Origin: a virus
Lineage: Duplodnaviria > Caudoviricetes
DNA: 35,774 nucleotides
Direction: 5' to 3' (one strand)
Virus record (IMG/VR): IMGVR_UViG_3300032257_000067
Span: 1-35,774 of that record
In this document: piece by piece, positions 1-35,774 of the stretch
Layout: each line of letters starts with the position of its first letter
Position numbering within the stretch: the first letter of the stretch is position 1
Notes under the pieces: generated by a model
Seen by the model: only the letters and a program-made list of their open reading frames with translations
Databases searched by the model: none
What the model was told of the DNA's origin: nothing
Program-made: the position numbers and the translations under genes

Positions 1-87
1 TAAGCACAATTAGAAACTGCATTGTAGATGGCTTTAGCGGGACTACTCATACAGGGATTTTCCTCAATTATTATGGTACGTCTGGCG
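1..87. repeat. Terminal direct repeat (87 bp), copy 1; circular assembly overlap
   Basis: Bases 1-87 are identical to 35688-35774, and an ORF reads in frame through the junction. Confidence 0.95.
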
Positions 88-1259
88 ATTATAACGCTTA
101 CAACAACACGATAAACGATTGCACCAGAGGTTTTGCTGGCGGCTACGATGTAAAGTTAAACGAAGGCAAGAACAACCTATTCCAAGGGTGTACAGACGAC
201 TACGCCGACTACACACCGAACAGCCCTGCTACCGTTTCACATAGCTTAACGGACAATAGTACGCTTGAAGGCTCGAGCAACGTCACTAGCTCGACGCTTA
301 GCTTTGCAAGTGCTACTGATTTCGCTTTAGCCTCTGGCGATACCGACGCAATAGGCGCGGGCTTCGATTTAAGTGCTTTATTTACACTGGATATTGATGG
401 GACTAGCCGCGTAGCAGATTCCCCGATCGCCTTTGATATTGGCGCATATCAGTTTGTTAGCAGTGGTTACACATTAACAGCGGATAGCGGAAGCTATACC
501 GAGACCGGAACAGCCGCTAATCTTGAATATGGCCGGAAATTAACCGCCGATGCGGCCTCATACACGGAAACCGGCACCGCAGCCAATTTAGAGTATGGAC
601 GCAAACTGACCGCCGAGGCGGGATCTTATTCTGTCGCAGGTGTTAGTGCTAATCTTGAATATGGGCGTTTACTGAGTGCTGAGTCTATTGCGTATACCTG
701 GACCGGCCAGGATGCGACGCTTACTTATAGCTCGCTTACTAATTACACATTAACCGCTGATGCGGGCAGTTATACAGAAACAGGGACAGCCGCTAATCTT
801 GAATATGGACGGGTTTTAGGCGCTGAAGCTGGAAGCTATACCTGGACAGGCCAAGACGCTACTTTAACTTATACCCCGTTAGGTGGATATACCTTATCGG
901 CAGAGGCAGCGTCTTACACCCAAACAGGCACAGCAGCCAATTTAGAATATGACCGTTTATTAAGTGCCGAAAGCGCAAGCTACACAGAAACAGGCCAAGA
1001 CACAGGCCTTTATTATGGATATCGTGTCAGCGCAGAGGCAGGCAGTTACACCGAAACCGGCACAGCAGCGGCATTATTAGCGGCTAGGAAGTTAAGCGTA
1101 GACACTCAAGCTTATACTTATACCGGATTATCGGCGGATTTATCGTACAGCGGTGCAACTGGACCGGATGAGCCAGGCTTAGAATATACGCTTCCAGATG
1201 GAAGGCTTCATTTCACACTACCCGCCAACCGTCTGCATTACACCTATAAGGACGAATAA
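3..1259 (+). CDS. 3' part of a ~577-aa junction-spanning virion fibre/spike protein (beta-helix-like N-domain, DIDG..R..DIGAYQF motif, 10 tandem ~22-aa repeats)
   Basis: Hand translation: open frame from 3 to TAA 1257-1259, continuing the ORF that starts at 35213. TAATG coupling to the gene at 1259. Missed by the ORF track. Confidence 0.85.
   Translation, partial: STIRNCIVDGFSGTTHTGIFLNYYGTSGDYNAYNNTINDCTRGFAGGYDVKLNEGKNNLFQGCTDDYADYTPNSPATVSHSLTDNSTLEGSSNVTSSTLSFASATDFALASGDTDAIGAGFDLSALFTLDIDGTSRVADSPIAFDIGAYQFVSSGYTLTADSGSYTETGTAANLEYGRKLTADAASYTETGTAANLEYGRKLTAEAGSYSVAGVSANLEYGRLLSAESIAYTWTGQDATLTYSSLTNYTLTADAGSYTETGTAANLEYGRVLGAEAGSYTWTGQDATLTYTPLGGYTLSAEAASYTQTGTAANLEYDRLLSAESASYTETGQDTGLYYGYRVSAEAGSYTETGTAAALLAARKLSVDTQAYTYTGLSADLSYSGATGPDEPGLEYTLPDGRLHFTLPANRLHYTYKDE
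468..1155 (+). repeat. Ten degenerate coding repeats, consensus LTAEAGSYTETGTAANLEYGRK (22 aa; two 26-aa variants)
   Basis: Seen in translation; recurring GCTAATCTTGAATATGG / GCCAATTTAGA(A/G)TATG at DNA level. Confidence 0.9.
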
Positions 1260-1609
1260 TGAGCACAGCCCCAGAAATACAGGAAAAATCTGTTTCAGAG
1301 GTTAGAAATGTGGCGGTTTCTTTCTCAGGCAAGTTAGACAGCGGCGAATTGTTAACCGGCACCCCTGTTTTGTCTGTTATCAGCCCGTCTGTTTCGCCTG
1401 AAGATATCACCTTAAGCAATCCGATTGTTAATACAGCGGCCCTCACGATTAGCGGCGTATCTACCCCAATCGGTGAGGCGGTACAGTTTAAGGTCACAGG
1501 CGGTACAGTGGCCAATTCCCCTTACATTCTCGGTGTCAGTTGTGGCACTGATGCAACCCCCGCTCAAACGCTCTACGGGCGCGTTACTTTACAACTTATT
1601 ACTGATTAG
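1259..1609 (+). CDS. Small beta-rich virion protein, probable fibre adaptor
   Basis: 116 aa, S/T/V/G-rich, translationally coupled to the fibre gene. Function inferred from context. Confidence 0.55.
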   Translation: MSTAPEIQEKSVSEVRNVAVSFSGKLDSGELLTGTPVLSVISPSVSPEDITLSNPIVNTAALTISGVSTPIGEAVQFKVTGGTVANSPYILGVSCGTDATPAQTLYGRVTLQLITD

Positions 1610-1617
1610 GAGTTATC

Positions 1618-2028
1618 ATGGCAACGTTCAACAAATTTCAGGGTTTTATAGGCTATCTAGGATTAGGAGCCGTTAACCTCAACACCGATACATTCAATGT
1701 CTATCTGTCTAATGCCACCCCTTCAGCGTCAGCAGACGACGTGAAGACTGACCTAGCAGAGATTACCAACCAGAACGGCTACACGGCCCCAGTTGATATT
1801 CAGAATGCTTATAGTGAGGCGTCTGGTACTGGCACCATGACCGCTGTCGATGTAGTGATTACAGCTTCAGGTGGTACAGTAGGCCCCTTTCAGTATGCAG
1901 TTATCTATGACGATACCCATGCCAGCGACGTCCTTATGGGCTGGTATGATTATGGTTCAGCTATCACACTACAAGATGGTGAAACCTTTACGGTTGACTT
2001 TGGTGCTTCATTCGCTACTTATGCCTAA
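1618..2028 (+). CDS. Virion structural protein, probable fibre base/decoration
   Basis: AGGAG RBS; 136 aa acidic and beta-rich (MATFNKF...GPFQYAVIYDD...DGETFTVDF). Role inferred from context. Confidence 0.6.
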   Translation: MATFNKFQGFIGYLGLGAVNLNTDTFNVYLSNATPSASADDVKTDLAEITNQNGYTAPVDIQNAYSEASGTGTMTAVDVVITASGGTVGPFQYAVIYDDTHASDVLMGWYDYGSAITLQDGETFTVDFGASFATYA

Positions 2029-2321
2029 TGTGGAAGCATAAAGAAAGCAGACACAAACGCGGCTATGGTACTCAGTGGGAGAAGACCCGAGTCCACGTAC
2101 TATCTAGGGATATGTACCAATGCCAGGTATGCCTCAAGGCTAATCGGTTAACCCCAGCTACCCAGGTAGACCATATTATTCCTAAGTCTAAAGACGGTAC
2201 GGACGACCACACTAACCTACAGTCTATATGTGATGACTGTCATAAGGCTAAGACCTTAGAGGAGCAGGGTAAGACATTAAGGCCTAGCATAGATATAGAT
2301 GGCTATCCTATTGAGAGATAA
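2028..2321 (+). CDS. Packaging-associated HNH endonuclease (HK97 gp74-like)
   Basis: RGYG..W, CQVC, VDHIIP..GTDD..NLQSICDDCHKAKT; lies upstream of the terminase genes. Confidence 0.9.
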   Translation: MWKHKESRHKRGYGTQWEKTRVHVLSRDMYQCQVCLKANRLTPATQVDHIIPKSKDGTDDHTNLQSICDDCHKAKTLEEQGKTLRPSIDIDGYPIER

Positions 2322-2328
2322 TTAACGC

Positions 2329-2781
2329 ATGGCAATAGATTATTTTCCTATAGATATACCAGCCGCAAAGGTGCCATTAACCATAATCAGCGGACCACCG
2401 GGCGCAGGTAAGACAACCAGTATAAAGGGTAAGCGCACAGACGGTACATTAGTTATAGACTTCGCAGAGATAAAGGCCAGAGTATCAGGCTTACCTCTTT
2501 ACGTTGCAGGTGATGACTACCTTGAGGCGGCAATAGCAGAACGGAACAGAATGCTAAAAAGCATAAACGATTATGAGTCAGCCTTCTTTATTACCAACGC
2601 GCCACAATATCCTATTCGGAAGCACTGGAATGATATGCTCCAACCAGATACCTATAATGTGCTGTTAACTGAGGCTGATGTTTGCCTGGATAGAATAGCC
2701 AAAGATCCTACAAGGGCGGTAAAGAGTATGGAGTTCTGGGCCAGGCTCGTTAATCACTGGTGGGATAACTACACCACATAA
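2329..2781 (+). CDS. P-loop NTPase / kinase-like protein
   Basis: Walker A GPPGAGKT, followed by LVID and a C-terminal C..RI..D..R lid-like motif. Confidence 0.75.
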   Translation: MAIDYFPIDIPAAKVPLTIISGPPGAGKTTSIKGKRTDGTLVIDFAEIKARVSGLPLYVAGDDYLEAAIAERNRMLKSINDYESAFFITNAPQYPIRKHWNDMLQPDTYNVLLTEADVCLDRIAKDPTRAVKSMEFWARLVNHWWDNYTT

Positions 2782-2830
2782 TAAACAAACAGCATTTAAA
2801 GATATAAAAAGTGGGACAGAAAAATACTCA

Positions 2831-2885
2831 AGGGGGGTGGGTCTAAGTAAATCAATGACTTAGCAAGGACCGCCGCCTCCCAGAA
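2831..2885. other. Candidate cos packaging site
   Basis: Intergenic before TerS: G-run GGGGGGTGGGTC, inverted CTAAGT..ACTTAG, and GACCGCCGCCTCC resembling HK97-type 3' cos cores. Confidence 0.5.
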
Positions 2886-2970
2886 AAGAAGCCTTTTCGC
2901 AACAATGGAAAGGTGGGCTGTATTGACTCAATAATGTTATATATATACTGAAAGTGGGAAAGGACTATTT

Positions 2971-3366
2971 ATGGCCAAACAATCAATAGACAGCTTAAGC
3001 ATTGCCACGGTATCCATCCCGACCCGTATAGATCCGCCATCGGACCTAAGCGCACGACAAAAAGAGCTTTGGCGCGACGTGATGAATACCAAGCCGCCTG
3101 AATGGTTTGAAGATGATACTTACCCCTTGTTAAGGGCGTATGTGACTCACGTCGATACTTATGAGCGACTAAGCCAGGAAATACAAACCTATGACTTAAG
3201 CGACCCAGCGGTTGATCGTTTAATTAAGTTGCAGGACTTACAAGGTCGAGCTATGGGAAACCTGGCGGTCAAGATGCGCTTGACTCAACAATCACGCTAT
3301 ACCCCAAAAGCCGCAGCAACCGCCAACAAGAAAGCCGCCTCAGGTAAAAAACCGTGGGAGAAGTAG
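2971..3366 (+). CDS. terS: Terminase small subunit
   Basis: PPSDLS....LW and LAVKMRLTQQSR motifs; directly precedes the large subunit. Confidence 0.85.
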   Translation: MAKQSIDSLSIATVSIPTRIDPPSDLSARQKELWRDVMNTKPPEWFEDDTYPLLRAYVTHVDTYERLSQEIQTYDLSDPAVDRLIKLQDLQGRAMGNLAVKMRLTQQSRYTPKAAATANKKAASGKKPWEK

Positions 3367-4874
3367 AGGAGGTTACAGGCGAAGACTGCATCAACTGGAT
3401 CGAGACTAATTGTCACGTCCCAGACGGAAAAGACGTTGGAAAGCCGGTCAAGCTTAGAGAATGGCAAAAGGATATTATTCGCGGAATTTATGACAGCCCT
3501 ACGCGTAGAGCTATCATCAGTTTCGGGCGTAAGAATGCAAAGACTACGTTAAGTGCCTTTTTGTTATTGCTTCACTTGGTCGGCCCCAAGCACAGGGTAA
3601 ACTCTCAGCTATACAGTGCAGCCCAATCCAGAGATCAGGCCGCGATCTTGTTTGCTTTGGCGGCCAAGATTGTGAGAATGTCCAAAGACTTGTCACAGTA
3701 TGTGATTGTTAGGGATTCTCAGAAACAATTGTACTGCCAGGAATTAGGCACGATATACAAAGCCCTATCAGCCGAGGTATCAACTTCGTATGGTTTGTCC
3801 TCTGTGTTTACGGTCCATGATGAATTAGGACAGGCCAAAGGCCCGCACAGTGAATTATACGAAGCCCTTGAGACGTCAAGCGGTGCCCATGAGAATCCGT
3901 TAAGTATTGTGATATCTACCCAGGCACCGACTGATGGCGATTTAATGTCTATCTTGATCGATGATGCAAAAGCAGGACACGATCCGAAAACAAAGTTATG
4001 GCTATACACGGCAGACGAAGAGATCGATCCCTTTTCTGAAGGCGCCATTATCCAGGCTAATCCTGCTTATGGTGATTTCTTAAACAAGGATGAAATCTTA
4101 GACAAGGCCAACACCGCTAAACGCATGCCTTCAAGCGAGGCCAGCTATCGAAACCTTGTACTTAACCAACGGGTTGAAGCGGCAGATCCATTTGTTACCA
4201 AACGTATCTGGGAGCAAAACAAGACCAAGCCTGAATCCTATGAAGGTTGTGACGTATACGGGGGATTAGACTTATCCACAGCCCGCGACTTAACCTCACT
4301 CACCTTGATGAATTACCGGGAGTCGGCGTGGGACGTCCATCCGACGTTTTGGCTACCCTATGAAGGCTTGAGAGAGAAATCAAAAGCAGACCGGGTTCCC
4401 TATGATGTATGGGCAAAACAAGGTTACTTGCAAACTTGCCCAGGGCCATCGGTGGAATATGAGCACGTGGCGAAGTTTATGCGAGGCGTGTTTGATCGGT
4501 GCAATGTTAAAGCCATTGCCTTTGATCGCTGGGGTATGAAGCACTTGATCCCCTGGCTAGAAAAGGCCGGGTTTAATGAAAGTGAATTAGAATTATTCGT
4601 TCCGTTTGGTCAAGGCTTTCAATCCATGAGTCCAGCACTTAGAGACTTAGAATCCTTGCTGCTGACTTCAGGGCTAAGACACGGCGGGCACCCTATTTTG
4701 AACATGTGCATGATGAATGCCCGCGTGCAAACTGACCCGGCAGGGAATCGAAAGTTTACTAAGCAGAAGTCATCCGGGCGCATTGATGGCGCGGTGACAT
4801 TAGCAATGGCAGCGGGAACCATCCCAGACGCGCCACAAGCCGAATACATAACAGGAACGATAACAGCCTTATGA
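3354..4874 (+). CDS. terL: Terminase large subunit
   Basis: GRKNAKT Walker A, VHDELG Walker B, ISTQ, GGLDLS nuclease motif, GRIDGAV. Confidence 0.95.
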   Translation: MGEVEEVTGEDCINWIETNCHVPDGKDVGKPVKLREWQKDIIRGIYDSPTRRAIISFGRKNAKTTLSAFLLLLHLVGPKHRVNSQLYSAAQSRDQAAILFALAAKIVRMSKDLSQYVIVRDSQKQLYCQELGTIYKALSAEVSTSYGLSSVFTVHDELGQAKGPHSELYEALETSSGAHENPLSIVISTQAPTDGDLMSILIDDAKAGHDPKTKLWLYTADEEIDPFSEGAIIQANPAYGDFLNKDEILDKANTAKRMPSSEASYRNLVLNQRVEAADPFVTKRIWEQNKTKPESYEGCDVYGGLDLSTARDLTSLTLMNYRESAWDVHPTFWLPYEGLREKSKADRVPYDVWAKQGYLQTCPGPSVEYEHVAKFMRGVFDRCNVKAIAFDRWGMKHLIPWLEKAGFNESELELFVPFGQGFQSMSPALRDLESLLLTSGLRHGGHPILNMCMMNARVQTDPAGNRKFTKQKSSGRIDGAVTLAMAAGTIPDAPQAEYITGTITAL

Positions 4875-6139
4875 TGTTCTTCAAATCAAAGCAGCCCGAG
4901 CAGAAATCAGCCGAATCCGAGCAAAAGGCGGCTACCACCGCCCTAGATCGTCTGCTCGCTACTGTCGCGGGAACCGGGGTGGCCGTAACCCCTGAGACCT
5001 GTACGCAATCGCCGACCGTTCAAGCCGTGGTCACCGCGATATCGCGACGCATGGCGATCACACCGATCCATATTTTCCAGACTAAGGAGAATAACGGTCG
5101 AGCAACCAAGGAGAAAATACCGAGTCATCCGGTAGCAAAGCTGTTGAAACAGCCGAACGAATGGCAGACCGGCGTCGATTATATTGGCGATATGGCCTCT
5201 GTTTTGGTTAGGTACGGTCGGTTTATTGCGATCAAAGGCCAGGGCAATACCGGCCCGATTAGAAAACTCTATCCGGTCAGACCTTCAGAGGTGGCGATTA
5301 AACAGGACGACATCTCAGCACCGCCTATGTTTGAACGTAACGGCCAAAGCTGGCCCATGAGTAAGATCCATTATGTCCGGGGACCGGCTCAGGACTTTAT
5401 CACGGGCGACTCACCTGTTGAAAAGATTAAAACCGCGATTGGGGTCGAGATTGCGGTCGAAGAGTATGGCGCGAGCTTTTTCAATAATGGCGCGGTGCCT
5501 TTGCAGGTCTTTGGATACGCAGAGGGGATGGGCTTCAAAACCCCGGATGAGGAAAAGACGTTTTTGCAAGATTTTAAAGCTCTATTCTCAGGCGCTAAAC
5601 GTCACAACGCGTTGATGCTCCCTAAAGGGATTGAACAGAAGCCAGGGCAAAGTGTTGAGAATAACAAAGCCCAGTTTTTAGAGACTAGAAAACTTTATCA
5701 GACCATTATCGCCGGGGCGTGGGGTGTTCCCCCTCACCTGGTCGGCAATCTTGAGAACGGCCACTACAACAACGTGGAGCAACAGGATAAAGACTTCACT
5801 TTAAATGTTATTATGCCGTATGTGCGTTATGTAGAGTCGGCAATGGAAAGAGACTTATTAACCACTGAAGACCGAAACAAGGGGATCGTGATTCGCTTTA
5901 ATATGGATTCAGTGTTAAGAGCGTCGTTTGAAGAGCGACAAGCAGGCCTCGCGGTGCAGCGAATGAATGGCATTATAAATGCGAATGACTGGCTCGAGAT
6001 TGAAGGCAGAAACCCCCGTCCTGAAGGCGATGATTATTATTATTCAGCCAACTTAATCAAAGAGGGCGAAGAGTTAGATCGCGGGCGCCCTGACCCACAA
6101 AATATTAAAGATCCAGAAGGTGATCCAGATGACGAATAA
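4871..6139 (+). CDS. HK97-family portal protein
   Basis: G.SP, FFNNGAVP, AQFLETRK, IAGAWGVPPHLVG, NNVEQQ motifs. Confidence 0.95.
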   Translation: MMFFKSKQPEQKSAESEQKAATTALDRLLATVAGTGVAVTPETCTQSPTVQAVVTAISRRMAITPIHIFQTKENNGRATKEKIPSHPVAKLLKQPNEWQTGVDYIGDMASVLVRYGRFIAIKGQGNTGPIRKLYPVRPSEVAIKQDDISAPPMFERNGQSWPMSKIHYVRGPAQDFITGDSPVEKIKTAIGVEIAVEEYGASFFNNGAVPLQVFGYAEGMGFKTPDEEKTFLQDFKALFSGAKRHNALMLPKGIEQKPGQSVENNKAQFLETRKLYQTIIAGAWGVPPHLVGNLENGHYNNVEQQDKDFTLNVIMPYVRYVESAMERDLLTTEDRNKGIVIRFNMDSVLRASFEERQAGLAVQRMNGIINANDWLEIEGRNPRPEGDDYYYSANLIKEGEELDRGRPDPQNIKDPEGDPDDE

Positions 6140-6875
6140 AAACATAACTTGCCCGCTAGAGATTAAAGCCTTAAGCAAACGCGAGTTTGAGGGCTACGGC
6201 TCGATTTTTGGCAATAAGGATTTAGGGGATGATGTCGTGGTCCAGGGGGCATTTAGACGGACGCTTTCAGAGCATAAAGGCGAAGACACCCTACCGATGA
6301 TGTTCTGGATGCACGATCCCTCACGGATTCCGGGCAAGTGGCTAGAAATGGAAGAAGATTCTCAAGGCTTATACGTCAAAGGCGTGTTAGCCGATACCCC
6401 GTTAGGGAATGAGATCCATACCTTATTGGGCATGAAGGCAGTATCGGGGCTTTCAATCGGGTATATCCCGAGAGATCAGGACTTCAACAATGACGGCGTG
6501 AGGCTGATCAAAGATGCAGACCTGTTAGAAACCTCGATTGTATCTATCCCAATGAACCCCTTGGCGCAAATAGCACATGCTAAGTCACGGCTTTCAGAGC
6601 GTGGTGAATATGTGCCAGGCCAAGACGAACTCGCGTCCTTGAAACGTGAATGCGAGCAGTTTTTCAGAGAGAAGGGTTTTAGTAAAAGCCTTTCCACAAT
6701 GTACGTTTCCAATATGTTCAAGTCCGGTGTGACATCGGATGAACCCAAGCCTGACATCAGCGGAGTGAGTCTGGATGATGAAATCAGAGCACAGTTAGCG
6801 GTTGACTCTTACAAGGAGAATCAAACGTTAGATTTTATCAATCAATTTAGACAGAGGACCTTTAAAAATGGCTAA
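6120..6875 (+). CDS. HK97-type prohead protease
   Basis: FEGYGSIFGNKD, MFWMHD..RIPGKW, GLSIGY, ETSIVSIPMNPLA. Confidence 0.95.
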   Translation: MIQMTNKNITCPLEIKALSKREFEGYGSIFGNKDLGDDVVVQGAFRRTLSEHKGEDTLPMMFWMHDPSRIPGKWLEMEEDSQGLYVKGVLADTPLGNEIHTLLGMKAVSGLSIGYIPRDQDFNNDGVRLIKDADLLETSIVSIPMNPLAQIAHAKSRLSERGEYVPGQDELASLKRECEQFFREKGFSKSLSTMYVSNMFKSGVTSDEPKPDISGVSLDDEIRAQLAVDSYKENQTLDFINQFRQRTFKNG

Positions 6876-8172
6876 TGTTATTAATGAAGCACTAGAGGAA
6901 ATCGGCAAAGACGTGATCGAGATGCGTTCCGCGCACGAAAAATCCCTTGAAGAGCTTAAAAAAGAAAACAAAACCCGCGCCGCTGAGCTGGAACAACAGT
7001 CAGACCGCGCTAATTCTCACATCGACGCACTGACGGAACAGGTCAAAGGTCTGGTCGCGCAGAAAGAAAAAGACCAGAATCGGATCGAAATCCTGGAAGC
7101 GGTTGCAGACCGTCCGAAAGGCACCAAGACCGAGCAGTTGGAAGCCAAGCAGCTTAATGTGTTTGAAAAATGCGTCCGCGCTGGTATGGTCGATCAACAG
7201 CTTAACGCTGAATACAAAGACCTAACCGACAAGATCCACAAAGCCAAGATGGAAGCTAAAGACGTCGTTATTGGTACGGCTATTCTTGGTGGCAACGCGG
7301 TTCCTGAGGTGATCTCAACTTCTATCGAGAAGCTGGTTGTTAATCATTCCGCTATTGTCGATGAAGTTAAAATCGTTAATTCTGGAACATCAGACTATAA
7401 CGAACTGGTTACCATTCGCGGTGCTAACGGTGGCTTTGTGGCTGAAGACGGATCACGCACTAAAACCACCAACCCGAACCTTCGCAAAGTGACTGTGACC
7501 CACGGTGAGCTGTACGCTTATCCTAAAGTTAGCAACTGGTCACTTAATGACATTTTCTTTAATGTCGTTAACTGGTTGCAAGAAGACGTCGCGGATACCT
7601 TCGCGGTTTCACTGTCTACCGCGATTCACGCGGGCAACGGTACTAATCAACCTACAGGGATGACAAACTCAGCACCGACCAACGGTGACGACTACGCTTC
7701 ACCTTTACGTGCTGCGGCGGTTTACGAGTACATTGCAACAGGTAGCTCGCCGACTTCGACCGCACTTGGCGGTGATGATCTGATCGATCTACAGGTTGCA
7801 CTGAAAGCGCGTTATCAAGCTAATGCTAAGTGGACCATGAATTCGACTACAGTCGGCGCAGTGCGTAAGCTGAAAGATAGTAATAACCAGTACCTATGGC
7901 AGCCCTCTTATCAAGCGGGCCAGCCTGATATGTTACTAGGTAAACCTATCTTTATCTGGGAAGACATGGCGAACGACGGCGCGGCAAACGCGTTGCCTGT
8001 TGCTTATGGCGACTTTGCGCGGGCGTATGTCTTAGCGCGAATCGGCTCTATGGGCATGGTACGTGACGAAGTGACTGCACCTGGTTATGTTAACTTCTTC
8101 ACTTATCAGCGTTATGGTGGTATTCCACTTAATAACGACGCTGTTAAGTTCTTGAAATTAGCCGCTAGCTAA
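6868..8172 (+). CDS. HK97-fold major capsid protein with N-terminal scaffold (delta) domain
   Basis: Coiled-coil N-terminus; GG.AVPE, GNGTNQPTG, LKDSNNQYLWQP, LLGKPI, YGDF, RYGG. Confidence 0.95.
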   Translation: MANVINEALEEIGKDVIEMRSAHEKSLEELKKENKTRAAELEQQSDRANSHIDALTEQVKGLVAQKEKDQNRIEILEAVADRPKGTKTEQLEAKQLNVFEKCVRAGMVDQQLNAEYKDLTDKIHKAKMEAKDVVIGTAILGGNAVPEVISTSIEKLVVNHSAIVDEVKIVNSGTSDYNELVTIRGANGGFVAEDGSRTKTTNPNLRKVTVTHGELYAYPKVSNWSLNDIFFNVVNWLQEDVADTFAVSLSTAIHAGNGTNQPTGMTNSAPTNGDDYASPLRAAAVYEYIATGSSPTSTALGGDDLIDLQVALKARYQANAKWTMNSTTVGAVRKLKDSNNQYLWQPSYQAGQPDMLLGKPIFIWEDMANDGAANALPVAYGDFARAYVLARIGSMGMVRDEVTAPGYVNFFTYQRYGGIPLNNDAVKFLKLAAS

Positions 8173-8173
8173 G

Positions 8174-8806
8174 TTGTTTAGGCACTACCAAGACAAGATG
8201 ATCCGGGGTTACGAGGACAAGACCTTTGTCCTTGTGGCTTCCGGGCCTTCTTTAACACAGGAACAGGTTGATCAATGCCGGGGAAAGGCCCAGATTGTTG
8301 TTATAAACGACAATTACAAGATTGCCCCATTTGCCGATCACTTATACGCGTGTGACCAGACGTGGTGGCTATGGCATGAAGACGATCCCGAATTATTAGC
8401 CTTTAAAGGCAAGAAATGGACCCAGACATCAAGCTGGGACGACGAGATCCGCAAGCGGATTAGAAAGAAACATGATTTAACATTTATTCAAAGCAAGGCC
8501 GAGCCGGGACTCTCTACCGATCCCAATATCATCCACCAAGGCAGCAATTCAGGCTATCAAGCGATCAATTTGGCTTACCACTTAGGGGCTAAAAAGATTC
8601 TGTTAATCGGTTATGATATGCAGCGCACTAATGATAAAGCGCATTGGTTTGGCGATCACCCTGATAAGGGTCAAACGAATTACAGCAAATTTACTAAGTA
8701 TTACAACACGTTAGCAAAGCAGGATTTAGACGTAGAGATTATTAACTGTACTACACAGACGGCGTTAACGTGCTTCCCTAGAAAGGAATTAAAAGACGTC
8801 TTGTAA
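8174..8806 (+). CDS. DUF115/Maf-like putative glycosyltransferase, paralog 1
   Basis: ASGPSL, VIND, LYACD..WW, NSGYQAINLAYHLGAKKILLIGYDM, HWFGDH, INCT. Start may be ATG 8198. Confidence 0.7.
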   Translation: MFRHYQDKMIRGYEDKTFVLVASGPSLTQEQVDQCRGKAQIVVINDNYKIAPFADHLYACDQTWWLWHEDDPELLAFKGKKWTQTSSWDDEIRKRIRKKHDLTFIQSKAEPGLSTDPNIIHQGSNSGYQAINLAYHLGAKKILLIGYDMQRTNDKAHWFGDHPDKGQTNYSKFTKYYNTLAKQDLDVEIINCTTQTALTCFPRKELKDVL

Positions 8807-8829
8807 TGCTGTGACCATTGGTCTATATT
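8801..8829 (+). promoter_or_regulatory. Sigma70-like promoter of the RAMP cassette with a palindromic operator in the spacer
   Basis: TTGTAA (8801-8806), 17 bp, TATATT (8824-8829); inverted repeat GACCA-T-TGGTC at 8813-8823. Confidence 0.6.
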
Positions 8830-8879
8830 ATCTCTCAGAAGCCGTGGCGATTGGCCGTGGCGTACAGGAGAGAAAGACA

Positions 8880-9482
8880 ATGGCTAAAGCTAAAACAGAT
8901 GCAGAAATTTCCATAATGGAAATCAAGCAAGGTGAGATAGAATTTTGTATTAAAAGCACTTCCCCGTTGATTTACCATCGAATGGGTGAGAAAGCAAAAA
9001 GAGAGCTTTTATTCCCAAAAGGCCGCAAGACAGCAGCCGATAAAGCAACAAGTATTAAACATAATCCTATCGAAGAGTATCGAGATACGGTTTACCGTAG
9101 CAAGCAAAAAGAAACCCTGCTAATGGTTCCGTCTGTTATGTTTAAGGCTGCTATTAGTAGCGCAGCACTAGACATCCCTGGCGCAACTAAAGCGCAAATA
9201 GGTCGCTTGGTTTGGGTGATGGGTGATGAGGTTCCTGTTTATGGGGTTCCTGAGTTATTAATGTCTACGGTTAGATCGTCCGACATGAACCGCACTCCAG
9301 ATATACGCACAAGAGCCATCTTGCCAGAATGGGCTTGCTCTATTCGAGTTAGATATATCAAGCCAAACATCAGCGAGCAATCTATTGTTAATTTGGTTGC
9401 GTCTGCCGGTATCATTACAGGCATCGGTGACTATCGACAGCAGAAGGGTAAAACCTCTTATGGTCAATTTGAGCTTGGTTAA
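8880..9482 (+). CDS. Stand-alone RAMP/Cas7-like RNA-binding protein (VIPR-like effector candidate), 200 aa
   Basis: AGGAG RBS before ATG 8880. RAMP-type motif order: IKSTSPLIYH, LMVPSVMFKAAI, and C-terminal Gly-rich loop GIGDYRQQKGKTSYGQF. Immediately followed by the pentamer array. Confidence 0.7.
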   Translation: MAKAKTDAEISIMEIKQGEIEFCIKSTSPLIYHRMGEKAKRELLFPKGRKTAADKATSIKHNPIEEYRDTVYRSKQKETLLMVPSVMFKAAISSAALDIPGATKAQIGRLVWVMGDEVPVYGVPELLMSTVRSSDMNRTPDIRTRAILPEWACSIRVRYIKPNISEQSIVNLVASAGIITGIGDYRQQKGKTSYGQFELG

Positions 9483-9645
9483 GTTGAGTCTGTTCTGTTA
9501 AGTTCGGTTAAGCTAAGTTTGGTTTTGTCTGTTGTGTTTTGTTTGGTTATGTTGCGATTGGTTTGGTTATGTTGTGCTTTGTCTGCTGGGTTTGGTTGCG
9601 CCGCGTTGAGTTGGGATGGGTTACATTCGGTTACGTTGAGTCTGT
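9473..9645 (+). ncRNA. GTT-NN pentamer array 1 (putative guide-RNA array): short unit 9473-9491, unit A 9492-9530, unit B 9531-9584, unit C 9585-9643
   Basis: Strict 5-nt periodicity with a near-constant triplet (mostly GTT) plus a variable dinucleotide. Units A, B and C have 7, 10 and 11 pentamers, each closed by GTCT. RNA role is inferred. Confidence 0.7.
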
Positions 9646-9834
9646 ATGGAAAAAGATAAATTAAAAGAATTAAGAAAAAAGGTCGGCTTATCATTAGCTG
9701 ATGCTGCAAAGCGCGTACACGTAACACCTAGAACATGGGCAAGGTATGAGGCTGGCGATAGGTCAATCCCAGATGGCGTTGTCCATTTATTTTGTTTAAC
9801 TAGTGGGATTAATCCCGATGAATATTTGAAATGA
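9646..9834 (+). CDS. Small XRE-type HTH regulator (Aca-like)
   Basis: LRKKVGLSLADAAKRVHVTPRTWARYEAGDRSIP helix-turn-helix; 62 aa; sits between the two arrays. Confidence 0.85.
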   Translation: MEKDKLKELRKKVGLSLADAAKRVHVTPRTWARYEAGDRSIPDGVVHLFCLTSGINPDEYLK

Positions 9835-9892
9835 CTTGGTTAAGTTCCGTTGAGTTTAGTTTTGTTGAGTTCTGTTTAGTTTGGTCTGTTTA
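9834..9892 (+). ncRNA. GTT-NN pentamer array 2 (unit D 9834-9887)
   Basis: ACTTG, then nine GTT-NN pentamers, then GTCT and one further GTTTA. Confidence 0.7.
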
Positions 9893-9894
9893 AT

Positions 9895-10521
9895 ATGTTA
9901 GCTGTTATCTTGGGCACTGGCCCCAGCCTCACCCCTGACCAGCTTGAACACGTCAAGCAGGCGCAAGCAGCGGGCAAGTGTAAAGTCTTTGGCATGAATA
10001 ACACTTGGATGGATGCCAAGCTAGACGTTTTTCTTGCCTGTAATCCTGAATACTATTCCCACTTTTGGGATAAGGGCTTAAAGGATTACCCATGCGAGAA
10101 GTGGACGTGGGACAAGTCAACGGCAACCAAATACGATATAACTCATATCCACGGCAAATGGGGCGACGGTTTTAGTAAGACTCACTTGCACTATGGGCAT
10201 TCAAGCGGCTTCCAGGCACCCGGTCTGGCTTATTACATGGGATTTAGAAAGCTAATCCTTTTAGGGTACGATATGGGCTATGCCCCAGACTATAACGGGA
10301 AAACCAGGCAGATTGGGAGTAAGCCTAGACACTATTTCGGCGAATATCCCTCGCAGCTTCAGCACTGGCCATCAGTAAAGGTCAAAGACGGGGTTTTCAC
10401 GGAATTGATTGAGCAATTCGAGAAGGTCAAAGAAATTAACACCGACTTAGAGATTGTTAACTGTACACCGGGGAGCTATATGACCTGTTTCCCCATGATG
10501 GATATTAAAGAGGCTTTATGA
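9895..10521 (+). CDS. DUF115/Maf-like putative glycosyltransferase, paralog 2
   Basis: GTGPSL, GMNN, LACN, SSGFQAPGLAYYMGFRKLILLGYDM, HYFGEY, VNCT; colinear with the 8174 protein. Confidence 0.7.
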   Translation: MLAVILGTGPSLTPDQLEHVKQAQAAGKCKVFGMNNTWMDAKLDVFLACNPEYYSHFWDKGLKDYPCEKWTWDKSTATKYDITHIHGKWGDGFSKTHLHYGHSSGFQAPGLAYYMGFRKLILLGYDMGYAPDYNGKTRQIGSKPRHYFGEYPSQLQHWPSVKVKDGVFTELIEQFEKVKEINTDLEIVNCTPGSYMTCFPMMDIKEAL

Positions 10522-10599
10522 TCCCTATCAATGTTTATTGGGCTATATATGTATGGGACGCTACTTTGTTCGCGATCTATGGGAGTGGTTAGAGTTATT

Positions 10600-10914
10600 A
10601 TGAAGGTTAAGACAGTCGCAGCGACAACAAATAAAACAGAGAGACCCTTCTCAGCCAACAACCTAGATCAATTAGCGAAAACCGCGCCAGGGGTTCCGGT
10701 TACGGTAGACTTTGATCCAGATCAGGTTATTGGTAAAATTATCTCTGCAAAGGTTGTCAATGGAGAGCTTGAAATAATAGCCGATATCAAAAATATTGAT
10801 TTAACAGATCAATATATCGTGCCAGGTTATAGGCTGCCAAACTATGATAGCGTAACATTTGGCTTGACACGCGACCCTGTTGATCTATCTGTAAGTAAAG
10901 CAGAAGAACTATGA
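10600..10914 (+). CDS. Hypothetical protein, weak resemblance to a prohead-protease-like fold
   Basis: PVTVDFD...IGKIISAKVVNGEL pattern; ATG 10600 preferred over 10531; ATGA overlap with the next gene. Confidence 0.45.
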   Translation: MKVKTVAATTNKTERPFSANNLDQLAKTAPGVPVTVDFDPDQVIGKIISAKVVNGELEIIADIKNIDLTDQYIVPGYRLPNYDSVTFGLTRDPVDLSVSKAEEL

Positions 10915-11489
10915 TCCCCGTCTACATCGGCATATCTAAACGCTTTGACATGATCAAAGGCATGACCGAGCGCAGCATTCTCGCGCACACGAAAGAAAAG
11001 GTAGAGATTAAACACCTTTACCCGGTCACAGAAAGCGGGTGTACTGGTTTTAGTGACGTACGTTTTCAAATTGAATACGGGATATATCTAGATTGTGACA
11101 TGATTGTGTTGGCGGATATTGCTGAGCTATGGGCTTACCGCAAGAAAGATAAGTATGTCTGTATGCGTGACGGATCGACCGAGGTCGCGGTGATTGATTT
11201 CAGGAATAAGAAAAGCCCTTGTAGAAACAAGAAGCAAATCAACGCCTTACCAAAAGCATTTGATATTTCTTTGGACTGGAACACAGAAGACTATAATTAT
11301 TTTCCGAATAAGCCTCTCCCCAAGGACATGAAGCTATTTCATTTCACCAGTTTAGCGACACAGCCTTGGTTATATAAGCACCCTAATAATGAGGCGGTTG
11401 CACTGTATGAACAGTACGCAGCCAAACAGAAAGCCAAAAAGAAAGCCAAAAAGAAAAGGGCCAAGCGTGTCAAAAACCAGACTGTTTAA
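10911..11489 (+). CDS. GT-A (GT8-like) glycosyltransferase with Lys-rich tail
   Basis: IPVYIG, TGFS..RF, IYLDCDMIVLADIAELW (DXD), WN, LFHFTSLATQPW. Confidence 0.8.
   Translation: MIPVYIGISKRFDMIKGMTERSILAHTKEKVEIKHLYPVTESGCTGFSDVRFQIEYGIYLDCDMIVLADIAELWAYRKKDKYVCMRDGSTEVAVIDFRNKKSPCRNKKQINALPKAFDISLDWNTEDYNYFPNKPLPKDMKLFHFTSLATQPWLYKHPNNEAVALYEQYAAKQKAKKKAKKKRAKRVKNQTV
11421..11456 (+). repeat. 3 x 12-bp tandem repeat GCCAAA(C/A)AGAAA encoding AKQK-AKKK-AKKK
   Basis: Directly visible. Confidence 0.8.
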
Positions 11490-12138
11490 AGGGTCGCTTC
11501 CATGGTCCAACAGGTCAGATTGGCTAATGCCTGCAAACAGTCATCGCCTAGAAGTTAGTTTTACAAAAGGCCCAAACGATGTAGACGCGGCGCTTGAAAT
11601 GCTTTTGCCGTTATTAAAGAAGCGGCGAACCTGTATCCAGGCGGGGGGATGTATTGGTATTTGGCCCTTAAGACTTTCGCAAGTATTCGATCATGTGCAT
11701 GCGTTTGAATTAGATCCAATTAATTATGAGTGTTTGATTCATAACGCAGACGAGGAAAATATAACCCCCATTCATTCAGCTTTAAGTTATAAGGCAGGCG
11801 AAACGGTGGGCTATAGGCTGGACGAAGGCGAAAGGCAAAACCCCGGGGCGACTTATGTCATCAATGAAGGGGATGTCCCTACGGTAAAGATTGACGATCT
11901 TGGATTGGATGATGTTGATTTAATTTATCTGGATATTGAGGGGTCCGAGTCCTTAGCCCTACTAGGAGCAACGGAAACGATCAAACGCTGTAAGCCGATT
12001 ATCGGGTTAGAGGACAAAGGACACCACATAAAGCAAGGCAATCCTGATCCGGTTAAATATTTGATTAAGCAGCTTGATTACCGCGTACACGGTAAGCCCT
12101 CACGATTAGATGTCATATTGGTGCCGAATGATGAATGA
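11467..12138 (+). CDS. FkbM-family SAM-dependent methyltransferase
   Basis: IQAGGCIGIW, VHAFELDPINYECL, IDDLGL..VDLIYLDIEGSE..AL.GA..TI...KPII. Start uncertain (11389 or GTG 11467). Confidence 0.85.
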   Translation: MSKTRLFKGSLPWSNRSDWLMPANSHRLEVSFTKGPNDVDAALEMLLPLLKKRRTCIQAGGCIGIWPLRLSQVFDHVHAFELDPINYECLIHNADEENITPIHSALSYKAGETVGYRLDEGERQNPGATYVINEGDVPTVKIDDLGLDDVDLIYLDIEGSESLALLGATETIKRCKPIIGLEDKGHHIKQGNPDPVKYLIKQLDYRVHGKPSRLDVILVPNDE

Positions 12139-12856
12139 TCTGACCGTCTTTTGTGTTTACTGGGGCGACAAGTATGACAAGGGCTATGTCTACGCTTTAC
12201 GAGATGCCGTTGAGGTTAATCTGTCTGTCCCTCATCGGTTTGTTTGCATTACTACTGATTATTTCAAGGGTATTGAGACACGCAAACCTTATGCGCCTTA
12301 TTCCGGTTGGTGGTCTAAGCTTAATCTGTTTGCACCTCGCATGGCGACCGGACCAAGCCTCTATTTTGATCTTGATGTTGTTATCACTGGCAATCTAGAC
12401 TATCTGGTTGAGTACACAGAGCCAAAGGAATATATAAACCATAGGTACAACATAACTGAGGTTGCATACTTAGCGGCCCCGGCTAATTGGGCGCAATCAG
12501 GACATGGTGGGATTCAATCCTCGGTAATGGCCTGGGGCGGGAATTGGACACACCCTTTTGATCAATTCAAAAGCCAGTGGCCCGATATTAGGGAGCGCTT
12601 ATGGGGTGATCAGGAGTACCTCTGGGAATTGTTAGGAGATAACTGGACGCGACTGCCTCATGTGGGGTCGTATAAGTACCACGTAAGCCCCGCACAAGCC
12701 ATACCAGACGATATGGCGGTATGTGTATTCCACGGTAAACCGGACCCTCACGAGGTAACAGACCCTTGCATATTGTCTTACACATCAGCCCTACGCTCGT
12801 ACATCAGCACGAGCACAGCGAATGGTTTACAGAAGGCCTCAAGCGCCACGGCTTAA
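12128..12856 (+). CDS. GT-A glycosyltransferase
   Basis: CVYWGDKY, FVCITTD, GWWSKLNLF, LYFDLDVVI (DXD), SSVMAW, GDQEYL, VFHGKPDPH. Confidence 0.8.
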   Translation: MMNDLTVFCVYWGDKYDKGYVYALRDAVEVNLSVPHRFVCITTDYFKGIETRKPYAPYSGWWSKLNLFAPRMATGPSLYFDLDVVITGNLDYLVEYTEPKEYINHRYNITEVAYLAAPANWAQSGHGGIQSSVMAWGGNWTHPFDQFKSQWPDIRERLWGDQEYLWELLGDNWTRLPHVGSYKYHVSPAQAIPDDMAVCVFHGKPDPHEVTDPCILSYTSALRSYISTSTANGLQKASSATA

Positions 12857-13416
12857 ACCTCGATATCACAACCGACCCCCACAAAGAAGGGGACGTTCAT
12901 ATCGTCAGCGGGCCACACTATGCCAAGCGGTATTGGCTGGATCACCCAAAAACCTTACTCATTGACAGGGCTTATCATCCGAATAAGCAGATCAAATCTG
13001 GTCAGTGGGTAAGTGAGGATTATGTCTCGGTAGGCTGGATGAATAAGGACGGCGGCAGGGATTTTAGAAAAACAGAATCTAGGGGATCGTATTCGATCCA
13101 GCACCAAGCCGGTGACAAAGGGACTATTTTTCTAAAAGACTACGGCGGCCCCGAAGCAATGGCGGATACCGTGAGACTTCACCCAGCCGAAAAACAGTAT
13201 CCAGAATCCTTAGAAGATGCCCTTAAACGTCACAAGACCGCTATCGGGTTTAGGACGACGGCCCTTGTTAAAGCGGGTTTAATGGGCTTAGATATTGTAT
13301 GCTTAGACAAACAAAATATTATGGCCCAGCCGGATTGGTTGGAATTATTACCGAGTGCTGACTGGCACTATTCAGAGATTCAATCCGGGGAAGCATGGGA
13401 GTTCTTATGTCAATAA
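12766..13416 (+). CDS. Putative GT-B / capsule-biosynthesis-like glycosyltransferase
   Basis: LLIDRAY, VSVGW, RLHP, SLEDAL....AIGFRTTALVKAGLMG, WHYSEIQSGEAW; lies in the glycan block. Confidence 0.55.
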   Translation: MHIVLHISPTLVHQHEHSEWFTEGLKRHGLNLDITTDPHKEGDVHIVSGPHYAKRYWLDHPKTLLIDRAYHPNKQIKSGQWVSEDYVSVGWMNKDGGRDFRKTESRGSYSIQHQAGDKGTIFLKDYGGPEAMADTVRLHPAEKQYPESLEDALKRHKTAIGFRTTALVKAGLMGLDIVCLDKQNIMAQPDWLELLPSADWHYSEIQSGEAWEFLCQ

Positions 13417-13973
13417 CTGTTACAACCGCACCGACTAGCGAGCCTGTTTCGCTAAGCAGCATTAAAGATCACCTTCACATTGAAACGAATGATCATGATG
13501 TTGAATTAAACGACTTGATTAAAGAGGCGCGGGTGTATGTCGAAGGCGTGACCGGGCGGGCGCTGATTACTCAAACTATTGAGTTAAGAATGGACGCCTT
13601 AAGCGCAGCGATTAAAGTCCCCCGTCCCCCGTTACAATCTGTTACAAGTATTCAATATCAAGATTCTAGCAACGCGACCCAAACACTCGGATCTAGTAAT
13701 TACGTGGTAGACACAAGCTCACACCCTGGCCGAATTAATAAAGCCTATGACGGCACATACCCGGATACTTATTCTAACCCGGACGCGGTGACGGTGACGT
13801 ATGTCGCAGGCTATGGGAATAGCTCAAGCGATGTCCCCGAGATATTCAAGCGGGCTATGAAGCTTTACATAGAGAAGATGTTTGACATGCCCGGCGCTGC
13901 GTATGGTGCTGCACTGGATAACGCTTTAGAGTCTATGCTTTGCCACCAAAGGATCGAGAACGTTGCGCTCTAG
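13395..13973 (+). CDS. Head-tail connector (gp6-like)
   Basis: PTSEPVSL...KDHLHI, TGRALITQT, PRPPLQSVTSI, VTYVAGYG, VPE. Confidence 0.9.
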   Translation: MGVLMSITVTTAPTSEPVSLSSIKDHLHIETNDHDVELNDLIKEARVYVEGVTGRALITQTIELRMDALSAAIKVPRPPLQSVTSIQYQDSSNATQTLGSSNYVVDTSSHPGRINKAYDGTYPDTYSNPDAVTVTYVAGYGNSSSDVPEIFKRAMKLYIEKMFDMPGAAYGAALDNALESMLCHQRIENVAL

Positions 13974-14292
13974 AAAACAACGACACAAGATCACCATTCA
14001 AAACGCGACACGCGCAGACAATGCCTTTGGTGAACCCATTGATACTTGGGACACCTACGCGGTTAGGTGGGCGGAGATAAAAGCAGAGCGCGGGACAGAG
14101 ACCTTTACCGCCGATCAACAGTTAAACCAACATACCGTAAAATTCACGATTCGCTATGATAGCGTGAGTAAGAATATAACCGAAGATATGCGGGTTAGTT
14201 TTAATAGCAAGATATACGACATTGAGGCGGCTATAAACTACAACGAAGAAAACAAAGAGATTCATTTGCATGGCCGTTATCAAAGGACTTAA
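13963..14292 (+). CDS. Head closure protein (SPP1 gp16-like)
   Basis: RHKITIQ, GEPIDTW, WAEI, FTIRY, MRVSF...IYDI; synteny. Confidence 0.9.
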   Translation: MRSRKQRHKITIQNATRADNAFGEPIDTWDTYAVRWAEIKAERGTETFTADQQLNQHTVKFTIRYDSVSKNITEDMRVSFNSKIYDIEAAINYNEENKEIHLHGRYQRT

Positions 14293-14719
14293 AAAGCTAA
14301 GCGACAGGCTTAACCAGCTTGATAAGAAGCTAGCCGGTAAAGCGCTTAGAAATGCAACGCGGGACGCGATGAAGCCTATACAGCGCAGAGCAAAAGCTCT
14401 CGCGCCCGTTGGTCGAGAGATGCACAGAAACAAAAGCGGATCTATTGTTGGCCCTGGCTACATGAAAAAACAGATCAGGATTAGAACAAGATTAAAAAAG
14501 GGTAAGGCGACGATCATGCTCGGCGTGACAAAGGATGCGTTTTACGGCGTCCTGTTTGATGAAGGCGTGACAATTAGCAAGCGCAAAGGAAAGGTATTAA
14601 AAGGATCTTACAGGCTAAAGCCTAAACACTGGTTAACTAAAACCTTTCTAGACAATCGCCGACAGATAGAGAACGACTTAAGAAAGAATCTTAAAAAAGA
14701 GATTGATAAAATCACATGA
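14270..14719 (+). CDS. HK97 gp10-like tail completion protein
   Basis: IKGLKKL, ALRNA, AKALAPV, FYG...DEG; synteny. Confidence 0.8.
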   Translation: MAVIKGLKKLSDRLNQLDKKLAGKALRNATRDAMKPIQRRAKALAPVGREMHRNKSGSIVGPGYMKKQIRIRTRLKKGKATIMLGVTKDAFYGVLFDEGVTISKRKGKVLKGSYRLKPKHWLTKTFLDNRRQIENDLRKNLKKEIDKIT

Positions 14720-15108
14720 TTACCGATCACCTTTACTCATTCCTAAACGCGCAAACGGCAATCACGGATCTAGTCGGTACTAGAATGTATCCGGTGATCC
14801 TACCGGCTCAGCCTACTTATCCGGCGCTTACCTTCCGTGATTCCGATCATGAGTTAGACGAAGATTTCGACGGAATGGGGAGCCCGGTGGAGTCTAATTA
14901 TTTTATCGACGCATGGGGATCAACTTATGCAGAGGCGACCAGTGTCGCGGATGCGGTCAGAAGCTCATTAAATAATACACGCGGGAATTTCGGTGGCATC
15001 CAGATCAGTCGATGTGTGGTGACCTCTGGACCTATCCCAATCTACGAAGACGCTGTGGAGGCCTATCGGATTACACAGATTTTTTTAATAGTACACAAAG
15101 AGGAATAA
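14716..15108 (+). CDS. Tail terminator/completion protein (DUF3168-like)
   Basis: LVGTRMYPVILP...TYPALTF, IDAWGSTYAEA; synteny. Confidence 0.8.
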   Translation: MITDHLYSFLNAQTAITDLVGTRMYPVILPAQPTYPALTFRDSDHELDEDFDGMGSPVESNYFIDAWGSTYAEATSVADAVRSSLNNTRGNFGGIQISRCVVTSGPIPIYEDAVEAYRITQIFLIVHKEE

Positions 15109-15111
15109 ACA

Positions 15112-15546
15112 ATGTCCGGTGAATTTTACGGCGGCAATACACTTGCCCGATTAGATACAACCGCTAGCCCTAATGCTTACGAAACGATTGAGAATGTAAA
15201 ATCGGTTTCAGGTATTAGTTTGACTAACCCACTTATTGACGTAACCAACTATCAGTCAACCGCTAAAGAATACATTGGCGGTCTACCTGATGGTGCTGAA
15301 ATCACCATCGAAATGTCGCGCACCTTGGCCGCGTCCAGTGTTCAAGATAAAGTCAAAACTGACGTTAACAATCAGACCAACGGCACTTATCGTTTGACGA
15401 TGGTCGATACTTCCGTTAGTCCTAACCTGACTTACACCGCTACCATGACATGCGTCCCGTTGAGTTGGTCACTAACCCCTAACGTGGAAGATGCCAACAT
15501 GATTTCATTCACACTTAAGATCTCAGGATCAATCACAGAGGCCTAA
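15112..15546 (+). CDS. Major tail tube protein
   Basis: IDVTNYQSTAKEYIGGLPDGAEI, FTLKISG; GAGG RBS. Confidence 0.85.
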   Translation: MSGEFYGGNTLARLDTTASPNAYETIENVKSVSGISLTNPLIDVTNYQSTAKEYIGGLPDGAEITIEMSRTLAASSVQDKVKTDVNNQTNGTYRLTMVDTSVSPNLTYTATMTCVPLSWSLTPNVEDANMISFTLKISGSITEA

Positions 15547-15834
15547 ATGAATTTCGAGACTAAAACAGTTGAAGTAAAAGGGAATACTTATAACGTGCAA
15601 GAGCTTAGCGCCCGGCAGCGTCAAGAGGTGTATAAGCTTTTTAAGTCCGATGACGTGGATCCCGTATCGTTACAGGCTCACTACATTCTAAGAGGGTGTG
15701 TAGAGTTTAAAGACTCAACCCTCGACGAGATAATGGATCTGCCCGGCTCACTCTTTGGGACATTAGCCGATGAAGTCGTCAAGATTTCAGGTTTAGCCGA
15801 TGAGTCAGCCGAGGATTCGGAAAAAAACTCCTAA
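15547..15834 (+). CDS. Tail assembly chaperone (gpG-like)
   Basis: Between tube and tape measure genes; ends EKNS over a slippery site. Confidence 0.8.
   Translation: MNFETKTVEVKGNTYNVQELSARQRQEVYKLFKSDDVDPVSLQAHYILRGCVEFKDSTLDEIMDLPGSLFGTLADEVVKISGLADESAEDSEKNS
15822..15828 (+). other. Programmed -1 frameshift heptamer A-AAA-AAC
   Basis: The -1 frame reads LLNDPGRLFLFRLALALGRTVAEL into the 15876-16151 ORF; classical G/GT arrangement. Confidence 0.85.
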
Positions 15835-16151
15835 ACGATCCGGGGAGGCTGTTTCTGTTTCGCCTGGCGCTTGCGTTGGGTAGGACAGTTGCAGAGTTAG
15901 AAAACTCCCTTGGATCGGGGGAGCTGACGGAATGGTATTCCTATTACCGGCTTGAGCCGTTTGGGCAATGGCGTGATAACTATCATGCCGCGATACTGGC
16001 AGAGGCGATCTATAATTCAAGCGGGCGCATTAAGAAACCCGCTAAACTTCATGACTTTATGATCGAGCCTAAGCAAGTTAAAGAGCAACGCAAGACCAAA
16101 GAGATGATTTCCTTTATGCGTAACGTGGCAAAACAAAATGGCAAAAAATGA
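15828..16151 (+). CDS. Tail assembly chaperone gpT-like segment (frameshift extension)
   Basis: RLALALGRTVAEL....S.ELTEW..YY.LEPFG motif. Confidence 0.8.
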   Translation, partial: LLNDPGRLFLFRLALALGRTVAELENSLGSGELTEWYSYYRLEPFGQWRDNYHAAILAEAIYNSSGRIKKPAKLHDFMIEPKQVKEQRKTKEMISFMRNVAKQNGKK

Positions 16152-17970
16152 TTTAGCACGATTACAGGTTATTCTCGAGGCCGAATCCTCACGCCTAACG
16201 AAAGGGCTGGATAAGGTCGATGCCCGCATGAAGCGGTGGGAGAGAAAATCCAAGAAGTCGATCAGCAATGTAGGGAGTGCTTTTGCTGGGGTTATTTCTA
16301 TAGCGGCGATTGCTAACATCTCTAACCAGATTAAAGAGGCGGCAGCAAAGTTCGAGATCCTTGACGCTTCACTTAGAACGGTGACAGGCTCGGCAGAAGC
16401 TTTCGGCAGCGCAAAAAAGACAATCGATGCTTTTGTCGGTGAAGTGCCTACCACGCTTGAAGAGGCGACCCGGTCATTTATTAAACTAAAGGCGCTAGGC
16501 TTAGATCCTTCTCGCGAGGCAATGGTCTCTTATAGCAATACCGCGCTTGCAATGGGCCTCTCTCTCAATCAGATGGTGGAAGCGGTCGCTGATGCCACCA
16601 CCGGAGAGTTTGAACGTCTAAAAGAGTTTGGCATTAAATCCAGAACCATTGGCGAGAATGTCAGCTTTACCTTCCAGGGTATCACCACCACCGTCCAGAA
16701 AAACGCAGAAGAGATCGAGGGGTACTTACGGAGCATCGGCGACGTTCAATTTGCTGGTGCGGCAGCGGCTCAGATGGACACGATCAAGGGCCGATCATTA
16801 CAGCTCCAAACGGCTATCGACAAATTGTTTGTTGCGCTGGGTGATGCGGGGTTAACTAAAGTATTTAAAGACTCTTTGGAACAGATGACCAAATGGGTCC
16901 AGAAGATCGAAGACTCTAAGGAATCCTTGGAGGGCGTGGTTGCAGTTGTTAAGTTTGCCAGCAAGGTTTTTGAAACCATAATTGTGATCTTCAAGGAAGT
17001 GGGTAGCGCGATTGGTCAGATCGCGGCATCTGTTGAAGCCTTAATTGATTTAGACTTTAAGCGGTTTAATTTTATTCAAAAGCATGCGACCAAAGAGCGG
17101 GCGGAAAACTGGAAAACCGCTGAGAGTATTTGGGCAAAGGTTGAGGCGCAAGAAGAGCTAAACAAAAAGACTGCCGCTATTCCAGGCGCGGCAGCACCAG
17201 GAGCGGCACCAGGGGGCGATCAAGAAGAACAGCGCGACAAAGAGTTGCAGAAATTCAGAGGCTCATTATTAAGTCAGCTCGAGTCCTTAGAAACCCATTT
17301 AATGAATCGCGAAGAGCGCGAGATGTTTGCATTTGAACGCAGGCAGGAAATGCTCGAAGAGTCGCTTGAAGCGGGCTTGATCTCAGAAGAAAGATTTCAT
17401 TTTTTATCTGAAGAGTTAGAAGAGAAACACCTGGACAGACTCTCTAAACTCAGAGAAAAGGACATGACCAAGGCCGAGCGTCTTTGGGCGATGGGCTGGA
17501 AAGGCAAGATGCAGCTTGCCCAAACTGGTCTCAGGGGTTTATCTAACCTGATGCAATCTGAGAGTAAGAAGCAATTCGCGATTGGCAAAGCCGCTGCTAT
17601 TTCTGACACAATCATCAACACATATCGTGCAGCACAAAGCGGCTTCGCGACACAGCCTTTCTTCCCGGTCGGTTTGGCAATGGGCGCTTTAGCTATCGTT
17701 CAAGGTATTAATAACGTCAACAAGATCCGGTCGCAGCAATTCGGTGCGGGGTCTGTTTCTGGTGGCGCGGCAACGCCTACCTATAACGCTAACCCCAATA
17801 CGGGAATCCCTACAGAAGCCCCTGGCTTTGATGAATTACGAGACCAGGGCGAACCCGGCCAGGTAATTAATATTAACATTCACGGCAATCCAACCAAGGA
17901 TCAAGTCCGTGAATTAATCGACTCTATCAACGAAGAGATCGGAGATGGCGTGGAGTTACGGACAGCATGA
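16138..17970 (+). CDS. Tape measure protein (610 aa)
   Basis: Ala-rich helical protein, EAVADATTGEFERLKEFGI motif; follows the chaperones. Confidence 0.9.
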   Translation: MAKNDLARLQVILEAESSRLTKGLDKVDARMKRWERKSKKSISNVGSAFAGVISIAAIANISNQIKEAAAKFEILDASLRTVTGSAEAFGSAKKTIDAFVGEVPTTLEEATRSFIKLKALGLDPSREAMVSYSNTALAMGLSLNQMVEAVADATTGEFERLKEFGIKSRTIGENVSFTFQGITTTVQKNAEEIEGYLRSIGDVQFAGAAAAQMDTIKGRSLQLQTAIDKLFVALGDAGLTKVFKDSLEQMTKWVQKIEDSKESLEGVVAVVKFASKVFETIIVIFKEVGSAIGQIAASVEALIDLDFKRFNFIQKHATKERAENWKTAESIWAKVEAQEELNKKTAAIPGAAAPGAAPGGDQEEQRDKELQKFRGSLLSQLESLETHLMNREEREMFAFERRQEMLEESLEAGLISEERFHFLSEELEEKHLDRLSKLREKDMTKAERLWAMGWKGKMQLAQTGLRGLSNLMQSESKKQFAIGKAAAISDTIINTYRAAQSGFATQPFFPVGLAMGALAIVQGINNVNKIRSQQFGAGSVSGGAATPTYNANPNTGIPTEAPGFDELRDQGEPGQVININIHGNPTKDQVRELIDSINEEIGDGVELRTA

Positions 17971-18725
17971 CTTCTTACATAGGTTATAACAACATACTAG
18001 AAACGGGTACGGTCACAGTCACTAGTGAGGCTACCGGCTACGAAAAAGAAAACGCTTTTGATTGGAATTCGTTTGATTATTGGAAGGCCTCGGCCTCGGG
18101 GACGGTTTATCTGACGGTCGATGCTGGCGCGGCAACGGTGGTTGATTACTGGGCGTTAGCTTTTCACGATCTCGCGGATAACTCAGGCACCATTAAAGCC
18201 CAATACAGCGCGGGGGGCTCTTCCCCTTTTAGCTGGTCCGACTTAGATACTGTCCAGACCCCTAGCGATGGCAAGGTGATCTTCCGTCCTGTCACACAAC
18301 AGAATGTTAGATACTACCGTTTCGAGATTAGCTCAACCGGCGCGGCCAGTGCGATTGGGGCGCTATCTATAGGACAGGCTCTAACCCTGCCCTATGGCAT
18401 GCAGTCCCCTTTTATCACGCCGACCTATGCTAGAAACAAAAAGATCCTTAACTCGATAACCGAGGGCGGACAGTTTGTCGGACGCTCAGTGCAAAACATG
18501 GGGCAGAAATTCACCATAGCCCAAAAGGGCTGCACTGAAACTTGGATAGAGGCCAATTGGGAAAGCCTGATTGATCATATTGAGATCAAGCCGTTTTTCT
18601 TTTTGTGGGATCAGGAAAACCATCCGACAGAGGCGGCTTATGCTTGGGCTAACAAGTTTAAATATCCTACTTATAATCAACCCCATTATGATTTCTCTAT
18701 ATCGTGTGAGGGCTTATTAAGTTGA
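17967..18725 (+). CDS. Distal tail / tail-tip protein
   Basis: Follows the tape measure gene; ENAFDW..FDYWK, RYYRFEI, KPFFFLW. Confidence 0.6.
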   Translation: MTSYIGYNNILETGTVTVTSEATGYEKENAFDWNSFDYWKASASGTVYLTVDAGAATVVDYWALAFHDLADNSGTIKAQYSAGGSSPFSWSDLDTVQTPSDGKVIFRPVTQQNVRYYRFEISSTGAASAIGALSIGQALTLPYGMQSPFITPTYARNKKILNSITEGGQFVGRSVQNMGQKFTIAQKGCTETWIEANWESLIDHIEIKPFFFLWDQENHPTEAAYAWANKFKYPTYNQPHYDFSISCEGLLS

Positions 18726-21079
18726 GTTATGCCGATCAAATAATCACTATCGGGCGGGTGCCGTTTTCGACGTGTGAATTATGCCTGGATACATGTGCGC
18801 TTGTTTATGGAACGAGTGCAACTAATGTTTTTACTCAGTCCGAGAATTTTGGTCATGCTGATTGGGTAAAGATTCGTGCAAGTATTGTAAATAATACGAC
18901 TCTTTCTCCTGAAGGCGTAAGCAATGCTGACTTTTTAAAAGAGGATGCAACGGCCTCTAATTCACATTTTGTATCCCATTCCCGAACCATTCCTTCTGTT
19001 GCTGACTATGTTTTTTCTGTTTATGTGAAACGGAACGGGCGCGATCATGTAAGGTTGTTAGAAAATAACGGGGATGCCCAAGCTTATTTTGATCTTAAGA
19101 ATGGGAAGGTCGGCACTACCTCTGGAACAGGGGGGTATGGGATCGAGTATATCGCCGATGATTGGTATCGGATCCATGTGATATTCAGCAGCTTGGCGGC
19201 TGCAACTATTAACTTCATTGTATACCTTGCCGATCAGGATAATAGCGTCACCTATACAGGCGACGGGGTAAGCGGGGTTTATATTTGGGGCGCTCAATTA
19301 GAGCAAGCCTCGAGTCTAGGACATTATGTCGCGACCACCGCCTTGACTTCCCCTGTCACAAGCAAATCATGTACAGCGGCAGCGGCAGCGGGAAGCGAAT
19401 GCTACAACACGCGATCCACTTGCCAAGATACTGATAATTACAAAAAGATTAAAAAGGGGTATCGGTTTTGCTCGGTGGATGCGGGGCACCCTGTCGATAG
19501 AGGTTTTATCCCTTGTATCGTTACCGATCCAAAATTCACCCCTACAGAAATAAAACCCGATGCGGGACTATCAACGCGATCACAAGTCACGGTCACGGTC
19601 AGAGACTTCCCTCACCATGATCGAGGTGTCGATCCGTATTTCTCGACACGCGCGGCCCCGTCCGGGACTTTTTTCGGACGATTGATCGCTAGGAACCCGT
19701 ATTACATCGGGCGCAGCATGATTACGAAAACAGGCTATCTAACAGACACGTTTGATCATGATAATTTTCAAAGCCGGTTATATATTTTAAAAGATATCGT
19801 CGGGCCCAGAATGCAGGGGAATGAGATCTATTATGATTTTATTGGTAAAGACATATTAGAGCTTGCTAATAACCTTAAGACCAAGATCCCCGCACCGACC
19901 GATGCCACGATAGACGAGACGACCAGCCCATCAGGAATAACGGCGGTGTCTACCTCTTTGACTCTGGCTAGCACTTCAGCGCTCAGCGACTTCCCTACGG
20001 GCGGCGGGACGATCATGATCGGTGATGAGGTGATGACCTATGCTTCCAGGGGATCACCTGAAAACGTTTTAACAGGATTAACCCGTGAGCTATACGGCAC
20101 CACAGCCGATAGTCACGACGGTGGGGACGGGGTGCAGGTTTGCAAGATATTCACCGGCGGTCCCTTCGATGTTTTATATGAGATTTTAAATACTTATCTG
20201 GGGATTTCGGCGTCTTATATTCCTTATTCGGGCGGGTCGCCTGAGATGGATTGGGACACCGAGCAGCGTCTTTGGTATTCAGGCGTCAACATGAGCGCGT
20301 TATTTGTTGAGCCTGAAGGGGTTAAAGATTTAATTAGTAATTTATGCGAAGCCTTCCAGATCGATCTATGGTGGGACGAAGAAGATCAACAGATAAAAGC
20401 AAAGGGTAACGTTCCCCCGTTAGCGAATGCGTCAGTGACAGAATTAACTGACAACGGACATTTAATAAAAGAGAAAACAAGCGTTCAGGCGATGACGGAT
20501 CGACGCTTTAGTCGGATGGTATTACATTTCAATAAAATTGATTACTCAGAAGACGACAAAAAATCAAACTTTTCCCGGCACCATTACGAAGTCGACGCGA
20601 CAGCAGAAAGCTCCGACGCCTTTGACGAGATCAAAACCAAGGAAATTAAAACGCTTTGGTTGAACGCGGCAGAAGCTTCGATCGCAAGTCAGACCGCACA
20701 GCGATTCCTGGCAAGATTCGGACGTACTACGCCGACTAAATTCATGTTTGAGGTGGACGCAAAAGACTCCACGATCAAGACCGGGGACTTGATTGATATT
20801 AACTCAATCCACTTACAAGGCTTAACAGGCGTCCCAGTTAGTACACGCTTTCAAATTACGAAACGAAAAGAGATCAAGCAGGGGCATTCGTACCAATATG
20901 AAGCCTTAAAGTTTATCTTCTCAACCCGTAACGGGTTTATCGCTGATAATGCATTGGATACCACTTCACCGATGACGGTGTATGATAATGCAAGCTCAGC
21001 ACAAAAGGACGCCAACGCTTTTGTCGGCCCTAACACTGGACTGTTTCCCGATGACGGGAATTTATACGTAATTATCTAG
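18722..21079 (+). CDS. Tail hub/central tip protein with Cys-rich N-terminus and an inserted carbohydrate-binding-like domain
   Basis: C..CLDTC, CYNTRSTC, IGDEVMTY..TRELYGT..DSH, LWWDE; 785 aa. Function from synteny. Confidence 0.7.
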   Translation: MSYADQIITIGRVPFSTCELCLDTCALVYGTSATNVFTQSENFGHADWVKIRASIVNNTTLSPEGVSNADFLKEDATASNSHFVSHSRTIPSVADYVFSVYVKRNGRDHVRLLENNGDAQAYFDLKNGKVGTTSGTGGYGIEYIADDWYRIHVIFSSLAAATINFIVYLADQDNSVTYTGDGVSGVYIWGAQLEQASSLGHYVATTALTSPVTSKSCTAAAAAGSECYNTRSTCQDTDNYKKIKKGYRFCSVDAGHPVDRGFIPCIVTDPKFTPTEIKPDAGLSTRSQVTVTVRDFPHHDRGVDPYFSTRAAPSGTFFGRLIARNPYYIGRSMITKTGYLTDTFDHDNFQSRLYILKDIVGPRMQGNEIYYDFIGKDILELANNLKTKIPAPTDATIDETTSPSGITAVSTSLTLASTSALSDFPTGGGTIMIGDEVMTYASRGSPENVLTGLTRELYGTTADSHDGGDGVQVCKIFTGGPFDVLYEILNTYLGISASYIPYSGGSPEMDWDTEQRLWYSGVNMSALFVEPEGVKDLISNLCEAFQIDLWWDEEDQQIKAKGNVPPLANASVTELTDNGHLIKEKTSVQAMTDRRFSRMVLHFNKIDYSEDDKKSNFSRHHYEVDATAESSDAFDEIKTKEIKTLWLNAAEASIASQTAQRFLARFGRTTPTKFMFEVDAKDSTIKTGDLIDINSIHLQGLTGVPVSTRFQITKRKEIKQGHSYQYEALKFIFSTRNGFIADNALDTTSPMTVYDNASSAQKDANAFVGPNTGLFPDDGNLYVII

Positions 21080-21088
21080 AGGGAACCC

Positions 21089-21748
21089 ATGACCACTTAT
21101 TCCGCTATATCAGACTCAGAAATTGCCGTTGGTGCTCCACTAACTAATAACCTGGCGACCAAATTAAGAAATAACCCTTTAGCTATTGCAGAGGGGGACG
21201 CATCCGCCCCGGAGATTGATGGATCGGCGCTAACGGCATCGTCCGTCCCGGACTCGGCAATGGTTAACGATCCAACTGCTGGCAGGTGGTCACTTGTTAC
21301 CTCTGGCAGCGTATCCGCCGCCAACAATATATCTATTACAGGGATAGCAACAGGATATAGAGAGCTATTGTTTATAGTCGCCGAAATATACTCGAATGAT
21401 AACTTCGGAATTTATAATATTAGAATGGGAGATGGATCGTACTCTTCTGTATATGCTCAACTCAGTACCCTCTACACAGATATAAGGGGACTAAGCGGAT
21501 CGGAGCTATCTACAACAGATGATTCAGCCTCTGCCCCGTACTCGATGACCTGTCACGTTAAAGGGAACGGTCTGACAATGTGGAAGAATGTGACCTATTC
21601 GGCAGTTATACAAAACTCAACTACGCCATTAAATAACACATGGGAAGGGTATGTCGGCGTTACCACCGAAATTGATCAAATCCAGCTCAGGATAACATCA
21701 GGAACGCTTGCCGCATCAGGCAATTACTACCTCTACGGATTGGTCTAA
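21089..21748 (+). CDS. Tail fibre / receptor-binding protein (short)
   Basis: YSAISDSEIAVGAP....KLRNNPLAIAEGD..AP anchor-type N-terminus; C-terminal IDQIQL..SG..SGNYYLYG. Confidence 0.65.
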   Translation: MTTYSAISDSEIAVGAPLTNNLATKLRNNPLAIAEGDASAPEIDGSALTASSVPDSAMVNDPTAGRWSLVTSGSVSAANNISITGIATGYRELLFIVAEIYSNDNFGIYNIRMGDGSYSSVYAQLSTLYTDIRGLSGSELSTTDDSASAPYSMTCHVKGNGLTMWKNVTYSAVIQNSTTPLNNTWEGYVGVTTEIDQIQLRITSGTLAASGNYYLYGLV

Positions 21749-21820
21749 TTCAGCATCATCCAGCAATTCGGCGCACTCGTATTCGGCGCGCTGTTCTAAA
21801 TATGCTTTGTATTCGTCCAT
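21716..21820 (-). CDS. Small acidic hypothetical peptide (34 aa), antisense to the late operon
   Basis: AGGAGG RBS, MDEYKAYLEQRAEYECAELLDDAELDQSVEVVIA; hand translation. Confidence 0.4.
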   Translation of the reverse strand: MDEYKAYLEQRAEYECAELLDDAELDQSVEVVIA

Positions 21821-21925
21821 GTTAATAAGTGCCTCCTAATGTTAGTGAACATTTACTGACTATATAGGACATTAATCTGCATTTTGCAACCAATTAACGC
21901 CAATAATTTGACACCAGGAGAAGGT

Positions 21926-22321
21926 ATGGCTACTACCAAACTAGAGCAACGTCGAGAAGACGACGCCTTTAATAGAAAAGTAACCCAGTTTTTGATCGCG
22001 GTAATGGTGGGCCTATCGGTTGCTTTTATCAGTGGAGTGGCAAGCTATATCTACATGGTTAGCGCGATACAAAACCAGGTTGAAAACAACACCGAGGCCA
22101 TTGCTGTTCTGTCTGATACTATTAAGCAGATGAACGCCTTTGATGGACAGCTCTCATCTATACAGACGCACGTCCAGATACTAAGCCAATCAGTTAGTTT
22201 GATTCATGGGAAAGTCGATAATCTGTCGGCAAAGCTAAACCGGTTTACCCCGGTAGTAGATAGGGCGGATCGGTACATCGATGAACATATTAAGAATCAC
22301 CAGAACGGGAACGGGTCATGA
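21926..22321 (+). CDS. Single-TM coiled-coil protein, possible lysis component
   Basis: AGGAG RBS, hydrophobic segment, ATGA overlap with the endolysin. Confidence 0.55.
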   Translation: MATTKLEQRREDDAFNRKVTQFLIAVMVGLSVAFISGVASYIYMVSAIQNQVENNTEAIAVLSDTIKQMNAFDGQLSSIQTHVQILSQSVSLIHGKVDNLSAKLNRFTPVVDRADRYIDEHIKNHQNGNGS

Positions 22322-22731
22322 CAAAACTCGAAGATCAGCTCATTATCCACGAAGGCTATAGACAGTTTCCCTATAAATGCACCGCCGACCGATTAACCAT
22401 TGCCATTGGCCGCAACCTGGACGACGTGGGGATTACACAAGACGAAGCCCGCTACCTTTTAAAAAATGATATTAGACACGCACGGAGTCAATGTGAGTTA
22501 GCCTTCCCCTGGTTTTCAGGGCTGGACCCAGTGAGGCAGGACGCTATAGTCAATATGTGCTTTAATCTAGGGATATCCCGGCTAAGAGGTTTTAAGAAAA
22601 TGCTGACCGCGTTAAAAGAAAAAGACTTTCACAAGGCGGCAGAAGAGGCGCTGGATTCTAAGTGGGCGAAGCAAGTAGGCCGTCGATCAGAAGATATTGT
22701 TCACATGTTTATCACAGGGGAGTACCCATGA
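22318..22731 (+). CDS. Endolysin, GH24 (T4-lysozyme-like)
   Basis: HEGYR..PYKCTADRLTIAIGRNL, NMCFNLG, FKKML, LDSKWAKQVGRR. Confidence 0.9.
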   Translation: MTKLEDQLIIHEGYRQFPYKCTADRLTIAIGRNLDDVGITQDEARYLLKNDIRHARSQCELAFPWFSGLDPVRQDAIVNMCFNLGISRLRGFKKMLTALKEKDFHKAAEEALDSKWAKQVGRRSEDIVHMFITGEYP

Positions 22732-23087
22732 AATTTACAAAAATAGAATTAATATTAGCAATGGTTAATATATTTATTATCGGCCTGGTGCTGATTAGCT
22801 GGGCGACTTATTCTCATGCTTCCGAAAGGCACCACCACCACTTAGACCTAACACCTCCAACCATTGAGAAAGATTGTGGCGCGGCGGGTGCAATGGCGGC
22901 AGGCCAACATCAATTTTATATTACCAGCAAAAAGCAACTCTCTGTATCAGGTGCTACACGGGATGACTGTATAGCCGGATCCGTTGGGACAGCCTTTACC
23001 CATAACCAGACCTTGTATTCTGGGCAAATTACCTTTGAAGAAGGCGGAGAAGTTAGCGGCGGAGTAACCGCTAATATCACATTCTAA
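22728..23087 (+). CDS. Membrane/secreted protein with beta-strand C-terminus ending in Phe
   Basis: N-terminal hydrophobic helix; GAAGAMAA...GGVTANITF recalls YadA-anchor-like ends (weak). Confidence 0.4.
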   Translation: MKFTKIELILAMVNIFIIGLVLISWATYSHASERHHHHLDLTPPTIEKDCGAAGAMAAGQHQFYITSKKQLSVSGATRDDCIAGSVGTAFTHNQTLYSGQITFEEGGEVSGGVTANITF

Positions 23088-23401
23088 TGGCTAAAGCATA
23101 CGAATGGATAAAGCTCGGCCTTGAAAACTGGAAAACGGTGCTTTCTATTCTGACTCTGTTGATCGGGCTTGTATCGTCTGGCGTAGGCAACGTCTTACAA
23201 AGCAATAAGGTAAAATCCTACAAGACCGGATACGAAGCCCTGGCGCATAATGTTTCAGTGGCACAGCGAGGCCCAAAGTTGTCAACATCTCAACCCAAAG
23301 TTGTCAACGTTAAGACCTGTGACTGTCAACATTTAGAGAAGGCCATCCAATTAAACACACAACACATCAAAGAGCTGCGCGGGTTCCATGCGCTTAATTA
23401 G
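23087..23401 (+). CDS. Single-TM protein, possible spanin-like
   Basis: N-terminal TM segment; position in the lysis cassette. Confidence 0.4.
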   Translation: MAKAYEWIKLGLENWKTVLSILTLLIGLVSSGVGNVLQSNKVKSYKTGYEALAHNVSVAQRGPKLSTSQPKVVNVKTCDCQHLEKAIQLNTQHIKELRGFHALN

Positions 23402-23413
23402 AGGTATCTGACA

Positions 23414-23812
23414 ATGATTAGCTGGCTAACGGGATTATTTGGATCAAGTAAGAGCACCGACACGGTGGTCGAAACTGCCGCTAAAGGCATTTACAACGGC
23501 CTGGACGCGCTCTTTTTTACCGACGAAGAGAAGGCCGAGTTTAGACAGAAACAGGCTGAGACCGTGATTAAGTTCGCCGAAATTGCCTACGATGAAAACT
23601 CGATCCGATCGGTGACCCGTCGTTGGTTGGCGTTTATGGTGGTCGGCCCAACGATGCTATTTGCGTTAGCTGGCGCAGTTATTTATATATTTAACGAGCC
23701 TTATGCAAATTTCTTGCTAGAGATGGCGGGCAAATTTATCCCTTGGGCTGGTGGTATTTTAGCTTTTTACTTTGGCGGTCATTTAGTTGCTGCCTTGCCG
23801 CGTAAATCTTGA
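23414..23812 (+). CDS. Holin-like membrane protein
   Basis: DALFFTDEEKA, SVTRRWLA, two TM segments, ILAFYFGG. Confidence 0.65.
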   Translation: MISWLTGLFGSSKSTDTVVETAAKGIYNGLDALFFTDEEKAEFRQKQAETVIKFAEIAYDENSIRSVTRRWLAFMVVGPTMLFALAGAVIYIFNEPYANFLLEMAGKFIPWAGGILAFYFGGHLVAALPRKS

Positions 23813-24243
23813 CGCCTTTTCCTTTCTCTTTCGCGGTGACAAGTTAGGCATTCTCTCTTGCCTTTCTTTAGCTTGTAAGCAGAAAGATTGCTTTTATCCA
23901 AAAGATGCCCGTTTTTGCAGTGCGTCTGTTTTAGCTGTTTGGCGATAAGTGTTTCGCCTCTAGCAAGGTTTTCTCTTCGAGAAACTGGCTCCAGGTGAGC
24001 AGGATTAATGCAGGCCCTATTCCTACACAAATGATCAATATCTAATCCTTTTGGAATCTCCCCTATATGTATTTCATAAGATATTCGGTGCGGATAACAC
24101 CTTTTCCATTTTCCGTCTATCTTCACCGTGAATGCGCCGTAACCGTTTGGCATTAAAGCGCCAGTCCATACCCAGCATTCAGAATCTGGATCAATCCTAA
24201 CCTTAGCTAGTAGTCTATCAGGGTTTAACGGTATCTTTTCCAT
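23779..24243 (-). CDS. Free-standing HNH endonuclease
   Basis: CWVWTG..NGYG, HRISYE, IDHLCRNRACINPAHLEPV..EN, THCKNGH, CLTC. Confidence 0.9.
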   Translation of the reverse strand: MEKIPLNPDRLLAKVRIDPDSECWVWTGALMPNGYGAFTVKIDGKWKRCYPHRISYEIHIGEIPKGLDIDHLCRNRACINPAHLEPVSRRENLARGETLIAKQLKQTHCKNGHLLDKSNLSAYKLKKGKRECLTCHRERERKRRQDLRGKAATK

Positions 24244-24803
24244 CAGTAATCCATCCAAAGGTATTGGAAATTCATAGCGGTGTTGCGATTGTTCCAGGCC
24301 AGTGTCGCCCAGAAATTATAAAAAGGGCGCTCACCCCGAACATCACCTAAATCAAACGCATTGCCATAAGTAACCTGACTGAAATCAATCTTCGCTAGTT
24401 TGTCGATGTTTCTGGATAGGATAAAATCAGTAATGGTGTAAGGTTTAATCTTGCGCTGACCCTTCACCAAGGTTTCAATATAGCCCTTGTCCGTCGTGTC
24501 TTCATTTGAGTCATCATCCAGCCAGCCCCAGATAAATATTACTACCAGATAGAATTGTATCTTGTTAACTTTGCGCTTATTAACATGACCAAGACGCCCA
24601 ACCCCGTGAATATCTTGAAGCATCCAGGCCTTACCATCTACAAGCATTGGGCTGCGCTCATACAATCGCTTTAATGGCAAATCGTTTTGCAGCACATAGC
24701 TATACACCACACTACGTGCATAAGCCCGAAAAGGAACACAGGCAAACACCCATACCCGGCCAATTATCTTGGCTATAAATATCAATATTTTACTCACTTT
24801 CAT
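24243..24803 (-). CDS. Hypothetical protein (aromatic-rich, WGWLDDDS)
   Basis: 186-aa ORF coupled to its neighbours. Confidence 0.65.
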   Translation of the reverse strand: MKVSKILIFIAKIIGRVWVFACVPFRAYARSVVYSYVLQNDLPLKRLYERSPMLVDGKAWMLQDIHGVGRLGHVNKRKVNKIQFYLVVIFIWGWLDDDSNEDTTDKGYIETLVKGQRKIKPYTITDFILSRNIDKLAKIDFSQVTYGNAFDLGDVRGERPFYNFWATLAWNNRNTAMNFQYLWMDY

Positions 24804-25101
24804 TCTCCTTTAGTATGAGTGTGGCGAGTCTTGTAGCATAATTCTCTAGTTGATTTAGCCTCACTGCTTCCGCCATTTCTGTTCGAGGCTGTATATTTTC
24901 AATAACTTTTATTTGCATAGCCAGCTCAACGACTTCGGGGGGGTGGTGCAAAGAATCAATGCGTTGTAAATCATTAATCAGCGCCTCTTTATTATATTGT
25001 TTACCAACATAAGTTTGTGCGTTACCTACCTTTCCTGGACTAAGTGCCTGGATGATTTCCGGTAAAGTTTTATAATGTTTTACAGGTCTATGCTCACTCA
25101 T
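24790..25101 (-). CDS. Hypothetical protein
   Basis: Overlapping early-operon ORF. Confidence 0.6.
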   Translation of the reverse strand: MSEHRPVKHYKTLPEIIQALSPGKVGNAQTYVGKQYNKEALINDLQRIDSLHHPPEVVELAMQIKVIENIQPRTEMAEAVRLNQLENYATRLATLILKENESE

Positions 25102-25390
25102 GTTGGCTTGCCTCTATACGTGCTAACGCTACGGCTTTGCAAGGATCTTCATCTTCAACAACCCAATCAGTACCAACTATTTCAAATAAGCCTTCCCATG
25201 CTCCCGGCTGTAGATGCAGGTTTTTTCTAGCAAGCCACTTAACATTCTCAGCGAAGATGGCCGGGTCTTTGTAGTTGACTGGATTAAAAAAGCTAACTTC
25301 TGGTAGAAGACTCGCCGATTGCGTTCTTACTTTCTCAGGTTTTATATTCATAGCCTCTGCCAGCTTCTTATTCAGCTCATCGTCTGTCAT
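25094..25390 (-). CDS. Hypothetical protein (MTDDELNKKLAEAM...PCKAVALA)
   Basis: AAGGA RBS; typical small phage early ORF. Confidence 0.6.
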   Translation of the reverse strand: MTDDELNKKLAEAMNIKPEKVRTQSASLLPEVSFFNPVNYKDPAIFAENVKWLARKNLHLQPGAWEGLFEIVGTDWVVEDEDPCKAVALARIEASQHE

Positions 25391-25410
25391 GGCTTGTTAT
25401 CCTTTTTTGT

Positions 25411-25623
25411 TTATTCATCTTTTAAGTCTTCCATTTCTAAATCAGATAGATCTAATCGTTTAAATAGAATTTCCACCACTTCACCGTCATGGCCGAAGTG
25501 GGACTCTAAATCTATTATGTGCTCTATCTTTTCTGGTACAGGAATCCATGCGTCAACCGCTTCCTCGTAGTAAAATAATCGAGGCTTTTTTTCGGTTAGT
25601 TTTTTTAGATTCTGGCCCATCAT
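25411..25623 (-). CDS. Hypothetical acidic protein
   Basis: 70-aa ORF, TAATG coupling. Confidence 0.55.
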   Translation of the reverse strand: MMGQNLKKLTEKKPRLFYYEEAVDAWIPVPEKIEHIIDLESHFGHDGEVVEILFKRLDLSDLEMEDLKDE

Positions 25624-25733
25624 TATTCGCTATCCCTCAACTTCTCAATCAACAAATCAATCTCTGCCTGTGTCTCAGGTGATTGATCGCGCTTAGCGGT
25701 TTCTAATTCCTGTATAGCTTGTTCTATGTCCAT
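25623..25733 (-). CDS. Hypothetical 36-aa protein
   Basis: MDIEQAIQELETAKRDQSPETQAEIDLLIEKLRDSE; stop overlaps the next ATG. Confidence 0.5.
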   Translation of the reverse strand: MDIEQAIQELETAKRDQSPETQAEIDLLIEKLRDSE

Positions 25734-25742
25734 GACTCTCTA

Positions 25743-25895
25743 CTAGAAAAAAGGTTGCTCTATTACTTTTTCGATAGCCTTACATTTTTTGACTGTCCAT
25801 CTACAATAAAAACACCAACAAGATATTCCTTTAGCAGCAAGGAAATGCTCACCGCTAGGTTGGTTTTGTGGATGCAAACACCCGAATATTTTCAT
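25743..25895 (-). CDS. Hypothetical 50-aa Cys-rich protein ending AIEKVIEQPFF
   Basis: AGGAG RBS; hand translation. Confidence 0.5.
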   Translation of the reverse strand: MKIFGCLHPQNQPSGEHFLAAKGISCWCFYCRWTVKKCKAIEKVIEQPFF

Positions 25896-25904
25896 GGCTT
25901 ACTC

Positions 25905-26060
25905 CTAGAAAAAAGGTTGTTCTTTAATTTCTTCAATGGCTGATTCTTTTAGTGTTTGTTCGCGCACAATAATTTCCAGCCCTTTGCTTTCGATTATATA
26001 AACCGTTTCAGGCTTTAAGTCGGCTGAGGTAAATTCTGTCTTTTCACCTAAGCTGTACAT
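25905..26060 (-). CDS. Hypothetical 51-aa protein ending AIEEIKEQPFF
   Basis: AGGAG RBS; hand translation. Confidence 0.5.
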   Translation of the reverse strand: MYSLGEKTEFTSADLKPETVYIIESKGLEIIVREQTLKESAIEEIKEQPFF

Positions 26061-26072
26061 GACTCTCTCCTG

Positions 26073-26327
26073 TTACTCACCAAACAATACGTGCTTATTT
26101 TTAATAAAAAATTCAATTGTTTCTGATGGTGAATCCAAATACTCAAGGTTTACAAAATGCACCACCCACGAATCCCGTTTTAAATCAAAATAACTAACGA
26201 CACCCTCTAAAAATTGCCCAATAGATGTGCCAGTTAAATTTTGATAAAAATCTTCTTCAAGTAGCGGGTCTAGGCCGCTTGAATACATCATTGCTTTTAT
26301 GATTTCTGTTAATTGTTTGTTAGTCAT
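26073..26327 (-). CDS. Hypothetical protein
   Basis: AAGGA RBS before ATG 26327 (MTNKQL). Confidence 0.55.
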   Translation of the reverse strand: MTNKQLTEIIKAMMYSSGLDPLLEEDFYQNLTGTSIGQFLEGVVSYFDLKRDSWVVHFVNLEYLDSPSETIEFFIKNKHVLFGE

Positions 26328-26525
26328 ATCATTATCCTTTGTTAAAGGGTGGCTGGGTGCTGACGCTGCGTCCAACTGCACAGCTTTCATCGTTTATACT
26401 CGCAGGCAATTAAGCCCCTCTTAATCAGCACCCTGCTCCGTAAAGGGTGGGCTGTCTGATTTTAGCCCCGAACGGTTGCCCTTCGGTCATTACCCACATG
26501 CGCATTTTCAGACAACCCATAACAC

Positions 26526-26789
26526 TTACTTAACTACACACGTACTCTTTTCGTTGGTGTAATTCGTGCCAGGCTTTGGCGCGGTCTTGCTAATAGTGCA
26601 GGTGTACTTGTTTTGCTGGATGGCATACGCCACGACCAACGCAACCGCTGCACCTGCGACAAACTGCGATCCACCTGACAGGTTAGAGAAGCCGCCGCTA
26701 CCTGTTACAACTGGCATTTTCTCAGCCGTGGCACTGGCGGAACCGATTAAACCTATTGATAAAACTACTGTTAAGATTGCTTTTTTCAT
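26526..26789 (-). CDS. Signal-peptide/membrane protein
   Basis: MKKAILTVVLSIGLIGSASA signal peptide and a second hydrophobic helix. Confidence 0.6.
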   Translation of the reverse strand: MKKAILTVVLSIGLIGSASATAEKMPVVTGSGGFSNLSGGSQFVAGAAVALVVAYAIQQNKYTCTISKTAPKPGTNYTNEKSTCVVK

Positions 26790-26791
26790 TT

Positions 26792-26989
26792 CTACTTCCT
26801 CTTTGGTTGTTTGCCCATTATGGACGAATAAAGGAACGACCAGTCTAGGCCATCCTCATAGTTAAAACTTCCCTTGCAGTGCCGTTCCCGGCTTAGCTTG
26901 TTAGTACATTTCCTGCATACCAAGTTACCAGGGCGGAACATATCGTCCGGTTTAGTCTCTTGGCATTTTGTACAGGTCTTAAACTTCAT
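26792..26989 (-). CDS. Small zinc-finger protein
   Basis: KTCTKC..TK....F......CRKC. Confidence 0.65.
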   Translation of the reverse strand: MKFKTCTKCQETKPDDMFRPGNLVCRKCTNKLSRERHCKGSFNYEDGLDWSFLYSSIMGKQPKRK

Positions 26990-27830
26990 GCTTTGCCATA
27001 CCTTCTCGGTACTTAGCTAAGGCTTCTCTAAATTCATCCGACCCCATCAGCTTTTTCTCTGACAAGTCAAAACAGCCGCCCTTAGTGGGTGCAACGGCTA
27101 GATCCTGATAGACCGCCATATCTGTGCAGACTTCCCCCCAGGCTTCCGCTGCAACGTCCATTTCTCCCTCTGCTAATGCCCGTTTAATGGTTAGCACAGT
27201 ATCAATGTTATCCATGACTGTTTTCATTTGCTGGGAGAAGCGGCGATATAACACCCCTTCATCAACTTGGTGGCGCCCAGCATCAGCCCCGTCGTTATCC
27301 TCATCTCCGGTCGAAATTCCAAAAACGTTACAGAAAGCATAACGTTTTGCGAACGTACTAGCCGACCCGGCCTTTTGCGCGTCTGACATAAACGATCCCT
27401 GATCGATTGGAATAGAGAAACATGAATCTTGAGCATAACCACCGATATGGTAAGCATCGCAGCAAATCTTGACCTCATCCGATCCCGGTACGGTCTTGAA
27501 GGTGTAGCTGAATCCATGCTTTTGTAGGATTGGGCCCACCTGCTTAATAATGCTTTCAAGTGGTGCGTAGCTATACCGCTTAGTCCCTTTGACCATGACG
27601 TCCTTATCTTTCTTGATCACAGGGCAATCCGCCTGGAAGTCGGCAAGGGAAGCAAAAAACATTTCTCGCGCTCTTTCCTGCTTTAATTCCCGGCGCATGT
27701 CTAACAGCCTTTCCATAGTCTCCACGCTTGCGCCTTTGTCTACTGCTTGTGACAGCATGGCGAATGGATCAAAGGCTAAGACAGGCTCTAAGGGCGTGTC
27801 GTTAATATTAGTTAATTCTGATTTGCTCAT
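26979..27830 (-). CDS. erf: ERF-family single-strand annealing protein
   Basis: YSYAPLESI, PILQKHG, QKAGSASTFAKRYAFCNVFGISTGDEDNDG. Confidence 0.9.
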   Translation of the reverse strand: MSKSELTNINDTPLEPVLAFDPFAMLSQAVDKGASVETMERLLDMRRELKQERAREMFFASLADFQADCPVIKKDKDVMVKGTKRYSYAPLESIIKQVGPILQKHGFSYTFKTVPGSDEVKICCDAYHIGGYAQDSCFSIPIDQGSFMSDAQKAGSASTFAKRYAFCNVFGISTGDEDNDGADAGRHQVDEGVLYRRFSQQMKTVMDNIDTVLTIKRALAEGEMDVAAEAWGEVCTDMAVYQDLAVAPTKGGCFDLSEKKLMGSDEFREALAKYREGMAKHEV

Positions 27831-27982
27831 ATCAAACCCCCCGTCATTAACTTAAACCACAGCCAGCCAATAAAGAAGCCGATCCCAATTAATATCGCCA
27901 AGCCTAACGCGGTAGCACTAAACGATTCATGCCTTACGGAATAACCGTTGTCTATTAGTTTTTGCTTATAGTCTTGTTTCAT
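27827..27982 (-). CDS. Small membrane protein (51 aa)
   Basis: MKQDYKQKL...LGLAILIGIGFFIGWLWF; ATGA overlap with erf. Confidence 0.55.
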   Translation of the reverse strand: MKQDYKQKLIDNGYSVRHESFSATALGLAILIGIGFFIGWLWFKLMTGGLI

Positions 27983-27983
27983 G

Positions 27984-28217
27984 TTAATCCCCTTGCTTGT
28001 CTACTCTTACCGTGATGGTGCCATCAAGCGTCATACAGTACCTTTCTAGCCCGACTGAGACCCTGTGCTCTGGGTAACCTTCTCGTAAGCATTCCGCCTC
28101 TGTATATATACTAACGGGCGTCCAGATAAAAAACGTATATGCAACAGAAAGCCCAATTAATCCCCAAAACCCCCAGGATAAAGCGTTATATAGAGCTTTA
28201 TAGATATGCTTTTTCAT
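27984..28217 (-). CDS. Small membrane protein
   Basis: TM helix followed by ECLREGYP...YC; ATG 28217. Confidence 0.55.
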   Translation of the reverse strand: MKKHIYKALYNALSWGFWGLIGLSVAYTFFIWTPVSIYTEAECLREGYPEHRVSVGLERYCMTLDGTITVRVDKQGD

Positions 28218-28468
28218 ACCACTTCCCCTCTCGCTAATTCGTAGGCTTTCGCCTCGCAATAATCGTAGTATTTATTATTTAACTTAATCCCAACGCCGAG
28301 CGGCGAATCCTTCACTAGTAATTCATGGATCAATTCAGCGCCAGTAGTATACGGGAACTCTTCGGCCAGCCACTCCACAAACTCAGGGAAGCTTTCAAAC
28401 AGCTCGGCTCTGATCTCTTCGGCCCTTCGATCTAGTGCCATTTCTTGCTCTGTTAATTCAACCGCCAT
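28214..28468 (-). CDS. Hypothetical acidic protein
   Basis: AAGGGG RBS; 84 aa. Confidence 0.6.
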   Translation of the reverse strand: MAVELTEQEMALDRRAEEIRAELFESFPEFVEWLAEEFPYTTGAELIHELLVKDSPLGVGIKLNNKYYDYCEAKAYELARGEVV

Positions 28469-28480
28469 TTTCTACCCCTT

Positions 28481-28497
28481 GCCCCTTTCGGGGCTTT
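28481..28497. other. Short GC hairpin GCCCC-TTTC-GGGGC between early genes
   Basis: Perfect 5-bp stem; GAAA tetraloop on the minus strand. Confidence 0.5.
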
Positions 28498-28502
28498 GCT
28501 GT

Positions 28503-28733
28503 TTAGTGTTTAATTATTGCAAACCCATGTTCGATATTGTTATAAATCTCTAGGTATTCATTCTCTTTTTTAAGAAGCGTTATTTGATCATCAGTCAGCG
28601 CATCAGTATGTGATACTGCTTGGCCCCATTCGCCGCTAGGCGTTTTTTTAGTTCGCACGCTAGGCAGTTTGCCGCGCCTTTTAATACCATTATTTTTAAG
28701 TAATGTTTTTAGTACTTTAGTCTGGTGGATCAT
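28503..28733 (-). CDS. First leftward early gene, hypothetical basic protein
   Basis: AAGGGGG RBS before ATG 28733. Confidence 0.55.
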   Translation of the reverse strand: MIHQTKVLKTLLKNNGIKRRGKLPSVRTKKTPSGEWGQAVSHTDALTDDQITLLKKENEYLEIYNNIEHGFAIIKH

Positions 28734-28775
28734 TTTCTTACCCCTTGTCTGCTTTATTCGTTTAGCCTGGAAACA

Positions 28776-28827
28776 ATTAAAACATAACACTTGACAGTTG
28801 TCAAGCCTTACGGTAAGATTTTCTTAC
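28776..28827. promoter_or_regulatory. Divergent early promoters and candidate operators
   Basis: Palindrome CTTGACA-GT-TGTCAAG (28790-28805). Rightward TTGACA-17-TAAGAT; leftward TTGACA-17-TTTAAT with extended TG. CTTAC/GTAAG inverted half-sites at 28807-28827. Confidence 0.75.
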
Positions 28828-28849
28828 AGTTAACTGAAAGGACAAAATA

Positions 28850-29005
28850 ATGAAGCGCGACAAATTTTTGGCACAATTCCACAAACGCTGGAATAGAGTG
28901 ATAAAGCTCAGAGAGAAGGGCAAGACTTGGCAGGAAATCGGCGACGCGCTAGGCGTATCCCGGCAACGTGCAGCCCAGCTATATAAGCAGGGCATAAACA
29001 AATAA
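28850..29005 (+). CDS. Small HTH regulator (Cro-like position), 51 aa
   Basis: LREKGKTWQEIGDALGVSRQRAAQL; AAGGA RBS; missed by the ORF track. Confidence 0.8.
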   Translation: MKRDKFLAQFHKRWNRVIKLREKGKTWQEIGDALGVSRQRAAQLYKQGINK

Positions 29006-29017
29006 CAGGAGAAAAAC

Positions 29018-29206
29018 ATGAACACAGAAATACTATTACTAACCCAAAAACTAGCCAAGTATCGGACTAACCACGTTTTACACTTGATTTTAAGCGTTGT
29101 AACGCTCGGGATCTGGCTCCCCCTTTGGTTAATCGTCGGCATTAGCAACAGCATAGAGTATGCCCGTATTGAGCGACAGGTAAGGAAGTTAGGACAACAG
29201 CAATGA
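29018..29206 (+). CDS. Small membrane protein
   Basis: TNHVLHLILSVVTLGIWLPLWLI motif; AGGAG RBS. Confidence 0.7.
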   Translation: MNTEILLLTQKLAKYRTNHVLHLILSVVTLGIWLPLWLIVGISNSIEYARIERQVRKLGQQQ

Positions 29207-29544
29207 GAGAGATTAAGTTTAGAGCGTGGTGGTATAACCAAAAGAAAATGGATAGTGACTTGTCTATTGAGCGTATAGCTAAAACTTATTCCATGCCTTT
29301 GGATTGGTGCAAACTAATGCAATACACCGGCCTCAAGGACAAGAATGGTGTTGAGATATATGAGGGGGATATTTTCCGAGCGCCGCATGATTTTGGCCCA
29401 GGTGGGTTTTCGGTTAGGACTTCAAGTGTTCCAACTGAACATAATTTTGATATTCAGTGGCAATATTGGAAGGTTAACGAGCTAGAAATCATCGGCAACA
29501 TCTACGAAAACCCTGAGCTATTAGAGGACAACAGCAATGAGTGA
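29203..29544 (+). CDS. YopX-family protein
   Basis: MREIKFRAW, LMQYTGLKDKNGVEIYEGDI, EIIGNIYENPELL. Confidence 0.9.
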   Translation: MREIKFRAWWYNQKKMDSDLSIERIAKTYSMPLDWCKLMQYTGLKDKNGVEIYEGDIFRAPHDFGPGGFSVRTSSVPTEHNFDIQWQYWKVNELEIIGNIYENPELLEDNSNE

Positions 29545-29968
29545 AATAAAGAAGCCCCCGGAGAAACCGAGGGCTATTTTCCACTTGCGCCTTAGCGATG
29601 GGTGGACTAGTCTTGTACCTGCGAAAGTAAGAAACTATGGAAAGATTATAGCCTATCAATTTCTGTTAATCCATAGCTTCTTATCTATATATCGCCACGG
29701 CCTCACAAGGCAAGGGCAAAAAATCTGTGCAGTTAAACCGGGACTGAGAACCGGCAAGCGGGGTTTGGCCTGGGAGTTAATAGCCCAGGAGCCGAGGTCG
29801 ACACTCGACACGCCCCCCAAGCAAGGCGCTGGCACACTTGGGATATTGTTTCAAAAAACGCTACCAGCAAGAAATGTACTTTTTTGGGTATGGTCGTTAA
29901 TACCTAAAAATCAAGATCAAAACCCGTTAACAGGAGAGAGTGATGGAAAAGTTAAAAATCGGAGATAA
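29537..29968 (+). CDS. Doubtful hypothetical ORF
   Basis: Open and coupled at the 5' end but with no recognisable motifs. Confidence 0.3.
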   Translation: MSEIKKPPEKPRAIFHLRLSDGWTSLVPAKVRNYGKIIAYQFLLIHSFLSIYRHGLTRQGQKICAVKPGLRTGKRGLAWELIAQEPRSTLDTPPKQGAGTLGILFQKTLPARNVLFWVWSLIPKNQDQNPLTGESDGKVKNRR

Positions 29969-30140
29969 GGTGAAAATCCAGAATTGCATGGAGGCCGATG
30001 GAAATGAAGATAAAATACTTACAGTTGCAGGGAATCCGAGAGACCTATGCGGAAGCGAGGTTGTTGCATTGGATAATGAGGACGGCTCAAGGTTCAGCTC
30101 ATCATTTTGCGCAGAGTTTATGGTAAAGGTTGATGTTTGA
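29940..30140 (+). CDS. Small SH3-like hypothetical protein
   Basis: AGGAG RBS; LKIGDKVKI. Confidence 0.6.
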   Translation: MMEKLKIGDKVKIQNCMEADGNEDKILTVAGNPRDLCGSEVVALDNEDGSRFSSSFCAEFMVKVDV

Positions 30141-30399
30141 CGAATTCTGGCAACACTACCCACGAAAAGAGGACAAGAAAAGAGCGCGGACCTCGTTTGA
30201 AAAGCTCAACCTTGAGCAACAGCGTAAAGCGATTGATGACTGTCAAACCAGATACATAGGAATAGAGCGATGTTTCATACCTCTGCCGACCACGTACCTG
30301 AATCGGGAACGGTTTGAGGACGATCCGATCCCCAGGCGTAAACAAGAGCCTGAAATAAGGGTAAGTCATGCTAGTCACAAAGAATATAAACCGAGTTAA
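30133..30399 (+). CDS. Replication-initiator C-terminal-like domain protein
   Basis: FDEFWQHYPRKEDKKRA...F, FIPLPTTYLNRERFEDD; lacks the usual N-terminal domain. Confidence 0.7.
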   Translation: MFDEFWQHYPRKEDKKRARTSFEKLNLEQQRKAIDDCQTRYIGIERCFIPLPTTYLNRERFEDDPIPRRKQEPEIRVSHASHKEYKPS

Positions 30400-30408
30400 G
30401 GGGAAATT

Positions 30409-31374
30409 ATGCAATTAATTAAATATGAAGCAGCAAGACAGGCGCTAGCAGAATGTGAAAGTCTTGATGAAATTAAAGACATTAGCGACAAAATGACTGC
30501 ACTTAAGTTATACGCAAAGCAAAAGCATGACACTGACATGGAATTTTGGATTGCTGAAATTAAGGTAAGAGCCGCTAGGCGGATTGGTGAGCTAACAAGA
30601 GAGATAGAAACTAAGCAGGGAACTAGGACAGAACTTAGTCCACCAAGCGGACCAAGTAAAAAAGAGGTATTGAAGCAAGCCGGGATTTCAAAACAAGAAG
30701 CGAGTCGATGTGAGCGAATAGCCTCTCTCTCTGATGATGTTATTGATGACTACATTGAAGAAAAAAAGAGCCAGAAAAAACCAGTAACCGCGACAGAAAT
30801 TCTTAAGACTGTAGCAGCCAAAAAGGTTAGAGAAGAGAAGATAGAAGAAATAGAAAAGGGCAATCAGGCTTTACCCGATTCGGTCTACTCGCTTTTGTAT
30901 GTTGATCCGCCCTGGCGCTATGAACACGTAAAAACAGAAAGCCGAGCGATAGAGAATCAATATCCCACTATGCCGCTTGAAGATATTAAAGCACTGGAAG
31001 TCCCTGCCGCCGATGATTGCATATTGTTTCTGTGGGCAACTTCCCCAAAGCTTGAAGAAAGTATGCAGGTCATTAACGCATGGGGATTCACTTACCGTAC
31101 ATGCGCGATATGGGATAAGCAAAAAATGGGAATGGGGTATTACTTTAGGCAGCAACACGAGCTTTTATTGATTGCGGTTAAGGGCAGCATTCCAACGCCA
31201 TTACCTGAAAATAGGCCCGCTAGTTTATTTAGCTTTCCGCGCGGCCAGCACAGCCAGAAACCCCATGAAGTTTATGAAATGATTGAGGCTATGTACCCCG
31301 AGATAAAAAAATGCGAGTTATTCGCCAGGAATGCCCGAGACAACTGGGACGCATGGGGGAATCAGAGTGCATAA
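30409..31374 (+). CDS. MT-A70-family adenine methyltransferase with helical/HTH N-terminal domain
   Basis: YVDPPW, YPTM, LFLWAT, WGFTY, HELLL, HSQKP, ELFAR, WGNQ. Confidence 0.92.
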   Translation: MQLIKYEAARQALAECESLDEIKDISDKMTALKLYAKQKHDTDMEFWIAEIKVRAARRIGELTREIETKQGTRTELSPPSGPSKKEVLKQAGISKQEASRCERIASLSDDVIDDYIEEKKSQKKPVTATEILKTVAAKKVREEKIEEIEKGNQALPDSVYSLLYVDPPWRYEHVKTESRAIENQYPTMPLEDIKALEVPAADDCILFLWATSPKLEESMQVINAWGFTYRTCAIWDKQKMGMGYYFRQQHELLLIAVKGSIPTPLPENRPASLFSFPRGQHSQKPHEVYEMIEAMYPEIKKCELFARNARDNWDAWGNQSA

Positions 31375-31900
31375 TTTCAGAGAATCACACGATCAATCGG
31401 AGCGCGATGCGGGCTGGTTTTTGCCTTTTTATAGAAAAATATGGCCTGATGCTAAACATTACCACAGGGTTAAAAATGTCCAGTGGCAGAAAAAAGGTAT
31501 AGATACGAGGATTGATTTTGAGGGCTTTTGGGTTGGCGTCGAAGAGAAGTTAAGGAGTAAATATCGGCCCGATGTCGCGCTTGAGGTATGGTCGAATTTT
31601 GAGGGGAAGGTTAAAGGGTGGGCGGTTAAAGATCAGGTCTCAACCTGGCTGGCTTATGGCTGGCAGGATGTTAATCGTCTTTTATTGCTTGAGTATCCTA
31701 CCCTGCAAGCGGTCTTAAGTGAAAACCGCCCAGAATGGCAAACACACGCAGAAAACAAAGAGGCCGGGTTTTTCTTAGCAAAAGCACAAAACCCCGGCTA
31801 TACCACAATTTCAATCTGTGTACCGTTGGCTATTATTTGTAAATATGTGCCTCACACATGGTGGGGCAATTATGATTTCTGGAGTCCGTATGAAGCCTAG
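31367..31900 (+). CDS. PD-(D/E)XK-like nuclease-fold protein
   Basis: QKKGID...VEEKLR...DVALE.WSN...GW; GTG 31367 overlaps the MTase end. Confidence 0.55.
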   Translation: MHNFRESHDQSERDAGWFLPFYRKIWPDAKHYHRVKNVQWQKKGIDTRIDFEGFWVGVEEKLRSKYRPDVALEVWSNFEGKVKGWAVKDQVSTWLAYGWQDVNRLLLLEYPTLQAVLSENRPEWQTHAENKEAGFFLAKAQNPGYTTISICVPLAIICKYVPHTWWGNYDFWSPYEA

Positions 31901-31932
31901 CGGATTGTTTGAATATAGGTTAAAGGTGAATT

Positions 31933-32100
31933 ATGAAGCCTAACGTTGAAGACCGGGAAAACTGTATATTTTGTGACCGGATTATACCCTCCAGCCCGCA
32001 CTATAAAACCCCGCGTTGGTGTAACACCTGTTGCAAGGACTGGCGCCGGGTATTTGGGACAACGATTAAGAGGCATGAGTTTAAGCATGTATCAAGTTAA
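31933..32100 (+). CDS. Small Cys-rich (CxxC..CxxC) protein, 55 aa
   Basis: AAGGTG RBS; MKPNVEDRENCIFCDR...WCNTCC; hand translation. Confidence 0.5.
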   Translation: MKPNVEDRENCIFCDRIIPSSPHYKTPRWCNTCCKDWRRVFGTTIKRHEFKHVSS

Positions 32101-32236
32101 ACCCACACAAGGCGGCTACCAGATAACCGGACAGGACGGGAAAGTGATCAACAGTGTGGTCAGGTGTACAAAGACCGGAAAGGCGCTGAAAGGCTGGCTG
32201 ACATACTTAGGGCGTTGTTTAAATGAAACGCACTGA
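32087..32236 (+). CDS. Hypothetical 49-aa protein
   Basis: 3' part of track ORF 31946-32236. Confidence 0.35.
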   Translation: MYQVKPTQGGYQITGQDGKVINSVVRCTKTGKALKGWLTYLGRCLNETH

Positions 32237-32537
32237 CCAACAAAACCGAGCGCTTCACCTCTATTTCAGGCTATTAGCCGACAAGCTAAACGCCAATGGA
32301 TTAGATATGAAAAAAGTCTTAAAGCCTGGCGTAGAGATTGCCTGGAATGAGGACATGGTGAAAAACTACCTCTGGCGACCAATTCAAACAGTACTAACCC
32401 AGAAGTTATCCACAACCGAGTTGACCAGTGGTGAGCCTGGTCGGATTTATGAGGTATTACAGGCGCACTTGAACGAGAAGTTTTGTGATTACGATATAGA
32501 CGTAGAATTTCCCCATATACCGGAGGATAGAGAATGA
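32223..32537 (+). CDS. NinB-like recombination protein
   Basis: KRTDQQNRALH, STTELT, VEFP. Confidence 0.7.
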   Translation: MKRTDQQNRALHLYFRLLADKLNANGLDMKKVLKPGVEIAWNEDMVKNYLWRPIQTVLTQKLSTTELTSGEPGRIYEVLQAHLNEKFCDYDIDVEFPHIPEDRE

Positions 32538-32731
32538 TCTATAAATTTGATGATTTCAAAGAATGCCCAAAATGCGGTGAGAATATCACTGGTACAAAAT
32601 GGGTCCCTGTACGCTACGCTAGCCTCCCAGGTCTTAGCTTTTGTGTGCCGGAGCACTTGGAAAAAACATGCACAAGATGCGGATTTATTTGGAAAAATAA
32701 GCCTAATGATTATCAAGGGGATCAGGAATGA
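32534..32731 (+). CDS. Zinc-ribbon protein
   Basis: CPKCG...EHLEKTCTRCGFIW. Confidence 0.65.
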   Translation: MIYKFDDFKECPKCGENITGTKWVPVRYASLPGLSFCVPEHLEKTCTRCGFIWKNKPNDYQGDQE

Positions 32732-32732
32732 C

Positions 32733-33164
32733 ATGGCGAAAAAAAACCTTAGCTACTACAAAAAGAAACTATGGAGGCTGACAAGTGAGTACGTTAGAAA
32801 ACGAGATTGTGCAGAATTTCAAGCTGGCGAAGGCAAAGGCATGGGTTCGGAGGTGTCAAAATGCTGTACTTGCGGGCGGATCGACTCATGGAAATCCCTG
32901 CAAGCCGGACACTTTATCCCCCGAGCCCAAGGAAACGCCACCTATTTCGACCTCAGAAATATCCACTCCCAGTGTTACCGCTGCAATATTAATCTCGGTG
33001 GTAACGGGGCGGAGTACTACCCTTATATGGCAGGGCGGTACGGTGAGAAAGTGGTGGATGAGCTTCGACAACTAAGCCGAACCACGGTCAAATTTACGAT
33101 AGCGGATTATCAAGAAATGATCGAAGACATGAAAAGCAAAATAAAGGACTTAGACAGTGACTAA
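32733..33164 (+). CDS. ninG: NinG/Rap-like endonuclease
   Basis: YVRKRD, CCTCG, AGHF, NIHSQCYRCN...GN..EY, RYG...V. Confidence 0.85.
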   Translation: MAKKNLSYYKKKLWRLTSEYVRKRDCAEFQAGEGKGMGSEVSKCCTCGRIDSWKSLQAGHFIPRAQGNATYFDLRNIHSQCYRCNINLGGNGAEYYPYMAGRYGEKVVDELRQLSRTTVKFTIADYQEMIEDMKSKIKDLDSD

Positions 33165-33363
33165 CCGCCAAACATGGGACTTTATTGCCCTGTTATTTAT
33201 AACAATATTAACCTATCCGTTTATGGTCAATGCAGTCATAAACCCTGTCTATGCTTATGAACTATACTTACTCTGGACGATTATTCTGGTGATAGCCATA
33301 GCATGGGTAGATCAGGTTTACATTATCAAGGATCTTGTATGGACTCAGAAATCAAACAACTAA
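33157..33363 (+). CDS. Two-TM membrane protein
   Basis: Two hydrophobic helices. Confidence 0.55.
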   Translation: MTNRQTWDFIALLFITILTYPFMVNAVINPVYAYELYLLWTIILVIAIAWVDQVYIIKDLVWTQKSNN

Positions 33364-33527
33364 GGGCAGACGTTGAGGCATTCAAGGCCGAGATGATGCG
33401 CGAAAACCGCACCACAACCCACAAGGCCGAGACAGCACAAGAAAATATCAATATTGTGGTTGAAATGCTGCTTTCCCTGGGGCTGATTAGCGAGGACGAT
33501 TTCCCGGCAGAAGAGACAGAACACTAA
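33339..33527 (+). CDS. Hypothetical coiled-coil protein
   Basis: AAGGA RBS; TAATG coupling to the next gene. Confidence 0.55.
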   Translation: MDSEIKQLRADVEAFKAEMMRENRTTTHKAETAQENINIVVEMLLSLGLISEDDFPAEETEH

Positions 33528-33739
33528 TGACCGCTAAAATCATTCCTTTCCCGGTTAAAGACGACTCTCTGAAAGGGGTGATCGAGAAGTTGCGCGACCC
33601 TAATCAGAAAATCGTTTTCTGGTTTCATGATTGTGCTAAGACAGGGCGGAAAGGTATGAAGATTATCAGGGGCTTCGCTTGCCGTGATTGCGGGGCGGTG
33701 GCAATAGGCAACCATTTGGGACCATACGAGAAGACATGA
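33527..33739 (+). CDS. Hypothetical Cys/His protein
   Basis: AKIIPFP, HDC...CRDC; coupled at both ends. Confidence 0.55.
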   Translation: MTAKIIPFPVKDDSLKGVIEKLRDPNQKIVFWFHDCAKTGRKGMKIIRGFACRDCGAVAIGNHLGPYEKT

Positions 33740-34095
33740 GGCGCAAAGAATTTGACAGCCTGCTAATGGATTGGTGTGCGTTAGTCGCTGAAATCACTAC
33801 AGACTCGGCCTACCCTTCAAGCACTACCCTGCATCGGTGTATTGAATTAGGCGCTCAAGGGGCCGCTATCAGAGCAGGGGGGCGAATAGAGTCGAATTAC
33901 TGGCCTAAACATAACTTGATCTTGATTAATAACGCGGTTGAGACTTTACCGTTAGACGATAAGAATATTCTAATCATGAAACGGGTCATGGGCTTTGGTT
34001 GGGCCGAGATAGCCAAGCGTTTTAATGTGCAAAGATGGAATATAAGAAACCGCATAGACTCGATTGAAAATACATTATATAAACAGTTGAAATAA
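33736..34095 (+). CDS. Late-gene regulator (Q antiterminator / sigma70 region 4-like)
   Basis: LLMDW..YPS, NAVETLP....IL, GWAEIAKRFNV HTH; last gene before a terminator and the late operon. Confidence 0.65.
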   Translation: MRRKEFDSLLMDWCALVAEITTDSAYPSSTTLHRCIELGAQGAAIRAGGRIESNYWPKHNLILINNAVETLPLDDKNILIMKRVMGFGWAEIAKRFNVQRWNIRNRIDSIENTLYKQLK

Positions 34096-34165
34096 CCGCA
34101 CACTTTGCTAATATTCAATAATATCTATTTCTACCCCCTGTAATATCGCTCAATCCTGAATTTAT

Positions 34166-34187
34166 CCCGCTTCGGCGGGCTTTTTTT
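34166..34187 (+). terminator. Rho-independent terminator
   Basis: CCCGC-TTCG-GCGGG followed by C and T7. Confidence 0.85.
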
Positions 34188-34199
34188 GCAGGTGATGCT

Positions 34200-34289
34200 A
34201 TGTCAACCTTTCATCAAATTATCGGGCTTATTTTTGTGTATCTCTTTTACGCGCTGATGATCAGCGTCATGTATGGGCGCATGGGGTGA
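34200..34289 (+). CDS. 29-aa single-TM peptide
   Basis: AGGTGA RBS; MSTFHQIIGLIFVYLFYALMISVMYGRMG. Confidence 0.4.
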   Translation: MSTFHQIIGLIFVYLFYALMISVMYGRMG

Positions 34290-34409
34290 GCTATTTAATC
34301 GAAGATTGGCTAAAAAACAGAGAAACCCCGGAAAGAAAGGGGCATATTGCTACCAATGCCAGGGGCAGAGACTTAAAAACCCTTTTCAAGAAATTACAGG
34401 ATAAACTTT

Positions 34410-35213
34410 ATGGCTCTGGCACTCCACGCGCGCGAAAATAACTTTAACGGGACAGTTTTTAGAGGGGATTGCGTCGAGATCCGGGCCAATGGGTCACCCT
34501 TAACCCCTAAAGAAGAAGCCGCTTTTGTGGTGGCTAACGTCACCGACGCGCTATTAGGCACCCCGATCCCCACGGTGGGCCCAGACTTTACTTTTCAAGA
34601 TTACGGCCAGAGATGGTTGTTTGAATTAGATTATTCAGTATTAAATTCTAATCTCCCGCAAGACCGACACAATGTCAGAATGACCAACCCCCTTGCGAGT
34701 ACGTTGGTAGATGGGATTAGCGGTAAGGCTTTAGCCAGAATTAATGCACTGTTAGCAGCCTGGAACGCATCAACCCCGGTTATCACTCAGAATCAAATAG
34801 ACTTTGAGATTGATATTTATCAGGCGATTATTTCTCAGGGTTTTTGGAGTGTTGATCCTGTCCGTTTGTCCGAGATTGGTTTTACCCAGGTAAATTACAC
34901 CCAGGCGGGCGGCATTCACCGAGTCCAAGCCGACTACACAGGTAAAAACTCCACCACTATTGAGCGTCGAGTTATGGCCGAGGGTGGCACGGTGATCAGC
35001 AATACCGGAACCGTGATCGTGTTTGATGTAACACGCGCCACGGTCAGGACTAAATTTCTAGATGATGTAAAGTTTATGTCGCGCGGCGTTACTAGTAAAA
35101 ATCGCTGGTATGTCGGCAACGGTGTTATGAATGCCATCGAAGGCGCAGGCGGGTACATGGACACCGATCTAGCCACGTATAACGGATACATTCGGGATAA
35201 GGTCGCGGACTAA
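34410..35213 (+). CDS. Hypothetical protein, probable virion component of the fibre module
   Basis: 267 aa; AGGA RBS; TAATG-coupled to the fibre gene. Confidence 0.65.
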   Translation: MALALHARENNFNGTVFRGDCVEIRANGSPLTPKEEAAFVVANVTDALLGTPIPTVGPDFTFQDYGQRWLFELDYSVLNSNLPQDRHNVRMTNPLASTLVDGISGKALARINALLAAWNASTPVITQNQIDFEIDIYQAIISQGFWSVDPVRLSEIGFTQVNYTQAGGIHRVQADYTGKNSTTIERRVMAEGGTVISNTGTVIVFDVTRATVRTKFLDDVKFMSRGVTSKNRWYVGNGVMNAIEGAGGYMDTDLATYNGYIRDKVAD

Positions 35214-35774
35214 TGGCTGAGTCTATATCCATTGTTGATCCTGACACTGGAGGCAGCCCAGCAAGGGACTACGCCAGCCTGAGCGCATGGGAAGCCGCTG
35301 AGGGCGCTGACATGGGCGCTGATGATCCGGTCGCTGAGTTACGCTGCACCTCCGGATCGGCAGATACGACCAATGTCACAATCAACGGTTTTAGCAATTA
35401 CGGCAAGATCATTATTCGGGATTATGACTCCACCGGGCGGGCCTCGACTGAATGGAGCACTAGCGTATATCGTCATTCGGGCAGTAGTTATCAGCCCATT
35501 AATTTAGCCTTAACCGATATTGAATTATGGAACTTACAGGTTGAACACAATCCTACCAGTGATGGTCATGCCTGCGTTCAATGGACTAATGTCGATATTT
35601 TAATGGACGGCTGTCACATCACCACCACCGATGTAACTAATTCCAACAACCGAGCTATAGATGCAGGCTACGTCACCGGCAACACGCTAAGCACAATTAG
35701 AAACTGCATTGTAGATGGCTTTAGCGGGACTACTCATACAGGGATTTTCCTCAATTATTATGGTACGTCTGGCG
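35213..35774 (+). CDS. 5' part of the junction-spanning fibre/spike protein
   Basis: MAESISIVDPDTGGSPARDYASLSAWEAAEG...STIRNCIVDG; open to the window end and continues at the window start. Confidence 0.85.
   Translation, partial: MAESISIVDPDTGGSPARDYASLSAWEAAEGADMGADDPVAELRCTSGSADTTNVTINGFSNYGKIIIRDYDSTGRASTEWSTSVYRHSGSSYQPINLALTDIELWNLQVEHNPTSDGHACVQWTNVDILMDGCHITTTDVTNSNNRAIDAGYVTGNTLSTIRNCIVDGFSGTTHTGIFLNYYGTSG
35688..35774. repeat. Terminal direct repeat (87 bp), copy 2
   Basis: Identical to 1-87. Confidence 0.95.

Follow-up and report, generated by a model that had tools for sequence, protein, structure and literature searches.

A VIPR-type guide array in an HK97-type phage includes a unit that decodes to the major capsid family of its relatives

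VIPR systems were published in 2026 by Yoon et al. (10.64898/2026.04.26.720920). That work already describes the 1-nt skip, its alignment with the wobble position, the argument that this prevents synonymous escape, and staggered arrays; the fig. S18 legend gives their 1-nt overlap. Published guides have 9-16 repeats on a GGY scaffold, and a change of G2 abolished silencing in SUSP1 (fig. S12 legend and text). Structures are given in a second paper (10.64898/2026.04.26.720927). Published type II VIPR systems have a single Vipr on each repeat, pair in gapped fashion with double-stranded DNA and cause a PAM-free transcriptional block, and the literature also describes filament assembly, a gapped R-loop and silencing from either strand. 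The targets named in the text of Yoon et al. are prophage lysis-lysogeny regulators, a satellite and other VIPR loci, and the papers report no self-matches of at least 80%. Codon-phase targeting, wobble skipping and escape-proofing are already published and are not new here.

Two later papers describe systems that are also close to our locus. Lopez et al. (10.64898/2026.10.15.759431) put the wobble argument to the test in 119 satellites and documented orphan guides that use the Vipr of another phage. As at our locus, these solo vrRNAs outlast the loss of vipr-vap sequence, have wobble-aligned targets in relatives and match self less well than non-self. However, the entire vipr-vap1 segment is deleted there, whereas 200 vipr codons remain here, and the targets given there are vipr, vrRNAs, satellites and REP elements instead of a capsid and a head-module gene. 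A paper on non-canonical VIPR arrays (10.64898/2026.10.21.760802) reports 21 clusters in which, as here, a 5-nt array with a fixed triplet other than GGY lies beside Vipr-like proteins; the examples it names are GAC, CAC, WGT and TGH, 'GTT' is absent from its main text, and its passages on these arrays give no decoded targets. The passages of Lopez et al. that were examined describe no capsid target for a vrRNA, and the supplement PDF of Yoon et al. has 0 occurrences of 'capsid', although the Data S3 target lists may hold some. The GTT motif or capsid targets may also be in figs. S15 or S17 of Yoon et al. or in fig. S10 of the paper on non-canonical arrays.

The window, that is, the whole stretch of DNA analysed here (35,774 bases), is an entire record and belongs to an HK97-type phage. 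An ORF family scan identified head genes for terminase, portal and protease as well as the capsid within 3354-8172. Two MptE-like genes flank a cassette formed by the vipr ORF, an array with a 5-nt period, a 62-aa HTH gene and the last array unit (Table 1). Since the two MptE-like genes are adjacent in most relatives where both are seen, we regard the cassette as an insertion. Among 42 capsid-neighbour loci, many of them short, three (L070, L073 and L099) carry a vipr gene and an array at the cassette site or just downstream. Homologs of the 62-aa HTH gene lie within or next to the arrays of L070 (3779-3943) and L073 (7690-7845), and this small gene, common to the arrays of two Vipr lineages, is a possible accessory or regulator.

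Table 1. Features of the cassette and of the sites to which its guides decode
Feature	Position	Strand	Evidence
HK97-type major capsid gene, 434 aa	6868..8172	+	PF05065 E 4e-63; TIGR01554
Own allele of unit C site (capsid aa 189-199, GFVAEDGSRTK), 17/22 read bases	7432..7464	+	sequence, gapped scan
First MptE-like gene, adjoining the second in relatives without the cassette	8174..8806	+	PF01973 below cut-off; synteny
vipr homolog, 200 aa, RAMP/Cas7-like fold, C-terminal ~60 aa of close homologs absent	8880..9482	+	profile, Foldseek, lengths
Four-repeat guide-unit remnant over vipr stop codon, likely deletion junction	9473..9492	+	sequence; homolog alignment
Guide unit A, 7 NN, no target found	9492..9531	+	window, relatives' loci, profiles
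Guide unit B, 10 NN, no target found	9531..9585	+	window, relatives' loci, profiles
Guide unit C, 11 NN and terminal GTCTG, decodes to capsid-family site aa 189-199	9585..9644	+	gapped scans, profiles
62-aa XRE-type helix-turn-helix gene within array	9646..9834	+	weak HTH-family matches below cut-off; homologs
Guide unit D, 10 NN and terminal GTCTG, decodes to family of next gene	9834..9888	+	gapped scans, profiles
Second MptE-like gene, 208 aa, from a virus-associated family with unknown function	9895..10521	+	family scan, homologs
Own allele of unit D site (aa 49-58, CNPEYYSHFW), 15/20 read bases	10039..10068	+	gapped scan

Around the cassette, two MptE-like, glycosyltransferase-8-like and FkbM methyltransferase genes occupy 8174-13416, between the capsid and the head-tail connector; this module, partly kept in relatives, is perhaps a virion-modification module. 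A 12-nt tandem repeat at 11420-11456 encodes a Lys/Ala-rich C-terminal tail. No long direct repeats besides the 5-nt array were found within 8500-12000, and the promoter and terminator scan of the locus stayed at shuffle level.

At the protein level, we built a Vipr profile from the vipr ORF and 32 IMG/VR relatives. Its sole PDB sequence match was 36pp_D, the SUSP1 Vipr (E 1.2e-5), with the alignment covering the G-loop and the end of the thumb. R138, D177, W178 and R179 of SUSP1 Vipr align with R145 and the G-loop D, W and R of the profile, and the window protein reads D184, Y185 and R186 at these last three positions. The predicted model (pLDDT 81) had Csm/Cmr RAMP subunits as its best Foldseek matches. 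Based on the profile match and the RAMP fold, this locus is a VIPR system as Yoon et al. define it. Neither vipr nor the array had a match in Pfam, NCBIfam or Rfam. The RAMP fold with a G-loop is shared with the Cas7/Csm3/Cmr backbone of class 1 CRISPR, but the guide code here is gapped, and the protein, with its thumb and G-loop, lies outside any CRISPR locus. The features of a class 1 CRISPR-Cas locus were not seen: there was no CRISPR array, no cas family among the 30 ORFs scanned and no Rfam match. Vipr homologs of about 27-32% identity were also seen in 31 phage-collection records, mostly from Mycobacterium and Gordonia phages, and the 30 listed are annotated as hypothetical.

The array beside vipr has four units of 7-11 variable dinucleotides (NN), each within a tandem 5-nt repeat that starts with a fixed triplet. 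Units terminate in GTCTG, and the final G is the first G of the next unit. Unit C reads GCT-gg GTT-tg GTT-gc GCC-gc GTT-ga GTT-gg GAT-gg GTT-ac ATT-cg GTT-ac GTT-ga and then GTCTG, which ends at 9644. The locus resembles published VIPR systems in its Vipr RAMP homolog, 5-nt repeats, variable NN, 1-base skip on the wobble position, phage origin, staggered units and likely targets in other mobile elements. Unlike them, it has no structured tail evident after the guide units, a Vipr shorter than its own subfamily, a unit (A) below the published repeat range, and the major capsid of close kin as a likely target.

The scaffold is the other difference. GTT makes up 32/46 triplets, GTC 5/46 and GCT 4/46, while GGY accounts for 0/46; with GTT or GTC in 37 of the 46, the array is in clean phase. 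The alternatives to GGY in Yoon et al. are NNNGG, YNNNG and NNNNG. Since the same authors allow 'a related consensus', we consider the GTY scaffold a variant of VIPR, and units C and D taken together fix its register as G-T-Y-N-N. Across 31 loci of the same Vipr subfamily, which are related and not independent, the GTY share drops as G+C content rises (rho -0.55), and GTT-rich arrays were found in L034, L035, L038 and L042. In an unrelated phage (L118:1-807), a staggered GTT array with GTCTG ends lies directly 5' of a distant Vipr-like gene, with terminase genes adjoining.

The preliminary description of this DNA had proposed that unit C, read with each wobble base skipped, spells a motif of the major capsid protein. 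Its NN string agrees with the sequence at 9585-9644, and the 17/22 match that it reported in the phage's own capsid is indeed the best site of the window at a 1-base skip with the arrays masked. This site lies in the capsid frame and has at least one matching base in every dinucleotide; the second-best site reaches 14/22. We recalculated its uniform-base chance estimate of ~0.03 as 0.029. Shuffled versions of unit C reached 17 in 13/1000 and 20/1000 cases (P 0.013-0.02), and in the gap-size check that it had suggested, gaps of 0, 2 and 3 yielded nothing in the window (P 0.63-1.0). By itself, the 17/22 self-match is weak evidence, and it fails over the 16 unit-by-gap tests. Moreover, 10 of 188 guides scored on their own loci had a gap-1 self-match at E<0.05, which is about chance level.

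It is the family-profile test, and not the self-match, that lifts the capsid match above chance. On a codon-position 1-2 profile built from 119 capsid homologs, self excluded, unit C scored 24.1 bits in sense orientation at aa 189. Over the whole capsid and both orientations, this score was reached by 1/20,000 dinucleotide shuffles and 0/20,000 base shuffles, or about 0.005 when corrected for genome size (x27) and for four guides. The proposed decoding to the capsid family, in sense, in codon phase and with a 1-base skip, is therefore borne out; the capsid and the neighbouring gene were picked for testing after the self-matches were known. On nine gene profiles of IMG/VR relatives (2,687 codons, both orientations), which include the capsids of L070 and L073 and exclude the window, unit C scored 25.2 bits (0/1000 shuffles). 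In the 42 capsid-neighbour loci, it had 34 gap-1 sites of at least 16/22 against a null mean of 9.6 (0/150), with gaps 0, 2 and 3 at null level; shuffled guides and these gaps were assessed on the window and the relatives' loci. Guide-like tracts from 38 unrelated Vipr loci scored 12.2 bits at best, and 0/166 reached 17 bits. The skipped base falls on the wobble position at 7432, at 10039 and at the relatives' sites, all in frame.

All decoded residues of unit C occur in the capsid family at their own column. At the five positions that differ from the phage's own capsid, the guide residues were counted in the 119 homologs as W 101, T 47, A 17, E 7 and G 4. The closest homolog to the decoded string was P0108 (SWAAEGGTRSE), with 9/11 residues.

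Perfect matches had been expected in the capsid genes of related phages; we found 0 in IMG/VR and 0 in GTDB, and those in JGI metagenomes were not capsids. The exact 22-base pattern occurred there at four loci that represent two distinct sites. Site 1 (three loci) lies within a 104-aa ORF, presumably for an M48/YgjP-type protein, with the skipped base at codon position 2, and site 2 lies on a GC-rich contig, where the decoded frame contains a TGA. Chance would give 0.08-0.27 exact patterns per 1e11 bases at 60-70% GC, and we rejected both sites as chance. The 16-base core of unit C had 18 matches in IMG/VR (0/18 capsids), and two GTDB sites at 21/22 were both outside capsids, so near-perfect matches do arise by chance in large collections. 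With family-informed degenerate patterns, 3/4 IMG/VR loci were capsids at 18/22, one of them being the L108 contig, against 0/4 in GTDB; these patterns derive from the capsid family and make no enrichment test.

For 35 distinct capsid alleles of relatives with DNA, scores ranged from 13 to 18: three at 18/22, nine at 17/22 and 23 lower. The own capsid is thus among the better matches of the sampled alleles. The papers set their target cut-off at 80% of NN bases, and unit C falls on both sides of it by a thin margin, with 82% for the best capsid (18/22) and 77% for self. The claim that the guide targets the capsid gene of a related competitor is supported for the capsid family, through the profile, but an actual competitor was not found, the best sampled allele being 18/22. 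Whether five mismatches would spare self depends on the mismatch threshold.

Unit D shows a similar pattern on the family of the neighbouring MptE-like gene (21.9 bits, 3/20,000 shuffles, about 0.03 corrected). It matches L087 and L097 at 18/20 (90%) vs. 15/20 (75%) for self, with all five self mismatches in the 3' half of the 10039-10068 site, and the MptE-like protein P0126 agrees with the decoded unit at 9/10 residues. The exact unit D pattern was found 0 times in IMG/VR. Joined without gaps, its NN give an 18/20 self-match at 35510-35529 (0/1000 and 1/1000 shuffles, E about 2e-4); values as low as this also appeared with gaps of 1 and 3 in the full set of 752 tests, so this is probably a chance match. 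P0126, an intact Vipr (P0251, 77% identical) and a capsid (P0012) have the same longest-contig figure of 14,930 bases and may share a contig.

Guides of related phages also decode to the capsid. A different Vipr lineage (25-29% identity) is present in the same head module at L070:2394-4025, L073:6379-8204 and L099:12651-14049, in cassettes that include a partner gene and staggered GGY arrays whose ends read GGCAG. We parsed 15 guides from these arrays, with some L070 and L099 units left out. L070_3648 and L073_8135 decode to capsid aa 411 and aa 248 (6/20,000 and 0/20,000 shuffles). The former matches relatives at 18/20 vs. 10/20 in its own capsid, and the latter at 20/26 vs. 16/26. On the nine gene profiles, four of the 19 clade guides scored 24-25 bits, all in sense and with 0/1000 shuffles, and the other 15 (units A and B and 13/15 guides of relatives) had no match, at 10.9 bits or less. 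Elsewhere, the guide-like tracts L002:9059 (19/22, E 1e-4) and L032:11940 (21/26, E 5e-4) have strong gap-1 matches in their own loci and are possibly self- or kin-targeting.

The preliminary description missed that vipr is shortened and its partner gene lost, which may make the sparing of self moot. The window Vipr has 200 aa, compared with 249-302 aa in 119/119 other homologs and 261-263 aa in those that are 85-88% identical to it, both among the matches listed; all 33 IMG/VR relatives checked have 51-87 extra residues. The homologs run on as ELV..., whereas the window Vipr stops at ELG* within the four-repeat guide remnant. In a predicted full-length homolog, the absent part forms four helices (pLDDT mostly 82-98). 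The gene that lies 3' of vipr in relatives, a partner and presumably the usual vap, had no match anywhere in the window. This arrangement likely arose by a deletion that ran from the 3' end of vipr into the array and also removed the vap gene. The vipr-array junction is contained in one contig (depth 187), possibly the source contig, and no contig from three other runs, which cover parts of the locus, bridges it. Vipr lineages that end right after the G-loop exist in L073 and L118, so the 200-aa protein may still work; alternatively, with vipr cut short and vap apparently lost, the guides may be orphans. The loss of the Vipr C-terminus and the apparent absence of vap are new here.

We consider it probable that unit C is a VIPR-type guide that silences the capsid gene of a related phage, and that the guides work through the shortened Vipr or one supplied in trans. 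Its NN spell codon positions 1-2 of a conserved capsid site of the phage clade, and the unit likely evolved to direct a Vipr filament onto the capsid gene of a related, unsampled phage. The array is presumably transcribed on the + strand, in which case the guide would pair with the template strand. A kin phage would be the target, self would be tolerated at a 77% match, and the late head genes of the relative would be silenced during co-infection or superinfection. The resident Vipr was likely cut by the deletion that also took the vap gene. Today, the guides may act with the shortened Vipr or, more likely, as orphans that would depend on intact Vipr supplied by a co-infecting relative.

The guides could also be a dead remnant, truly recording past targeting of kin and now unused, which is compatible with the preferred explanation on the identity of the target. 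We regard this as possible but doubtful. The truncated vipr, the missing vap match and the failure to find any relative closely matching units A, B or C fit it well. However, the phase of the array is clean and the vipr frame is open and near to intact homologs, so any loss at the locus would be recent, and Lopez et al. document orphan guides that use the Vipr of another phage.

It is unlikely that the guide is aimed at the own or ancestral capsid, either as late-gene autoregulation or as autoimmunity relieved by target drift and vipr truncation. In its favour, just 3/35 sampled relatives better the self-match, the vipr gene is truncated, and the own site departs from the family, with 14/424 windows equally deviant and D194 present in 0/119 homologs. 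However, the own F, V and S are common to the closest homologs, and the guide has the W and T of sister subclades. For unit D, L070_3648 and L073_8135, the match to relatives clearly exceeds that to self, and the own sites show no unusual deviation; published VIPR work reports no self-hit of at least 80%. We dropped an escape from self-targeting through unusual residues, since the own site is deviant for unit C alone and not for unit D or the guides of relatives.

A chance fit of a G/C-rich dinucleotide string to a Gly/Ala/Thr-rich motif, to which the modest shuffle P of the self-match and the chance 21-22/22 sites of large collections would lend themselves, is very improbable given that one in 20,000 order-shuffled guides of the same composition reached the family score, that none of the 166 other guide-like tracts came near it, and that three further guides show the same sense, in-phase pattern.

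More tentatively, the VIPR cassettes of this clade, from at least two Vipr lineages, may shuttle through the head module and act against the capsids of kin, and this phage may have given up a working effector while keeping GTY guides that hijack the Vipr of a co-infecting relative against its own capsid and head-module genes.

Unit C and its locus are a real and well-supported variant of a known system. If our reading is true, they would provide natural evidence that guides on a GTY scaffold follow the register and the skip known from GGY, and would represent a likely intermediate towards orphan guides. The narrow difference between self and non-self (17/22 vs. 18/22) would pose a sharp discrimination problem and offer a natural setting in which to gauge tolerance of mismatches. 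The target classes of VIPR would be extended by the major capsid of close kin, which three guides of this phage clade reach independently. The reading would also show that protein-family profiles can decode guides whose target has not been sequenced.

Follow-up and report, generated by a model that had tools for sequence, protein, structure and literature searches.

A staggered array of short repeats beside a stand-alone RAMP gene in a phage genome raises the question of what the units of the array are aimed at. Here, the question centres on the last of four units, unit D, for which an initial annotation of the locus had proposed a target in the gene directly downstream, in the form carried by relatives of the phage. 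The sequence analysed, hereafter the window, is a complete virus record of 35,774 bases with direct terminal repeats at its ends.

Organization of the cassette and its insertion site

The cassette consists of a Vipr-like gene, a staggered array and an HTH gene, and lies between two glycosyltransferase-like paralogues. The order between the paralogues is a promoter-like site, a 200-aa gene, units A–C, a 62-aa HTH gene and unit D:

8174..8806, + strand: first glycosyltransferase-like paralogue (phrog_4603), upstream flank, by PHROG profile
8801..8829, + strand: sigma-70-like promoter with a palindrome in its spacer (8813–8823), by motif scan
8880..9482, + strand: Vipr-family RAMP gene, 200 aa, shortened at its C-terminus, by profile and fold model
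9473..9492, + strand: remnant array unit, 3 pentamers and GTCTG, fused to the 3′ end of vipr
9492..9531, + strand: unit A, 7 pentamers and GTCTG, no target found
9531..9585, + strand: unit B, 10 pentamers and GTCTG, no target found
9585..9644, + strand: unit C, 11 pentamers and GTCTG, decodes to a major-capsid motif
9646..9834, + strand: HTH gene, 62 aa, common to a subset of related cassettes, by Pfam and homologues
9834..9888, + strand: unit D guide, ten pentamers and the invariant GTCTG, by sequence parse
9895..10521, + strand: target gene, second paralogue, glycosyltransferase-like (phrog_4603), directly downstream of the cassette, by PHROG and Pfam

The major capsid gene (6868–8172) is followed by glycosyltransferase- and methyltransferase-like genes up to the head-tail adaptor. 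This stretch (8174–13416) holds six such genes, is conserved as a cluster in many related phages, and possibly serves in virion glycosylation. The glycosyltransferase label of the target gene derives from phrog_4603 (alpha-2,3-sialyltransferase, E 7.6e-20) and denotes a predicted function only; a Pfam MptE-like match of the same gene falls below the family cut-off. Orf7 of Pseudomonas phage D3 is a distant relative of this gene, and its relatives in cultured phages are only 22–26% identical.

The two paralogues abut or overlap in 23 of the 32 related loci that hold both; the cassette is therefore an insertion, and one that is absent from most relatives. Other relatives carry unrelated small inserts between the paralogues, and L009 (3030–4990) carries at the same site a distantly related Vipr cassette with a 215-aa Vipr, an accessory gene, an HTH gene 63% identical to that of the window and six GGT guides. 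This variety of inserts marks the site as a hotspot of insertion. Of the 80 loci chosen by Vipr similarity alone, six (L039, L041, L044, L049, L052 and L079) also have, within the flank covered, a relative of the glycosyltransferase-like paralogues.

The HTH protein is 63–71% identical in L009, L022 and L026, and has a weak Aca2/YdiL-like Pfam match. The promoter scan returned one site against 2.7 expected in shuffles, which is weak taken alone; the same arrangement of promoter and palindrome precedes vipr in related HTH-bearing cassettes. Across 8801–8870, nine aligned cassettes of this kind conserve both the spacer palindrome and a short direct repeat of the leader. The palindrome is likely the operator of the HTH protein, and the HTH gene likely autoregulates the cassette through this putative site.

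A Vipr protein with a shortened C-terminus

VIPR systems have been described by Yoon et al. (bioRxiv 10.64898/2026.04.26.720920), with a structure in a companion preprint (10.64898/2026.04.26.720927). A profile built from 36 homologues of the 200-aa protein (A2) matches the SUSP1 Vipr (36PP) with an E-value of 8e-4 over the G-loop region, and the predicted fold (pLDDT 75.6) resembles Csm3/Cmr RAMPs (best E 2.9e-6, TM 0.55). By profile and predicted fold, the protein is a Vipr, a stand-alone RAMP fold with a glycine-rich loop. The best of the related loci compared as DNA are 51–62% identical, and most of the 80 carry staggered GGY-NN arrays.

The window Vipr ends 18 residues past the G-loop motif, compared with at least 70 residues in all 69 of the related loci scored, and its homologues are 249–302 aa long among the 119 matches listed. 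Homologues that are 77–88% identical run ∼60 residues beyond its stop codon, which falls inside the pentamers of the remnant unit. An accessory gene is present in 77 of the 80 related loci. Neither this gene nor the missing C-terminal extension was found in the whole genome by searches in which held-out controls did score. We infer a single internal deletion, from the 3′ end of vipr into the array, which the remnant unit would mark. The deletion spares the whole RAMP core through its last strand, and short Viprs occur in nature (215 aa in L009; 202 aa in the SUSP1 chain). The present activity of the shortened copy is uncertain. The accessory protein of the relatives has no Pfam family, falls into unnamed atlas clusters only, and yields a single-sequence model of low confidence.

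The array and the parse of unit D

Parsed from 9834, unit D consists of ten pentamers, in which the scaffold is ACT in the first and GTT in the following nine, each joined to an NN pair, and is closed by a terminal GTCTG at 9884–9888. The parse agrees with the initial annotation on the ten pentamers, their NN pairs and the ACT of the first. Unit D starts on the stop codon of the HTH gene and ends 6 nt upstream of the start of the target gene. Units A–C are staggered, overlapping by 1 nt at GTCTG. With 7, 10, 11 and 10 pentamers in which a fixed trinucleotide alternates with NN, units A–D have the VIPR guide format, in which about 9–16 pentamers are usual; GTT makes up the scaffold of 30 of the 38 pentamers and GGY of none. 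All four GTCTG terminal motifs are intact.

Over 6800–12200 the window is identical to a Logan contig that comes from its probable source run, and over 9663–9956, which includes all of unit D, to a contig obtained in a second study. As the contigs covering the region show no difference, unit D is not an assembly error. No independent contig bridging the vipr–array junction was found.

The same GTT/GTCTG type of array lies beside a distant Vipr in one other locus, L126, one of three matches to the pattern. There (L126 1–800), the staggered GTT array with GTCTG ends is directly upstream of a Vipr 26% identical to that of the window. The portal gene of the window contains five GKT-NN-like pentamers (5201–5225), likely by chance.

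The best match of unit D in its own genome

Read with a one-base skip, unit D has its best match outside the array, over the whole 35.8-kb genome, in the target gene:

10039..10068, + strand: the phage's own version of the site that unit D matches, CNPEYYSHFW, 15/20

The match is in the codon frame of the 9895–10521 ORF, with the skipped base at codon position 3. It is perfect in the 5′ half of the guide (10/10) and poor in the 3′ half (5/10), with the mismatches in repeats 6–9. The codon-phase match with a one-base gap is thus as first described. The chance level then given for the overall count, about 0.25, is near the 302 of 1000 dinucleotide-order shuffles that reach at least 15/20 genome-wide. 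A level of about 0.02 had been attached to the 11-base run; this holds for a run that starts at position 1 of the guide, and not for a run of at least 11 anywhere along it, which occurs in 155 of 1000 shuffles. Restricted to the adjacent gene, at least 15 matches are reached by 163 of 20000 shuffles in any frame and by 102 of 20000 in codon frame. Taken alone, the 15/20 self-match is weak.

Without a skip, unit D matches 18/20 at 35510–35529 (+ strand), in an ORF starting at 35213 that has no PHROG family. One of 3000 shuffles does as well, or about 0.005 over the 16 guide-by-skip tests. This ungapped site was rejected as a target and is probably a chance match; skip-0 matches are not enriched in relatives.

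Better-fitting alleles in relatives

At the DNA level, one allele present on two contigs (L002 and L003) fits unit D at 19/20, compared to 15/20 for self, and the alleles of L015, L016, L116 and L117 fit at 18/20. Among 18 distinct non-self alleles, 7 fit better than self, 3 equally and 8 less well. The proteins P0006 and P0241 carry CNPEYYDLYW, which corresponds to up to 19/20, and two others score 18; all four matches fall at the orthologous motif. When shuffled guides were scored over 236 non-self homologues of the target gene, taken from the best 120 of 302 and the best 120 of 221 matches, none of 5000 reached 19 and three reached 18. The skip falls on the wobble base in the 19/20 relative site too, in frame. 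Around the site, L002 and L003 share the gene order of the window, and neither partial record has a Vipr match; the records with 19/20 and 18/20 alleles are fragments of 15–50% completeness without a Vipr match.

These alleles bear out the proposed target, the allele carried by relatives: homologues do match the guide better than self, at a level that shuffles do not reach. The further expectation of a perfect target in cassette-free relatives was not borne out, as no 20/20 allele appeared. The exact gapped pattern of unit D, which had been put forward as a query for phage contigs, had no match in IMG/VR, and the perfect pattern under codon constraint had none in the JGI metagenomes. A search for loci with the target protein alone as query also gave no match. 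The gene with the 19/20 site is only 47% identical to that of the window, and the real target phage is therefore probably unsampled. P0006, with the 19/20 target allele, and P0131, a Vipr 77% identical to that of the window, each lie on a Logan contig of 14,930 nt. This is probably the same contig, and the best target phage may itself carry a sister cassette.

Unit C behaves alike, as the initial annotation had indicated in calling unit D a repeat of the unit C rule:

7432..7464, + strand: site matched by unit C in the phage's own major capsid gene, GFVAEDGSRTK, 17/22

Capsid homologues fit unit C at up to 19/22 (4 of 150), a score reached by none of 300 shuffles. The unit C site lies 1.35 kb upstream of the cassette and the unit D site 150 nt downstream. 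A relaxed unit C pattern had no match in IMG/VR. For units A and B, no significant target emerged from the window, from 20 related loci, or from the 150 capsid and 236 target-gene homologues.

In SUSP1, pairing of the guide starts at its 3′ end, according to the structure preprint (bioRxiv 10.64898/2026.04.26.720927). Since the mismatches to the window's own allele are in the 3′ half, its own gene is predicted to be spared by unit D, and likely is.

Flank targeting across related cassettes

From 73 of 85 Vipr loci, 353 guides were parsed, with the single best path kept for each array cluster and hence not every guide included, and scanned all-against-all over 1.87 Mb. Unit D was matched to L002/L003 with an E-value of 2.5e-5. 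Four matches at E<0.001 were obtained with a skip of one base, and none with a skip of zero or two; the enrichment is thus confined to the one-base skip at the wobble position that VIPR guides use. De-duplicated near-self one-skip matches within 600 nt of a cassette edge numbered 17, against 3.3 in shuffled guides, and there was no excess at 600–1500, 1500–3000 or 3000–6500 nt.

With the window left out (340 guides, 71 cassettes), 16 matches in 13 loci remained within 600 nt, a bin picked after the top matches had been seen and a set in which some loci are near-duplicates. Shuffles gave a mean of 4.4 (maximum 9 in 60 shuffles) and the flanks of other loci 4.1 (maximum 7 in 30); skips of zero and two gave 4 and 6 matches. 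About 4 of the 16, a quarter, are therefore expected by chance. Beyond 600 nt, 21 matches were observed against 25 in shuffles. The excess in the flank persisted at a looser threshold (35 vs 13.4) and at a tighter one (9 vs 1.6); the p values of four distant-bin rows at 3e-5 and 3e-6, with a shuffle mean of 0 or unshuffled, were not used. Most guides have no flank match, including units A and B and about 95% of the 340. On these statistics, predicted flank targeting is general in the clade, and the link of target to insertion site drawn from unit D extends to related cassettes.

The genes matched near cassettes include those for a late activator, a methyltransferase, a glycosyltransferase, a capsid protein and a head protease. 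L041 and L082 repeat the geometry of unit D, with a guide after the HTH gene that matches the next gene downstream. A guide of L036 scores 12/16 on self and 16/16 in L038, and one of L082 scores 18/24 on self and 21/24 in L078. L038 and L078 each have a cassette of their own in the same position; targets free of a cassette are therefore not required. Across the 16 near matches, no concentration of mismatches at the 3′ side was seen, so that 3′ escape as a general rule is unsupported.

Guides at p≤0.01 account for 3 of 44 in HTH-bearing cassettes and 4 of 306 in others. These counts are only suggestive of a flank effect limited to HTH-bearing cassettes, and loci without the HTH gene contribute too. 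The six guides of L009, whose cassette occupies the same site as that of the window, have only marginal matches to the flank families (p 0.017–0.096 among 40 tests). The strongest cross-match is that of an L075 guide (at 5300) to L074 (at 960), a one-skip match of 24/26 between two phages that both bear a Vipr.

Relation to known systems

The system fits a broad definition of VIPR but does not belong to type II. It shares with VIPR the stand-alone RAMP gene, guides of pentamers made of a fixed trinucleotide and NN, the one-base wobble skip, and a phage location with phage targets; staggered arrays with a 1-nt overlap are described in the legend of fig. S18 (bioRxiv 10.64898/2026.04.26.720920 / 10.64898/2026.04.26.720927). 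It differs from published VIPR in its GTT scaffold and GTCTG end in place of GGY, in the lack of a structured tail, in its shortened Vipr and in the missing accessory gene. The GGY scaffold of type II systems (SUSP1, P. fulva) occurs in none of the 38 pentamers. Nor is there room for their conserved ∼40-nt structured 3′ tail, with units A–C overlapping by 1 nt and unit D ending 6 nt from a start codon. A vap gene is typical of VIPR and not universal; here, the usual accessory gene of the clade is absent and an HTH gene is present. According to the structure preprint (bioRxiv 10.64898/2026.04.26.720927), the SUSP1 Vipr reads both scaffold guanines, and the window scaffold, which is never GGY, counts in this respect against unit D as a silencing guide. 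According to the text of Lopez et al. (bioRxiv 10.64898/2026.10.15.759431), SUSP1 grew less well on satellite lysogens once vap1 was lost, and the same was true for vipr. Non-canonical VIPR arrays (bioRxiv 10.64898/2026.10.21.760802) likewise place Vipr-like proteins beside other fixed trinucleotides; the examples in that text are GAC, CAC, WGT and TGH, and GTT is not among them, although fig. S10 could list it; targets are not discussed there.

The targets are of a different kind. Those of published VIPR systems are satellites, prophage switches and other VIPR loci in the preprint texts, whereas those of the window are orthologues of the genes that flank the cassette. The solo vrRNAs and anti-VIPR guides of SUSP1-family phages (Lopez et al., bioRxiv 10.64898/2026.10.15.759431) are similarly directed against relatives, with self-matches below non-self, and an internal vipr–vap deletion that leaves the guides recalls the window. 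The kin targets reported for them comprise vipr, vrRNAs and satellites, whereas the guides of the window point at ordinary neighbouring genes of the virion module, and its Vipr has kept the core. VIPR itself is already known. Guides against cassette-flanking genes, and against kin alleles of these genes, are not described in the VIPR preprint texts considered; supplementary target lists may hold cases.

The free-standing homing endonucleases of T4 (seg/mob), as treated in PMC2988022, offer another likeness: they too are intergenic selfish inserts whose target is in a conserved neighbour gene of kin, and here, too, related phages have the target in a conserved gene close to the point of insertion. 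Their marker exclusion in mixed infection is the parallel that we propose. Unlike T4 homing, the cassette carries several RNA guides, any drive would come from silencing rather than break repair, and its only genes are vipr and the HTH gene, with no site-specific nuclease (GIY-YIG, HNH or other) found.

A proposed mechanism and its alternatives

From these comparisons of sequence, we consider it reasonably probable that unit D is a VIPR-type guide that fits the glycosyltransferase-like allele of kin better than its own, and directs a Vipr filament that silences co-infecting or resident kin. The cassette is inserted between the two paralogues of a capsid-side gene module, and units C and D decode to the capsid gene upstream and the gene 150 nt downstream, with better-fitting alleles in relatives. 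In the SUSP1 work, a guide coated by Vipr binds the gapped site and represses transcription without cutting; by extrapolation, the array RNA may be cut, or read, into units that Vipr would coat, with the same effect on transcription. The targets would be kin phages that share the host. A guide against kin, aimed at a gene that the phage too needs, would be safe only when the mismatched allele travels with the cassette; as modules recombine, safety would need a tightly linked allele, which may account for the short range of the flank effect. Selection would then keep guides with next-door targets, and the guide would be passed on together with the resistant allele, as a single block that prevails in mixed infections. 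More tentatively, and with some doubt, this clade of VIPR cassettes may be a selfish, nuclease-free drive, in which guides against flank genes silence co-infecting kin and spread with linked resistant alleles.

The truncated Vipr suggests another history, which we regard as unlikely: unit D may be a relic or orphan guide that evolved against kin, left in a copy inactivated by deletion or in an array that borrows the Vipr of another phage. The short C-terminus, set against the length of all listed or scored homologues, and the loss of extension and accessory gene from the whole genome would fit such a relic, and VIPR-null phages with solo guides are described in the text of Lopez et al. (bioRxiv 10.64898/2026.10.15.759431). 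However, the RAMP core is spared, Viprs of similar length exist, the promoter, the HTH gene and the four terminal GTCTG motifs are intact, and in SUSP1 Vipr and guide alone repressed reporters (bioRxiv 10.64898/2026.04.26.720920). The partial self-matches could alternatively tune the phage's own late genes, capsid and glycosyltransferase-like, as both readable guides match genes in the cassette's own operon and some related self-matches reach 82–86% (L025 19/22, L075 15/18). Such self-regulation is quite improbable, given that a non-self allele fits better wherever one was found, that the mismatches of unit D to self fill its 3′ half, and that the self scores of 75% and 77% are below the 80% cut-off for natural targets, among which no self-targeting at ≥80% is reported (bioRxiv 10.64898/2026.04.26.720920).

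Spread akin to homing, in which a guided complex cuts the neighbour gene of cassette-free phages or stalls forks there and repair copies the cassette, would explain why the insert is missing from most relatives and why the 19/20 and 18/20 alleles come from records free of Vipr matches; the geometry is also that of intronless homing, in which hundreds to thousands of bases separate target and insertion site (PMC2988022, in the text considered). It is improbable for a cassette without a nuclease, in a clade whose accessory protein has no Pfam family and is missing here, and the better alleles of L038 and L078 are in relatives that bear a cassette. Proximity could instead reflect acquisition, with units copied or recombined from cassette-side DNA, the own allele drifting later and no selection on linkage. 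The sharp drop of the signal beyond 600 nt would agree with this, and guide acquisition is not described in the VIPR preprint texts considered; we nevertheless hold it very improbable, as writing a gapped code from DNA has no known mechanism, the unit C site is 1.35 kb away, and most guides have no flank match. That an AT-rich repeat matches a nearby gene by chance is hardly credible. The self-match is common enough in genome-wide shuffles, and the ungapped 18/20 match elsewhere illustrates that striking coincidences occur, but the 19/20 score at the orthologous site, absent from 5000 shuffles, and the replication in other cassettes count as a refutation unless that null is flawed.

Implications

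The preferred reading, of guides that silence kin through alleles of cassette-side genes, offers a rule for target prediction, which is to look next door. The natural pairs of self and non-self alleles would provide a direct test of the mismatch tolerance of VIPR, and the GTT scaffold, together with the natural C-terminal truncation, a test of the minimal needs of Vipr. The flank pattern also constrains the question of how guides are acquired, and gives a candidate for a non-cutting selfish element. If the drive reading is true, these cassettes would practise RNA-guided marker exclusion without cutting, with the renewal of their guides tied to the insertion site.
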